Source: an uncultured Chthonomonadaceae bacterium (GTDB lineage: Bacteria > Armatimonadota > Chthonomonadetes > Chthonomonadales > Chthonomonadaceae). From it: 64,000 nucleotides of DNA. The translations under genes were made by a program, and so were the position numbers. The stretch covers positions 160,001 through 224,000 of the forward strand of contig CAWFQB010000011.1 in the NCBI GenBank assembly GCA_963817895.1. Direction: 5' to 3'. Below the pieces are notes generated by a model. The model was not told the origin of the DNA and made no database searches. It saw only the letters and a list, made by a program, of their open reading frames with translations. Below are positions 1 to 64,000 of this stretch, piece by piece; position 1 is the first letter of the stretch; each line of letters begins with the position of its first letter.

Positions 1-2573
1 ACGCCCTCCGCCAACCTTGCGCTCAACACCCTGATACCCGCCTCACCAACCACCAACCACCAACTGCCAACCACCATAGAATTGCCGATGGGCCTGGGCA
101 ATCTCAGCCTGGGCGGGTTGAAGCTGGGGAAGCGGGCCTGGCGAAATACGGGATTGGGCGGGCTGAGCCTGCCCGCGAGCTGAACACGCCGGGACTGCTG
201 GCAGCGGGCGACATGTACGAGGACCGCAAGCAGGCCGCGCTGGAAACGGTTCGGCGGGGCGAGTGGCAGTATGCGGTTGGCGAACTCGACGCCTGCCTGA
301 TCGAGCGGCCCGAGGATTGGGACGTGGTGAACGCGCTTGCCGTCGCATGTTTCCGCATGGGCGACAAAACCGCGCGCTCTGGAACTGCTGCGGCAGGGCA
401 TTGCCGCTGTCCCCAACACGCGCGACTTCCATCACAATCTCGCCTTTATTCTGCTGGCGGAAAACCAGCCGGAAGAGGCGTTAGAGAATGTCCTGCTCGC
501 CCTTGAGTCCACGCCCGACGACGCCAACCTGCGCCGCACCGTGGAACGCGCCCAAAACGCCGTGCTGCAAAAAGCCCGCAAACTGCTGCGCGGCGTCCCC
601 GACAAACAGCGCAACGCCACGAACCGCGCCCCCGCCTACCGCGCCCTGATGGAACGCTACGAGCGGGCGGAAGAGGCAATAAAGGAAAAAGGGGAAAAGG
701 GAAAAGGGAAGAGAAGAGATACGAATACGACGATACGAGATCAACAATCAAAGTCAATACTCTTCCCTCTCCCTGTGCATGATCGTCAAGAACGAGGAGC
801 GGTTTCTGCGGCAATTGTCTTGGAGTCGGCGAAAGACTTTGTGGACGAGATCGTGATCGTGGATACGGGGTCTACGGACGGCACATTCGATATTGCCCGC
901 GAGTATGGCGCGAAGATCGTGAACTATGCGTGGAACGACGACTTTTGCCGAGGCGCGCAACCTGTCTCTGCAACATGCGACCGGAAATTGGGCGTTGTGG
1001 CTGGACGCGGACGAGGAGATTGCGCCGGGCAGCGGGCCGTGCATTCCGAGAGGCCATGCAAAGCGCGCCCCGAGCATGTCGGCGGCTACATGGTCACGTT
1101 CCACAACTGGCTCACGTCCGCCACGCGGCCCGCCGGAGGGCAGGAGATGGGCGGCGAAATGGCCGTTCACCACGCCTGCCGCCTGTTCCGGCGCGTGGAG
1201 GGCGTGAAGTTCGAGGGGCGTATCCACGAGCAGAACCTGCGCTCGCTCCAGGCGTTCGGCTACACGTATGCCCGCATGGACGGCCTGCTGCATTGACCAC
1301 TTCGGGTATGCGGGCGAGATCATGACCCTGCGCAACAAGCACGAGCGGTTTATTCGCATGTTGACGCGCGAAGTGGAGGAGTGCCCGGACGAAGGTTTCC
1401 GCGCATTTCCACCTGTTCAACCTGGGCAACGCCTACTTCACGTTCGGCGACATGGAAAACGCCGCCCGCAATTTCAGCCAGGGCCGCGCAGGGCATGAGC
1501 GCGGAGGAGGAGTTCGCCGTTACGCTGTTTGTGGAATGGGCAACGGCTCTGCACCGGATGCAGCGGCCATGGGAAGGGCTGGACGTGTGCGCGCAGGCGG
1601 ATTCAAAGGGTATCCGGCAGGCGGGAATCGAGTTTTCGCGCGGCTATTGCCTGCTGCACACGGAGCAGTATGAGGCGGCGGAAATGGCGTTCCGGGCGGC
1701 CATCGACATGGGCGCGGGAAGACGCGGGCGATGCGCACTTCACGCAAACGGGGGATATGGGCGCGTCCACATACAAGGCGCGGTACGGGCTTGCGCTCGC
1801 GCTTGTCGGGCAGGATCGGCATGAGGAAGCGATTCCGTTTTGCCGGGAAGCACTTGGAAGAGCAGCCGAACATGGTGGAAGCGCGGTATCTGCTTGCCAT
1901 CGTCCTGACGCAGCAGGACCGGACGTGGGAGGCCAGCCAGGAACTGGAAACCGTTCTGGACGCAAAACCCGGCACACGACGACGCCATCCGCGACCTGGG
2001 CGCGATCTACTATGCGGCGCAAGGAGTACGAACGCGCCCTGCCGCATCTGCGCCATATCGCGTGGCAGAAACGCCGACGACGACGGAGGCGCAGGCGCGG
2101 CTGGCAGGCTGCTGCGAACAGCTTGGCCTGCTGGACGAGGCGCGCGACGGCTACGAGCGCCTGCGCCTGCTTGCGTCCCGAACTCGGTGGAAGTGTGCGT
2201 CAATCTGGGGCGCGTGCTGGCGGGATCTGGACGCGCCCGGCGAAGCGCTGGAATGCTACACGGAGGCCATCAAGCGCGACCCGACGTATGGCAACGCCTA
2301 CTTCAACGCGGGCGACCTGATGTACCAATTGGGCATTTACGACCGGGCGGCGGAAACCTATCTGGCCGGCCTGGAAGTCAGACCCCGACACAGGAGGGCG
2401 GCTTCTTCGTGCTGGGCAACTGCTACTTCCGGACCGCAGGCGTATGCCGCCGCCGTCGTCTCGTACCGGCAGGCGCTTGCGCCAGTTCCCCACCCATCAG
2501 GAAGCGCGCCAAAATCTGCGAACTCGCCGAGCAGCGCGCCCTCGAAGTCGGGCAGGAAGTCCCCGCCGCGTAA
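1..2573 (+). CDS. TPR-containing glycosyltransferase family 2 protein (several frameshifts; 5' end probably outside the window)
   Basis: Joined frames give TPRs, the GT2 motifs 'SLCMIVKNEE', 'DEIVIVDTGSTDGT', 'ARNLSL..ATGNWALWLDADE' and 'FEGRIHEQ', then C-terminal TPRs ending at TAA 2571-2573. Confidence 0.85.
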
Positions 2574-2686
2574 AATACAGGAATGGAACCTTTTTTGGTT
2601 TACTCCGTAACGAGGCTGTATATGTATCCGCCGTTTCCTGCATTGCGGCCTGAAGACCGCAGAGCGACTCACTGAGGAGAAAACTT

Positions 2687-3217
2687 ATGAAGACGGTAGT
2701 TGGTTTGTTTGACGATTTTGCGCAGGCCCGGAGCGCGGCTGTCGAATTGGAACGCATGGGCGTATCGCACAATGACATCAGCGTGCTTGCCAACAACGAA
2801 ACGGAAGCGCACGGCTCCAATACAGTCGCCGGCGATCACAGCATGGGACATGCCGTGACCAAAGATGCGGGCGTGGGAGCCGAAATCGGCGGCGTGTTGG
2901 GTCTGCTGGCGGGTATAAGCCTCTTTGTCGTTCCCGGCCTGGGATTCCTTGCCGGCGCGGGCTGGCTGGCAGGGATGCTGACAGGCGCGGGCATTGGCGC
3001 GGTGGCCGGGGGACTGGTGGGCGCGCTGACGCACGTAGGCGTTCCCGCAACCGATGCGGCTTACTACAACGAGGGTGTGCGGCGTGGCGGAACGCTGGTG
3101 GCTGTACGCGCTGACGACGCAGGTGTCAGCAACATTGCGCAGGTACTTGGCACCCATGGCGCAGTTGACATCGAGCAGCGAGCCGCCACCTACCGTAGTG
3201 AAGGACTCGTAGTGTAG
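2687..3217 (+). CDS. General stress protein (YflT/17M-like domain with Gly-rich membrane hairpin)
   Basis: 'MKTVVGLFDD..A..AVELE..G...DISVL', a GAxxG-rich hydrophobic segment and 'YYNEGVRRGGTLVAV'; GAGGAG RBS. Confidence 0.75.
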   Translation: MKTVVGLFDDFAQARSAAVELERMGVSHNDISVLANNETEAHGSNTVAGDHSMGHAVTKDAGVGAEIGGVLGLLAGISLFVVPGLGFLAGAGWLAGMLTGAGIGAVAGGLVGALTHVGVPATDAAYYNEGVRRGGTLVAVRADDAGVSNIAQVLGTHGAVDIEQRAATYRSEGLVV

Positions 3218-3295
3218 CCGACACGTCAGGAGCCTGTCTTCCAGCGGCGCAAACTGCTTCGGCAGCATCGCGTTGCGCGTTACAAATGGATACGC

Positions 3296-3341
3296 CACAA
3301 TCAGCCACAGTTCCCGTTCATGGGAACTGTGGCTGATTGTG
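3296..3341. terminator. Perfect 20-bp inverted repeat hairpin between convergent genes
   Basis: cacaatcagccacagttccc-gttcat-gggaactgtggctgattgtg. Confidence 0.7.
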
Positions 3342-3657
3342 TGTTGAGGCCTATTTTCTTAAAGAAGACTACAGGTACAGGCAAAATACTGTGTTTTGAA
3401 GAAACTGTTCGCTTCCCCTGGCGTAATCCTTCTTAAAGTTCGCATAATTCTACATACTTATGTGTACTATTCTGTGAAGGAGAGGCTCATATGGAGCGCT
3501 TGTTTCCTTTTGTATCAGCGAATGGCCTGCCGTATCCCCGCCCTGCTGTACAAAACCGCGTTACAGGAACAGAAGTTGGCCGAGCGCGTCAAGGAACAGA
3601 TCGCGTGTGAGTTGGGGCCGTGTGTCCGATGGGAATCTGTAATTAGAATTGCGTCCT

Positions 3658-3707
3658 TAGGAGGACACAACAAGCCCGTAGGAGGACACAACATGTTGTG
3701 TCCCTAC
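3658..3707. repeat. REP-like palindrome (GTAGG..GGACACAACATGTTGTGTCCCTAC) with a partial direct duplication
   Basis: taggaggacacaaca occurs at 3658 and 3679; the palindromic core recurs at 7623-7649. Confidence 0.65.
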
Positions 3708-3761
3708 GCCGCAGGCCATGTAGACAGGGGTTTTCAACCTCTGGCTTCTGTGTTATTGTGT

Positions 3762-5676
3762 TCAGAGGGCAGAGCTATCGGTGTAGGGGCGTACCGCAGG
3801 AGGTTCGCAAACGCGGGTGTGCGGGTTGTACTCTTCCAGAACCAGCAGGAGATTGCCGGGTTCTATAAGATCGCTTTGCGTGGTGGCGCGGGTCTGCTGA
3901 AACTGACCCGTACCGGAGCGTTTGAGCATAATCACGGTTCCCTGTTCGCGCAGTTCGCGCCCGGACGCGCCCACCATGCCCTGCCGACTGACCTCTTCGG
4001 GCAGCATCCAGCGCAGCAGAAACAGGCGCGAACCGAGCAGGAAGCCGTGTTCCGTGTGCTTGTTGATGGTGCAGCCGACGAAAGTGGCGGCTGCCGTTGC
4101 CGCCGCATTCACGGCCCGGTCAATGTTCAGACTGTCCACCAGTTTGCTTGCCAGCAGCGAGTCGGTGATGCGGACAACGGAGCGGATGCGCGGCTGTAGC
4201 CGTTCGGCCTCGATGCGCGATACGCACGTTATCTAAATCGTTGGCGGTCGTGACGATGATGGCCCGCGCCTGCGCAACATTGGCCTGTTCCAGAATACGG
4301 GGGCGGTTGGCGTCGCCGACAATCACGTACAGGTCGTCGGTCAGGGCGGGCGCGGCCTCGTGGTCTAATTGCCGCTCGATGGCAATCACGGGCTGTTTCA
4401 TCCGGCGCAGGGCTTCAATTACCCGCGACCCGGTATCTCCCAACCCCACCACTACCAGATGCCCGCGCAACTGACTCTGACGCCGCCCCAGCGCCTGATC
4501 CACGCGGGCGGAAACGATAAAGTCCGTCATGAGGCCGAACACGATGGCGACCATCGCCGCCCCGGAAAACATCACGAAACAGCCGAACAATTTCAGCCAC
4601 CACGCCGCAGCGTGAAGGTTGAAATCCCCGAAACCGACTGTGGTAATGATGCTGACCACGAAGTACAGCGAATCAATCCAGTCCAGCGGTAGGGCGAAAT
4701 GGAACACGGCGATACTGAGAGCAATAAATGTCAGCAGGGCGTAAAATGCGGTCTTCAGCAGCAGGGGGCCACGCCGGAGCGCGCGGAGGGGCGTTCGGAT
4801 AGCCGATACTCCCTGAGCGAGCAGGGCGCGGAGCGCGTTTTGCGCCCTTCCCTCTGTGGGCAGTACGGGAGCGGGCAGATAGCCACCCTTGCGTAATCGT
4901 TCTGTGACCGCGCCCACAGCCGCAACGACGATCTCATCCCCATCTATAAGCGGGCGCTGCAAATGTATGTCGGCAGCATCCGTCAGCAGGAGCGGGGAGG
5001 CAACGGCAACGGTTTGCGGAGTGGAGGCGGACGGCGTAAGAGAAGAAGTAGGAGTTTTGCCGTGCAGCAGGGCGAGGGGAATCAGGTCGCGCCGGGAACA
5101 AAACTCGTCCAGCATTTCGCCCACGCCCGGCGTTTTGTCGGTAATCGCCATGCGCAGAATGTCAATGTCGCAGCCGCCAATGGTGAAGGAGCGCAGCATC
5201 TCCTCGCCCAACGCGGCGGCAATGAACACGGGAGCCGTGAGGAGAGCGGGGCTGAGAACGTCGCGAATACCCATTTCGCGCCCGATACGTTCGGCCAAAT
5301 CGCGGTCGAATACGCGCACAATCAGCCCGATTTCAGGATTTAGACGTTGGGCGTCGGAAGCAATCTGAATGTTGACCAGATCGTGGCTGGTGGTAATCAG
5401 GATGCCTTTGGCGGTTTCAATGCCCGCCGTTCGCAGGCACGACTCGGCGCGGGCGTCCCCCTGCACAAACCGAATGTCGTTCTGCTCGATGAAATCGCCC
5501 CACTCGGAACGGATTTCGCGGCTGAGAATCACGAACGGTTCGCCGATGGCAAGCAGCAGTTGCGCCACGCGATACCCGACCTGCCCCAACCCGCAGACAA
5601 TGAGATGGTCCTGGAGAGCGTGTTCCGCGTCTTCCGTTTCTTCTGATTTCGCCGTCGCGCTCACGCCGGCCCCCAC
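3762..5676 (-). CDS. Potassium channel protein with multiple TrkA-N (RCK) domains (frameshift near 4200)
   Basis: Rossmann motifs 'HLIVCGLGQVG' and 'HLVVVGLGDTG', and the K+ selectivity filter 'TTVGFGD' between two TM helices. Confidence 0.85.
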
Positions 5677-5869
5677 GCCTGCCGCGCGAGTTCTAATTTT
5701 ATATGTGTTGTTATCTTGATCATCTTCTCGCCTCCACCACTCTCATTATAGCACGGACAGCGCAAAGCGTTGTGACGCGGCAGGAATTCGCAGGCAATCG
5801 GGTGTATTCAGGTAACACTGAATAGCGCCGGGGGAATAGTCAGGACAAGTTTTAGAAAGGAGCAGGAGC

Positions 5870-7054
5870 ATGACGCATCCGCAATTCAGCGGCAGGCGGA
5901 AAGCAGGAGGGTTGGCGGTGGCTGTGGGCGTTGTGGCTATCCTGATGATGGGACGCAGCCCGTTGGAGGAGCCGAATCTCCTGCGGCGGGCGCAACTGGT
6001 CGCCACGCGCCAACAATGGCAGAGTGGGGGGCAGTACGGCTGGCTGTCGAACCGTGAATTGCTGTTTCAGCGCAGTTGGATTTCTTCCGACCTGCCTCAG
6101 TCCGGCTTTTTTCGTTATGATGTGGATACAAAAACTGCCACGCATGACGATAAATTAACGGACGCGCTGAAGTCCGGCTACAGTATGCGGGTTTCGCCGG
6201 ACGGTAAATGGCTGCTCAGTGGCATTATGTCCCGCTACGACGCGCGGCAGAAAAAGGAGCAGTCGTTTTACGCCGTTATTCGCATTGCCGATGGGACACC
6301 GGTTCGCCGCTTCGTGGAGGACGGCTTTATCACGACAGCATGGTGCGGCGACAGCCGCCACTGGATGGAGTTTTCAGGCCGGCATGTGGCCCCGCCCGGA
6401 ACGGTTCCGCCAGTGAATATGAACGCGCAGCCTGTGTCTGTCCAGCGCGTGGGCATCGGCTGCATTGACGCGCCCGAACGTATGCAAATGACGGACATTG
6501 CGCCCAACAGCCTGCTGCGCAAGCCGGGACTGACGAGCGCATGGAACTATTCTCCGGGGCGTATCGCCGTTCTTGACCCCAACCGCCTGCTGATATGGGA
6601 GCGGCAACCGTACCCCTCGCGCTCGATTGTGGTACAGGAGATCGGCCTGCAAAGCGCGACGCCCGCTCATTCGTATGTGCTGACGCCGCCCGGTAAGCGC
6701 GGCATTGTTCATGTCGAATTCACAGCGAAGGGCGACCGTGTGGGCTTGAAACTGGCCGAGCATTTTGAGGATAACGGGCTGTTTTCCTATCTGCGCGCAC
6801 TTCTCCATTTGCCAATCAGCAGTCCTGGCGCTTCCCGGCAGAGCCTGTGGGTAAGCCGCGTGGACGGCAGCGATATGCGTGAAGTCGGAGCCGCCCCGGA
6901 CCAGCGTATTCCTATGAGCGGCAGCGGCCCAATTGATGAGGATGGCGAACACTTACGGGGGCCGTCTTCGCCGCGTCAGCTTCGCTGGCTTCCTGACGGC
7001 AAACATCTCAGTTTCAGCTACAAAGACGATTTGTATACAATCACTGCCGACTGA
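5870..7054 (+). CDS. Exported hypothetical protein, TolB-like beta-propeller
   Basis: N-terminal hydrophobic anchor; 'VSPDGKWLL', 'SRVDGSDMREVG' and 'WLPDGKHLSF' blades; AGGAG RBS. Confidence 0.6.
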   Translation: MTHPQFSGRRKAGGLAVAVGVVAILMMGRSPLEEPNLLRRAQLVATRQQWQSGGQYGWLSNRELLFQRSWISSDLPQSGFFRYDVDTKTATHDDKLTDALKSGYSMRVSPDGKWLLSGIMSRYDARQKKEQSFYAVIRIADGTPVRRFVEDGFITTAWCGDSRHWMEFSGRHVAPPGTVPPVNMNAQPVSVQRVGIGCIDAPERMQMTDIAPNSLLRKPGLTSAWNYSPGRIAVLDPNRLLIWERQPYPSRSIVVQEIGLQSATPAHSYVLTPPGKRGIVHVEFTAKGDRVGLKLAEHFEDNGLFSYLRALLHLPISSPGASRQSLWVSRVDGSDMREVGAAPDQRIPMSGSGPIDEDGEHLRGPSSPRQLRWLPDGKHLSFSYKDDLYTITAD

Positions 7055-7571
7055 CGATGGTAAACTTCGCGCTGCCGCAACCCCGCCTGTTGCTCAAGAA
7101 GCCGCCTAAAGGCGTGTAAAATAATCTCCCGAACGAAGAGAAGCGCGACCTTTGCTAACGGAGGAATGGAAACGCGCCGGGAGAAGGGTATGTAGAGACA
7201 GCGTCGAAATAGTGGCAATGCAGCGCTTCCAGCCCAGTGTCTCATTGTGTCAGGTTGTGAGTAGAGGCGTCGTGACCTCATTAGCATCAGGGCGAACGGG
7301 GAGAGTGACCAGGCATCCTCTTGCACCTCCCTTCCAGGTTAGATTGTTGAGAGTGGAGAAGAACTCCGAATTTTCAACGGCCCACCACCGGCTAGTTAGT
7401 AGTCTCTATATAGTAGACGTATGTAGATGTTTAGACGATGTGTGTGCGGAAAAGGTTCGTTTGTTTCTGCTATTTATCCTGTTTTTCTGACCTGTTCCCT
7501 AAAATTTGTACCAATGAAGGGGAGCCGGGAAGGCCATTTGCTTCGGGTTCGTACCTCTATCCCTTCCCGGC

Positions 7572-7649
7572 GGGCATAAAGCGCAAGGAGGACACAAGGC
7601 GCAAGGAGGGCATAAAGCGCAAGGAGGACACAACAAGTTGTGTCCCTAC
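7572..7649. repeat. 18-bp tandem units ending in a REP-like palindrome
   Basis: gggcataaagcgcaagga / ggacacaaggcgcaagga / gggcataaagcgcaagga / ggacacaacaagttgtgtccctac. Confidence 0.7.
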
Positions 7650-7720
7650 GAACGTGTTTTTGTGGCGGCGGTCGCCTCAAAGTGAAGGTGTATTAGCAAC
7701 AACCAAAAGGAAAAACTAAC

Positions 7721-8128
7721 ATGCAGTCACAACAGATTTGGATAGACGCAAACGGGGTAGCCTTTATCGCCGATACGAACACCAAAGTGATTGAAGTGGT
7801 TCTGGATGCTACGGCACAGGGAGGAAACGCTGAGGAGATACAGGCGCAACATTCGTATCTGTCTCTGCCACAAATTCAAGCCGCGCTGGAGTATTACCAA
7901 GAACACAAACAGGAACTGGACGCCGACATAGAACGGCGTTTTCAATTTACCGAGACGATGCGGGAACAGTCAACGCAGCAGTTCACTCGCGCCGAACTCG
8001 AACAGCGGTTGCAAACTCGTATTCAGTCGGCTGATTCAACACGGGAAGAACTTTTAGCAGGAGTGACGCCTGAGAATCGGCATGGTGAAGTGGATTGGAG
8101 AAAGCCGATGGGAAAGGAAGTATGGTGA
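7721..8128 (+). CDS. DUF433 antitoxin-like protein with a MazE-like C-terminal tail
   Basis: 'G.AFIADTNTKV.EVV....GGNAEEI...SYLSLPQIQAALEYY' (DUF433), then 'ELLAGVTPENRHGEVDWRKPMGKEVW' (MazE C-terminus-like). Confidence 0.7.
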   Translation: MQSQQIWIDANGVAFIADTNTKVIEVVLDATAQGGNAEEIQAQHSYLSLPQIQAALEYYQEHKQELDADIERRFQFTETMREQSTQQFTRAELEQRLQTRIQSADSTREELLAGVTPENRHGEVDWRKPMGKEVW

Positions 8129-8361
8129 AAGACAGTTCTACAATCGCAAATACACAGGAACTACACGCTGCATTGCAGCACCTGACCAGTTTGACCAACA
8201 TGCTGACGGCGATGTATCTGGATGCAAAAGAGCGCAACGACTTCGCCCTGTTTCCCGTTACGGCGGAAGGGTACTTCGTCAAAGTTCAGGAACTCAACGC
8301 CGAAGTCCGCGCCTATCTTCAATGGCATTCCGCAACTCCTAATTTTGGAGTCACAATATGA
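8122..8361 (+). CDS. Small helical hypothetical protein
   Basis: 79 aa; the start overlaps the upstream stop (ATGGTGA) and the stop overlaps the downstream start (ATGA). Confidence 0.6.
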   Translation: MVKDSSTIANTQELHAALQHLTSLTNMLTAMYLDAKERNDFALFPVTAEGYFVKVQELNAEVRAYLQWHSATPNFGVTI

Positions 8362-8807
8362 CGTTTGCAATGGTGATAACGCGCCAACCGAAGTCTTCCA
8401 ATCCTGGAGCAAACCGCCCCTTTCAAGAGGCTCTAGGCGATGCGGCGCGTCAAAAGATGGTGGATAAAGCCCTTATGGAGGGTAATCGGTATATTCGTAT
8501 CAACTGGTTTTTTAACAAACCCGGCGGACCGGATGTTGATAACATCCTGAAACAGATTGTTGATTCCATGAAAACCATCGTCTATGCCGACGACGCTTTG
8601 TTTGTAAAAGCATTGGCCTGTAAATACGATCTGAGAACAGGCAGGCCGCAACTGAGCGATAGAAATGTTCCCGTAGACGTATCGGATGTATATGACGAAC
8701 TACTGAAGCAGCTTGCAACGCGCTGGGATGGTATTCTTTACATTGAAGTAGGGAAGGTTCAATCCAGCACCGTCGTGTTTGGTCAGATTGATGGAGGAGT
8801 GGCATGA
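8358..8807 (+). CDS. RusA-family crossover-junction endonuclease-like protein
   Basis: Acidic RusA motif 'PDVDNILKQIVDSM..IVYADD'. Confidence 0.7.
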   Translation: MTFAMVITRQPKSSNPGANRPFQEALGDAARQKMVDKALMEGNRYIRINWFFNKPGGPDVDNILKQIVDSMKTIVYADDALFVKALACKYDLRTGRPQLSDRNVPVDVSDVYDELLKQLATRWDGILYIEVGKVQSSTVVFGQIDGGVA

Positions 8808-9412
8808 TCTCATCACTGGATTATCTGGAAGTGGCAAAAACGGAAGAAATAGCCTCGCAACTGGTTTCCGAAGGTTATACCGTGCAGCGTGAGGCGATGT
8901 CTATGGTGGGAACGTCGCGCTATGATCTGGTTGCAGAGCGTGGCAAGGATAAAATCGTTTTTGAGGTAAAAGCGCAGGCGCGACTACAGCAGGAACACGA
9001 ACACATTCGCCAACTGCGGAAAAGGGCACATGAACAGGGTTATAGCGAGTTCCGGCTTGTGATCGTAAATCCTCCTCATACAGTGGCTGTCGAAATCGAA
9101 GGCTTCGACACGCAAATGTTGGATTACCTCATCGAAAACACGCCCGAAGAGTTACAGGCGCTTTCCTCTGTTACGATAATAGAGGGTGTGTCCGACCTTG
9201 AATTTGATATGGTGAGCGTGAGCGACACAGGTATTTGCGTCCGTGGCACAGGCGTGGTAGACGTCGTGCTTGAGTATGGAGGCGGGGAAAATCGCGACGG
9301 TTTGAGTATGCGCGAGGGCTATTTTTTCGAGTTCGAGGTGACGCTAAATCAAGATCGAAAAATTGAAGCCGTCAACCGTTTGCAGGTGGAGACTTCCAGC
9401 TTCTATGAGTGA
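8804..9412 (+). CDS. PD-(D/E)XK nuclease-like domain fused to a pPIWI-associating-nuclease-like (pP_pnuc_2) domain
   Basis: N-terminal 'YDLVAERGKDKIVFEVK'; C-terminal 'EELQALSS...G.VDVVLEYG...DG....YFFEFEV...VETSSFYE'. Family recalled from motifs, not searched. Confidence 0.55.
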   Translation: MISSLDYLEVAKTEEIASQLVSEGYTVQREAMSMVGTSRYDLVAERGKDKIVFEVKAQARLQQEHEHIRQLRKRAHEQGYSEFRLVIVNPPHTVAVEIEGFDTQMLDYLIENTPEELQALSSVTIIEGVSDLEFDMVSVSDTGICVRGTGVVDVVLEYGGGENRDGLSMREGYFFEFEVTLNQDRKIEAVNRLQVETSSFYE

Positions 9413-9414
9413 AA

Positions 9415-9841
9415 TTATGTAGGCCGTTTCAGAATCTGTGCCACATCTCCATAGAGGCGGCCCGCCAGACTTTCGAGCGTGTTATGTTCAATGTCTTCGC
9501 CGCGTCCGATTTTGCTTGACCACAGGCCGGAGGGGAGTTGTTTGGCGGCGTGAGTTGGCAGGCGGTTTGCGTGTGCGTAGATTGCTACTTTCTCAAAACC
9601 GGCTTCCAGTTCGGCATTGTCGCAGGTTTCATAGCCAAGTGTCTCTATAGGCTTGTACAAAAGCGGCCAGGCTCTCTTCGAGGGGCGCGTCTTCAGGCCA
9701 GTAATAATCTTCATCGGGCCACCACCAACACCAATTCTGGTCTGCGGCCCATGCGAGACAGTTGTAAATCGCTGTTGACGGACTGGTAATCCAATATCCG
9801 TCTGCCGCTAATTTTGGGAACAGAGCCTCCAGATGGTTCAC
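9415..9841 (-). CDS. DUF7689-like Cys/His protein (one frameshift near 9645)
   Basis: 'FPKL...Y.ITSP...YNCLAWAA....WWWP...YYWP' joined to 'LGYE.C...LE.GFEKVAIY....PTHAAKQL..G.WSSKIG..EDIEH'. Confidence 0.65.
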
Positions 9842-10170
9842 TACAGATAACCCTGTTCTTTGCCCCAGCAAATCCATGTTTGCGCCATTGCCGCTGTTTG
9901 GCCTTGCTGTTCTACAGGCACAGGGTTCGCGCCTGTTAATTGTCGCAGAGCGGCAAACCAGTGATCTGGTTGCCGCTCTAATTCACGCAAAAGCAGAGGG
10001 ACAACGGCAGGGCCGAGCGCGATAATCGCCTGATACGCCGGGTGTTCAATAATCTGGCGGATTGAGGAGAGTGGAAGCGTTTCTTCGCGCCACACGGCTG
10101 CCAGCCTTGTAAATTGCTCTGCCAGATCGTTTTGCGCAATCGGTATGAACGGGGTAATAGTGGTTGTCAC
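9841..10170 (-). CDS. Conserved hypothetical protein (cognate partner of the DUF7689-like gene)
   Basis: 'W.EET..LSS....[19 protein letters not shown]...PDHWF.AL..LTGANPV'; translationally coupled to the downstream gene. Confidence 0.7.
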
Positions 10171-10233
10171 GGCTTGTTCTCCGGTGAAAGCGCCTATTTG
10201 TTGTTGTTATGATACCAGATAGAACCTTTATTG

Positions 10234-10277
10234 ACAAAGCGGCGCGGACAGGGAAATTCCTGTCCGCGCCGCTTTGT
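10234..10277 (-). terminator. groEL terminator hairpin
   Basis: 19-bp perfect stem acaaagcggcgcggacagg/cctgtccgcgccgctttgt about 20 nt after the groEL stop. Confidence 0.8.
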
Positions 10278-10298
10278 ACCCCACTGGCAAACGGCAGT

Positions 10299-12255
<1,957 letters not shown>

Positions 12256-12420
12256 TTATCCTCCTGAGATGGTAAAGGTTTGAAACGCGCCCACTGCTTT
12301 TGTTACTCCGTCACGCGCGCGCGAAACGGAAAAGCGGGGGCAAAAGGCGCAAAATCCAGCATTGAGATTTCTAAGCTGCGCCGGGTCAAAACAAAGCCTG
12401 AACCGTGAAAGCGTGTTATT

Positions 12421-12446
12421 TTAGCACTCAACACCTAGAGCGCTAA
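12421..12446 (-). promoter_or_regulatory. CIRCE-like operator (HrcA site) upstream of groES
   Basis: ttagcactc-aacaccta-gagcgctaa against consensus TTAGCACTC-N9-GAGTGCTAA: one mismatch and an 8-nt spacer. Confidence 0.8.
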
Positions 12447-12646
12447 CATCAATCCCATTCTACCCAATCAGTGTCCGTAAATCAAGTGGCACGGCAATTA
12501 TTTCTCCGAGGTTGTTTGAGAAGGTTTTGAGCGTGTTGGCAGAAAGCAGGGCGGGGGATGTGTGGTATAGTGTACGCGGGAAGTGAGTAACGCGGCGCGG
12601 GAAATCCGGCTGCGAATTTCGAATTTAGAGGGAGAAGCGGAAAGCG

Positions 12647-13179
12647 ATGCAAACGCAGAAGGGCATGATAACGCTGTTGGTGGGGTTGATTTGCGTGTTG
12701 GCGCTGTTCCTGATGACGCAGAAGCCGCCGGGCGCGGCAGAAGATAGGCCGGCTCCCGACGCGCCGCTGATGCTCAATCCGAAACGGCCCACCCGTGCTG
12801 ATCTCCTCACTGCGCGGCAAAGTGGTGGTGCTGGATATCTGGGCGACGTGGTGCGGGCCGTGCCGCATGAGCATTCCCGAACTGGAAAAAATTTATAAAA
12901 AGTACAGGGGCAAAGGGCTGGAAGTGATTGGCGTGTCCGCCGATAACCCGTCCACGCAGTCGCGAATTCCCGCCGTGCAAGCAGGCGCTGGGCATCACCT
13001 ATCCCACTGTGATCGGGGACAAAACGCCCGCACTGTTCAAAAATTATTCCGCCGGCAGCATGCCCACGCTGTATGTGATTGATAAACAGGGCAACATCCG
13101 CTTGCAGGAATCCGGCTTCGATTCCGGAAACGGATTGTCAAAAGTGGATGAATTGATCGAAACTCTGTTGAAAGAGTAG
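12647..13179 (+). CDS. TlpA/ResA-family thiol:disulfide oxidoreductase (frameshifted)
   Basis: N-terminal TM anchor; 'LRGKVVVLDIWATWCGPC' and 'MPTLYVIDKQGNIR'. Confidence 0.85.
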
Positions 13180-13184
13180 ATGCG

Positions 13185-13319
13185 TTGTCTTGAACCATGA
13201 TTTTCAGGATTATTGGATTAACAGGATTTGAAACGTCAGATTGCCGCTTCAATTTGAAGATGAACAACGACCATATCCTGATAATCCGTTAATCTTGACA
13301 AATCACGGGTTCAAGACAA
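13185..13319. repeat. 135-bp imperfect inverted-repeat element (MITE/REP-like) with GGATT subrepeats
   Basis: ttgtcttgaacc..tgattt..caggattattggattaacaggat ... atcctgataatccgttaatcttgacaaatca..ggttcaagacaa. Confidence 0.65.
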
Positions 13320-13332
13320 TTCTTACCGCGTT

Positions 13333-14388
13333 TTATTGCGTCGCTGCTGCAAGGCGGAAATCAGAACCGCCAGCATCAGAACCGCGCCGACAACCGTTTC
13401 GCGCCACGACTGGTTGTTGAGCGACAGGTTGATGGTCGTGGAAATCGAGAACAGCAGCAAGCGCCCCGATTACCGTTCCCGCCACGCTGCCCCGCCCCCC
13501 GCTCAGACTGGCCCCGCCCACAACCGCCGCCGCAACCGCGTCGAGTTCATACGCCACGCCGATTTGCGGATCGCCCTGATGCGCGTACCCCGCGTACAGA
13601 ATGCCCGCCACGCCCCCAAGCAACGCGCTCACCCCATACGCGAACAGTTTCACGCGGAACGTATTCACGCCCGAAAGCAGGGTCGCCTGCTCGTTGTTGC
13701 CGATGCTGTACAGATACCGGCCCATGCGCGTTCGTTACCAGAACGATGCTGATAACAGCAGCGATAATCAGCATCAGGATGGTGGGAATGGGGATGGCGA
13801 GGGGCGTGCCCGCGAAAAGTTTGCCGTTGGTCAGCCAGTCGAAGAACGGATACTTGCTCTGGTCGAGAGTGGAATCTGCTGTTCGTGGTTCATCAAATAC
13901 GACTGACTGCGCAGGACGAGCAGGGATACCAGCGTGACCACGAACGGGGGCAGGCGCACTTTATGGATCAGCGTGGCGTGCAAGAAGCCGATGCCGAGCG
14001 CGAACAGCAGCGTCAGCGCAATGCCCAGTGCCACTGCCGCGCCCGTGAACATGCGCTTATCCAGCGCGGTCACGAAAAACGCCAGCAGCATACTGGTAAA
14101 GGCGATGAGCGAGCCGAGCGACAGGTCAATGCCGCCCGTGATGATAACGATGGTTTCGCCGATGGCGAAAATCGCCAGCAGCGAGGTTTGCAGCACGATG
14201 TTTTGCAGACTGGCCGAACTTAAAAACTGGGTTCGGACAGGCGACAGCACCATGACAACCACCAGTATCAGCAGCACGATACTGGTGGCAAGCTGCGGCC
14301 ACGCCAACAGCCGCTGCCCGAACGAGGGTCCGGGCGCGGGAGTGGGCGTGGGCGCGATGGTTTCGGCAGGGGTTTGATTGGAAGCCAT
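13333..14388 (-). CDS. Sugar ABC transporter permease, RbsC-like (frameshifted)
   Basis: 'IVIITGGIDLSLGS', 'LPPFVVTL', 'GNNEQATLLSGV' and 'YELDAVAAAVVGGASLSGGRGS'. Confidence 0.9.
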
Positions 14389-14389
14389 T

Positions 14390-15538
14390 TTAGGTGGAGG
14401 ACAATCCTTTGTCTGCCAGTTCTTTGAGGAACGGCGCGGAGTTTTCCGGCGTGACCACCTGAACGCCTGTATCAATGATGTGCTTGTCCGTGTCCACCTT
14501 CATGCCCTCTTTTTCCAGTTCGGGCTTGAGTTCATCCATCGCGGCTTTCAGACCCTTGCGGTTGATAAGCGTCAGCACTTTGGCGGACACGCGCCCGAAC
14601 TCGTAGGGACGCTGCACAACGGTCACGTCAATCTTCTTGTTTTTCAGGTTTTCCAGCGTGGCTTTTACGCCGTCGAAGCAGATGATTTTGATTTTGTCCT
14701 GCTTGCCGACTTTGCCGACCTCATCCACAATCGCCGGACCGTTGTAAGCGTACAGGCCGACCATGCCGTTGACTTTGTCGCCGTACTTGGTCATGGCGTC
14801 CACGACGTTGGTATGCGCTTTGCCGCTCTGATCTTTATTGTCCTCGAACGGGTCTTGCAGCATCGTGATGTTGTGGCCTTTGACCGTATCCACAAATCCC
14901 TGATAGCGCTGCTTGGCGTTGTCCGCGCTCATGTTGCCGACAAACGCGACGAGATTGCCGCCGGTCGGGAACAGTTTCACGGCCGCGTTGCCCGCTTCTA
15001 CGCCCGCCTGATAGTTGTTCGTGCCGATGTACACCAGCCGCTTGCTTGTGGGCGCGTCCGAGTCGAAAGTGACGACGGGAATTCCTTTGGCAATCGCCTC
15101 GTCAATGGTGGACGCGAAGGCTTCCGCGATAATGGGGGACACGGCAATGCCGTCCACGCCCGCCGCGATCTGCTGGTCAAAACTGTTCTTCTGTCCCACG
15201 TTATCGGTCTTGTCCGGCGGCAGCCAACTGCCTTTCGCGTTTGCTTCTTTCAAACCGACATCCAGCCCTTTGCCCATCGTGTCCCAGAACGGGTCGCGTC
15301 CGTTGGTGATCACTTTGAACGTCAGGTCGCCGTTGGACTTGCGGGGCGTGTCGAAGGAGGAGCCGGCGGAAGGAGTGTCCGTCGTTTTGGTGGGGGTACT
15401 CGGCGTATCGGACTTCGCCATTGGGGTCGTGGTCGGCGGCGTGGTGGCGGTATCGCCCCCCTTGTTGGGGTCGCAGCCGAACAGGGAAACGGTCAGGCTC
15501 AACATTGCCAGACCTTGAACGAGTTGAAAACGTTTCAT
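14390..15538 (-). CDS. Sugar ABC transporter substrate-binding lipoprotein
   Basis: Lipobox 'SLFGC', Thr/Pro linker, 'GIPVVTFDSDAP.SKRLVYIGTNNYQAG'. Confidence 0.9.
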   Translation of the reverse strand: MKRFQLVQGLAMLSLTVSLFGCDPNKGGDTATTPPTTTPMAKSDTPSTPTKTTDTPSAGSSFDTPRKSNGDLTFKVITNGRDPFWDTMGKGLDVGLKEANAKGSWLPPDKTDNVGQKNSFDQQIAAGVDGIAVSPIIAEAFASTIDEAIAKGIPVVTFDSDAPTSKRLVYIGTNNYQAGVEAGNAAVKLFPTGGNLVAFVGNMSADNAKQRYQGFVDTVKGHNITMLQDPFEDNKDQSGKAHTNVVDAMTKYGDKVNGMVGLYAYNGPAIVDEVGKVGKQDKIKIICFDGVKATLENLKNKKIDVTVVQRPYEFGRVSAKVLTLINRKGLKAAMDELKPELEKEGMKVDTDKHIIDTGVQVVTPENSAPFLKELADKGLSST

Positions 15539-15574
15539 AGTGGGTAAATGCTCCCTCGCAGTTGTTATGAAGAT

Positions 15575-15783
15575 GGGTGTTCAGGTGTTCAGGTACTCGG
15601 GTGTTCAGGAACTAAATTGCAAATGTCGCCGCGCTAAAGCAAACATGGTACTGTTGCATTGTCCTGAACACCCGAATACCTGAACACTACAATATGGGCA
15701 GGAAATAGTTCGCTATCGGAGAGTATACCTCCTGCTTCATATTTTCGACTACCAAATGCGGAACACCTGAATACCTGAACACC
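15575..15783. repeat. 8-bp-period GGTRTTCR repeats in both orientations
   Basis: gggtgttcaggtgttcaggtactcgggtgttcagg (about 15576-15609), inverted cctgaacacccgaatacctgaacac (about 15663-15687) and gaacacctgaatacctgaacacc (about 15761-15783). Confidence 0.75.
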
Positions 15784-16559
15784 TACACCCCCAACGTATC
15801 GCGCAGATAGGCGCGGCTGATGGCGACGGACTCGGCGGGCGTTAATTCGGTTTGATCCTGTTCCGCCACGATCCATTGCGCGTTCGCCTGTTGCGCGGCA
15901 GCGAACGCGGCCTTCAAATCCACGTCGCCTGTGCCGAGTTCCAGAAAGTGGGGCTGCGATTTGCCGTCAACGGTTGTTTTGCGCCCGTCTTTGAAGTGGA
16001 AATAGCCTGTCCGGTCGGCGTGGGACGCAATGAAGGCAACGGGGTCCAGCCCGCCGTAGTAAATCCAGAACACGTCCAGATTGTATTTCACCAGCGCGGG
16101 ATCGGTTTCCGCGTCCAGTATCGCCATACCGTTCGTGCCGCCCAGATCATCGAACTCCCAGGCGTGGTTGTGGTAGTTGAAGGTCAGCCCCTCATCCGCC
16201 AGTTGTTTGCCCACCTGATTGAAGACCTGCGCCGACTGCTTGTAACCCTCAACCGTTTTGGAATCGGACACGCCGGAACACATGAAGTTTTTCAGGCCAA
16301 TGGCTTTGGCGTACGCGATATGGTCACTCAGGTTTTCCGGTTTCGCGTAATCGCCATAGCCGAAATGCGCCCCGGATACCCGAATGTTGTACTGGTCGAG
16401 TAGCCGGCGTGTCGTTTCCTCGCCATGCGCTTTGAACAGATTTCCGGCCTCAATCGCGGGAAAGCCCGCCGCTGCCACATCCTTCAAAACGCCCTCAAAA
16501 TCATTCTGTCCCCGCGAACCAAAAACAATCATCTGCACGGAAGCCATCGGGTTCGACAT
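15783..16559 (-). CDS. Sugar phosphate isomerase/epimerase (xylose-isomerase-like TIM barrel)
   Basis: 'FNYHNHAWEF', 'LDVFW', 'FHFKDG', 'ELGTGDVD' and 'VAEQD'. Confidence 0.88.
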   Translation of the reverse strand: MSNPMASVQMIVFGSRGQNDFEGVLKDVAAAGFPAIEAGNLFKAHGEETTRRLLDQYNIRVSGAHFGYGDYAKPENLSDHIAYAKAIGLKNFMCSGVSDSKTVEGYKQSAQVFNQVGKQLADEGLTFNYHNHAWEFDDLGGTNGMAILDAETDPALVKYNLDVFWIYYGGLDPVAFIASHADRTGYFHFKDGRKTTVDGKSQPHFLELGTGDVDLKAAFAAAQQANAQWIVAEQDQTELTPAESVAISRAYLRDTLGV

Positions 16560-16772
16560 CGTTGTGTTCTCCTTCCAAACGCCCAAATTGTAAAGGAATG
16601 TTTCCTGCCTGCTTTATACAGCATCACGCGCTAAAAATCCTTCCCGCTCTGTTGTAATATTGCAGGAAAGCGAGGCGCTAATGTTCAATAGCAGGCTGCA
16701 AATGATTCTGGAACTTCCTGTGGTTCTGATTTTGCGGAACTTTACCGGTTATGGCAGGGGAGGCGTTGCCCA

Positions 16773-17549
16773 TTGGAAAGTTCGAGAGTAAATTTGTCAG
16801 TGAATTTGCGGGGCAGGACGGCCCTTGTTACGGGAGGCGGTTCCGGGATCGGGTATGCTATCGCCGCCGGACTGGCGCAGGCGGGGGCAAAGGTTTTCAT
16901 CAACGACGTGGCTGCCGAACGCGCGCGGGAGGCTGCCGCAATGCTGCAATCCGAAGCTCTGCCCGGTGATATTACCAATCCTGACTTCCTTCAAGCGGTT
17001 CGGGGCCTGCCAGTTGATATTCTGGTCAATAATGCCGGGTTTCAGCATGTCGCTCCTGTGGAGGAGTTCCCGCCCGAAATCTTCCGGCAGATGCTGGAAG
17101 TGATGCTCGTGGCTCCGTTTCTGCTCACGCAGGCCGTCATTCCGGGTATGAAGGCGAAGGGATTCGGACGCATACTCAACATCGCCTCGATTCACGCCAA
17201 AATCGCGTCCGCGTATAAATCGGGGTATGTGTCGGCCAAACATGGATTGTTGGGTCTGACTCGCGCTGCCGCTGTGGAACTCGCGCCCTGTGGCATTACC
17301 GTCAATGCGATCTGCCCCGGCTATGTGGATACGCCGCTGGTCAGAAACCAACTGGCCGACCTTGCAGCCGCCCATAACCTCGAATCGGCGGAGGACGCCA
17401 TCGAAGCCGTGATTTTACGCAATGTCCCGATAAAGCATCTTATTGCGCCTGATGAAATCGCGTCTCTCGCGCTCTTCCTGTGTTCGGATGCCGCTCGTTC
17501 CATTACCGCGCAGGGCTACACCATTGACGCCGGACTAACGCAAATCTGA
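16773..17549 (+). CDS. bdhA: 3-hydroxybutyrate dehydrogenase (SDR)
   Basis: TGGGSGIG, 'NNAGFQHVAPVEEFP', 'YVSAKHG' and 'CPGYVDTPLV'. Confidence 0.8.
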   Translation: MESSRVNLSVNLRGRTALVTGGGSGIGYAIAAGLAQAGAKVFINDVAAERAREAAAMLQSEALPGDITNPDFLQAVRGLPVDILVNNAGFQHVAPVEEFPPEIFRQMLEVMLVAPFLLTQAVIPGMKAKGFGRILNIASIHAKIASAYKSGYVSAKHGLLGLTRAAAVELAPCGITVNAICPGYVDTPLVRNQLADLAAAHNLESAEDAIEAVILRNVPIKHLIAPDEIASLALFLCSDAARSITAQGYTIDAGLTQI

Positions 17550-17727
17550 GGGCGCGACAAAATATATCTGTATGGCAAAGCGTTGTACGATGCCCGCAGC
17601 CGCGTGGCGACGTATCCCTGCGCTATAGATGATAACGGGGATGTGGCGATACATCTGTAAACAAACTGATGCCCGGAAATAATCGCGCAAATTTGTAATA
17701 AAAAATGTAGAAATCGCAAAAAGGTGG

Positions 17728-17756
17728 TTGACAGGAGAGATAAGTTCTGTTACAAT
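17728..17756 (+). promoter_or_regulatory. Sigma70 promoter of the LacI-glycan operon
   Basis: TTGACA-17 nt-TACAAT with an extended TG. Confidence 0.8.
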
Positions 17757-17877
17757 GGGAGTATGACCTAACGATAGGTTTGCGTAAACGTTTTTCACGC
17801 TCTGGCTGTGAACAAAAACAACTTTTTGTTTGTTCGCGCAGCAAGGGGCTGAGTTAGTTTCAAAAATTGTTTCGGAA

Positions 17878-17901
17878 CAATGACCTAACATTAGGTCATT
17901 G
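17878..17901. promoter_or_regulatory. LacI-type palindromic operator (second copy at about 17763-17780)
   Basis: caatgacctaa-ca-ttaggtcattg and atgacctaacgataggtt. Confidence 0.7.
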
Positions 17902-17936
17902 CGAATCAGGGGCGTTTTCAGCGAAAGAGGGCATAG

Positions 17937-19012
17937 ATGGCAGGGCGAAGCAGCGGCAGGGTGACACTCAGCGAAATCGCGAAACGCGCCAGCACCAACA
18001 CGATGGCCGTATCCGTCGTGCTGAACGGCGCGCGTTCCAATACGCGCGTCTCCGAAGAGACCCGGCTGCGTATCCGCGAAATCGCCGCCGAACTCAACTA
18101 TTTCCCCAACGCTCTGGCGCAGGGGCTGAAGCGACAGCGGGCGGACACTATCGGCGTTCTGTTCAACTGGGCCGGCCCACATACGCTGAACAATCTGTTT
18201 TCTGTCGCATTACTGGACGGCATTGTCGCGGGCGCGGCGGCGGCGGGAAATCGCGTTCTGCTGTACACCGAACCCTGGGTCAGCGCGTCTGCATCCGCCG
18301 CCGCTTTTTCGGACAATCGGGCGGATGGCGTAATCGTTGTCGCCCCGCGCGACCATTCGGACGTGATTTCCGGCCTTGCGGGTTTGGGCGTACCGATTAC
18401 GCTGCTCTCCTCGGCAACCGATATTGCCGGCGTTCCTTATGTCAATGGCGACAACTGGCGCGGCATTTCTCTCGCGCTGGATCATCTGGCAAGCCTGGGA
18501 CACGCGCGCATCGCCTACGTCAGCCAATCGCTGCAACGCTACAACATGCGTACTCGCCATGCGTCCTTTTGCCGCTGGCTGTCCGAGCGCGGACTTGCGC
18601 TTCCCGAAGATTATGTTGTGCTGCTGGAGGCAGGGGGGGCGCAGCCGTGAACCGGCCCCGCATCGAGGCGCTGCTGCATCTTCCCCATCCGCCCACAGCC
18701 ATTCTCGCTTCCAATGACGATGTGGCGGTAGAAATTCTGGATGCCGCGCGGAATAGCGGAGTCGTCGTGCCGGATCAGTTATCCGTAGTCGGCTTTGATG
18801 ATGTGCTGGTGGCGTCCCTGACCGTGCCGAAATTGACTACCATCCGTCAGCCCCTGTTTGAAATGGGCCGACAGGCCGCGCTGCTGCTGGCCGCGCGCAT
18901 TGAAGCAAAAGAGGTTTCTCCCGACCAGACTCCTGCCGCTTCTTATATCGCCGTTCCTGAACTTATCGTCCGAGCGTCAACATCGCGTGTCTCTCCGTCC
19001 CCGAAGGACTGA
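17937..19012 (+). CDS. LacI-family transcriptional regulator (frameshift in the G run near 18635)
   Basis: HTH '[10 protein letters not shown]......VSVVLN', '[12 protein letters not shown]' and '[12 protein letters not shown]...LTTIRQP'. Confidence 0.92.
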
Positions 19013-19067
19013 GAGGGTTGTGCCGCCGAATCGGATTTTATCCGTCCGGCGCAAGAAAGGAAAGACA

Positions 19068-19919
19068 ATGGTTGTCCATTCTTCGTCTCGATACCAGAAC
19101 CGAGTTTCCAGCCGTCCCGTGAATAGCAGAGGAAACCGCGCGGGCTTCACCCTGATCGAACTGCTCGTCGTCATTGCCATCATCGCTATATTGGCGGCGA
19201 TTCTGTTTCCCGTTTTCGCGCAGGCGCGGGAAAAGGCGCGGCAGACCACCTGCCTTTCCAACGTCAAGCAAATTTCGCTGGCGATGACGATGTACGTTCA
19301 GGATTACGACGAAATGTTCTGCCCCGGCAGGTACTACTTCGGCACGGATGCCTGGACATGGGATCACTACATCGAACCCTACGCGCAGAAGTCGGGCGCG
19401 CAATACTACGGGCAGGGGAACAACCCGTATCTTGTGTGTCCCAGTGACACCACGCCCCGCACAACCAAAACATCCGGCAAGCGCTCCTACGCCATTCCTA
19501 TGTCGGCGTTTACGACTGCCGACTACGCCTGGAAAGCCGAAGTGTACACGGGATCGTTTTACATCACTCCTGGACGCAGCCTCTCCGAATTTCCCGCGCC
19601 CGCCAGCGTGATTTTAATCGCGGAAGCGCCGGTGGATAGCAACCGCATCGGCAACAATACCGGCTTTCGAGTCGGCAGCGCCAATGGGCAACTGCCGCCC
19701 TCGGGCGCGAACCCTCCCGCTGCCGGGGCCGTACCCAGCCATTCCGGTGGCTGGAATTATGGGTTCGTGGACGGTCACGCCAAATGGTTCCGCCCGGAAC
19801 AGACCGCCGCGACACCCGGCGTAAGCTACAGCGCGTCGTATGTCAACGCTGCCGGCTTCAACTGTTACGGAAACGTGGTTCGCCCCTGCGGGCTGTGGAC
19901 GCTTTCCGAAAATGACTGA
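19068..19919 (+). CDS. DUF1559 prepilin-type N-methylation protein with H-X9-DG motif
   Basis: '[38 protein letters not shown]' and '[15 protein letters not shown]'. Confidence 0.92.
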
Positions 19920-19986
19920 TTCTCTCGTTTGAACTTTCGTCATATCGCCCTGTTGCCGTATTATCGAAAGGCAGGTTTGCCGTACT

Positions 19987-21966
19987 ATGAAGACTCCAGT
20001 GTTTCTGGTATGCTGTGCCGCGTCGCTGTATCTTTGCGCTGTTCCCCGCGCCCGCGAAATGACGGCAGCTTCTCCCGCGCCGAAGGTGACGGGCGGGGGA
20101 AGCGCATTGCTGCAATGTGAGTTCAACGAACCATCAGCCTGGCCGGAAGCGTCGGCAAGCGTCGGCATGGGAAGCCGAGGATTGCAAGCCCGCGCCGAAC
20201 ACGCGGATGTTGGGACGATTGATATTGCCGGTTCTTCTACGCCCTCTGGCGGCCTGCGGCTTGCCGTCACCGGTTCCGACACCCATGCGACAGGCAGGGC
20301 AATCCTGTCCAGCGGTTTGCAGGCGGTTCGGAATACGGAAACCAATCTGGCGAAACTGACCCTGAGTTTCAGCCTGTCCTCTTCTACAACGCGGCCTGTT
20401 CTGGTCCGAATGGAGTCCTTTAATGCCGGAAAGAAGCGAACGGGAGGCTGCGAAGGGCTGATAACTCCTGCCGCGCCCGATTTCTATCAGCGTTACGCGC
20501 TGGAACTGGCAACGCTGCGTCCCTTCGTGGGCGCGTTTCAGCCGACTGCGCCGTTCGTGAAAATCAGTTTTGAAATCCAGATTGGGCCGGAAAGCGGCAG
20601 CAACAGGGCGGAACTTCGCCTGGACAATGTCTACTATGCCAAACCCGCGTACTACGTCCGTCCAACCGGCAGCGATAAAAACGACGGGCGTAGCGAACAG
20701 GCTCCCTTCGCGACCCCGCAAAAAGCGATAGATGTGGCCGGACCGGGCGACATCGTGCTGGTGATGAACGGCACGTATATGCCCCATGATGTGCAGGAGG
20801 GCGTTGTCGCGTTCCGCCATGCTGGAACTCCCTCCGCGTGGATTGTTTTGAAGAATTATTCGGGGCATCAGCCCGTATTTTCGGCAGTCGGAACGTGGAA
20901 CGCGATACGGCTCGGACAGCGCGGCACAACCGCCAAGCCTTCCGCAGAACCCGCGCTGGCCTACATCGAGACGCGCGGCCTGCGCATACGCGGTGACGCC
21001 GATGTGGCAAAAGAAAAGTACGCGGATTTGATCGGCAAGCCCGACCCGCATACGAACAGCAACGGCATCAACATTACGGGCCGCTACGAAACCAACAAAC
21101 CGCACCATATACGTATCGCGGACAATGTTGTCGAGTATTGCGCGGGCGCGGGTATCGGCAGCGGCGAAGCGGACTGGTTTACGATTGAGAACAACATTGT
21201 TCGCAACAACTGCTGGTGGATGATTTACGCCGGTTCGGGCATTTCTATGCTGGATAACTCCAATTTCGACAGCGCGGAAAATGTTTACAAGATGCTGATT
21301 TCCAACAATCAGGTCAGCGGCAACCGCTGTTTCGTTCCTTGGGGCAAAATCAAGAAAATCTCCGACGGAAACGGTATCATTATAGATACCAACTATGTTC
21401 CGGCAAAAAACCAGATTTATCTGGGCCGAACTCTGGCGCAGAACAATCTGTCGTTCAACAATGGCGGTTCCGGTATCCACTCGTTCCGGTCGCATCAGAT
21501 AGACATCATCAACAATACGGCTTATATGAACGGCGCATCCCCCGAACTGGCGTGGGGGCAAATCTTTGTTCAGAGTACGGACGACGTTCGCATGATGAAC
21601 AATATTCTGGTTGCGCGGGACGGCCAGCCGGTGAATACGGTCAGTTCCGACATCAGCGACAAGGGCAATACCCGTATCACGCGCATGAACAACCTGTATT
21701 TCGGAGGGGGAACGCCGCCGATTATGGGGCCGAATGACAAGATTGCCGACCCGCTGTTCGTCAATCCCTCCCTTGATCCCGCATCCGCCGATTTTCATGT
21801 GAAGGCGGACAGTCCGGCAGTAGCGGCGGGAAAGCGGGAACCGCTCGTCCCCTGGATTGATCTTGAGGGCCATGCGCGCAGCGCGATCCCGACAATAGGC
21901 GCGTTGGAAAAACACAGTGTAAAGGTGGCGCGGGACACGCGACTCCCGACCCTTCCGCAAAGATAG
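19987..21966 (+). CDS. Exported right-handed parallel beta-helix protein (putative polysaccharide lyase/hydrolase)
   Basis: Signal peptide, 'YYVRPTGSDKNDGRS...PFAT.QKA', repeated NN/GNGI strands and 'DFHVKADSPA'. Confidence 0.8.
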   Translation: MKTPVFLVCCAASLYLCAVPRAREMTAASPAPKVTGGGSALLQCEFNEPSAWPEASASVGMGSRGLQARAEHADVGTIDIAGSSTPSGGLRLAVTGSDTHATGRAILSSGLQAVRNTETNLAKLTLSFSLSSSTTRPVLVRMESFNAGKKRTGGCEGLITPAAPDFYQRYALELATLRPFVGAFQPTAPFVKISFEIQIGPESGSNRAELRLDNVYYAKPAYYVRPTGSDKNDGRSEQAPFATPQKAIDVAGPGDIVLVMNGTYMPHDVQEGVVAFRHAGTPSAWIVLKNYSGHQPVFSAVGTWNAIRLGQRGTTAKPSAEPALAYIETRGLRIRGDADVAKEKYADLIGKPDPHTNSNGINITGRYETNKPHHIRIADNVVEYCAGAGIGSGEADWFTIENNIVRNNCWWMIYAGSGISMLDNSNFDSAENVYKMLISNNQVSGNRCFVPWGKIKKISDGNGIIIDTNYVPAKNQIYLGRTLAQNNLSFNNGGSGIHSFRSHQIDIINNTAYMNGASPELAWGQIFVQSTDDVRMMNNILVARDGQPVNTVSSDISDKGNTRITRMNNLYFGGGTPPIMGPNDKIADPLFVNPSLDPASADFHVKADSPAVAAGKREPLVPWIDLEGHARSAIPTIGALEKHSVKVARDTRLPTLPQR

Positions 21967-22038
21967 CCCTCAACCCCTAACCCCTTCTCCCAAAAAGCCT
22001 GAGAGAAGGGGAACCTGTTTGAAGGAATTTTGATTCGT

Positions 22039-24588
22039 ATGTCTACGCCGCAGTCGGAGTTTTTTGTGATCGGCATTACCCATGTAGACCTCGCGTGGAA
22101 GCGGGGGCGCGCGGAAATGTCGGAGATGCTGGAACTGGTTGTGATCCGCCTGCTGGATGCGCTTGAACACAACCCTGAATTCAAGTATCTCATCGAACAG
22201 GCGGCGCACTTTCGGGAACTTCAGAAGCGGCGTCCCGATCTGGTGGAACGGCTGCGGCCCTTCCTTGCGTCTGGCCGACTTGAGTTTGTGGGCGGCATGG
22301 CCTCCACGCTGGAGTGTAATCTGCCCGATGGCGAGTGCTTTGTCCGTAATCAACACATGGGCCTCGAATGGGTACGCGAAACATGGGGCGTTGCGGTTGA
22401 GACGGGCTGGCTCGTGGATACGTTCGGCATCCACGCGCAAATGCCGCAGTTGATGCGGGGCTTCGGACTTGCGCAGGCGATGGCAAACCGTTTCGGCGGC
22501 AGCCATACACGCGACCTGTTTCTGGCGCGGGGGCTGGACGGCAGCGAAATCACCGTTGCGGGATGGGGGACGTATGCCGCCTACATTCACCCGGAAAACC
22601 TGAGCTGGCGCTTTTGCAAGAATTGGGATGACATTGAAAGCTGTTTCGATAAAGCCGACTATCTGACCGGCCCCGGCCCGTATATGGTACTGCCCTACAC
22701 GGAAAACGAGATGCCGGTCAGCCTGCGCCCGCAGCAGATTGTGGAGCAACGCCGCCGCGAACGCCCCGAACAAATCTGGCGAACGGCCACGCCACGCGAG
22801 TTTTTTGACGCGCTGACGAAGACCGGGCGAAACCTGCCGGTAGTAGATAGCGACCTGAACCCGGAGTTTACAGGCTGTTTTTCCTTGCGCCATACCCTCC
22901 GCCTGCGCAACCGCCGCGTGGAAACTCGCCTGCTGGAAGCCGAGAAATGGGCCGCGCTTGCCAATTGGAACGGGGGCGCGGAGACTCTGGAAGAAGCGTG
23001 GTGGCAACTGGCGTATGTGCAGTTCCACGATGTGTTCACCGGGTCGCATCCAACTGCTGTTTATGAGGACGCGCTGCGCGTTCTTGATGAAATAGAATCT
23101 GCCGCCAATTCGATTCTCAATGAATCGTTCACCCGGATTGCCCCAGTCCCCTCTGTTTCGGAACCTTCACCTGACGATAATACTGTTTCAGTCCTCGTCT
23201 TCAACGGCCTGCCCTGGGATCGGCAGGACGTTGCCGCCATTCCTCTGCCGCCGGGTTGGATCGGAATTTCCTCCGCAACCGATACCAATGGCACTCCCTG
23301 CGCCTTCGAGGTTCAAGATGGCGTTTGTCGCGCGCTTGTAAACGTACCCGCCACCGCACACAACATGTTACGGTTGGAAGCGGGGGAGTTGTCGGTTCCC
23401 GTTTGTCACGCCGCCGAAACAGGCGCGCTGGAGATACCTCACCCCAACCCCTCTCCTGGCCGCTCCTTCGTCGCTAAGAGAGGGGCTTTTCATGCTCTAA
23501 GCGCAACGGAGTTCATGGAAGTTGTTCTGGAAAACGAGTGGATTCGCGTGGAATTTGATACGGTATGGGGAATAGGAAAACTGGTCTGGAAGCCGACGAA
23601 TATGGTTCTGCTGGAAAACGCCGGTAGCTGGCTGGTGGCGCAGCGCGATGACGGCAACTTTCAGATTGAGAATCCTGCCGGCCCGGAAGTGGCGGCAGCA
23701 AGCGGAACCCTGCGACTGCAAAGCCAGGAATCGTTGATGGGACAAACCGCGCGTTTAAGCGGAGAGTTTCCCCCGCTGGCATGGGCGGGATCGGAAAACG
23801 CCCTGAAATGGGAGGCCGCGTTCTTCCTGCCTGCCCACCGCCCCGAACTGCGCCTTGCCCTGACGCTGGACTGGAAAGGGGAAGCAACCCGCCTGCGCCT
23901 GACGCTCCCGACCTGTCTGGACACCTCCACTGGCATCTATGAAATACCGTTCGGGGTTGCGCGGCGCAAACCGTATTCGCCGCGAACCAACGCCAAAGGG
24001 GAGTGGCCCGCGCGCCGTTTTGTTGCGCTGGAGAGTGACGGACACGGCATCGCTTTGGTAAATACGGGCGTGGGCGGCGTTGAAGTGAGCGGCGGAACGC
24101 TGTACACCACGCTGCTGCGCGCTCCGCGTGGAGAATACTCCGGCATGGTGGCGGACGCGACCTCCTCGCAGCATGGACGGCATCAGTACGAGTTCGCCCT
24201 GCTCCCTTACGCGGGTTCGTGGGCAGACGCAAAGGTAGTTTGTTACCCGCAGGAGTGTAACAACCCGCTGCTGGCGGATGTTCGCGTTGGCCCTGATTTG
24301 CGAACGTCCGCAACCTCCTTTTTGCGGCTGACACCTGACAACGTTGTGCTGGCCGGGATCAAGGCGGCGGATGGCAGGAGTGACCGCATTATCCGCGTAT
24401 ACGAGACGGCAGGCCGGGAAACCGAATGTCAGATGCAGTTCGCCGGGGAATGGCTTGTCCACGTCTGCGACCTGCGCGAAAACACCCATTCGCCAGGAAC
24501 GCCGGCAAACGGCGAGTTGCGCTTCCAACTGCGCCCCTTTGAAATTCAAACCTTTCGCCTATCATCCCCTGAACGCGCAAATGGTTAG
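22039..24588 (+). CDS. Glycoside hydrolase family 38 (alpha-mannosidase-like)
   Basis: 'THVDLAW', 'GWLVDTFG..AQMPQ', 'QFHDVFTGS' and the C-terminal 'LRPFEIQTF'. Confidence 0.88.
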   Translation: MSTPQSEFFVIGITHVDLAWKRGRAEMSEMLELVVIRLLDALEHNPEFKYLIEQAAHFRELQKRRPDLVERLRPFLASGRLEFVGGMASTLECNLPDGECFVRNQHMGLEWVRETWGVAVETGWLVDTFGIHAQMPQLMRGFGLAQAMANRFGGSHTRDLFLARGLDGSEITVAGWGTYAAYIHPENLSWRFCKNWDDIESCFDKADYLTGPGPYMVLPYTENEMPVSLRPQQIVEQRRRERPEQIWRTATPREFFDALTKTGRNLPVVDSDLNPEFTGCFSLRHTLRLRNRRVETRLLEAEKWAALANWNGGAETLEEAWWQLAYVQFHDVFTGSHPTAVYEDALRVLDEIESAANSILNESFTRIAPVPSVSEPSPDDNTVSVLVFNGLPWDRQDVAAIPLPPGWIGISSATDTNGTPCAFEVQDGVCRALVNVPATAHNMLRLEAGELSVPVCHAAETGALEIPHPNPSPGRSFVAKRGAFHALSATEFMEVVLENEWIRVEFDTVWGIGKLVWKPTNMVLLENAGSWLVAQRDDGNFQIENPAGPEVAAASGTLRLQSQESLMGQTARLSGEFPPLAWAGSENALKWEAAFFLPAHRPELRLALTLDWKGEATRLRLTLPTCLDTSTGIYEIPFGVARRKPYSPRTNAKGEWPARRFVALESDGHGIALVNTGVGGVEVSGGTLYTTLLRAPRGEYSGMVADATSSQHGRHQYEFALLPYAGSWADAKVVCYPQECNNPLLADVRVGPDLRTSATSFLRLTPDNVVLAGIKAADGRSDRIIRVYETAGRETECQMQFAGEWLVHVCDLRENTHSPGTPANGELRFQLRPFEIQTFRLSSPERANG

Positions 24589-24727
24589 AGCCTGTTTCGC
24601 ATGGCCCTCAAACCCTGACTCTCCTCTCCAACTTTCCGAATTGAAGAATTTTTGCCATATGCCTTTCCGGTCTTTTCGCGTATGTGGGAGTAGGGGTTTG
24701 AGAGCAAACAAATCTTGAGGAGAAAAT

Positions 24728-25105
24728 ATGTCCAAAGCAGTCGTGTTTCAGAGCGCGCATCCCATCGGGGATACGGATACTTCCGCGCTTCCCGTAAAAG
24801 ACATTGGCCCCGCTATCGGCTACTACACGCAGGTACTCGGTTTTCAGGTCGTGGAGAAGCAGAGCGAAACAGCCGTTCTTCAGCGCGACGAGGTGAAAAT
24901 CGGACTGGCCCGTAACAACGCCGACCCCGAACAGGCCAGTTGTTATTTTGCCGTGAGCGACGTGGAAGCATTGCGTCAGGAACTGCAAGACAAGGGCATC
25001 GAACCCTCGGAACTGCGCGTGGACGAGCATGGCGGCAAACGCTACCGCATCTTTTTTGCCAAAGAACCCTACGGCGTCTGCTTCTGTTTCGGGCAACCGG
25101 AATAA
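24728..25105 (+). CDS. VOC/glyoxalase family protein
   Basis: 'LPVKDI..AI.YYTQVLGF' and 'CYFAVSDVEAL..EL'; GAGGAG RBS. Confidence 0.85.
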   Translation: MSKAVVFQSAHPIGDTDTSALPVKDIGPAIGYYTQVLGFQVVEKQSETAVLQRDEVKIGLARNNADPEQASCYFAVSDVEALRQELQDKGIEPSELRVDEHGGKRYRIFFAKEPYGVCFCFGQPE

Positions 25106-25222
25106 CACTGTGGTCAGGCGAACAAAACCGGACAAGTGAACAGGACAATATCCTACGATAGCGTCCTGTTTGGATTGGTTACATGGTTGCCGAAGCAGTA
25201 ACTCCTGCTGTGGTAATGACAA

Positions 25223-25726
25223 TTAACGCAACGAGGAGAGAAAAGATGTGGCTTCTTGCGCTGTCAATGCCTCCGGGTTCAGCGTCTGTAAGCCTTCACC
25301 ATGAGCCGCTCGTATCAAGCGCAGGTCCGCCGTCACCAGAATACGCGAGGGGCTGCCTTCAGGCAAACTCGCCTGAAACTCAAGAAAAGTGGTGAGCAGT
25401 GTCGTATCCACAGAATTCAGGTTGTGCGCTCGGATGTAGGCAAAACTCGCCATCACCAAATCATCGCTGATACTCAACAAATCAAAGTCCTGTGAATGAA
25501 CGATTTCGTTGTACAATGCGGATATGGCCGCTTCGAGATCAACCGCGCTCATCCGGCCTGAGTTGTGCCTGCGAACCAGAATGGCGTAGGTTTCCGTGCA
25601 GCCCCAAAATGTGCCAATCATCGTTGGGCGCGGCGTACAGGAGAAAAGCGCATTTGTCGTTTCTGAGCCGATTTCCGGGACATAGCGCGTCACAAGTCCA
25701 CAAGCGTCCCACAGCAAAATAGGCAT
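25223..25726 (-). CDS. vapC: PIN-domain VapC-like toxin
   Basis: 'LLWDAC.LV.RY..E.GS', a conserved Glu, 'NLNSVD' and 'LVTADLRL..AA..EGL'. Confidence 0.78.
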   Translation of the reverse strand: MPILLWDACGLVTRYVPEIGSETTNALFSCTPRPTMIGTFWGCTETYAILVRRHNSGRMSAVDLEAAISALYNEIVHSQDFDLLSISDDLVMASFAYIRAHNLNSVDTTLLTTFLEFQASLPEGSPSRILVTADLRLIRAAHGEGLQTLNPEALTAQEATSFLSSLR

Positions 25727-25959
25727 TAGCCTTCTTTTTCAACGGGCATGTGTCGTTCCCGCTCACGAATGATCTCGCAGGAGAGTTCATTGTCTTCCGG
25801 TCGGACGCCGCTTGCCAATTGCTGCTGCTGTGCCTGCAAAGCTGTTGCAGTGGGATCAATGACGATGCCAAGCCGTTGATTGATTCCGTCCAGAAGCGCG
25901 CGGACACGCGTTTTATCCATCACCAGAGAACGCTCTGGTGTTTCAGTTTGAGCGGACAT
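25726..25959 (-). CDS. Putative antitoxin of the PIN toxin
   Basis: Small gene overlapping the toxin start; C-terminal 'LSCEIIRERE' typical of VapB tails; GGAG RBS. Confidence 0.65.
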   Translation of the reverse strand: MSAQTETPERSLVMDKTRVRALLDGINQRLGIVIDPTATALQAQQQQLASGVRPEDNELSCEIIRERERHMPVEKEG

Positions 25960-26245
25960 ATACTTTCTCCTTATCCTCATAACTTCCACAAGTTTATTAT
26001 AGCATAGCTTCAAAGAAAAGCTCTGATAGGAGGAGGCTGTCCCGGACTGCCGAACAAAAAATTCAGATAACCGGGTAAGATATTGTTGATATTCAGGCGA
26101 CGAGATGTGAACACCCGTTGGAGAACAGCGATGGCGCTTCCGGGTTGCCTTGCATCCGGTGATGCCCGTTTGTAAACGCCCTTGAGTAGGGAAAGCGAAG
26201 AACGATGCGGAAGAAACAGTATTACAGCACACGGAGGAAGACGCC

Positions 26246-26695
26246 GTGAATACGTTCGCCTGGACGGTGCGAGTTCGCGCCGACGCTTCCCGAACCTGCA
26301 CGGTTCATGCCCGCAACCACGCCTTTGCCGTAGGCGACCCGCTGAGTTTTCGCCCCACCGATGCCCTTCCCTCCGCTATCGAACTGATGATGGGCGCATT
26401 TGCCGCCGACCTGACCGCCACCTTCCGCGCCCTTGCCGCCAAACAACGCCTGCCGCTCGACGCCCTTGAATTCTCCGCCACCTGTTCGCTGAACAATCCT
26501 CTTGTTCATGTCGGCGTCATCGGCGAAGCGGGCCATCCCGGTATCGAACGCATTGAGGGGACGCTTTATGTCTCCTCCGATGCCGAAGAGTCCGAACTGG
26601 CCGCGCTCTGGGAAACAACTCTGACCCGATCCCCGCTTTACAATACGCTGTGCCATTCCGTCGAACTCGTTCTGCGTATGCAGCCGACCAATTAA
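26246..26695 (+). CDS. OsmC-fold protein lacking the canonical catalytic cysteines
   Basis: 'PSAIELMMGAFAADL' and 'RSPLYNTL' at the positions of the two OsmC/Ohr Cys motifs. Confidence 0.75.
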   Translation: MNTFAWTVRVRADASRTCTVHARNHAFAVGDPLSFRPTDALPSAIELMMGAFAADLTATFRALAAKQRLPLDALEFSATCSLNNPLVHVGVIGEAGHPGIERIEGTLYVSSDAEESELAALWETTLTRSPLYNTLCHSVELVLRMQPTN

Positions 26696-26704
26696 AACAA
26701 GCGT

Positions 26705-26737
26705 CAGCGCGAACAATCGTGTTCGCGCTGCCTTTTT
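26705..26737 (+). terminator. Hairpin plus U-tract between the osmC-like and ACAD genes
   Basis: cagcgcgaaca-atcg-tgttcgcgctg-cctttttg. Confidence 0.6.
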
Positions 26738-26756
26738 GACCCAACAGGAGTAATTT

Positions 26757-27908
26757 TTGTACCGATTAACTGAAGAACAGTACGCCATTGTCGAGAAAGC
26801 GCGGCAAGTTGGCGATGAAGCGATTGCGCCCTATGCCGCTGACGTGGACAGTGAAAGCCGCTTTCCCGCTGAAGCGATGGATGCGCTGGGTAAATCCGGC
26901 CTGCTCGGTCTGACCGTTCCCACAGAGTACGGCGGCATGGGGCAGGGTTTGCGCGTGTCGGCTGCCATTCTGGACCAGATCGCCCAACGCGACGCTTCCG
27001 TGGGCATGATTACCCTGATGCACTTTTGCGGACTTGCCTGCTATGCTTCCGCGCCCCAACTCTCCGCGCAAAACCTGCGCTCTGCCGCACTGGGACAGCA
27101 TCTGTCCACGCTGGCATGGAGTGAAAAGGGTTCGCGCAGCCATTTCTGGGCGCCGGTCAGCCAGGCGGCGCAACAGGATGGACACGTCACGCTTAACGCG
27201 GAAAAGTCCTGGGTCACATCGGCGGGATACGCGGACGGCTATGTGGTTTCCACGCGCTCGCCCCAATCCACCGGCCCGACAGATACGGTTCTGTACCTCG
27301 TTTATAAAGGGGAGGATGGCGTGGCGACGAGCGGCGCGTGGGACTCGCTCGGACTGCGCGGCAACAGCAGCGCGCCGATGAAGTTTCAGGATTACGCGAT
27401 TCCTGCCGACCGGGCGTTTTGCGAACCGGGCAAGGGCTTCGAGGTTATGCTCGGCGTGGTTCTGCCCGTATTTCAGCTTGGAAACGCCGCGATTTCCGTA
27501 GGAATTTGTGAGGCGGCGGTTCAGGCGACCACGCAGCACCTGACGGGCAAGCGTTTTGAACATCTGGACAGCAAACTGGCCGACCTGCCGAACCTCCGCG
27601 CCCGCCTCGCCAAAATGCGGATTGAAACTGACCGCGCCCGCGCCCATCTCGTCAGTGCCCTTGATGCCGTAGAGTCGTCTGCCCCCAACGCCATGCTCAT
27701 GGTGCTGGAATCCAAAGCGGCGGCGGCGGAAAGCGCGATCCTCGTCACCGATCTTGGGATGCAGGCGTGTGGCGGCGCGGCCTTCAGCAAACACCTGAGT
27801 ATGGAGCGCAACTTCCGCGATGCGCGGGCGGCCAGCGTGATGGCCCCCACAACGGACGTGCTGCACGAGTTCATAGGCCGCGCCCTGTGCGGCATGGAAT
27901 TATTCTGA
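26757..27908 (+). CDS. Acyl-CoA dehydrogenase-fold flavoprotein
   Basis: 'VPTEYGGMG', 'LAWSEKGS', 'KSWVTS', 'LGLRGNSS' and 'GGAAF......ERNFRDARA'. Confidence 0.88.
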   Translation: MYRLTEEQYAIVEKARQVGDEAIAPYAADVDSESRFPAEAMDALGKSGLLGLTVPTEYGGMGQGLRVSAAILDQIAQRDASVGMITLMHFCGLACYASAPQLSAQNLRSAALGQHLSTLAWSEKGSRSHFWAPVSQAAQQDGHVTLNAEKSWVTSAGYADGYVVSTRSPQSTGPTDTVLYLVYKGEDGVATSGAWDSLGLRGNSSAPMKFQDYAIPADRAFCEPGKGFEVMLGVVLPVFQLGNAAISVGICEAAVQATTQHLTGKRFEHLDSKLADLPNLRARLAKMRIETDRARAHLVSALDAVESSAPNAMLMVLESKAAAAESAILVTDLGMQACGGAAFSKHLSMERNFRDARAASVMAPTTDVLHEFIGRALCGMELF

Positions 27909-27920
27909 AGGAGTAAGTAA

Positions 27921-28745
27921 GTGAAAGAACCAATGTTGGTGGGCGCGGTGGTGTATGATCCCAAAGTGGTGGTGATATGGGAAATTATCAAGGATTTCTT
28001 CGAGACCGCTGGCTGCCCGATGGATTATATTTTCTTCAGTAACTACGAATTGCAGGTGAAAGCTTTGCTGGACGGCACAATTCACGTCGCGTGGAATTCG
28101 CCCCTCGCCTGGCTGGACGCGCAGGGGCGTTCGGGGCAAACGTGTCGGGCCATTGCCATGCGCGATACCGACCGCGACCGCGTTTCGCATATCATCACGC
28201 CAACGGACAGCCCGGTTCGCAGTCTGTCCGACCTTGCGGGCAAGACCCTCGCGACCGGAGCGAAAGACTCGCCGCAGGCCACGCTGATTCCGCTCGGACT
28301 GCTACAGCGGCACGGACTGGAACCGGGACGCGACGTGCAGGTGAAACGCTTTGATGTGCTTATCGGCAAGCACGGCGACCATATCGGCGGGGAAAAGGAC
28401 GCGCTTCATGCCATGCAAACCGGGGAGGCCGACGCCTGCGCTATGCTGGATTTGAACTGGCAACTCTGGACAGCCGATGGCACGATTGATTCCACCCGTT
28501 ACCGCGTACTGGCGACAACCGACCATTTCGACCATTGCGTGTTTACGGTTCGGGAGAATCTGCCCGAAACTCTTCTGCAACCCTGGCTGGAAACCCTGTA
28601 TTCCATGAGCTACGACAACCCCGCGCATCGGGAAATGATGGACATGGAGGGCCTTAAAGCCTGGCTGCCCGGACGTGTCAGCGGGTTTACAGCGCTTGCC
28701 GACGCGGTGCAACGGCAGCAGTTCTTTGCGGGAGAAAGCCTGTGA
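27921..28745 (+). CDS. PhnD/SsuA-fold ligand-binding protein without a signal peptide
   Basis: 'GAVVYDPKVVVIW', 'AWNSPLAW', 'MRDTDRD', 'DSPQATLIP', 'GKHGDHIGGE' and 'FDHC'. Confidence 0.8.
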   Translation: MKEPMLVGAVVYDPKVVVIWEIIKDFFETAGCPMDYIFFSNYELQVKALLDGTIHVAWNSPLAWLDAQGRSGQTCRAIAMRDTDRDRVSHIITPTDSPVRSLSDLAGKTLATGAKDSPQATLIPLGLLQRHGLEPGRDVQVKRFDVLIGKHGDHIGGEKDALHAMQTGEADACAMLDLNWQLWTADGTIDSTRYRVLATTDHFDHCVFTVRENLPETLLQPWLETLYSMSYDNPAHREMMDMEGLKAWLPGRVSGFTALADAVQRQQFFAGESL

Positions 28746-29893
28746 AAACTCTTCCCCTGTTTCCCGTTACCACTGTGGGCAGCCTGCCCCGTCCGACTGC
28801 CCTGCTGCGCGCGCTCAAAGCCAGGCGGCGCGGCGACCTGTCGGAAGCCGACTTCGACCGGGTTGCGGATGAAGCCGTTTTGGACGCGCTGCGCCTACAG
28901 GAAGCGGCGGGCGTGGACATTGTGACGGATGGCGAACAGCGCCGCGACAACTTCTACTCGTTCGTGTCCGAAAAACTGGACGGCATTCGCCTGATGTCGC
29001 TGGCAGAAATGCTGGATTACGTGGAGGACAAAGCGGGCTTCGAGAAACTGCTGCAAACGCTGGATGTCCCCGCGTATTCTATCAACAACCCGACCTGCGT
29101 GGGCAAATTGGCGCGGCGCAAACCATTAGCGTTGGAAGAACTAACGTTTCTCCAACGCCATACGGAAAAGCCCGTCAAGGTGGCGCTTCCCGGTCCCTAT
29201 CTGCTCACCCGCGCCTTGTGGGTTCCCGAAATCACGGGCAAGGCGTATGCCGATAAGGAGGCGGTGGCCGAGGACGTGGTACACATTCTGCGGGAAGAGG
29301 CGTTCGCGTTGCGGGAAGCGGGCGCGGACTTCATTCAGTTCGATGAGCCGGTGCTGACGGAACTGGTGTTCACGCAGGGGCAAACGCGGACATTCATGTG
29401 CGCCGCGCTTGCCGCCCGCAACGACCCGGCGGAAGAACTGGAATTCGCCATCAGCCTGCTCAACCGCGTGGTGGAGGGGTTGGAAGGAATTCGGATCGGC
29501 CTGCATGTCTGTAGGGGCAACTGGAGCCGCAACGAGGCGACATTGCTGCGGGGAAACTACGCCCCGCTCGCGCCCTGGTTCGCCCGTCTGAATGTGCAGC
29601 AACTGGTGCTGGAATACGCCACGCCCCGTGCGGGAGAGATACTGGCGTTCGGGGATAAAGAGATAGGTCTGGGCGTCGTAAATCCCCGCACGGACGAAAT
29701 TGAAACCGTGGAAGCCATCACCGCCCGCATCCAAAACGCCTTGCCCTTGATCCCCATAGAAAAATTGTTCTTAAACCCGGACTGCGGCTTCGGAACCTTT
29801 TCCGCCCGTCCCATGAACGACAACGCGCATGTGGAAGCGAAATTGAAAGCGCTCTGTAAGGCCGCGCGGAACCTGCGGGAAAGCATTGGATGA
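28742..29893 (+). CDS. Cobalamin-independent methionine synthase II family (single-barrel 'core' type)
   Basis: 'TTVGSLPRP', 'TDGEQRR', 'QFDEP', and Zn ligands 'LHVCRGN' and 'NPDCGFG'. Confidence 0.88.
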   Translation: MKTLPLFPVTTVGSLPRPTALLRALKARRRGDLSEADFDRVADEAVLDALRLQEAAGVDIVTDGEQRRDNFYSFVSEKLDGIRLMSLAEMLDYVEDKAGFEKLLQTLDVPAYSINNPTCVGKLARRKPLALEELTFLQRHTEKPVKVALPGPYLLTRALWVPEITGKAYADKEAVAEDVVHILREEAFALREAGADFIQFDEPVLTELVFTQGQTRTFMCAALAARNDPAEELEFAISLLNRVVEGLEGIRIGLHVCRGNWSRNEATLLRGNYAPLAPWFARLNVQQLVLEYATPRAGEILAFGDKEIGLGVVNPRTDEIETVEAITARIQNALPLIPIEKLFLNPDCGFGTFSARPMNDNAHVEAKLKALCKAARNLRESIG

Positions 29894-30003
29894 AATAGAT
29901 GTCAGCATCTTTACGTTCTTCCACTACTAGAGATTAAGCAAGCGGACAGGTAACGCTTGTTTTCTATCTTATTATTTGAAAAGCGCAAAGATGCTCTAGA
30001 TGT

Positions 30004-30702
30004 CTATTTTGATCTGGTTTTCCCTGTATGTTGCTTACGCCTATCCTGAGACTGTTTTTGGCGACGCAGAAGCAAATTGGCTGCGAAGCAGGCTGCGCCT
30101 GTCAACAGGGCAAGCGCGCCGGGTTCGGGAACGGCAGCCCTCGCGCCGAAGGAGAAGCGGTCAATTTGCGTAATGATGACATGTTCGCTTACAGTAACGG
30201 ATAGTGACGAGATAGGCGCAACCGAAGTGAACCCCGCGAACGTTGGGCTACTGGTGGGCGTTACGCAGCCGGTCAATGTAAACGTTTCGCCTGTGGAAAG
30301 GGCAAAGTCGAACGGCGCGGCTCCATCGGCTCCGAAATCCATACCGACCGCAGTGGTGTTTGCAGGCAGATTAATCGTCAGAATACGCGGCCATGTTCCC
30401 TCCCAATGCAGCACGGGACCGTCACCGAGATTATAGTGACGGTCGAAAGCGGGAGCAACGGTGAACAACCTCTGGTTGTTGGAAGTGAAAGTGACGCCGG
30501 CCAGAGTGACGGTTCCGTTGGCATAGCCGCGCGAGGTACTTCCCGCTGGAATCTGGTCATTGAAGTCAATGATTTTCAGCCCCGAAGTGGCGGCCTGAAA
30601 AGAGCCGGGGTTGGTGAACAAAACTACCTGAGCGCGGGAAGTTGCGCCCGAAGAAAGCAGGGCAAGAACAGCGCAAACAGTGTGTAGAGAAAGGCGTACC
30701 AT
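30004..30702 (-). CDS. PEP-CTERM exported protein
   Basis: Signal peptide; C-terminal 'VPEPGALALL...LLLRRQK'. Confidence 0.85.
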   Translation of the reverse strand: MVRLSLHTVCAVLALLSSGATSRAQVVLFTNPGSFQAATSGLKIIDFNDQIPAGSTSRGYANGTVTLAGVTFTSNNQRLFTVAPAFDRHYNLGDGPVLHWEGTWPRILTINLPANTTAVGMDFGADGAAPFDFALSTGETFTLTGCVTPTSSPTFAGFTSVAPISSLSVTVSEHVIITQIDRFSFGARAAVPEPGALALLTGAACFAANLLLRRQKQSQDRRKQHTGKTRSK

Positions 30703-30787
30703 TGTTGTCTCCTTACGCGCGAGTTCCGGCCTGCGGCAGTTTCGCATCTGCCGGAACTCGCGCGAGTTAAACCATTGTACCGGGCAA

Positions 30788-31729
30788 CTACTTCCGCCGT
30801 CGCAACAGCAGGACGCCGAAGACGCCTGCGCCAATGACGAATGTGATTGCGCCGGGTTCGGGAACAGCCGATCCTAATCCTGAAGCGGGCGCAAGGTCGT
30901 CTAAACCGGCGATAGTACCTATGACAGTAGCGGTATTGGCCGCAATGTTGTATTGCAGGACATGGCTATTTCCCCGGCTGGCGATGTAGATATGACCTTG
31001 GCCGTCCGAGGTGATGCCATCAGGGTTCGACAGGATTGCTCCTGTTGGGGAAAGAAAGGTGAAGGCCAGAGTATCGGGATTGAGTTCGAGGATACGGCCA
31101 TTGTTGTAGTCGGCGGCGAATAGCATTCCCGTTACGCTGTCGAACGTCAAGCCATCGAGGAAAACGCCCGTGTTGGCAGACTGCGCGATTATTTTACCGG
31201 TCGTTGGGTCAATACGCTCGACTTTTGAGTTGTTGCTCTGGAAACCGCTGCTCACATTGACAAACAGACGGCTGGCGGTGTCATAAATAATGCCGTCCGG
31301 CCTGCCGCCCAATGACAGCGAACTGCCCTGTGTGCCGCCCGATAGCCGGACGCGCGTAAGGGAATTTGAGGTTGAGTCGCTGACTAGAAAACTCGTCTGG
31401 TTCGGTTCCAGTGCCAGATCAATCGGTGCGCTGAGTCCCGTCGCCAGTACGATATTCGAGTTGTTGCGCGGGTCATACGCCAGCACCCTGCCGTTGTCGA
31501 GTTGCGAGTAGATGATGCGCCCGCTGGAATCAAAGAACAGACTGTCAAGCGGGGCGCCGGTGTTGAAGACGGGGGTAACGACATGCGTGGCGACATTCAC
31601 CGTGTAGATTTGATTTGTGGTGATGGACGTGGCATAGACCGTCTGTGCCCCTGCTGACCGGCAAATTGCCAGCATCGCCAGTAATAAGCCGTAGAAACGC
31701 AACGTCGTTGCGCTCAAAGATCGTTTCAT
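30788..31729 (-). CDS. PEP-CTERM beta-propeller (NHL/SMP-30-like) protein
   Basis: Signal peptide; 'PDGI'/'LDGL' blade repeats; 'VPEPGAITFVIGAGVFGVLLLRRRK'. Confidence 0.87.
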   Translation of the reverse strand: MKRSLSATTLRFYGLLLAMLAICRSAGAQTVYATSITTNQIYTVNVATHVVTPVFNTGAPLDSLFFDSSGRIIYSQLDNGRVLAYDPRNNSNIVLATGLSAPIDLALEPNQTSFLVSDSTSNSLTRVRLSGGTQGSSLSLGGRPDGIIYDTASRLFVNVSSGFQSNNSKVERIDPTTGKIIAQSANTGVFLDGLTFDSVTGMLFAADYNNGRILELNPDTLAFTFLSPTGAILSNPDGITSDGQGHIYIASRGNSHVLQYNIAANTATVIGTIAGLDDLAPASGLGSAVPEPGAITFVIGAGVFGVLLLRRRK

Positions 31730-31809
31730 CCTGTTTTCCTTTTCAACTTCTGAAATGCCTGAGAGAAACCACCCATCCGTCACATACCGGTTTGAGAGCG
31801 AACCACTTC

Positions 31810-32250
31810 CTACTGAAGCAGTTTGCGTTCAGCGATTTTCGCCTGGTCTTCGGCAATAGCGCTTTTGAGGTCATTCATCTGGCTGGTGGAGTTTTTTTGC
31901 GCTGTGAATCCCTGTGTGAATCGAGCGTTTCCTGCCGACGCGCAACCCGGTCTTCCACCAGCGTGATCTCGTGTTGCCTTGCCTCGCGCTGCTCACGCTC
32001 AGCTTCCAGCCGAGCGTGAGCAGCGCGTCGCGCTTCCTCTTCCACTTCCCGTTGTTTGATTGCTTCCGCTTGCGCCTAGCTTCATCTGCCAATTGCGCGG
32101 CTTGCTGCGCATCCTCCTGCTGTGTAGGCGTGTTTTGAGTGACAAGTGCCGATTGGCTGATAGGGAGCGCAGTAGGCTGCGGCACAGCGACTTATGTAAA
32201 TTCGGTTCCACCCCGCGAACACTTGGTGAGTACGACGCCCATAACTGTCA
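31810..32250 (-). pseudogene. Disrupted coiled-coil hypothetical gene
   Basis: Q/E/A/R-rich text continues across frames (QQEDAQQAAQLADEA / REVEEEARRAAHARLEAEREQRE / MNDLKSAIAEDQAKIAERKLLQ*), with a stop near the 5' end. Confidence 0.4.
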
Positions 32251-32584
32251 TGCAAATGATTACAGGGAGAGGGCGCAGACGGGAAGATTTGTCTTGAAGG
32301 GAGAGATTGGACAATACTCTTTAGTTACCAGGCGTGAAATGGAACATCTAGCCTTGCCTCCTACAAGGCTAGACGCATACGAAAAAGCAACCTTACAATT
32401 CCCTGATAAAATTGCGGAGTAGTTTTCGCGTAGTAGAGGATAATTTATGACGACTTGAGTTTTGCACCGCGAGCTACAAACATGAAACGCAGGAAATGCA
32501 CGGGGAAATGACGAATAATGGTTCGTTCCTGTGCTTCCTTAAGGTTGCGTGTCGTCATTCATGTTTTACGAAGGTAGCTTAGCC

Positions 32585-33707
32585 ATGTGGTTCTCTCCAA
32601 AGCGCGCATATGACCCACTGCTGCATCGGTTTTTTGCTGCCAGAACGCAGAAAGAGGCGGATTCCGTTTTTCAGGTTCTCTGGACAAAAGAGCTTTGCAG
32701 GGAAGCGGAACAGACACTGCATAAGCACATGCCGAGGCGGGAAGAGCATGAAAAGCGCGAGGAGCTTGTCGCCGAAACGGAATACAGTCTGTACAAAATA
32801 CTGAATGGGCAGCGGAGTCAGGAAGCGGAAGGAGCGAGAATACCCCGACAACAGGAAATAATGAACGCGCGCGCTTACACCCGCATGATCGTCAAAAACC
32901 TGTTTGTAAACTACCTGCGTAAACGTAACCCTGCCTGGCGGCAGATAAATCAAAAGATGCTGTCCGCGCTGCAAACCCACCCTGAACTGGAACTATGGGA
33001 GACAGAACCCCCCCATGCTGTCAGCATGGCCGGTCTGCGCGCCTGGTCGCGGCGAATGACCGCAATAACCGCGGAAGCGCAGCAATTTCTGGAAGGTGAT
33101 TACGCGAATTTCCGCCAGCATCAACTGGATAATCAGAGCCCGATGGAAATTGTCGGCGCGAACATGGCCGGACTGCCCCTTTTGATCGGGCATATTCTGG
33201 CGTGGGTGGAGATTCCCCTTCTGGCCGATACGCTGATGTTTTATCTCGCGCAGTTTCTGGAACTCAAGGAGACAGATTCCGAAGTCTCTGGAAGAAAGGC
33301 AGGAGCGGGGCAGCGCAGAAATACCGGACACAAAAGATATATTCGGGGATATTCTGGATCAGGCGGCGCGCACGGAGTGGATGCGCCGGGTCGGGAAGTT
33401 GATGTGCGATACAGATAGGAAAGGCGCGCTTACTCGCTGTGAACGAGGAGCGATTCTGCTCAATCAGGAGCAGGATTTCATTCTGGACGGATTGGACATA
33501 CGCATTACGGAGTTGGCGCAGGCGCTGGGGATTTCTCTCTCAACCCCCGATTTGTTTGAACGCTTTCTTGAGGAAGCCTGGCGCAAACTCCCACTTACGG
33601 ATGCGGACAGCAAGAAGTTTCTGAAAGCAGAGCAGACGATCTCCAATTGCCGCATGACGGCTCGACGCAAAATCGAAAGATGGCGCGAAGAAATGAAAGA
33701 ATTGTAA
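32585..33707 (+). CDS. Atypical enlarged sigma-70/ECF-like sigma factor (frameshift near 33300-33400)
   Basis: Region-2-like 'REELVAET..SL' and 'RAYTRMIVKNLFVNYLRK'; region-4-like 'LTRCERGAILL', 'ELAQALGIS' and 'ISNCRMTARRKI'; directly upstream of a ZAS anti-sigma gene. Confidence 0.6.
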
Positions 33708-33746
33708 GGCCGCGCGTATTCGGTCGTCTTGGAACGTTAAGAGGCC

Positions 33747-34980
33747 ATGGAACATCTAACAGAAACACAAATTTCAAATTATCGCGCGGGAACGCTGGAC
33801 GCGCTTGGCGACTACGCTGTTGTCGAACGCCATCTTGACACCTGCCCGTCTTGCCGGGACTTGTTCCGGCGGGCGGCAGGCGCGCGTTTGGCGCAGGCGG
33901 CGGGTGTGCCTGCCGACGCCCCGCACCCGGACGACGACGTTATTTCCCGCTACGCGCAAAACGAAACCGTCGTTACGGCGCGGGAGCGGGAGCATATCAC
34001 GCAGTGTTCACGCTGCCTGGCGGACGCTGCCGCTGTGCGCCAGTATCTCGAAGTACAAACTCTGGCCCCGTTGCCGAACTCGCTCACCACTCGGTAGGGA
34101 CAACAAGAAGCGCGTCTCCGCTGACAACAAGCGACATATTTCCGGCAGCCAGGAAACATACGCGCCAGATGCCAATCGGGGCTATGGGCCGGGAGGATGG
34201 GCGGCTTTTAGACTGCGTTGGGCTGGCCTGTCCCTGTGCGGTATGGCGGCTGCCGCCGCGCTGGTCTGGTTCCTGAATCAGTCCGCGCTTCATCGGGTCA
34301 CAGCGGAACGGGATCGCCTGCAACAGCAGATTGTGGCAGGCATTCGGGGAAATGGCAGCGGCTCGATCCCGATGTTTGCCGCGCGTGGCGACGTGTCCGA
34401 ACAGACGCTGGCGCAATTGAGGAAGTTAAATAACCAAAGCGCCATAATGGGCGAGGCCAACCGTGACGCCGTTCAACTGCTGCGTCCAAAAGGAACGCTG
34501 GTTGGCAGTCTGCGCCCTTTGCTTGTCTGGAAACTGACCAAGCCGATCCCCGGCGCAACCCATTATGAAATCACGATTGTCAACGCGCAAACACCTAATG
34601 CGTCCAATCCCGAGGAGCATACTCTCACGCTAGATTTGCGTGGGGATGAGAATGGCAGCCGTCGCCTGTCTCAACCCGGCGCTACGCCCCCCGAAGCCTG
34701 CCTGCAAGTGCCGGATGGCCTGCTGAAGCCCGATACCATCTATAGCTGGAGTGTCGAGGTCAAAGGCGAAAACAAGGAGGCTTCTTTCGGCGGCTCATCT
34801 CCCGATGCGCAATCGTTTTTCGGAACCCTGACGACTGCGCAGATGGGGCAACTGGGTCAGGTTGCCGCGCCGATGGGAGTTTTGGACGATGCGGAACCCG
34901 CCCTGGCAGCGGATGCGCGAAGCGCTGAGTCGCGCCGCCTGCTGGACGCCTTACGCAAACTGCGCGCCGACTTCAAATAA
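33747..34980 (+). CDS. Zinc-finger (ZAS) anti-sigma factor with a TM helix and extracytoplasmic domain (frameshift near 34090)
   Basis: Two HxxxCxxC motifs (HLDTCPSC, HITQCSRC); TM 'WAGLSLCGMAAAAALVWFL'; 'LLRPKGTLV.SLRPLLVW...YSWSV' beta domain (DUF928-like). Confidence 0.7.
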
Positions 34981-34988
34981 CCCGTGCT

Positions 34989-37900
34989 TCACTGCCCGGA
35001 GCCATTGAGTATGAATGTCGCCCAGAAGTAGGGGCGCGGGTTACGTTTCAGCGCCCGGATTTGCGCTTCGCGCAGGGCTGCCGCTAAAGTCTTTTTGCCT
35101 TTGGCGGCCTTCCATGCGCGATAGAAGTCCAGTAGGAGTTCCGCCGATGGCTTATCCTGCACGACCCACAGCGACATCAGCACATTGTTCGCCCCCGCTG
35201 TCAGAAATGCCCGCGCCACGCTCTGAACCCCTTCAAACTGGCTTTCTGCTCCTGTTCCTGTTTCGCAGGCCCACAAAACTACCAGATGCGCGTTTGTTCT
35301 CATACGCATGATTTGCCACACATGAAGCAGGCCGGTATCTTTGGAATTTGGCGTCAATGCCAGACTTGAATTTAAGGAATCCCGGCTGTCTGCAAGGCCG
35401 TGACAGCCCACATGCAGAATATCCACGTCCACGCACTTTGCCGTCAGATTGGAAATCGTCGCTTGTTCCCCGGTCAGCACAAGGGAGTGAGGCGCGTAGA
35501 GTTTGCCTACCTGCTTCGCCACTGTTCCCGTTTCCTGTAATTGCTGCCGTGTCCCGCCCATGATTGTCACACGCGCATAGGCAGACGACTTTGCCGCCCC
35601 GGTCAGCCGGTAAGCGGGATTGCCGACAGCCAGAACTTTCGGGTTTGTGATTTGTCGCGCGGAATGCAGGCTGCGGTAGATGGTCAGGGAACCGACGACA
35701 CTCACGGGCAGTTTCTCAATGAGAAAATGTCCATCTTTGGGCATCAATGCAGCAAAGGGAACATTATGCAGCGGCCCGTCCGGGCAAATCACAAGCGCGT
35801 CGGCATGGTTGATTTCTTCCTGCGCGGGCGAGAGAAGCTGGCGGTAAAGGTCTTTCAAAACGGGCGTGTACTTATGTGGCGTACTGTTGATGTTGGCGTA
35901 AATACGGCGCGCGTTGGTGACTTGCCGGACCAACAGGTCGCGCGATACAGACAGGCGATAAGAACGAAAACGTGTTCGCGTGAGGGTAAAGAGATACGTC
36001 TGCCTGTCATCGGTCGCGAAAGCCAGCGCGAGCGTTCCCGGCGGCAGAGCTTGCTTTGCCGCTTCCACATCAATCGGCTGCGGGGTTTCTATCGCGGAGA
36101 TGCGCGGCAAAGCCAGGCCCAGATCGGCATCCAACTGACGTTGCTGAACTTCCAGCGCTTGCAGCGATTGGCGCAGAGGTTCTTCCCGGTTGGTTTCATG
36201 GTTTGCCTGCGCCTGCTGAAGTTCAGTTTCCTGAACGCGTCGGCGATCATCGAGGGCAAGTTGTTGGTCCCGAAATTTCGGCGGCAGTTGATAAACCAGA
36301 TCCCGGTAGCGTTTCGCCATGCTGTCAACAAGCGAGCGCGCATGAATATGTTCCAGTACGCCAAAAGCTTTTTCCGGCTGATCCAGAGACAGGTAGGTTT
36401 GCATCAGCCCCGTAAACGCCTCGGCGTTTTGCTGCACGAGGAAGGCGCGCGTTTCCAGGCTGAAAATTGCCTGCCGCTGATTGTCCAGGAGGGAGGTGGC
36501 TTTCTCAAAATAAGACAGCGCGTCTTTGGGCTGCTGTTGGCGCAGGAGAATTTGCCCTAAAAGCGTTTGGATTTTGGCTTCTGCAAATGTCCCGCCGGTT
36601 TTTTTCATTATCACCAGCGCTTCTTCACACAACTGGCGGGCTGCTGTCAACCGCTTTTGCGACAAAGCAACCACTGCCAGCCCCGTGAGACTGGCGACCA
36701 TACCCGGTAATTCAGGTAAGACTTGCTTCCAGATTGCGCGCGCCTGTTGAAAGTAATCTTTAGCCTGTTTCAAGTTTCCCAGACTATCGCTTGTCAACCC
36801 CAGGCCGTTGAGGACAGCAGCCTGCCGCGCAGAAGCGGGCGCGAACTGCAAAATAGCATTGACCTCTTCATAATGTTTCTGGCACTGTTGAAACTCTCCC
36901 CGCGCTAATTCCACCAGTCCCAACAACAAAACAAGATTCCATTTTTCAGGGGAATTAAAAGCCAGTTTATTCGCCAGCGCCAGTCCCTCCCGGTAATGAG
37001 TTTCGGCGCTTTCCAGATCGCCCTGAATGGCCGCAATCAGCCCTTGTGTGCTGAGAAGATCAAGGCGACTGGCAACCGTAGGAGGAGAGGACTTGCGCCA
37101 CAAGGCAAGAGTCTGCTGAATATAAAATTGCGCTTTGCGCGTGTTGCCCTGCATCGCCATAATACGCGCCAGGCTGCTGGTAAGGGACGCGAGCGTATCC
37201 CACGCGCCCGAGTATCTCCTACGACAAAGCGCAAGGGCCTGTTCGTATTCCTTGCGCGCCAGTGCCGTCTTGCCCGAAGCGGCAGTCACAGTACCGAGGT
37301 CACTAAGGCAGTTCACCATATTCGGCGAATCGGGCGCGTGTTTCTGAAACAAAGCTCGCGCTGTTGAATAGCTGTCAAGGGCGTTTTGTATCTTTGTCTC
37401 GTAAACGGCGATGATACCCATGTGACAATAACTGTCTCCCATGCTTACCGAGTCCGGAACCAGCCGATTTCGGATATTGAAGGCAGCAGTGAATAGTTCG
37501 CGCGCCTTTGCCATGTGTATGGGCATGCTCAACATATAAAAGGCTCCGCCGCCATCCGGTGTCGTCATAACGAACTGAATAGTTCCTCGCAAATCCAGAG
37601 ATTCCGCCATGCTCATTTCGTCATGGCAGGCGGCTGCCAGGGGATAAGCGCGTTCCAGGCATTTGTAGGCATCGGGCAGCTTGTGAAGATTGAGATTGCG
37701 AACGGCAATGCCCATCATGGTAATTGCCTGCGCTTCCCTATCTGTTCCGCGCGCGACGATTTGCCACAAGCGCTGCGCCCATTTCAAAGCTGCTCGTATG
37801 CTGGCATCCTTGCTTTTCTGCGGCAAAAAATTGTTATTATCCAGGGCGAATGCGGCGTAGTTGTCCGAAATCACAGTACACAAAAAGGCGGAACTCTGCG

Positions 37901-38402
37901 TATCGGATGCGGCTTCGGCTCGCCGAAAGGCGGTAATCCAGGGCGCAGACGCCGCCATCCATTGCTTCGCTTCGTGCCGCTTCAGCCCGACACGATACAA
38001 AGACAAAATATTCGTAGGAAGCTGAGGACGGAAAATCCATTTTTCCTCGTTGATTGACGTCATATCGCCGGAGTTTACCATCACCTCGAGTATCCGCTTG
38101 CCGCGCCGGACTGTCATCTTCACTTGCGATTGCGCGACAACATTGCCAATAGCCGCGCCGAAAGCAGCGAATGAATGTATGGGACGATCCCGATATTGGA
38201 GTACGACATCGCCGGGCATCAGCCCCGCTTTTGCTGCGGCTGTGTTGGGGAGCACTAATTCGAGGACAACTTCGGCAGGAGCGGAGGCGCGGGAAGCTTG
38301 GCCGTGTAAGCCGGAGGCGGAACAGGCGGCAATGCAGAACAGGCCGCTCAAATGTCCCAACCATAGAAGAACCAGGAGGAAACGATGGCAAGAAAACAGC
38401 AT
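34989..38402 (-). CDS. Exported PDZ-TPR-CHAT (caspase-like) protease
   Basis: Signal/lipobox 'IAAC', PDZ 'AAKAGLMPGDVV', TPR array, 'PDGPLHNVPFAAL', catalytic 'LHVGCHG' and 'VVLWACETG', and 'PYFWATFILNG'. Confidence 0.9.
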   Translation of the reverse strand: MLFSCHRFLLVLLWLGHLSGLFCIAACSASGLHGQASRASAPAEVVLELVLPNTAAAKAGLMPGDVVLQYRDRPIHSFAAFGAAIGNVVAQSQVKMTVRRGKRILEVMVNSGDMTSINEEKWIFRPQLPTNILSLYRVGLKRHEAKQWMAASAPWITAFRRAEAASDTQSSAFLCTVISDNYAAFALDNNNFLPQKSKDASIRAALKWAQRLWQIVARGTDREAQAITMMGIAVRNLNLHKLPDAYKCLERAYPLAAACHDEMSMAESLDLRGTIQFVMTTPDGGGAFYMLSMPIHMAKARELFTAAFNIRNRLVPDSVSMGDSYCHMGIIAVYETKIQNALDSYSTARALFQKHAPDSPNMVNCLSDLGTVTAASGKTALARKEYEQALALCRRRYSGAWDTLASLTSSLARIMAMQGNTRKAQFYIQQTLALWRKSSPPTVASRLDLLSTQGLIAAIQGDLESAETHYREGLALANKLAFNSPEKWNLVLLLGLVELARGEFQQCQKHYEEVNAILQFAPASARQAAVLNGLGLTSDSLGNLKQAKDYFQQARAIWKQVLPELPGMVASLTGLAVVALSQKRLTAARQLCEEALVIMKKTGGTFAEAKIQTLLGQILLRQQQPKDALSYFEKATSLLDNQRQAIFSLETRAFLVQQNAEAFTGLMQTYLSLDQPEKAFGVLEHIHARSLVDSMAKRYRDLVYQLPPKFRDQQLALDDRRRVQETELQQAQANHETNREEPLRQSLQALEVQQRQLDADLGLALPRISAIETPQPIDVEAAKQALPPGTLALAFATDDRQTYLFTLTRTRFRSYRLSVSRDLLVRQVTNARRIYANINSTPHKYTPVLKDLYRQLLSPAQEEINHADALVICPDGPLHNVPFAALMPKDGHFLIEKLPVSVVGSLTIYRSLHSARQITNPKVLAVGNPAYRLTGAAKSSAYARVTIMGGTRQQLQETGTVAKQVGKLYAPHSLVLTGEQATISNLTAKCVDVDILHVGCHGLADSRDSLNSSLALTPNSKDTGLLHVWQIMRMRTNAHLVVLWACETGTGAESQFEGVQSVARAFLTAGANNVLMSLWVVQDKPSAELLLDFYRAWKAAKGKKTLAAALREAQIRALKRNPRPYFWATFILNGSGQ

Positions 38403-38525
38403 AATGTATCCCCATGCTCAGAGCAGAGTTCAGCGCGCAAACCGGATTAGATTATTGTTGGAAACCTGACAGTCGTAACAGGTATGTTCAGTATGGCATA
38501 TAAGGGGTTGCGCCGACAAACCGGC

Positions 38526-40282
38526 CTATTCCACGCCGTGAAAACCGGAGTGGTACAGGCCGATTTTTCTTGCCACAGCCTCAAACCGGGAATTAGAGCG
38601 CAGACTGATGAAGCGTGGGTCAATGTGAATCAACACCAGATCGCCGGGATGTTCGTTCAGGGCCAAGTCTAAACAATCCAGAGCGGCCTCCGGCTCCTCC
38701 AACCCGAGATAAATAGTGGATAGGGCGACGGGAGAAACATAACAGCCTTCGGTTTCGCGCTGTTCTTTCAATTGTTCCAGCAGTTCGCGTGATTTCTCGC
38801 GCTCGCCTGCCTTCGCATAGGCATGGGCAATGCCTGCGACAAAGAGGGGTTTTGCGGACCTTCCAGCATATCATCCAACTCAATAGCGTGATGGAACGCC
38901 CGCAATGCCTCGTCGAATTTATCTTTCGCGTCCTCCGTCAGCCCAATCTCCTCGCACATAAGCGCCTGCTGTTCGTATGCTTTCCCCAGACAATAATGAA
39001 CCAGGCAGTAGCGGGGCGCGTCTTTCAGAGCGTCCCGGTACTTTTCAATGGCATACGCATACAGGCGCTTGTAGTGGTATCGCTCGCCCACGCTTTTGCT
39101 CAAAACCCCGCTTTGCGGCTCCAGATCGCAGGCGGTATTGATCTCTTCCAGGCTTTGCTGCGTGTTGCCCTGTAGCATCAGGAGGTAACTGTACCATTGA
39201 TGGGCCGTTTCGTTGTCCGGGTTTAGCAGCAGCGCTTCAATAAAGGCCTCTTCCGCTTCCACCCACTCCCAATCATAAATCATTTTAATCCAGGCGTCCG
39301 CCGTCAGTATCGCGGATTGGGCAATATCCGACACCCTGCCCGTTGTTTGCCCGGCCGCCTGCACCCAGGTTTTGGCCTGAGCCGCCGCTACGCGAGGTTC
39401 CAGATAACTGTAATAGCCGAGCATGCTGTACGCATCCGCCATTCCCGCATACGCGAGGGCATAGTTCGGGTCGGCCTCTATCGCCTTCTGAAACCAGGCC
39501 AAGCTCTCCTGCAAGGCTCCCTCGGCGCGTATCTTCCACAGTCGCCGTCCCTGATTATAAGCGGCCACGGCTTTGGGGTTAATGACAGAGATGGGCGGGA
39601 TGTAAGGAAACGGCCTGGGCAGCCACGATGCCGGCGGTTCCGCTGTGGGCGTCTCATTCCCATGTTCCAGAAGCGCGCATTCGTCTGAGGAGAGCGGCGA
39701 GGCGTTGGCCGCGTGTTCTTCGCACATATTGGCGAGTTCCGGCAGGGACAGTTCGCGGAACAAGCCGCACAGCGTTTCAAGCGCCTGAACGAACTTAGCC
39801 CGGTAATCCGAACGCGCCTTTGCGATCCAGTCGTATTCCTGCGTGTCCGAATAACCCAGCAAAAACTCGCCCCGGTACAGTCTTGCGGCTGCCGTCAGCG
39901 CTTTGATCTTTGCCGGGGCGTCTGTGGCTTTGTCCGCTTCTTTGAGATGCTGGTTGAAATCGTCAATATCCCGCGTGAACAACTCCGAAAGCAGGCCCAG
40001 AGTGCCATCGCGCGGGCTTTGCAGCAGGGTATCCGGCGACAGTTTGGGCATCCCTAATATTCGGGTCAGCCTGAGCAGCGCCTGTGAAAGATTGTTGTCG
40101 CCATCATCGGAAAGCGGCCAGAATTTCACGGCAAGGCTTGCGCGGCTATGCTTGCCCCTGTTGTAGGCCAGAAACGCGAGCAACTGGCAATGCTTGTTGC
40201 GATGAATACCCGGCACAATTTCCTTATTTCGCGTTACCTCGAACGTTCCCAGCATTTTGAAATGCCAGCGCTCCTCGATCAT
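38526..40282 (-). CDS. SARP/BTAD transcriptional regulator with C-terminal TPR array (frameshift near 38830)
   Basis: 'MLGTFEV', 'LLAFLA', 'NLSQALLRL', 'LYRGEFL.G....W', then TPRs 'DPNYALAYAGMADAY' and 'YDWEW..AE'. Confidence 0.8.
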
Positions 40283-40493
40283 TTTGCCGCTCCCCTGTTC
40301 TCCTGACCCTCTTTTTCTTGTTTTTCTTTTCTTCTGCTTCCTACTGCGCCTGCATCGCCCGTAAAGTTCCGCCGGAAACCATGTTCATGTAGAATAAACC
40401 TGAAATTGTTCTGCTGTAAACCCTGATTTCATACGGTCAGGCTTATACTGTAAACAAGCGAATTCAGCAATTGTGTTTAAGGGGGTCAGACGG

Positions 40494-41918
40494 ATGAGCG
40501 TAACTCTGTGCATGATTATTATTGCGGCGGCGATATGGGCATTGCTGCGGCGCGTGGATGTGCGGCTTGTGCTGCTGGCCGCTTCGGTCGCGCTGTACGC
40601 GCTCGCGGGCAAACTGCCGGAAATGTTCGTCAAAATGTCGGAAGAACTGGCAAATCCACGCACCGTTGTACCCATCTGCTCCGCCATGGGGTTCGCCTAT
40701 GTGCTGCGAGTTACGGAGTGCGACAAACATCTGGTGCATCTGCTGCTGCGTCCCTTAGACCACCGCCTTGCGCGCGCCCTGCTGATTCCGGGCTGCGTGA
40801 CGGCTGGATTTGTTGTCAACATGGCGGTTGTCAGCCAGTCGGGCGCGGCAGCGGTCGTCGGGGCCATACTGCTTCCCCTGTTGTTGAGCAAGGGCATTTC
40901 AAGAGCGACGGCGGGTTCGCTCCTGCTGCTTGGATGCAGCATGGGCGGCCAGTTGTTCAATCCCGGCGCAGTGGAAATCGGGAACCTGAACAGCGAAACC
41001 AAAATTTCCTGTGGCGAACTGGCGCAGCGTTTCATTCCTCTCAATCTGATTGCTTGCGTCACCGCGTTACTGGTCTACTGGTATCTTGCCGCGCGCCGGG
41101 AACGCGCATACAGGCTCAATGCGCTGCGCATCGTCGGAACAAATGCGAATTACGACCTGAAAAAGCCGCTTCCCCCAAACGCGCAGCCGTTCCGTATCAA
41201 CCCTGCCAAATCCGCCGTGCCGTTCGTGCCTCTGCTGCTGCTGATGGCAGTTATGTGCAGGCCGCTTTCCAATCCACTGCATCGGTTTCCCGAACATGTC
41301 ACCATTCTGGCGGCCATGCTGATTGGCGTCGTGGCGGCGGGGCTGACGTCCCCTTCGCAAATGGGCAAATTGACGCGCGTCTTTTTTGATGGCATGGCAT
41401 TTGCCTACGGTCAGATCATCTCCATCACGGTCAGCGCAACCCTGTTCGCCGAGGGTATCAAGGTCAACGGCCTGATACAAAGTATGGTCGGGCGTTTGGC
41501 GGCGCGTCCCGGCCCCGCCCTGCTGGCAAGTCTGCTGCTGCCGGGTGGATTGGCGGCGCTGTCGGGTTCAGGGGCGGGCGCAGCCATTTCTATGATACAC
41601 GCGCTGATCCCCGGCGCCCCCGCCATGCATCTGGACCCCGTGCAGACCGGAGCGCTGATTGCCGTCGCCGCGCAACTGGGCCGCACCATGAGTCCGGTAG
41701 CCGCCGTGACTATCCTGTGCGCCACGCTGGCAATCGCGACGCCCACTCCGCATGACGCCGACGCGGATACAGCGGAAGCAGAACTGGAAACCAACATTGA
41801 AGCCTCAGACAAGAATGTCGCAAACATGGCCCTGACCCTGGCAAAGCGGGTCGCGCTGCCCCTGCTCGCAGGCGGCGCGGCGATGTATCTGGCCGCGCTG
41901 GCAGGCATAGGCCGTTGA
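40494..41918 (+). CDS. C4-dicarboxylate transporter, DcuC-like
   Basis: 'DVRLVLL', 'ICSAMGFAYVL..T.CDKHLV', 'LFNPG', 'LSGSG' and 'GRTMSPVAAV'; about 12 TM helices. Confidence 0.8.
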   Translation: MSVTLCMIIIAAAIWALLRRVDVRLVLLAASVALYALAGKLPEMFVKMSEELANPRTVVPICSAMGFAYVLRVTECDKHLVHLLLRPLDHRLARALLIPGCVTAGFVVNMAVVSQSGAAAVVGAILLPLLLSKGISRATAGSLLLLGCSMGGQLFNPGAVEIGNLNSETKISCGELAQRFIPLNLIACVTALLVYWYLAARRERAYRLNALRIVGTNANYDLKKPLPPNAQPFRINPAKSAVPFVPLLLLMAVMCRPLSNPLHRFPEHVTILAAMLIGVVAAGLTSPSQMGKLTRVFFDGMAFAYGQIISITVSATLFAEGIKVNGLIQSMVGRLAARPGPALLASLLLPGGLAALSGSGAGAAISMIHALIPGAPAMHLDPVQTGALIAVAAQLGRTMSPVAAVTILCATLAIATPTPHDADADTAEAELETNIEASDKNVANMALTLAKRVALPLLAGGAAMYLAALAGIGR

Positions 41919-41954
41919 ACGGTATAGGCCGTTGAACGGCATAGGCCGTTGAGC
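41904..41954. repeat. 17-bp tandem repeat x3 spanning the stop codon
   Basis: ggcataggccgttgaac / ggtataggccgttgaac / ggcataggccgttgagc. Confidence 0.85.
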
Positions 41955-42001
41955 GGCAGCGCTGTCCACGCATTGAATTTTATGCCGGATTGGAGAAAAT
42001 A

Positions 42002-43351
42002 ATGTCACATGGTTTGGACTCGGAAATTCAAAATTCAACATCCAACAGCGAGACGCCTTCAGGCTGGCTCGGCTGGTATCAGCGCGTTCCCCTGTTTGCG
42101 CGTATTTTGATTGCGCTTGTGCTTGGAGTTATTGCCGGGGAGTTGATGGGATCACACGCGGCAATGTTCAAGCCTTTTAGCGCGGTTGTCCTCCGGCTGT
42201 TGGGCGCGCTGGCGACACCGCTCATATTTATGGCCGTTGTCCGGGCGCTGCTCAAGGCGAAAATCAGCGGGCGCGCCGGAATGCGGCTGGTTTCCCTCCT
42301 GCTTCTCAATACGGTAGTTGCCATTGTCATTGGCCTGGCAGTGGCAAACGTCGTTCAGCCGGGCGTTCGCGCCGACATTGCCGTGACACGCGCCACTTTG
42401 TCGCAAAAGCCTTTTGATCCCGTAGAAGACCTTTTGGGCAAGATACCTGGCAGCGTGGTAAAGCCATTCGCCGACAACGATATTATGGCGATCATTCTCA
42501 TCGCGCTCGCCATTGGCATCGGGCTGAGAAAAGTGGGTCAGCAGCAGGAAAGCGAATTGGCGAATGAGAGCGTATCGGCGCAGGAACGCAGCGCGATTCC
42601 CATCATAGAGGCTTTTCTGGATACGGGTTTCCGCCTGGTGATGGTGATCCTGCACTGGATACTGGAACTGGTTCCCTTTGCTGTTTTTGGCGTGGTCGCC
42701 CAGAAGGTGGGCATGGAGGGTATCGGCGCGTTCAAGCCGATGCTGTGGTTCATCTTCGCCGTTCTGCTCGCGCTCGGCCTGCAAACGCTGTACTATCTGG
42801 CCCGCGTTCGATTCGGCTCCTGGGTGCGCCCCGGACAGTTTCTCAAAGGTGGCTCCGAAGCGTTGCTGATGGCGTTCTCAACCGCGAGTTCCGCCGCCAC
42901 GCTTCCCATCACGTACCATTGCATGAGAGACAAAATCGGCGTTCGGGAAGACTCGGTCAGCCTGGGGGTGATGGTCGGGGGCGCGTTCAATCACGATGGA
43001 ACCGCGCTGTATGAGGCGATGGCGGCCCTGTTCATTTCTCAGGTCATCGGCAGGCATTTAGGATTGGGCGAGCAGTTGCTTGTAGTCTTCATGGCCGTAA
43101 CCGCGTCGGTCGGCGCAGCCGGTATTCCCGAAGCCGGACTTGTCACGATGATGGCCGTCTTCACCGCCGTCAGGCTCCCCGTAGAAATGATACCCATGCT
43201 GCTGACGGTTGACTGGTTCCTCGACCGCTGCCGAACGGCTATCAACGTCATGGGGGATATGAGCGTTACCTGCATCCTCGATGGCAAAACCGCAGCCGCG
43301 CCGGTAGTGGCAGAAGTTCACGAGTTTGCGGTCGGGGCGCAAACCGCCTGA
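42002..43351 (+). CDS. Dicarboxylate/amino acid:cation symporter (DAACS)
   Basis: 'AFSTASSAATLP', 'NHDGTALY', 'SVGAAGIP' and 'DWFLDRCRTAINVMGD'. Confidence 0.93.
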   Translation: MSHGLDSEIQNSTSNSETPSGWLGWYQRVPLFARILIALVLGVIAGELMGSHAAMFKPFSAVVLRLLGALATPLIFMAVVRALLKAKISGRAGMRLVSLLLLNTVVAIVIGLAVANVVQPGVRADIAVTRATLSQKPFDPVEDLLGKIPGSVVKPFADNDIMAIILIALAIGIGLRKVGQQQESELANESVSAQERSAIPIIEAFLDTGFRLVMVILHWILELVPFAVFGVVAQKVGMEGIGAFKPMLWFIFAVLLALGLQTLYYLARVRFGSWVRPGQFLKGGSEALLMAFSTASSAATLPITYHCMRDKIGVREDSVSLGVMVGGAFNHDGTALYEAMAALFISQVIGRHLGLGEQLLVVFMAVTASVGAAGIPEAGLVTMMAVFTAVRLPVEMIPMLLTVDWFLDRCRTAINVMGDMSVTCILDGKTAAAPVVAEVHEFAVGAQTA

Positions 43352-43397
43352 CAAAACGAGTGAATAGTGGAAAGTGGATAATAGAAGGAGGTGTCCT

Positions 43398-44366
43398 ATG
43401 GACTGGCTGTTTCATAATCCCATTGGCGAGATGTATGGCCCAACGTTTCTGATGGTCTACGGCATTGTGATTGTAACCACGCTGACTGCCTGTTACCATG
43501 CTGCGCGATGGAACAGCGCGGGAGGAAACGCTCCGCCTTCCGTACCCGCCAACCCCGACCCGTATGAGATCGCGTATCTGCGCGGCAGTGAGAATGAAGT
43601 GATACGGCTGGCGATTTTCCGTTTGATGCAGGCCGGGTATTTGCAGGCGGCTGGCGACAGGGCAGATAAACTCCGCAGTGTCGATTCGCCCGTTTCTGCC
43701 CGCGCATTGTCCGCGATAGAAGCGCAGGTACTGGCCTATTTCAGCGCGCCGCGTGGGGCAGGGGAGATATTCGCGTCTGCGTTGCCCGGACGTATCCGAG
43801 AGTCGTGCGGCGACTATGAGGAGTGGTTGAGCGCGGCAGGGTTGCTGAACGGGCGACAGGCCGACGAACACGCCCGCCGCGTCTTCTGGATCGGCGCGAT
43901 GGCGATCTTCGGATTGGGAAGTTACAAACTGGTGGCGGCAGTGAACAACGGCCACTACAACATCGGCTTCCTGATTGTCATGGGAGTAATTTCGCTGCCG
44001 CTGCTGATAGGCGTTTGCCATCTGCCGCGCCTGAGCGCGTCGGGGAAACGGTATCTGGAACAATTGCAAATCGCGTTCAGCGGCTTGCGAACACGCCTGT
44101 CGGACGACAAGTTAAATGGCAGAGACGATGAGCAGGTGCTGTCTGTAGCCCCTCTCGCGCTGGCCGTGTTCGGAGTTGGCGTTCTGGCGGCCACGCCCTA
44201 TACGGATTATCATCAGATGTTCCAGAAGGCGGCAAACGCGCCCGTGAGCGCGGGGGGCTGTGGCGGCGCAAGCAGTTGTGGTGGAGGGGGTTGCGGTGGA
44301 GGCGGCGGGTGCGGCGGTGGTGGTTGTGGTGGTGGTGGCTGCGGGGGGTGTGGCGGCGGAGGGTAA
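43398..44366 (+). CDS. TIGR04222-like membrane protein with a Gly/Cys-rich C-terminal tail
   Basis: 'MYGP.FL..Y', 'DPYEIAYLRG', 'HYNIGFL', several TM helices and the tail GGCGGASSCGGGGCGGGGGCGGGGCGGGGCGGCGGGG; AAGGAGG RBS. Confidence 0.85.
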   Translation: MDWLFHNPIGEMYGPTFLMVYGIVIVTTLTACYHAARWNSAGGNAPPSVPANPDPYEIAYLRGSENEVIRLAIFRLMQAGYLQAAGDRADKLRSVDSPVSARALSAIEAQVLAYFSAPRGAGEIFASALPGRIRESCGDYEEWLSAAGLLNGRQADEHARRVFWIGAMAIFGLGSYKLVAAVNNGHYNIGFLIVMGVISLPLLIGVCHLPRLSASGKRYLEQLQIAFSGLRTRLSDDKLNGRDDEQVLSVAPLALAVFGVGVLAATPYTDYHQMFQKAANAPVSAGGCGGASSCGGGGCGGGGGCGGGGCGGGGCGGCGGGG

Positions 44367-44444
44367 GAAAGCGGAAAATGGCAGACTTGTTTGCTATTTC
44401 ATTCTTATTCAAATGATTAGTTGAAACAGCGCGAAAGGAACATT

Positions 44445-45353
44445 ATGCGGCAGGAGGTTGCTTTGCAAACTAAGGGCAGGATGGCAGCGGCAGACGCGCC
44501 ATTTGTGGGAATACAAACACAGAATTCGGCTCTGCCTGTTCTGGGTGTCGGGCTTGGGATGCGCGAACCGTTTCTGAGCGACATATTCCTGCATCGGCAG
44601 GAGATAGATTTTCTGGAAATTATCGCCGACCACTATTTTGAGGCCACGCCGCGCAAAGCGGAAGAATTGGAACTGCTGCGGGCGCATTTCCCGCTTGTGC
44701 CGCACGGTCTGGATTTGTCGCTCGGCAGCGCGGACGGGCTGGACAGTTCATATCTGGAACGCATGGCAAAACTGGTGAATGCTCTCAATCCGCCCTGGTG
44801 GAGCGAACATATCGCGTTTACCAGAGCCGGGGGCGTGGACATCGGGCATTTGTGCGGGATGCCGTTTACTCGCGAAGCGCTGGATACCCTCTGCCGCAAC
44901 ATCAGGCAGGCGCAGGAACAGATTGCCGCGCCCCTGATTCTGGAAAATATCACGTATACGATGCAATGGCCGGACGCGGAAATGAGCGAATCGCAATTTC
45001 TGACGGAACTGGTCACGCGAACGGATTGCGGCCTGCTCCTCGACATCACCAATCTGTACACCAATGCGGTAAACTGGGGTTACGACCCCTGCACGTTTCT
45101 AAATGAGTTGCCGCTGGAAAAAGTGGTTCAATTCCATTTTGTCGGCGGCGAGTGGCAGGGCAATGAGTTGATTGACAGCCATTCGCAGGCCACGCCGCCC
45201 GAAGTGTGGCAGCTGATGGAAGAAGCCTGCAAGCGTACATCAGTCAAAGGTATCCTGCTGGAGCGCGACGAAAACCTGCCGCCGTTCGGGGAAATCACTG
45301 GCGAACTGGCGCGGGCAAAGGAGATTGGAAGGCGGCAGGGGAAATGGGATTGA
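44445..45353 (+). CDS. DUF692 multinuclear non-heme iron-dependent oxidase (MNIO)
   Basis: 'GVGLGMR', 'LEIIADHY', 'HGLDLSLGS', 'WSEHIAF', 'LILENI', 'LLLDITNLYTN', 'HFVGG', 'IDSH' and 'LLERD'. Confidence 0.93.
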   Translation: MRQEVALQTKGRMAAADAPFVGIQTQNSALPVLGVGLGMREPFLSDIFLHRQEIDFLEIIADHYFEATPRKAEELELLRAHFPLVPHGLDLSLGSADGLDSSYLERMAKLVNALNPPWWSEHIAFTRAGGVDIGHLCGMPFTREALDTLCRNIRQAQEQIAAPLILENITYTMQWPDAEMSESQFLTELVTRTDCGLLLDITNLYTNAVNWGYDPCTFLNELPLEKVVQFHFVGGEWQGNELIDSHSQATPPEVWQLMEEACKRTSVKGILLERDENLPPFGEITGELARAKEIGRRQGKWD

Positions 45354-46040
45354 GCGAGATGCAGCGCGGACTGGCCCTCCTGTTGACGGATGCAGACATG
45401 CGCGAACGGTTTGCCGCCGATCCGCGAGGCGTAGAGCAGACACTGAACTTGAGCGCGGAAGAAATGGCGCAACGGGCGTTGCCGGCAGGCGCGGAGGTGG
45501 AACGCTTCGCCTGTTCGCTGCGCGCAAAGCGGTGGAACGAGATTCAAAAGTTGCTGCCGATTTCCACTCAGGGGGCGCAAAGCGTTGGGGTTCCGTTGCG
45601 GCGCGCGTTTTTGCGATTCGCGCAGGGGTATGTGCCGCAGGGAAGCAAGCGTCACGCGCAGGACGCGCTTGCTTTCGCCGATTGGGTAGGGCGGCAGCCG
45701 AAAGAAACGTTTCAAGATGCTGTCGGTACACATCATAAGGCGAACGCCGCATGGCTGCCCGACTTGATACGCTACGAGGCGGCGTGGCTGGAAATGCAGA
45801 TCACGCCCGCGCGCTTCTGGATGTTGCGCCGATTTTCGTATCCCGTTCCCCTGCTGGCGCGCGCTCTGTCCCAATCTCAACCAGGGGACGCGACATTGGA
45901 GAGTTTACTACCCGGTCAATTATCCGCCCGAACCATTTTTATTATCTGGCTGCGCCTGTCGCCGAATGGCAGGCTGCGCAACTGTAAGTTTGTCTCTGCC
46001 CGCGCCCGCCGCAAGTTCCGCCGCGCTGAAGATCTCATAA
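45344..46040 (+). CDS. MNIO partner protein (DUF2063/RRE-like role); 3' end uncertain
   Basis: Start overlaps the MNIO stop; 'MQRGLALLLTD...R.RF..DP', 'FA.SL..KR' and 'DLIRYEAAWL...F.YPV'. Confidence 0.7.
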
Positions 46041-46057
46041 AATATAAGGAAAAATCC

Positions 46058-47293
46058 ATGTTTCTGCTGAATTCCCGTTTCCATTGTCTGGCTTTTACGT
46101 CTGCGCTGTTGCTGTCGCTGTCCGGCTTGCCGGTTCGGGCGGAAGAGCCGTTCGCGTCCGGCAGTTTCCAATCCGCCTGCGCCCTTGCGGGCAAAACCAA
46201 ACGCATTGTTGTCGTGGATTTTTATACGACGTGGTGCGGGCCGTGCAAAAAGCTGGATGAGACGACGTGGAAAGACAAGACCGTACGGGCGTGGCTGACA
46301 CAAACCGCTATCAGTCGCAAGGTAGACGCGGAAAAGCAGACCGCGCTGGCGGCCAAATACAAAATCGGCGCGTATCCCACCATTCTGCTGCTCAAGCCCG
46401 ATGGAACCGAGATTGACCGCCTGATAGGGTTTCTCGACCCCAAAACGTTTCTCACGGAAGTGAAACAGGCGCTTGCGGGGAAGGACAGCATCGCCCGCGC
46501 CAGATTGAAAATGAACGCCAAAGGCAAGGATGACGCGATGGAGCGGATGAACTACGCCGACGCGCTGGCGCAGAAAGGCCGCAATGCCGACGCGCTTAAA
46601 GAGTATCTATGGTGTCTGGATGAGGGCAACAAGCATACTCCGGGCTTTTACGGCGTCCGGCTCTCGTTTCTGTTGAGCGACATTATGCGACTCGGCGAGC
46701 AATACCCGCCCGCGCTGACGGCTCTCAAACAGCGCCGGGACGCGGCTCGCGCCGCCCTTATAAAAGGTTCCGCCGACACCGACATTGCGGCGGATTTCGC
46801 TTCATACAATGAAAACCTGGGGCAGCAGGCGGATACCCTGACCGTTTACGACCGCATCAAATCCCAAAAATCGCAGGCTTCCACGTCTCTGTTTCGTTCC
46901 ATTTCCCCCCTGCTTTTGGAACAGAAACGCTATGATGACCTGATTGACGGAACCGTAAACCTTTCGGCGTATATGGATATGGAACTTGCCACTTTCAAAC
47001 TGATGAGCGCGAACGCGCAAATAGACAAGCGAACCGTCGCGTATATGAAGGGGGAACTGGTGAAATCCATGGGCGGCTACTACGAGGCGCTGTTGGGAAC
47101 CGATAAAACGACGGAAGCGGACGAATTGCGCGACAAACTGCTGGCGTTCGATGGCGGCGCGGCCACGTATGGCGAGTTGATGCGCCATGCCACGCGGGCA
47201 GGCAAGCCCGAAGCCGCGCAGAAGCTGAAAGAAGCCGCCAAAACCGCGCTTAGCGCTGACGGCTATGCCCAACTGGAAAAAGCGCAACCCTGA
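46058..47293 (+). CDS. Exported thioredoxin-domain protein with a helical/TPR-like C-terminus
   Basis: Own AAGGA RBS and ATG, signal peptide ending 'VRA', 'VDFYTTWCGPCK' and 'YPTILLL'. Confidence 0.82.
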   Translation: MFLLNSRFHCLAFTSALLLSLSGLPVRAEEPFASGSFQSACALAGKTKRIVVVDFYTTWCGPCKKLDETTWKDKTVRAWLTQTAISRKVDAEKQTALAAKYKIGAYPTILLLKPDGTEIDRLIGFLDPKTFLTEVKQALAGKDSIARARLKMNAKGKDDAMERMNYADALAQKGRNADALKEYLWCLDEGNKHTPGFYGVRLSFLLSDIMRLGEQYPPALTALKQRRDAARAALIKGSADTDIAADFASYNENLGQQADTLTVYDRIKSQKSQASTSLFRSISPLLLEQKRYDDLIDGTVNLSAYMDMELATFKLMSANAQIDKRTVAYMKGELVKSMGGYYEALLGTDKTTEADELRDKLLAFDGGAATYGELMRHATRAGKPEAAQKLKEAAKTALSADGYAQLEKAQP

Positions 47294-47412
47294 TTGCGGC
47301 AAGCCGGAAACCAATCCGTCGTGAAAAGGCGTCCTGTAAAGCGAAATCCAAAGCGTTGTGCTTCGCCGCGCGTTGCGGCGAAGCAGCGGGCAAGACCTGC
47401 TTGCCGGAACAG

Positions 47413-48624
47413 TTATCGGGATGGAATAATGCGTACTTCGCAGGGGCCAAGTTCGACCCGGCCCTGACTTTCCTGCGGTAGCTGGAAGCTTGTTGGCGTT
47501 TTGCGCGTATTCACCAGTACCGTGAAGGCTTCCTTTCCCAGCGTTTTTGTGAACGCGATCACGTCGTCGTTTCCGAATTCGCGCATCTCTCCCCGCCGCA
47601 GGGCTTCATGAGCGTTCACGAGGTGAAGCAACGCGGTGAATCGGCGCAAATCAGCCTGCCCGGTATGCCAATTCAGCCGGGAGCGCGTGAAAATAGGGAT
47701 CGCTTCCGGCCAGGCGATCTCTTCGCCATTATATACCAGAGGGTTGCCGCCATACAGGGCGGCAAGGGCAAAGGCCGCGTACGCGCCCTCACTGCTTCCA
47801 TATACGGAAACCGGGGAAGCGGCCACGCTTTCATCGTGATTGGTGGCGTAGTGCATCATCGGACGACCTCCCTCCTTCCGCAACGCTTCCCGAAGGCGCG
47901 AGGCGGGTTTGCCACGTCCGATTACCTCTTTAAGAGCCGCGCAGAAATCCCAGGCATACACGTAATCGAAGCCGGATTGATAATGATCCGGGCGAGCGCC
48001 TTCGGCAAGCAACAGCAGTTTCTTCGTGGAATGGGCGTGCAGGGACGTGATCAACGGCTGCCAGAAATCGCGAGAAATGAAGTCGGCGGCATCGCAGCGA
48101 AAACCATCCACATCCGCATTGTCGAGCCAGAACTCCATGCATCGGGCCATCTCCGCGCTCATCGCGGCGTTGTTGTGATCGAGTTGCGCGACATCTTGCC
48201 AGACAGTCCCCGGCGGAATAATCGCGTTCCCCGCCGCGTCCTGCCGATACCACTCTTTATGCTGAGACAGCCAGGGATGATCCCACGCCGTGTGGTTGGG
48301 AACCCAATCGAGGATTACGGCAAGTCCGAGGCCATGCGCGCGCTTTACAAAGCGTTGCAGATCGGTCAGGCTGCCAAGAGCGGGATTGACGCGGGTATAG
48401 TCGGCGACCGAGTAGGGCGACCCCAGGCCGCCGGCGGACCGTACCTGGCCCACAGGATAGATCGGCATCAGCCACACGACCGTCGCGCCGAGTTTACGAA
48501 TGGCGGGTAGCCTTGCTTCCGCGCCATTCAGATCGCCCGTAGACGAAATGGCGCGAAAGTTCACTTCGTAAAAGACCTCCTGCGTTGCGGCGCGGGAGGC
48601 AAGCGGCCACAGAATCAGCGCCAT
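47413..48624 (-). CDS. Alpha-amylase family GH13 protein (start uncertain)
   Basis: 'WLMPIYP', 'LDWVPNHT', 'DGFRCDAAD', 'LLAEG' and 'NHDE'. Confidence 0.9.
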   Translation of the reverse strand: MALILWPLASRAATQEVFYEVNFRAISSTGDLNGAEARLPAIRKLGATVVWLMPIYPVGQVRSAGGLGSPYSVADYTRVNPALGSLTDLQRFVKRAHGLGLAVILDWVPNHTAWDHPWLSQHKEWYRQDAAGNAIIPPGTVWQDVAQLDHNNAAMSAEMARCMEFWLDNADVDGFRCDAADFISRDFWQPLITSLHAHSTKKLLLLAEGARPDHYQSGFDYVYAWDFCAALKEVIGRGKPASRLREALRKEGGRPMMHYATNHDESVAASPVSVYGSSEGAYAAFALAALYGGNPLVYNGEEIAWPEAIPIFTRSRLNWHTGQADLRRFTALLHLVNAHEALRRGEMREFGNDDVIAFTKTLGKEAFTVLVNTRKTPTSFQLPQESQGRVELGPCEVRIIPSR

Positions 48625-48791
48625 TATAAGAAAGCGGAAAGCCGCGCAAGTCCATCGCTTGTTCGAGCCTTTTATCTTCTTCGTTCGGTTCGCGAACACG
48701 CTTCCACTCTCCTTTTCCACAGAACAAATCACCTGTGAAGTAATATACCCCATACACGGGGCTGACAGTTTCCGGGGCGGGTTGATACGGC

Positions 48792-48820
48792 TTGACATCA
48801 GGGACGCTATCCGCTACAAT
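48792..48820 (+). promoter_or_regulatory. Sigma70 promoter of the TPR gene
   Basis: TTGACA-17 nt-TACAAT. Confidence 0.75.
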
Positions 48821-48871
48821 ACTAGAGTGAATTGGCCTATTTCTTGAGAATTGTACGGAGAGTGTTTACCC

Positions 48872-51800
48872 ATGAGTTTAACTTCCGCGCGTCCCCCCGC
48901 TTGATACTGGCCGCGCTGGCCGCCTGCTGTCTGTCCCCCGCAGTCGGGGCGCAAAATAAGCCCGCGTCCCCGCCCCCGCGCCCCCCGGCGCGCGCTCGCC
49001 GGGAACCAACGCGCAGGGGACGCCCGCGCCGCCCGCGATTACGCCCGAAATCCAGAAAAGCCATCGCGCAGTTTCAAACCGCCGCGAAATTTCAGCAGGA
49101 GCGCAAAATTCCGCAGGCGATTGCCGCGTATCAGGAGTTTCTCCGGCTTGGCGCGCAGGCCAAAATGAGCGACAGCATGATGCTGCCCGCGTATGACAAC
49201 CTGTTTCGCCTGTACCAGTCGCGGCAGGACGCGAAGGGCATGGAATCCACGCTCGGCCACCTTGCCCAATCCATGCCGCAAAATCCGGGTATTCAGGTGG
49301 AGTACGCCCTGCTGTATCTGGGACAGAAACGCTTTGACGAGGCGGAAAAAAGCGCGGATAAAACGCTGACATTGAAGCCGCCCCCGCCGCTTGGCAGCGC
49401 AGGCGCATTTTGTTAAGGGCGCTGTCGCCCATACCCGCAAGCAGTGGAGCGTGGCGGAAAAAGAGTACGCACCTCCCTGACGCTGGTTCCGGGCAACCCG
49501 CAAGTGTTGTTCAATCTGCTTCAAGCGCAAAACGAAGAGAAGAAGACCCTTCCGGCCATTAAAACGGCGGAAAAACTGGTGAAAGTCGCGCCCCGCATGG
49601 TTCCCGCGTGGCTGCTGCTGGCGACTCTGCGGCAGCAGAACAAAGATTTGCCCGGCGCGATTTCCGCTTACAACGGCGCGTTGAAAGCCGAACCCAACAA
49701 CCGAGTCGCCCTGTTCAACCGCGCCCTGCTCGCGCAGCAGTTGCTGCGCGTGGATGAGGCTATCAGCGGATATGCCGCGTATCTGGAAATCGCGCCCGAC
49801 GATTTTACCGCCCACTACAATTTGGGGCTGCTGTATGCGGAACTGCGCAACTACGCGGGAGCGCGCAAACATTTCGGCGCGGCGGCAGGCGTAAAGCCCA
49901 AAGAGGCCCGCGCGCTGTATCAGTGGGCGTTGAGTGAGCGCGAAGCCGGGTTTGCCCTGCCGGCGGAAGCCCCCGAACAAACTTGCTTGCGCAGTCCGTC
50001 GTTCACTTCAAACAGGCCATCGCGCTGGAGCCGAAGAATGTAGACATGCAGGACCAACTCGCCGCCCTGTATGAGCGCGACAACCACTTTGAGGAGGCCG
50101 TCGCGCTGTTCAAGCAGCGGCAGGCGCAAGACCCGGATAATCCTGAAACCTATCAGCGGCTGACTACGGCGTATACAGGGATGCGGCGACTGGACGACGC
50201 CATTGCCGAGTGGCGCAAATACCGCAGCCGCAAGCCCAACGACCCCCTATCCTATGGCGAAATCGCCAAACTGTGGGAGGGCAGCAGCAAATGGCAGGAG
50301 GCGCGCGACGAGCGGCTGGAACAGATCAAACTGGACCCGAAAGACGGCGTTGCCAAACTCAGCCTTGCCCACGATTACAGCCAACTGAAGCAGCCCGACA
50401 ACGCGGCTTCCGAGTACCGGCTGGTACTGGATTTGGACGTGAGCGCGAAGGATATTGGCGACAGGGAGCGTATGTATATCGCCGCCGCTCGCCGCAACTG
50501 GCGCGTGAAAGCGTGGCAGGGGCTGTCGGAAATCTCCTCAGACGCGGGTAAATACGAGGATGCGATTGCCTATCTGCGCAACGTGCAGGAGGATGCGATA
50601 CAGCAGGCGAAGCGCGACCAGAAACCCGCCGACGCGCAAACGTATCTCGACATCGCCAACCTGTACGAACGCGCCAACCAGTCCGAACCGGCGCGTAAAG
50701 AGTTGAAAGCCCTGACCGATATGCGCCCGGACGATGCCGTAGTGTTTGCCGCGCTGTCCGATTTCGAGGAGCGGCACGGGCAGACCGAGGCTGCTGTCAC
50801 GGCTCTGCGTCGGGCCGAAGAGCGCGCCGCCGACCCGGTTGTTTACGGCCTGCAAATCGCCGGTTTGTACCGGAAGCACAACCTGCCTGACAAAGCCATT
50901 GCGGAATACGTGCGCCTGCTGGAAAAACACCCGAAAGAGGCGCGAATTGAGGAGCCGTATGCCGCGTATCTTGGGCAGGCGGGCAACGATTCTCGCGCCC
51001 TCGTCCTGTACGATGCGCTGCTGAAGGCCAATCCGAAAGACATACAACTGCTGGACAAAAAGGCCAACGCGCTGACTCGCCTGAAACGCTACCCAGAAAG
51101 CATCGCGGTACGCGAAAAAATTGTGGACGCGCAGCCGGAAGTGTATCAGGGGTATGCCGCCCTGTTGAATCTGTACACGTTGGAAAACAGGCCGGAAGCG
51201 TACCGGCAGTGGCTTGGCAGCCGCGTGGAAAAAGACCCCGGCAATCTGCCCGCGATGGCCGCTCTCGTGGATGCGTACGAGCAGCAAAAAATGGACGACG
51301 AGGGCTGGAAACTGGTTCGGGGCATTGTTCAAAAGCACAGGAGCGACCCCGAAGTTCAGCAAACCTTTGTTAATGTGCTTTCGCAGCATAACCGGATGGA
51401 GGAGGCCATCGGCGTACAGCGCGAAATGGCGCATTTGAGGCCCAACGATCTGGACGCGCATATCAAACTGGCCGACCTGCTGGCAGGCAGCGGCAATCCG
51501 GGCGAAAGCAACAAAGTGTTTCTGACTATGAGCGACGACGCGAATGTGTCCCTTGCGATACGGACGCAGGCGCGGCGCGTCCTCGCGAAGCGGCTGGAAA
51601 ATCAGGTCAAACTGGAAGACGCGATTGAGCAGTACAAAGCCGTCGTGAAAGCGGAACCGGGGGATTTGACCTCCACATTCGCGCTCGGACGCCTGCTGAT
51701 ACAAATGGGACACGATCAGGAAGCCATCGCCTATTACACCGAACATGCCGGGGAAACCAAATCACCCCTGCTGCGCGCGTATTATCTGGTACGATTGGGC

Positions 51801-52010
51801 GGCATTTACGAGAAGCAGGGGCATAAGGATGAGGCGCTAAAGCAGTATCACGAAGCGCAGCGCGTATATCCGCAAAATGAGGAGGTCGGTGGGGCCATTC
51901 AGCGGCTCATGCAGGCCAAGCAGGATAACAGCAAACCTTCAATCCCGAACACGGGAGATAAAAAGCCTGTCAACGCGACAAATGACACCGGAAAACCGAC
52001 AGGAAAATAG
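48872..52010 (+). CDS. Large exported TPR-repeat protein (frameshifted)
   Basis: Signal peptide and continuous TPR motifs across ORFs 48832-49416, 49444-50043 and 49983-52010. Confidence 0.8.
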
Positions 52011-52054
52011 CAGCGATAAGAAGTAATAACCACAGGCGGTAACAACCTGACCGA

Positions 52055-52771
52055 ATGGCGGCGCAGTTCAACGTGGAACCTCGAAACATCAGGCGGGACA
52101 AAATCGGGTGGCTGTCGGCAACCCTGTTGAGCATGGTCTTTGCAGGTGGATGCGGACCTGCGGCCGACGACGGCAGCGGGCGACGGGCAAGCGCGCGCTC
52201 CGCTCTGGTTACGTCTGTGCCGCCGCAGGACGGGCAGGCGTTTCGTATCGGCGTCTTCGTTGCTGCTGTGGGGGGAGAGAAAGCCGTTCAGGACGCGCTA
52301 AGGCAGGCCGGGGAAGCCAATCATTTAGAAGTGGATATACAGCCGTTGGGCGCGGATGCGGCGGCGCAGGCCGCGTTGCTGGATCGCCAACCATCGCGCC
52401 GGACGGATGCGCTGCTGGTATGCGCCCTCAAACCGGCTGATCTGCAAACATTTCTACGTCAGTCTGCTGACAGGCAAATACCCGTCATGGTCGTGGAGTA
52501 TGCAGAAGCAGGTAATCTCCTGATACCCGCCAATTCTGCTGCTGCGGTTTCAACTCCGGTTGGGGCGGGCGCAAAGCAAACCGTCCCGGCTACGATCCAA
52601 AATGCTACCGCTTCGGCGCAAGATGTTGCAGGAAAGCGTGGGGCTTTGCTGACCCTGCTTCACAACGGCAAGTCTACCCGCCAACTGCTTGAAACCACGC
52701 CGCCGGAAATAGGCGCGACGGCTGTTACCGCACTGAGCGCGTACCTGCGCGGCGAAAAAATTAGTCGGTAG
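52055..52771 (+). CDS. Putative lipoprotein, degenerate periplasmic-binding-protein-like
   Basis: 'FAGGC' lipobox-like motif; 'DALLV', 'IPVMVV' and 'P.EIGATAV..L..YLRGEKI' resemble sugar-binding protein segments. Confidence 0.45.
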   Translation: MAAQFNVEPRNIRRDKIGWLSATLLSMVFAGGCGPAADDGSGRRASARSALVTSVPPQDGQAFRIGVFVAAVGGEKAVQDALRQAGEANHLEVDIQPLGADAAAQAALLDRQPSRRTDALLVCALKPADLQTFLRQSADRQIPVMVVEYAEAGNLLIPANSAAAVSTPVGAGAKQTVPATIQNATASAQDVAGKRGALLTLLHNGKSTRQLLETTPPEIGATAVTALSAYLRGEKISR

Positions 52772-52801
52772 GGTATTACTACCCACATCAGGAGAACTCA
52801 T

Positions 52802-54331
52802 TTGACCACTGTGCCTTCCGCATCCGGCAGTTCCGCCGTTCCCGCTCTGGAAATGCGCCACATCAGCAAGTAGTATCCCGGCGTTCAGGCGCTCGAAGAC
52901 GTGTCGCTGACCGTGCGGCGAGGGCGAAATCCACGCCCTGCTCGGCGAGAACGGCGCGGGCAAGTCCACGCTGATGAAGATTCTGGCGGGCGCGGAGCAT
53001 CGGGACGGCGGCGAAATTCTGCTTGACGGGCAGCCCGTCACCATTGACAGCCCGCAGAAGGCGATGGAGCTGGGCATCTCCATCATCTATCAGGAGTTCA
53101 ACCTCGTGCCCTATCTCAGCGCGGGCGAAAACATCTATCTGGGCCGCGAACCCCGCGCCGCCCTGCCCGGCTTCGTGGATTTCAAGACGCTGTACCGGGA
53201 CGCGCAGAAGGTGATTGACGCGCTGGGCGTTCGCATTGACGCCCGAACGCCCGTCAACCAACTCAGCGTGGCGCAGCAGCAGATGGTCGAAATCGCCAAG
53301 GCGACCAGCAAAAAGTCGCAGAATCATCGTGATGGACGAGCCGAGCGCGACCCTGACCGACCACGAACTTGTCGCGCTGTTCGGCCTGATGCGGCAACTG
53401 AAAAGTCGAGGGCGTCAGCATCGTCTATATTTCGCACCGGCTGGAAGAGGTTTTCGAGGTGTGCGACCGGGCGACCATCATGCGCGACGGAACTCATATC
53501 GCCACAATGGACGTGAAAGACCTGACCCGCGACGAGATCATCCGCCTGATGGTCGGGCGCGAACTGAAGGACGCGATTCCCAAAGTGGCCGCGCCGCTCG
53601 GCGCTCCCGCGCTTGCCGTGAAAACATCTGAACCGAACGGGCGTTCTGCACGACATCAATTTCGAGGTGCGGCAGGGCGAAGTGCTGGGCATTGCGGGAC
53701 TGGTGGGCGCGGGGCGCACGGAAACCGCCCGGGTCATCTTCGGGGCCGACCCGCTGGACAGCGGCACGATTGAGGTGTTCGGCAAGCCCGTCACCATCCG
53801 GTCGCCGCAGGACGCCATCAAGCACGGCATCGGCCTGGTCACGGAGGATCGCAAACAGCAGGGGCTGGTGCTGGGCATGGCCGTGCGCGAAAACAACACG
53901 CTCGCCAATCTTGGAGCGCTGTCGGTCGCTGGGCTTCATCAAGCGCAATGAGGAGAGGAAGGTGGCGGAAAAGTACACGGCAGAGCCTTGCCATCAAAAC
54001 GCCGACGATCGAGCAGACCGTGCAGAACCTGTCGGGCGGCAATCAGCAGAAAGTGGTTCTGGCGAAATGGCTGTTCACCGGCTCCAAAATTCTGATTTTC
54101 GACGAGCCGACGCGCGGCATTGACGTGGGCGCGAAAAGCGAAATCTACAAACTGATGAACGAACTGGCCGCGAAGGGCGTCGCCATCATCATGATCTCGT
54201 CGGAACTGCCGGAAGTGCTGGGCATGAGCGACCGTATTCTGGTCATGCACGAGGGCCGCATCACGGGCGAACTGTCCCGCGCCGAAGCCACGCAGGAAAA
54301 AATCATGACGCTGGCAACCGGCGGCGAGTAA
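52802..54331 (+). CDS. Sugar ABC transporter ATP-binding protein, RbsA-like (frameshifted)
   Basis: '[16 protein letters not shown]', 'MDEPSATL', 'GLVGAGRTE', 'LSGGNQQKV' and '[12 protein letters not shown]'. Confidence 0.93.
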
Positions 54332-54366
54332 ATTGTTTTTCCTGTTTGTGAGCAAGGAGTTATAGA

Positions 54367-55017
54367 ATGGCAGAAGAACCGCAGAACTATCCACCAATAA
54401 CGCCGCAACAGGTTCCGCCTGTCATGCCAACGCAGGCGTATCCTGCTTCACAGCCCACATCGTATGCGCCGCAACCGCCGCAGTATCAGCCACAGCAGTA
54501 CGCGCCCATGCCGCCGCCGCCGATGTCCGTTACGCCCGCGCAGGGCAAGCCGATACGTAAAGGGAAAGGCGGGAGCGCGGCCTTAGTGTGGCTGTTGGGG
54601 TGCGCTGGCCTGTTCGCTGTGGTGTTCATAGTGGGCATCGCCTACTTCACCATGAACGTTGGCAATACCATCAGCAGTTCTACCCGGTCGCTGCCGACGG
54701 CGCAGCAGAATCTGGAGGAAATACGCGCCGCGCTGGATACCTATACCGCCGCGCATCAGGGCCAGTATCCCCCCACGCTGGACAAGATCGTGGATGCCGA
54801 CGCGCTGGTGTATACTACCCCAAAAGGAGTAAAAGTACACGTCGAGTACACGCCGCCAAACGAGAATTCCGCGCCGGACGCGGGCGTAGCCGGGTTTTAT
54901 CTGGCCGACATAATGAAGTTTCAACAGCTCATGGAACAGAAGTCGTACATTCGCCTGCTGAAAAACGGCGTGATCGTTCAGGAGCAGATCACCCGGTCGC
55001 CCCTGCCGGACCGCTAA
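54367..55017 (+). CDS. Pro/Gln-rich single-pass membrane hypothetical protein
   Basis: PQ-rich N-terminus, one TM helix and a pilin-like 'NLEEIRAAL..Y...H.GQYPPTL' segment. Confidence 0.65.
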   Translation: MAEEPQNYPPITPQQVPPVMPTQAYPASQPTSYAPQPPQYQPQQYAPMPPPPMSVTPAQGKPIRKGKGGSAALVWLLGCAGLFAVVFIVGIAYFTMNVGNTISSSTRSLPTAQQNLEEIRAALDTYTAAHQGQYPPTLDKIVDADALVYTTPKGVKVHVEYTPPNENSAPDAGVAGFYLADIMKFQQLMEQKSYIRLLKNGVIVQEQITRSPLPDR

Positions 55018-55140
55018 ATTCCGGCGGAACAAAGACTGCTGCCAAAGCCGATTTATAGCCTGCTTCGAGGCCCGCCCTGCTGTTCCCGTTCGCCACAACG
55101 GGGAACATGGCGGGCTTTTCCACGTCTGCTTTAAGGGCAA

Positions 55141-55220
55141 GGTATTCAGGTGTTCGGGTATTCAGGTGTTCGGGTATTCAGGTGTTCGGGTATTCAGGTG
55201 TTCGGGTATTCAGGTGTTCG
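55141..55220. repeat. Perfect 16-bp tandem repeat x5 (GGTATTCAGGTGTTCG)
   Basis: Read directly; same motif family as 15575-15783. Confidence 0.95.
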
Positions 55221-55284
55221 GGTAATTCGAGAACTCCGCTACGGACAGCGGAACTCTAAACAGGTGATGTAAAGGGGCGTGGGT

Positions 55285-56652
55285 ATGCAGCGGAAAACGC
55301 AGTCTCGCAGGGCGGCCAATCAGGCGCGAACAAAACAGGCGGTGCGCAACGCGGTTGCCGAGGTGAAAGACGCCACGCAGCCGCGCAGGAAACCGCCGCC
55401 CAAAAGCGGTTTTTCGTGGCTGGCGGCGATTGGCGCGGGCGCAATGGTCGTCTGGAAAAGCTGGAAAGCCGGGAAAGAGCCTGCGCCGATGGGCTACGAT
55501 AACCAATCCGCCACGCAACTTCACGCCCAAATGGAACGCGAAGCGCGACAGGGCGGTTCCGGCGCGACACCGAATACGATACAGCAGGATAACGCCCGAA
55601 CTGCAAGCAACAGCCGGAATACGAGTACCGAACTGCTGGAACGAAAATCATCAGGAAACTCAGGCGACAACGTTCCTTCTCGCGGCTCTTCCCTGAATGG
55701 ACAAAACGACGAACATTCGGCGCGGGATGTTGAAGCATCGAAGGACGCGCCCAAAGTGGATGACGGGCCGCTTGCTCTCGCGAAAGAGTTTTACAAGCGT
55801 TTTAGTGAAGATGAAGTTATGACGCGAGCTTCCGCGCTGGCATTCGTGGGCGTGTTCTCGCTTGTGCCGATTTTGCTGTTCGCCATTATCGCGCTTGGGT
55901 TTGTGTTCCGCGACCCGGCGGAAGCCAACCGGCATGTCCAGAACTTCGTCACGCAAATGCTGCCGGGTGAGTCGGCCTCGAAAGCCGCAAACGATGTGCT
56001 GGCGCAAACCCATCTGGTGGAAACAGCGCAGGACATGACTCGTCACGCCGGATTGCCGCTGTTTATTGGCGTAGGTTCACTGCTATGGGCGGGAATTTCC
56101 CTGTTTGTCACCGCCACAACTCCGATGAACGCATCCTGGGATGTGACGGAAACGCGCAATTTCCTCAAACTACGCGTGATTTCTCTGGCAGTATTTTTAA
56201 GCGCGGGTCTGGTGTTTGCCCTTTCCCTCGTCGCGTCTGCGTTACCCGGCGTAGTCAGCAGTTTAGGACTGCCGTTTTTCGGCACGGCAGGCCACGTTCC
56301 CATCTGGATAGACATACTGAGCTACCTGATTGCTATTGCGCTGGATGTCGCCATGTTCGTCATCATTTACAAACTGCTGCCCAATGCCAGAGTGACATGG
56401 AAAGCGGCGCTGTTCAGCGGGGGCATTACCGGGCTGCTATGGGAAGCCTTCAAAATCGGTTTCGGCTACTATCTCACGCATTTCGGCGCGAACAGCAACA
56501 AGATGTACGGGGCGCTTGGCGGCATTGTCCTGCTCATCACCTGGATTTACTATTCCTGCGCCGTCCTGCTGTCCGGCGCGGAAGTTGGCAAAATGTACCA
56601 TGAGCATAAGGAAGAGGGTGGCGTGGCGCAGCGAACCCCGCGCGCAATATAA
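55285..56652 (+). CDS. YihY/BrkB family membrane protein
   Basis: 'ASALAF...FSLVP', 'YKLLPN' and 'YGALGGIVLLITWIYYS'. Confidence 0.88.
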   Translation: MQRKTQSRRAANQARTKQAVRNAVAEVKDATQPRRKPPPKSGFSWLAAIGAGAMVVWKSWKAGKEPAPMGYDNQSATQLHAQMEREARQGGSGATPNTIQQDNARTASNSRNTSTELLERKSSGNSGDNVPSRGSSLNGQNDEHSARDVEASKDAPKVDDGPLALAKEFYKRFSEDEVMTRASALAFVGVFSLVPILLFAIIALGFVFRDPAEANRHVQNFVTQMLPGESASKAANDVLAQTHLVETAQDMTRHAGLPLFIGVGSLLWAGISLFVTATTPMNASWDVTETRNFLKLRVISLAVFLSAGLVFALSLVASALPGVVSSLGLPFFGTAGHVPIWIDILSYLIAIALDVAMFVIIYKLLPNARVTWKAALFSGGITGLLWEAFKIGFGYYLTHFGANSNKMYGALGGIVLLITWIYYSCAVLLSGAEVGKMYHEHKEEGGVAQRTPRAI

Positions 56653-56732
56653 AAGCCTTTTCTGGTTCCATCAAAAATTGCGACTTCTGTGTTAGAATAA
56701 TCTAAGAGTGTAGAAACGGGAGGAACAAAAGC

Positions 56733-56987
56733 ATGGTAGTTGTCAATATTTCGCTTCCTGACCAGATAAAGCAGTATGTGGATAACCGCCTTGATGAGGG
56801 CGGCTACAGCGATCCCAGCGCGTTCTTTCTTGATCTGGTTCGGCAGGATCAGGAGCATCGGGCGCAGGAACGGCTAGAAATGCCGCTTCAGGAGGGCCTT
56901 GATAGCGGAGGTACTATTGAAATAACCCCGGAGTACGTTCAGCGCAAGCGCGCGGAATTGATAGACCGTATCAGTTCTGTTGTATAG
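56733..56987 (+). CDS. parD: ParD-like ribbon-helix-helix antitoxin (copy 1)
   Basis: 'NISLPDQIKQYVD....GGYS..S.F..DLVRQDQ...L..GLDSG'. Confidence 0.8.
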   Translation: MVVVNISLPDQIKQYVDNRLDEGGYSDPSAFFLDLVRQDQEHRAQERLEMPLQEGLDSGGTIEITPEYVQRKRAELIDRISSVV

Positions 56988-56999
56988 TAGGAGGCGGCT

Positions 57000-57296
57000 A
57001 TGACTACCTTGAATGTTTCTGTGACACCGGAACTTGCCGACTTTGTGAACGAGAAGGTGACAAGCGGAATATACCCCTCCGCCAGTGAAGTGGTTGGAGC
57101 AAGTCTGCGCCTGTTCAAAGAGCAGGAGGAACTACGCCGAGTTCGTGAGGAAGAATTGCGCAAAGAAATCGCTATCGGCACGGAGCAGTTGGAGCGCGGG
57201 GAAGGAACCGTGTATGCTTCCGCTAAAGAGTTCGCCGACAAGATAAAGGCGGAAGGCCGCAAGCGCGTTGCGGCTCAGAAGATGGCTGAAGCATGA
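57000..57296 (+). CDS. parD: ParD-like antitoxin (copy 2)
   Basis: 'NVSVTPEL..FV..KV.SG.Y.SASEVV..SLRL...LRKEI..G..QL.RG'. Confidence 0.85.
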   Translation: MTTLNVSVTPELADFVNEKVTSGIYPSASEVVGASLRLFKEQEELRRVREEELRKEIAIGTEQLERGEGTVYASAKEFADKIKAEGRKRVAAQKMAEA

Positions 57297-57595
57297 AGGA
57301 ACTGTTTATTACCCGCGCCGCAGAAGCGGACGTGTTGGAGATATAGGTCTACCTGTTCGAGAAAAGCGAACACGCGGCAGACCGCGTCGTGGATGAACTC
57401 ACGCGGCAGTATGCGTTACTTTGCGAGTTCCCGATGATGGGCCGTTCCCGTTCCGAGTACGGAGGCAGCTATCGCAGTTTTCCTATGGGCGATTACGTGA
57501 TATTTTATCGCGTTAGAGAGAAGTTGTTGGAGATTTCGCGCGTTGTGCATGGCTCACGCGACCTCACCAACCTCTTTACATCGGAGGATGAATAA
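57293..57595 (+). pseudogene. parE: ParE/RelE toxin with an in-frame TAG at codon 18
   Basis: MKELFITRAAEADVLEI*VYLFEKSEHAADRVVDEL...FPMMGRSR...YVIFYR...ISRVVHGSRD. Confidence 0.8.
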
Positions 57596-57777
57596 TCGCA
57601 ATGCGTAAAAATCCCCGCTTGCCGGCAAATTTGAAGCGCATGGCCTCTGATTGCGTTGTCAATTACGGGAACCTGATTTAAGCCGCTACGTCATTTCATT
57701 GTGCAATGATGTGGCGGTTTCGCGTTTTATGCTACCGGCCTGTCCGCGTCATGAACACCATTTTGAAGGAGAAAACA

Positions 57778-58296
57778 ATGCCTGCGACTATTGAAAAGAA
57801 TGTGGATACGGAAGAGCAGATTAAGAAAATCAATGGCCTTATTAAAGGTATACGCATCGCCATGCTGACAACCGAAGAAGAGGATGGCAGCCTGCGCAGC
57901 CGTCCGATGGCGACGCAGGAAGAAGAGTTCGATGGAACGCTCTGGTTCTTCACGTATGCGGATTCGGGCAAGGTGTTCGAGGTGCAGCATGATAAGCATG
58001 TCAATGTGAGTTACGCGGACCCCGGCGCGAATACTTATGTGTCTGTGAGCGGCACGGCGCGGCTGATACGCGATCAGCAAAAGGCGCGGGAACTGTGGAA
58101 GCCCGCCCTCAAAGCCTGGTTTCCCGACGGCGCGGACGACCCTAATCTGGCGCTGTTGAAAGTGGACGTGGACAAGTCCGAGTATTGGGATAGCCCCTCC
58201 AACAAAATCGTTATCGCGCTGGGATTGGTGAAAGCCCTCGCTACCGGCAAACCCGCCAACAACATTGGCGAGAACAAAGAAGTGGTATTGAAGTAG
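57778..58296 (+). CDS. Pyridoxamine 5'-phosphate oxidase-like general stress protein
   Basis: 'IAMLTT....SLRSRPM', 'LWFFT', 'YVSVSG.A' and 'AWFPDG..DP'. Confidence 0.88.
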   Translation: MPATIEKNVDTEEQIKKINGLIKGIRIAMLTTEEEDGSLRSRPMATQEEEFDGTLWFFTYADSGKVFEVQHDKHVNVSYADPGANTYVSVSGTARLIRDQQKARELWKPALKAWFPDGADDPNLALLKVDVDKSEYWDSPSNKIVIALGLVKALATGKPANNIGENKEVVLK

Positions 58297-58475
58297 GAAT
58301 ACAGGAACAGTAAACCCCGCATACTCCAATGTCAGCGGGACAGTCAGACGATATTCGCTATATCGGTCAACATATCAGAACGCGGATTGTCATTTTTAAG
58401 ATAATCCGCGTTTTTATGTGACAAACAGCGCGTAAATTTGCTATAATAGTGTCCCAAAGCGATAAGGGGGGTGAA

Positions 58476-59120
58476 ATGCTTGAACAGGCGACCCATGCCG
58501 ATACATGCGCAATCGTCCTTACCGGCGGGAAATCCTCGCGGATGGGACAGGATAAAGCTCTGCTTGAGTATGAGGGCAGAACGTTTTTAGAACACGTTAT
58601 CGCTGCCGCGCGCCCTCTGGCGCGTGAGGTTTTGCTGGTTACAGATCGGGTGGACAGGTACGCCGTGCCGGATGTTCGCGTAATAGTGGATTTTCTGGCG
58701 GACAGCGGGCCGGTTGCCGGAATCGTAAGCGGGCTGATGGCGGCAGGGCCGGGGATACACTTTGTTGTTCCGTGCGACATGCCACTGGTCCGTGGCAGCG
58801 TCTTGAAAATGCTGCTCGGCGCGTGTTCTCCCTCGTGGGATGCCGCAATTCCTGAACTTCATGGGGAACCGGAACCGCTTTATGCCGTCTATAAAGATAC
58901 GGCGTTGCCTAAACTGCGCCGTTATTTGGACAGTGGGCGGCGCTCGGCGCGTGGAGCGCTGGCCGAACTCAACGTTAATACAATTGGCATGGAAGCCCTG
59001 CGCCATGCCGACCCCGAACTGGCAAGTTTCCACAATATCAACACGCCGCAAGAACTTGCGCTGCTGCTTGCATCGCGGCCTGAATCTTTTTCAAACGCTT
59101 CGAATGTCCTGCTGCCTTGA
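58476..59120 (+). CDS. mobA: Molybdenum cofactor guanylyltransferase
   Basis: 'LTGGKSSRMGQDKA', 'GPVAGI', 'PCDMP' and 'NINTP'. Confidence 0.92.
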   Translation: MLEQATHADTCAIVLTGGKSSRMGQDKALLEYEGRTFLEHVIAAARPLAREVLLVTDRVDRYAVPDVRVIVDFLADSGPVAGIVSGLMAAGPGIHFVVPCDMPLVRGSVLKMLLGACSPSWDAAIPELHGEPEPLYAVYKDTALPKLRRYLDSGRRSARGALAELNVNTIGMEALRHADPELASFHNINTPQELALLLASRPESFSNASNVLLP

Positions 59121-59185
59121 TGCGTCAGGACAAAACGCGGCTCACCCGGGATCAGGAATGGCTGATCCCTGAATGATTGCACCTT

Positions 59186-60589
59186 ATGGCTTTAGAAGAC
59201 ACGATTTTTGCTTATCCTGACCAACTGGAAATCTTACCCCTGACGCATCCTGTAAATGCGATTGTAGATGTTCCCGGCTCCAAAAGTATTACCAACCGCG
59301 CCCTGATTCTGGCTGCTCTTGCAAGGGGAACTTCGCAGCTGCGCGGCGCTCTGGAAGCCGACGATACCCGCGTAATGCTCGAATCCTTACAAACGCTTGG
59401 CATAGCCGCAACTCGCGAAATCCGGTATCAAAAACCGGCATCCCCGATTACGCCGAATGTGGCAAACGCCGTTCGGGAGGCAGGCTACAACAGCGGGCAA
59501 ACGGAAACTGCCACGATTACGGTCACCGGGCAGGGCGGACGAATTCCCAATAACGTCGCGGATTTATCCGTCGGCAATTCAGGCACGTCTATTCGCTTTT
59601 TAACGGCTTTATGCGCGCTTGGAAGGGGAACCTATACGCTGGATGGCGTGGCCCGAATGCGCGAGCGCCCGCAGGCGGATTTGCTGAATGCCCTGCAAAC
59701 GCTCGGCGTGAATGCCACTTCGGTGGAGAATACGGGCTGCCCTCCTCTTCGGGTGGAAAGCGAACATGGGCTACAGGGCGGCACGGTGCGGCTACGCGCC
59801 GAGGCCAGCAGCCAGTTCCTGACTGCGCTGTTAATGACGGCCCCTTATGCGGCAGGCGATGTTCGCTTAGAGATTTTGGGAACCTACCGTCCCCTGTATG
59901 TGGAGATTACCCGGCGTATGATGGCGCAATGGGGCGTACAGGTGGATGTCGAGAAGAACCGCTTTCACATTTCTCACGGGCAGCAATACACGGCGCAGGA
60001 AGCATACGACATTGAACCGGACGCTTCCAGCGCGTCCTACTTTTTTGCCGCTGCCGCTGTTACGGGCGGCAAAGTGACGGTACGGGGCCTGAACGCGGAT
60101 GCGCTACAGGGAGATGTGCTGTTCGCGACGGAAGTGCTGGCGGAAATGGGCTGCGAGGTTTCGGAGGCGGCGGAGGGTCTGACGGTAGTTGGCCCGCCGG
60201 ATGGCAAATTGCGCGGCGTGGATCGCGACATGAGTCTTATTTCCGATACCGCGCTCACTCTGGCCGCGATTGCCCCCTTCGCGGACGCGCCTACCACGAT
60301 TCGCAACATCGCCCATACGCGCCTACAGGAATGTGACCGCATTGCGGCGGTTTGCGCGGAATTACGGCGAATGGGCGTTCAGGTAGACGAGCGCCCCGAC
60401 GGGTATACAGTACATCCGGCGCAGGCAATCCAACCCGCAACCGTGCAAACGTATCACGATCATCGCGTCGCCATGAGTTTTGCCCTTGTCGGCCTGCGCG
60501 CATCCGGCATTGTGATAGACAATCCCGCCTGCGTCGCCAAAACATTTCCGGGCTACTGGCAGGCGCTTGAGGGTTTGCAAACGGCCTGA
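59186..60589 (+). CDS. aroA: 3-phosphoshikimate 1-carboxyvinyltransferase (EPSP synthase)
   Basis: 'PGSKSITNRAL', 'GNSGTSIRF', 'SSQFLTALL', 'RLQECDR', 'DHRVAM' and 'KTFP'. Confidence 0.96.
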   Translation: MALEDTIFAYPDQLEILPLTHPVNAIVDVPGSKSITNRALILAALARGTSQLRGALEADDTRVMLESLQTLGIAATREIRYQKPASPITPNVANAVREAGYNSGQTETATITVTGQGGRIPNNVADLSVGNSGTSIRFLTALCALGRGTYTLDGVARMRERPQADLLNALQTLGVNATSVENTGCPPLRVESEHGLQGGTVRLRAEASSQFLTALLMTAPYAAGDVRLEILGTYRPLYVEITRRMMAQWGVQVDVEKNRFHISHGQQYTAQEAYDIEPDASSASYFFAAAAVTGGKVTVRGLNADALQGDVLFATEVLAEMGCEVSEAAEGLTVVGPPDGKLRGVDRDMSLISDTALTLAAIAPFADAPTTIRNIAHTRLQECDRIAAVCAELRRMGVQVDERPDGYTVHPAQAIQPATVQTYHDHRVAMSFALVGLRASGIVIDNPACVAKTFPGYWQALEGLQTA

Positions 60590-60596
60590 TCTTGCT

Positions 60597-61280
60597 TTAT
60601 TCCGTTTCGGCAGGAGTACGCGCGGAACGCCGGACGCGCTGCCACGTCCGCTGTAGCCGCCATTCCACGCCGTCAAGCCAGATGTCCACGATCTCATACA
60701 GCGCCCACAGCAGAAACGCGAAGGCGATGATAATGGCAAGCAGGGTGGGAGAAAACAGGGCGTGAAGCGCGACACTCCCCACATAGCCGGGGCGGGTTAT
60801 AATATCCCACGAATTCAGCCGGACGATCAATCCCATGTACACGCCGAGCGACATGAGCAGGTAGAAGGGCGCGGCGAGAGGAAGCAGCGAAACGCGGTTT
60901 TGCCGTAGCGCCTGCGCGACAAGCCGAATGGAAAGCGCGTAGCACAACACGCCCAACGCGCTATACGTGACAAAGAACAAGCCCTGTTCGGCAACGATAA
61001 GTTTCAAAATTGGTATTTCCGCCACCTCCTGCCGGAGCGCGACGGGGCCGGCATCGAACAGGAAATGCCGCCACTCCGTCAGCAGATAGCAGGTATTGGG
61101 CAGAAAAAAGAACCAGACCAGCGCAGGCAGAATCAGGCCGGGCCAAGCGGCGGGATGCTGTCGCCATTCGCCGTATTTCCGCCGCGCGTTTATCAAACCA
61201 TTCGCGAACAGCCCGCCCGCAACAACGGGAATAATCGCCAGAAACAGATTCCAGCACAGCCAGCGCCAATTCATCCACAT
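60597..61280 (-). CDS. DUF1361 membrane protein
   Basis: 'WNLFLA.IP', 'WFFFLPN..YLLT' and 'GVYMG...RLNSWD'. Confidence 0.85.
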   Translation of the reverse strand: MWMNWRWLCWNLFLAIIPVVAGGLFANGLINARRKYGEWRQHPAAWPGLILPALVWFFFLPNTCYLLTEWRHFLFDAGPVALRQEVAEIPILKLIVAEQGLFFVTYSALGVLCYALSIRLVAQALRQNRVSLLPLAAPFYLLMSLGVYMGLIVRLNSWDIITRPGYVGSVALHALFSPTLLAIIIAFAFLLWALYEIVDIWLDGVEWRLQRTWQRVRRSARTPAETE

Positions 61281-61423
61281 TCCACGCACTCTCCGTTCCT
61301 TATCATCATAGAGGATTATGGCAAGCGGCTTTCGGTTCCCTACATTTTCCGAAAGACACGGTTGAAAAACCTCTTCTTTCGATACGGCGATGAATGGCAG
61401 TTATGTTTCCTGACAGGGTATTT

Positions 61424-61630
61424 TCAGGCCGGGGGAGCGCCATTTCGGGTCAGGTTATAGCCCAGGCGCGTCAGGGCCGCGCCACAGAACAGATACAGCC
61501 AGCCGGGGAGTTGAGTTTGCAGGATGGCAGCAATTCCGGCGAACAGCCAGAGCAGGCCGACAAACAACACAAACCAACCCCATATTTTGCGCGAATTCGG
61601 CATTTTGTTTCTCCCAAACATTTTCAGCAA
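61424..61630 (-). CDS. Small two-TM hypothetical protein
   Basis: 68-aa ORF with two hydrophobic helices; no family recognised. Confidence 0.4.
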   Translation of the reverse strand: MLKMFGRNKMPNSRKIWGWFVLFVGLLWLFAGIAAILQTQLPGWLYLFCGAALTRLGYNLTRNGAPPA

Positions 61631-61668
61631 ACATTCTCAACGCTCAACGCTTCCTGCTTGATACTTAA

Positions 61669-61770
61669 GAGCCTATCCCAATAGGCCGGGTACAGAGAAC
61701 GTACCCGTCTGAGTGGCCTACGGCCAGGCGTCCTTCGGACGCAAATGCAATCGCCTGTTGGGATAGGCTC
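61669..61770. mobile_element. 102-bp MITE-like element with 18-bp TIRs and a TAA target duplication
   Basis: taa|gagcctatcccaataggc ... gcctgttgggataggctc|taa (1 mismatch). Confidence 0.65.
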
Positions 61771-61787
61771 TAAATCGGAGATAGACG

Positions 61788-62492
61788 ATGGCTACGTTCT
61801 TACATAAAATTGGGCATCGGGGTACGCCCCGCGAGTTTCCCGCCAACACCATGCGCGGATTTCAGCGGGCTGTCGAACACGGCTGTACGATGGTGGAGTG
61901 TGACGTTCGGCAGGCCGCCGACGGTGTTCTGGTTCTGGCGCATGATCCTCATGTTACGGATGTGGACGGCAGAACGTTTGTTGTCGCGGAAACAGCAAGC
62001 GCGGAGTTGCAAAGTCTGAATCTCGGGGCAGGAGAGGGTGTGCCGCGTCTGGAGGAACTGGCAATATGGGCGGCGGGACATTGCGGGGTCATGGTGGACA
62101 TGAAGTGTGAGGGGAATGGCGTGGAAGAGGGTATTGTTGCCGCATTGCGCCATTTGGAAATGGACGCGAAAGTGGTTCCGGGCGCGGGAAGCGCCAGTCG
62201 CGCCCGCTTCCGCGAAGTTGATTCCACCCTGCCCCTGTCCCTTACGTTGAGCAACGATGACGCACTACTGGTAGAGCCGGAGAATTGGCAAATGCTGCTT
62301 GCCAATCTGGACACAAACGCGGTCACATGGCACCATTCGCTGCTGAACGCGGAACGCATTTCACAACTTCACGATTACAATGTTATCGTCTACGCCTGGA
62401 CTGTGGACGACCTGCCGACTATGCGCCGCCTGCTGAGTGATGGAGTTGACGGCATCATCAGCAACCGCGCCGATTTGCTTGCCTCCTTATAA
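61788..62492 (+). CDS. Glycerophosphodiester phosphodiesterase family protein
   Basis: 'IGHRG', 'VECDV', 'VLAHD', 'AWTVDD' and 'GVDGIISN'. Confidence 0.9.
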
Positions 62493-62499
62493 ATAAGGA

Positions 62500-63524
62500 T
62501 TATTCTTCTTCGGCGCGGGGGTGGGCTTTGGCGTAGACTTCCTTCATGCGCTCGGTGGATGACGTGCGTATAGATTTGCGTGGTGATGAGATGGGCGTGT
62601 CCGAGCAGTTCCTGCACGGCGCGAATGTCGGCGCCGTGATTGAGCAGGTGCGTGGCGAAGGAGTGGCGCATGGTGTGCGGCGTGGTTTTCAGGCGTTCGG
62701 AGGCGAGGCGGAAATACTTGTCGAAAGTGCGGCGTATGCCCCGGTCGGAAAGCCTGCGCCCGAACTTGTTGAGGAATACGGCGGGGTCGGGCTTGCCCTC
62801 GTTGTGCGCGGCAAGTATGGGGCGTCCATGTTCGCAGATACTCGCGCATCGTTTGCACAGCGATCGCGCCCATCATGGCGACGCGCTCCTTGTCGCCCTT
62901 GCCGTGCCGGATGCGAATTTCAGCTTCGTCCAAATCCATATCCTGCACATCCAGGTCGTGCGCTTCGCCCGCCCGCATCCCCGACGCATACAGCAGTTCC
63001 ATCAGGGCGCGGTCGCGCAGGCCGTCGGGCGAATCATCCGGGCGATTCCAGCAGGGTTTCCACTTCCGGTTCGCGCAGGAACTTGACAAGCCGCTCTTCC
63101 TGCTTGATGGTGACAACGCCAATAGTCGGGTCGTTCTGCATATAGCCCTGCCGCTGCGCCCACCGCGAAAACGCGCGCAGGGACGCCAGTTTGCGGGCGA
63201 GCGAGGTGCGCTTGTAATCGCCCTGCTGCAAGTCGGTCAGAAACGCGCGGACATGCGCCCGCTCCACGCGATGCAGTGCGCCCGGCCCGAGTTCCCCGTT
63301 GGTTTCCACATAGCCCAGAAACTGCGCGATGTCGGCCCGGTACGCTCGCACGGTATGCGCGGAAGCGTTTTTGCCAGTTTCAGAAACTGCAGAAAGCCGT
63401 CCAGAACATCGTTCAGCGCCGCGCTCAGGGCCGGTTCCGTCAGCGGCTTGTCCCGCCCGCTCGTGTTGAACGTCGGTTCTGTCAGATCCAGATCAAGTTC
63501 CAGCGTATCCTGCGCGTCGGCCAT
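62500..63524 (-). CDS. xerC: Tyrosine recombinase XerC (frameshifted)
   Basis: 'RKLASLRAF', '[15 protein letters not shown]', 'GKGDKER', '[22 protein letters not shown]' and 'TTQIYTH'. Confidence 0.85.
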
Positions 63525-63561
63525 ACATATCTCCCAGATCAGGGTGTTAGTTGTCAGGTTG

Positions 63562-64000
63562 TTAGGTGTGCCTGCTTCTCTGCTTCCATCGCCTAACGCC
63601 AGGGCATGTTTTCCTGATGCCTGATGCCTTCACTGCTTTGCCTGCTGGCGGCGCTGCAGTTCGGCTTCTTCGGCGGCGGCGAGGTCGGCTTCGGTGGCGC
63701 GGGCAGGATTCTTCTGCTGCGTGCGGCTTTGCTCCTGCCGGGGCCATATCTTTGACGGCGACGAGAACCGTGTAGCGCAGGCGGAAATCGCGCTCCTGCG
63801 CGGTCAGCCGGTTGCGGCCTTCTTCGGAAAGCCCGTCCAGCCAGCGGGTTTTCATCGTTTCCTGCACATCATGGTGGCGGATGGCAACGGCTTCGGTCAG
63901 GCGTCCAATTCGATCTCGACGGCCGCCTCGTCCGTCGCATACACTTTCTGCACCACTCCCGTCAGTCCGCGAAAATGATTGAAAAACAGACTGGATTTTA
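63562..64000 (-). CDS. Hypothetical protein (5' end outside the window, frameshifted)
   Basis: Coding-like text 'FFNHFRGLTGVVQKVY..EAAVEIE' and 'QETMKTRWLDGLSEEGRNRL...LRYTVLV'. Confidence 0.55.
   Translation of the reverse strand, partial: KIQSVFQSFSRTDGSGAESVCDGRGGRRDRIGRLTEAVAIRHHDVQETMKTRWLDGLSEEGRNRLTAQERDFRLRYTVLVAVKDMAPAGAKPHAAEESCPRHRSRPRRRRRSRTAAPPAGKAVKASGIRKTCPGVRRWKQRSRHT

Follow-up and report, generated by a model that had tools for sequence, protein, structure and literature searches.

Among MNIO (DUF692) enzymes, the closest characterised relatives of the one described here, by profile score, are those of the bufferin, oxazolin and captophorin systems (BufABC, HvfABC and FonABC), in which soluble precursors with Sec signals and several Cys each are paired with DUF2063 (PME-type 1) partner proteins, and the products, including those of BufB and HvfB, are 5-thiooxazoles that bind copper. 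In the pearlin pathway (TglHI), TglH excises the beta-carbon of a single C-terminal Cys that is added to a scaffold peptide. Experimental work has further shown MNIO modification at the C-terminus of a protein of >30 kDa, as well as lipid-anchored MNIO products (PMC13056109). The trio of a TIGR04222 protein, an MNIO and a PME-type 2 protein was described by Antoine et al. in 2025 (Microb Genom, PMC12452194) in silico only. As far as the accessible text of that paper goes, its clusters have the same gene order as the present locus, a Gly/Ser-Cys tail that is proposed to be the substrate, and no DUF2063; more than 3,500 TIGR04222 proteins are counted there without an assigned function, one third of TIGR04222 genomes are given as having no MNIO, and MNIO action on an integral membrane protein is called an open question. 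Our literature search found no experimental test of this trio.

The window analysed here, a stretch of 64,000 nucleotides from a Chthonomonadaceae genome, carries one cassette comprised of a TIGR04222 membrane protein (ORF A), an MNIO and a PME-type 2 partner with the TglI fold. The locus is one more example of the class predicted in 2025, to which we add a favoured topology, a predicted docking site, an enzyme swap and a probable frameshift error. Its features are as follows.

43398..44366, plus strand: ORF A, TIGR04222 membrane protein, 322 aa, candidate MNIO substrate (93.5 bits, cut-off 43)
44037..44102, plus strand: helix after TM3 of ORF A, residues 214-235, predicted MNIO docking site (co-fold interface, conservation)
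44253..44363, plus strand: disordered Gly/Cys tail of ORF A with seven Cys (288-318), ending in the conserved CGGCG (sequence, model)
44445..45353, plus strand: MNIO / DUF692 enzyme, 302 aa, metal-ligand motifs intact (PF05114, 301 bits, cut-off 25)
45344..46040, plus strand: MNIO partner, PME-type 2, TglI-like fold, homologous part at about residues 1-215 (fold comparison)
46058..47293, plus strand: thioredoxin-domain (WCGPC) protein, 411 aa, separate gene (own start)

Open reading frames and profile matches agree with an earlier, sequence-only reading of this DNA on three genes in the same direction, and the profile searches that it had proposed returned the scores listed above. The C-terminus of ORF A is exactly the seven-Cys Gly tail that had been quoted (Cys 288, 294, 299, 305, 310, 315 and 318). 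As the TIGR04222 description requires, the protein has multiple membrane helices and a Cys-containing Gly/Ser tail of low complexity; three membrane helices are predicted at approximately residues 14-38, 162-183 and 190-207, with a soluble domain between TM1 and TM2. Its predicted structure has a mean pLDDT of 86.5, and pLDDT is below 50 across residues 285-322 except for one residue. The CGGCG motif is present in 47 of 58 homologues, whose tails have a median of six Cys, with G or S as the preceding residue in 341 of 352 cases. A chance control was applied to stop-to-stop segments of the genome of at least 40 aa, with the last 40 residues required to contain at least four Cys and at least 20 Gly/Ser; one of 107,787 passed, namely ORF A's own. 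The DUF2207_C profile (PF20990) gives ORF A 14.9 bits against a gathering cut-off of 33 and matches 35 of 47 homologues weakly (E up to 0.05, best E 4e-9); judged by these profile matches, ORF A is a distant relative of DUF2207_C and not a member. The Gly/Ser-rich C-terminus is similar to that of DUF2207 and DUF2207_C proteins such as SMU.243, but the large extracellular N-terminal domain of DUF2207 proteins is absent here, where the tail has Cys and a linked modifying enzyme. A Foldseek search with the ORF A model gave no match at E up to 0.001, and a fold search with the whole model gave only generic three-helix bundles (best Z 10.8), aligned over the membrane helices.

Every metal-ligand motif claimed for the MNIO was located (H87, S120-E121-H122, E167-N168, D200-x-x-N203, H231, D244-x-H246 and E273-R274-D275), in columns with little or no variation among 58 homologues; N203, D244 and H246 correspond to N175, D242 and H244 of HvfB, matched by motif rather than by direct alignment. 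The profile of the enzyme matches the structures 3BWW, TglH and MbnB. Its family scores are 248 bits for BufB, 212 for HvfB, 112 for ApyH, 64 for ChrH and 49 for MbnB, and both closest named families, BufB and HvfB, stay below their equivalog cut-offs (248 of 310 and 212 of 360 bits). One MNIO match and one TIGR04222 match were found in the genome. Profile searches of this genome (81% complete) gave no match to DUF2282 and none, in cassette or genome, to DUF2063 (PF09836), and no other MNIO substrate candidate was found by the families tried. The locus has neither the DUF2282-type secreted precursor nor the DUF2063 partner of a bufferin or captophorin system, the Buf2 and EGKCG profiles being outside this search. 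The sequence-only reading had noted no small free precursor nearby, and the gaps between the genes, of 46 and 78 nt, show no room for one.

The partner starts with an ATG at 45344 that overlaps the last codons and the stop of the MNIO gene. Its profile search against solved sequences gave nothing useful, and fold comparison alone provided a match, to TglI (Z 11.8, rmsd 3.6, 190 aligned; Foldseek E 8e-4) and then to NGO1945 (Z 8.4), the next row having Z 5.7. A position after the MNIO, no PF09836 match and the TglI / NGO1945 fold assign it to PME-type 2; in 4 of 67 loci it forms one protein with the MNIO. The cassette had previously been taken to span 43398..46040. The partner gene is indeed present, but as assembled its frame does not close at 46040: the TAA at 46038-46040 is out of step with it, in the neighbouring frame, and the partner frame continues through the thioredoxin-domain gene, giving 649 aa between 45344 and 47293. 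This read-through is most likely a one-base error near 45986-45991. The thioredoxin gene, which has its own ribosome-binding-site-like sequence and, judged by eye, a signal-peptide-like start, is a neighbour and not a conserved part of the cassette. A promoter and terminator scan of the locus stayed near shuffle level. No RNA run was among the sequencing runs listed with the locus, and none had half of the words.

Compared with the precursors of the BufABC, HvfABC and FonABC systems, ORF A likewise has several Cys, and their Lys-Cys-Gly resembles its Gly-Cys-Gly; in contrast to them it is an integral membrane protein served by a type 2 partner. The TglI fold is common to the partner and the pearlin pathway, whereas the Cys of the present tail are seven, internal and gene-encoded, and the protein ends in Gly. 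The DAG-RiPPs and MelA1 (PMC13056109) provide the experimental cases of membrane-retained MNIO products and of MNIO action on a large protein's C-terminus, but the anchor there is a lipid attached via a lipoprotein signal where ORF A has membrane helices; MelA1 has a CPACGMG motif and a ChrH-subfamily enzyme, the subfamily on which our MNIO reaches only the 64 bits given above.

The cassette recurs across many phyla, including named and apparently cultured hosts (Nostoc and Methylocystis species), and a metagenome scan with a single protein as the query found four loci. Among 67 loci selected by their MNIO, a TIGR04222-like gene lies within 2 kb in 60 and the partner lies downstream in 65; MNIO and partner occur without an adjoining TIGR04222 gene in five (L065, L067-L069 and L073), two of them on short contigs. 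Within the class, 9 of 10 genomes with TIGR04222 over the cut-off carry one MNIO, the two genes being adjacent in seven and both at contig ends in two, although related genomes are non-independent samples in these counts. At the level of such gene-neighbourhood comparison, the TIGR04222 membrane protein, the MNIO and the TglI-like partner are shown to be inherited as a unit across phyla. Many Cys-tailed relatives nevertheless come from genomes that have no MNIO at all, as do 16 of 20 TIGR04222-positive genomes tested. Neighbour clustering revealed lineage-level synteny only, plus a nucleotidyltransferase-like neighbour; by this clustering, as distinct from ORF-by-ORF annotation, the loci compared have no recurrent copper gene, protease or exporter next to the cassette, in line with the earlier remark that no peptidase or exporter is visible.

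The enzyme beside the tail varies. Among 47 Cys-tailed relatives, 22 are found beside an MNIO, eight beside a radical SAM/SPASM enzyme and three beside nothing, while 14 are long forms without an enzyme (none seen within ~1.5 kb); MNIO and radical SAM/SPASM never occur together beside the same tail in this set. In a quick tree, the well-supported branches require the radical SAM/SPASM label to have changed three times or more. Tails of the CGGCG type, with 3-5 Cys, are retained in the 14 long forms, whose extra domain received no name from Pfam or NCBIfam; its Atlas match, UCP032817-like / GRDP-like with a score of 0.84-0.88, below 0.9, serves as a lead only. Eight of the nine relatives with fewer than three tail Cys, several of them fragments, have no adjoining enzyme, and the ninth is a tandem copy beside a tailed gene. 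The idea that the radical SAM partners are thiooxazole makers is not relied on here: it rests on the NCBIfam name of SbtM, whose profile comes first for 2 of 4 radical SAM proteins, far below the cut-off and close to other families.

A co-fold of ORF A with the MNIO, likewise proposed in the sequence-only reading, scored 0.64 (best control, 0.02). Of 157 solved complexes, 116 came up to this mark, as did 2 of 215 mismatched pairs, although these counts are only roughly valid here. The runs had at least 30% of their contacts in common, with a partner pLDDT of at least 69. The predicted docking surface consists of the helix after TM3 and a Pro-rich linker (residues 45-53); the co-fold places the enzyme on ORF A, but neither the tail nor the partner protein is among the confident contacts. 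Position 226 of ORF A, one of the closest contacts in the prediction, holds a charged or amide residue in 2 of 21 MNIO-linked relatives, in 5 of 8 that are radical SAM-linked and in 11 of 14 long enzyme-less ones. Both the docking site and the radical SAM alternative come from the present analysis, neither being found in the accessible text of PMC12452194.

The tail as substrate, the central suggestion of the sequence-only reading, is the best reading, supported by linkage, the co-fold and the swap to radical SAM enzymes. The sequence-only interpretation as a whole is partly supported, and its central suggestion is not new, having been put forward in 2025 (PMC12452194, accessible text). The substrate of the MNIO is probably the tail of ORF A, and we assign a probability of about 0.7 to the whole explanation, a protein-modification cassette in which the MNIO would oxidise tail Cys on the intact membrane protein. 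According to the structural model, the enzyme would dock on the helix after TM3 and on the linker after TM1, a built-in leader that would lie about 55 residues upstream of the first tail Cys, and the partner may serve chiefly to activate the iron centre, like HvfC with HvfB. By analogy with characterised MNIOs, O2 and a di- or tri-iron centre would be used to oxidise the cysteines of Gly-Cys-Gly, by 4 Da each, and the tail would stay tethered; 5-thiooxazole would be the most likely Cys product, with overall odds for that chemistry a little short of even. Loss of alkylatable thiols, earlier suggested, is a potentially misleading readout, since iodoacetamide alkylates 5-thiooxazole products as well (PMC13097082). 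Speculatively, the modified tail could bind a soft metal, copper or another, on the inner face of the membrane and so form a buffer, or a switch for the membrane protein; metal buffering as its role is proposed tentatively.

Charge and hydrophobicity across 58 homologues speak for a protein with three membrane helices whose tail is in the cytoplasm. An N-terminus on the outside, which is well supported, combined with three helices would put the soluble domain on the cytoplasmic side with the MNIO, together with the helix after TM3 and, probably, the tail. The accessible text of PMC12452194 instead predicts, from models of two other proteins, that the tail and large domains lie in the periplasm. 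That topology would make the stretch 244-265 of ORF A a fourth membrane helix and is compatible with tail modification, as a variant of the best reading: the tail would be modified before insertion and shown in the periplasm like a tethered bufferin. The stretch is long enough to span the membrane (KD19 2.36), and bufferins do bind up copper in the periplasm. However, KD19 exceeds 1.6 in 36% of the 58 homologues for this stretch versus 90-100% for TM1-TM3, its mean summed insertion energy across them is +5.3, and the ORF A model splits it into short helices (244-258 and 260-265); in DUF2207 homologues the large Gly/Ser-rich C-terminus is predicted to be inside the cell, the paper's word being 'intercellular' (PMC10457818). 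We consider four helices unlikely, and more seriously to be reckoned with than the alternatives that follow.

A tail that acts unmodified, binding metal or Fe-S or working as a thiol in a DUF2207-like protein, while the docked MNIO has another substrate or acts in some conditions only, would account for the enzyme-less long forms that retain their tails, for the TIGR04222 genomes without MNIO and for the MNIO-partner pairs without TIGR04222. We judge it improbable: two unrelated families of peptide-modifying enzymes alternate beside the same scaffold, the relatives poor in tail Cys mostly have no enzyme beside them, and the genome offered no alternative substrate among the families tried. Still less probable is that the membrane protein is a giant leader from which a housekeeping protease cuts the modified tail as a free Gly-rich peptide. 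RiPP logic and the flexible linker that in the model separates helix 269-280 from the first tail Cys speak for such cleavage; against it, neither a protease nor an exporter is a recurrent neighbour in the loci compared, and the linker leading into the tail is highly variable in both sequence and length. Finally, a genuine 649-aa partner-thioredoxin fusion that keeps the tail Cys reduced for the MNIO, suggested by the open frame and by the adjacency of both genes in related-strain contigs, is very unlikely and was rejected as a probable error, as the fusion is absent from every other locus examined, a related-strain contig (one contig, depth 2, itself possibly in error) lacks one base at 45986, in two further contigs the genes are joined out of frame (length differences of -25 and +49), the thioredoxin gene has full-length homologues whose open frames are 410-452 aa long, as well as a start and ribosome-binding-site-like sequence of its own, and, by a rough count, 4 of 19 test genes are spread over more than one frame of the assembly.

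If the modification of the ORF A tail holds, RiPP-type cysteine chemistry would reach polytopic membrane proteins, and two sharp predictions are added to the earlier proposal, namely the membrane side of the tail and the helix gripped by the enzyme. A bolder version, which we regard as doubtful, is that the MNIO reads a folded cytoplasmic helix and not a leader peptide, and makes a seven-Cys thiooxazole brush on the inner membrane face, that radical SAM/SPASM enzymes add an equivalent without oxygen in repeated independent swaps, and that a third group perhaps has a His-rich domain fused in cis. If true, this would amount to a general way, with interchangeable enzymes, of modifying a widespread family of membrane proteins after translation.

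The three-gene cassette picked out by the sequence-only reading is real, intact and widespread. Its enzyme had been described as intact and the start of its third gene as overlapping the MNIO stop, and the profile searches and coordinates bear out both:

43398-44366, + strand: ORF A, TIGR04222 membrane protein, 322 aa, 93.5 bits (cut-off 43), with the seven-Cys Gly/Cys tail as originally quoted
44445-45353, + strand: ORF B, MNIO (DUF692), PF05114 at 301 bits, all ligand motifs intact
start 45344, + strand: ORF C, partner, overlapping the MNIO stop

The MNIO ligand motifs are kept in 58 homologues. In an alignment of 58 ORF A homologues (of 63 candidate sequences, near-duplicates excluded) the tail has a median of 6 Cys and 47 of 58 sequences carry CGGCG. 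Profile search of the whole genome (81% complete) gave one MNIO match, one TIGR04222 match and no match to DUF2282 or DUF2063, and the ORF A tail pattern is unique among 107,787 stop-to-stop segments genome-wide. As side observations, DcuC-like and dicarboxylate-symporter genes lie upstream of the cassette, and the window also contains the following pair, whose 1137-aa member looks, by eye, PDZ- and CHAT-like:

34989-40282, - strand: BTAD/TPR regulator-like gene and adjoining 1137-aa TPR protein

The partner end at 46040 given by the sequence-only reading disagrees with the assembly, in which ORF C continues to 47293 and takes in a thioredoxin domain. This read-through is most likely a one-base assembly error. 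A same-genus partner protein stops at 213 aa, a TAA is present at 46038-46040 in the neighbouring frame, and AAGGA precedes a separate ATG for the thioredoxin gene at 46058. One base is missing at 45986 in a related-strain contig (one contig, depth 2), the two genes are joined out of frame in two further related-strain contigs, and the open frames of full-length thioredoxin homologues span 410-452 aa vs 705 here. In a rough check, 4 of 19 test genes from this assembly gave matches in two or more frames; what looks like a split TPR gene (window 49444-52010) and a fragmented ATPase gene are likewise signs of indel errors:

52974-54331: sugar ABC ATPase gene, in pieces, in several overlapping frames

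Among 67 comparison loci (L-numbers, from other genomes) gathered with the MNIO as query and labelled in sequence records as Armatimonadota, cyanobacteria, planctomycetes, verrucomicrobia, Methylocystis and others, a partner gene is present in 65 and a TIGR04222-like gene lies within 2 kb of the MNIO in 60 (54 under a strict spacing rule, five upstream by inspection, one divergent). The other seven comprise a contig end, a broken MNIO and five lone MNIO-partner pairs (L065, L067, L068, L069, L073), three of which follow a conserved ORF of ~180 aa that is lipoprotein-like and poor in Cys. Among 68 genomes of the class, TIGR04222 exceeds its cut-off in 10, MNIO occurs in 12 and both in nine. Flanking genes vary even inside a genus, and the neighbours of the cassette in the 67 loci include no recurrent protease, exporter or copper gene. 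A nucleotidyltransferase-like gene is often found ahead of TIGR04222, with either MNIO or a radical SAM/SPASM enzyme (rSAM; L064:787-1557, L129:6437-7177, L121:3173-3991 and others); none was seen upstream of the cassette in the window. Tandem TIGR04222 genes precede one MNIO at L043:483-2540 and L119:1381-3536 (- strand), the second L119 copy being without a Cys tail. A TIGR04222-MNIO-partner cassette is closely followed by an ORF (L047:6982-7395) whose 137-aa product starts like a signal peptide, contains 14 Cys and may be a second substrate at that locus. In a same-order genome, a bufferin-type MNIO is preceded by an ORF (L024:2158-2424) for 88 aa that look secreted and contain CKG repeats.

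Speaking against the tail as substrate, any MNIO is missing in 16 of 20 TIGR04222 genomes tested. Three of these 16 use rSAM, and most others have a shorter Cys tail and no visible enzyme. The tail itself is common, with at least three Cys in the last 50 residues of 135 of 150 representatives picked irrespective of MNIO. We searched three phyla (301 genomes each) and metagenomes with an ORF A profile and obtained 55 loci with 56 proteins, after removal of one duplicate and one 1-kb fragment; this set is biased to MNIO because the profile came from MNIO-linked sequences and three loci were search centres. Of 47 relatives with at least three tail Cys, 22 lie by MNIO, eight by rSAM (four confirmed by NCBIfam, two of the eight identical) and three by nothing. 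The remaining 14, the long forms, have a His-rich N-terminal domain and lack a visible enzyme nearby. The rSAM genes replacing MNIO include:

L128, 5306-6538
L129, 8047-9192
L130, 9082-10248, - strand
L121, 4855-6009

An MNIO match is entirely absent from the three Armatimonadota genomes among these four, and MNIO and rSAM never occur together in the sequence covered at a locus (mostly 1.5 kb either side). In a quick tree of core regions the two kinds are interleaved, and well-supported branches require at least three rSAM-label changes. That two unrelated families of maturase take turns beside a single scaffold argues that the Cys tail is a substrate. The long forms (450-520 aa, 3-5 tail Cys; L105-L117 except L111, L146, L147) have conserved WHLHL and LHH motifs in the N-terminal domain, with a UCP032817/GRDP-like lead; the tail may be a target of this domain in cis.

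Basic residues mark the cytoplasmic side of membrane proteins (positive-inside rule). Averaged over 58 homologues, Lys+Arg number 0.24 ahead of the first predicted helix (TM1), 2.4 after it, 2.5 ahead of TM2, 1.1 between TM2 and TM3, and 4.6 beyond TM3, which by this rule would place the N-terminus outside and the soluble domain and post-TM3 segment inside. Long relatives have an extra basic-then-hydrophobic segment directly before TM1, often ending LAGC, which also points to an outside start of TM1. A fourth hydrophobic stretch (residues 244-265) exceeds a hydrophobicity score (KD) of 1.6 in only 36% of homologues vs 90-100% for TM1-TM3; it is long in ORF A itself and is modelled (pLDDT 86.5) as short helices, not one continuous helix. 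Structural matches to this model place TM1-TM3 in a three-helix bundle. The DUF2207_C profile matches 35 of 47 TIGR04222 homologues, marking the family as a distant relative by profile similarity, and the Gly/Ser C-terminus of DUF2207-type proteins is predicted inside the cell in PMC10457818. The ORF A tail is probably cytoplasmic; PMC12452194, working from models of two other proteins, predicted instead that domains and tail are periplasmic.

The co-folding suggested by the sequence-only reading placed MNIO on ORF A but left the tail and partner outside the confident contacts. The three-chain job scored 0.64. Among solved complexes 116 of 157 attained that mark, as did 2 of 215 mismatched pairs, benchmark counts that are only rough for three chains with custom alignments; the best control, like the job with MNIO replaced, scored 0.02. 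Runs shared at least 30% of contacts (partner pLDDT at least 69). Confident contacts join MNIO 42-52 and 70-81 (full-length numbering) to ORF A 221-233 and 45-53, both cytoplasmic by the charge rule; fold searches found no solved structure resembling ORF A. The model supports a putative binding of MNIO to ORF A. As a check, a charged or amide residue occupies position 226 in 2 of 21 tailed proteins linked to MNIO and in 5 of 8 linked to rSAM (MNIO vs rSAM, Fisher p 0.008, with related genomes as non-independent samples), and in 11 of 14 long forms, which align poorly around it.

Partner residues 1-215 are predicted as a confident fold (pLDDT 90) resembling TglI (Z 11.8, rmsd 3.6, 190 aligned) and NGO1945 (Z 8.4, rmsd 3.0, 123 aligned; next match Z 5.7). 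With this fold and no DUF2063 signature, the partner fits the PME-type 2 definition of PMC12452194.

In the proposed mechanism, MNIO would dock onto the cytoplasmic face of membrane-inserted ORF A, the partner would bind MNIO and aid it in reaching the mixed-valent di-iron state, by analogy with HvfC (10.64898/2026.07.17.739211), and the flexible tail would be fed into the active site, losing 4 Da per Cys. By profile score the closest characterised enzymes are BufB and HvfB, whose products are reported to be copper-binding 5-thiooxazoles in PMC12452194, 10.64898/2026.07.17.739211 and PMC13097082, which makes 5-thiooxazole the likeliest product by analogy. The least secure step is function, as no metal-related neighbour recurs in the loci compared.

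The tail-as-substrate idea gains from the enzyme alternation and predicted docking but is not new: PMC12452194 (2025) already reported the trio, put forward the tail as substrate and left the modification for investigation. In the accessible full text, TIGR04222 appears in that paper, its preprint and PMC5183585 (one mention). Our literature searches, with most subscription journals outside their coverage, found no experimental work on the trio, and the locus is a further member of a class that was predicted in 2025 and is apparently still at that stage. MNIO action on a protein >30 kDa and lipid-anchored MNIO products are shown in PMC13056109. PMC10989515 was drawn on for TglH. The partner is fused to MNIO in 4 of the 67 loci (L076, L080, L086, L090; 477-512 aa; Methylocystis and other Alphaproteobacteria), and such natural fusions are convenient single-chain enzymes. 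The TIGR04222-MNIO pairing will be no surprise to specialists; the question is now more sharply testable.
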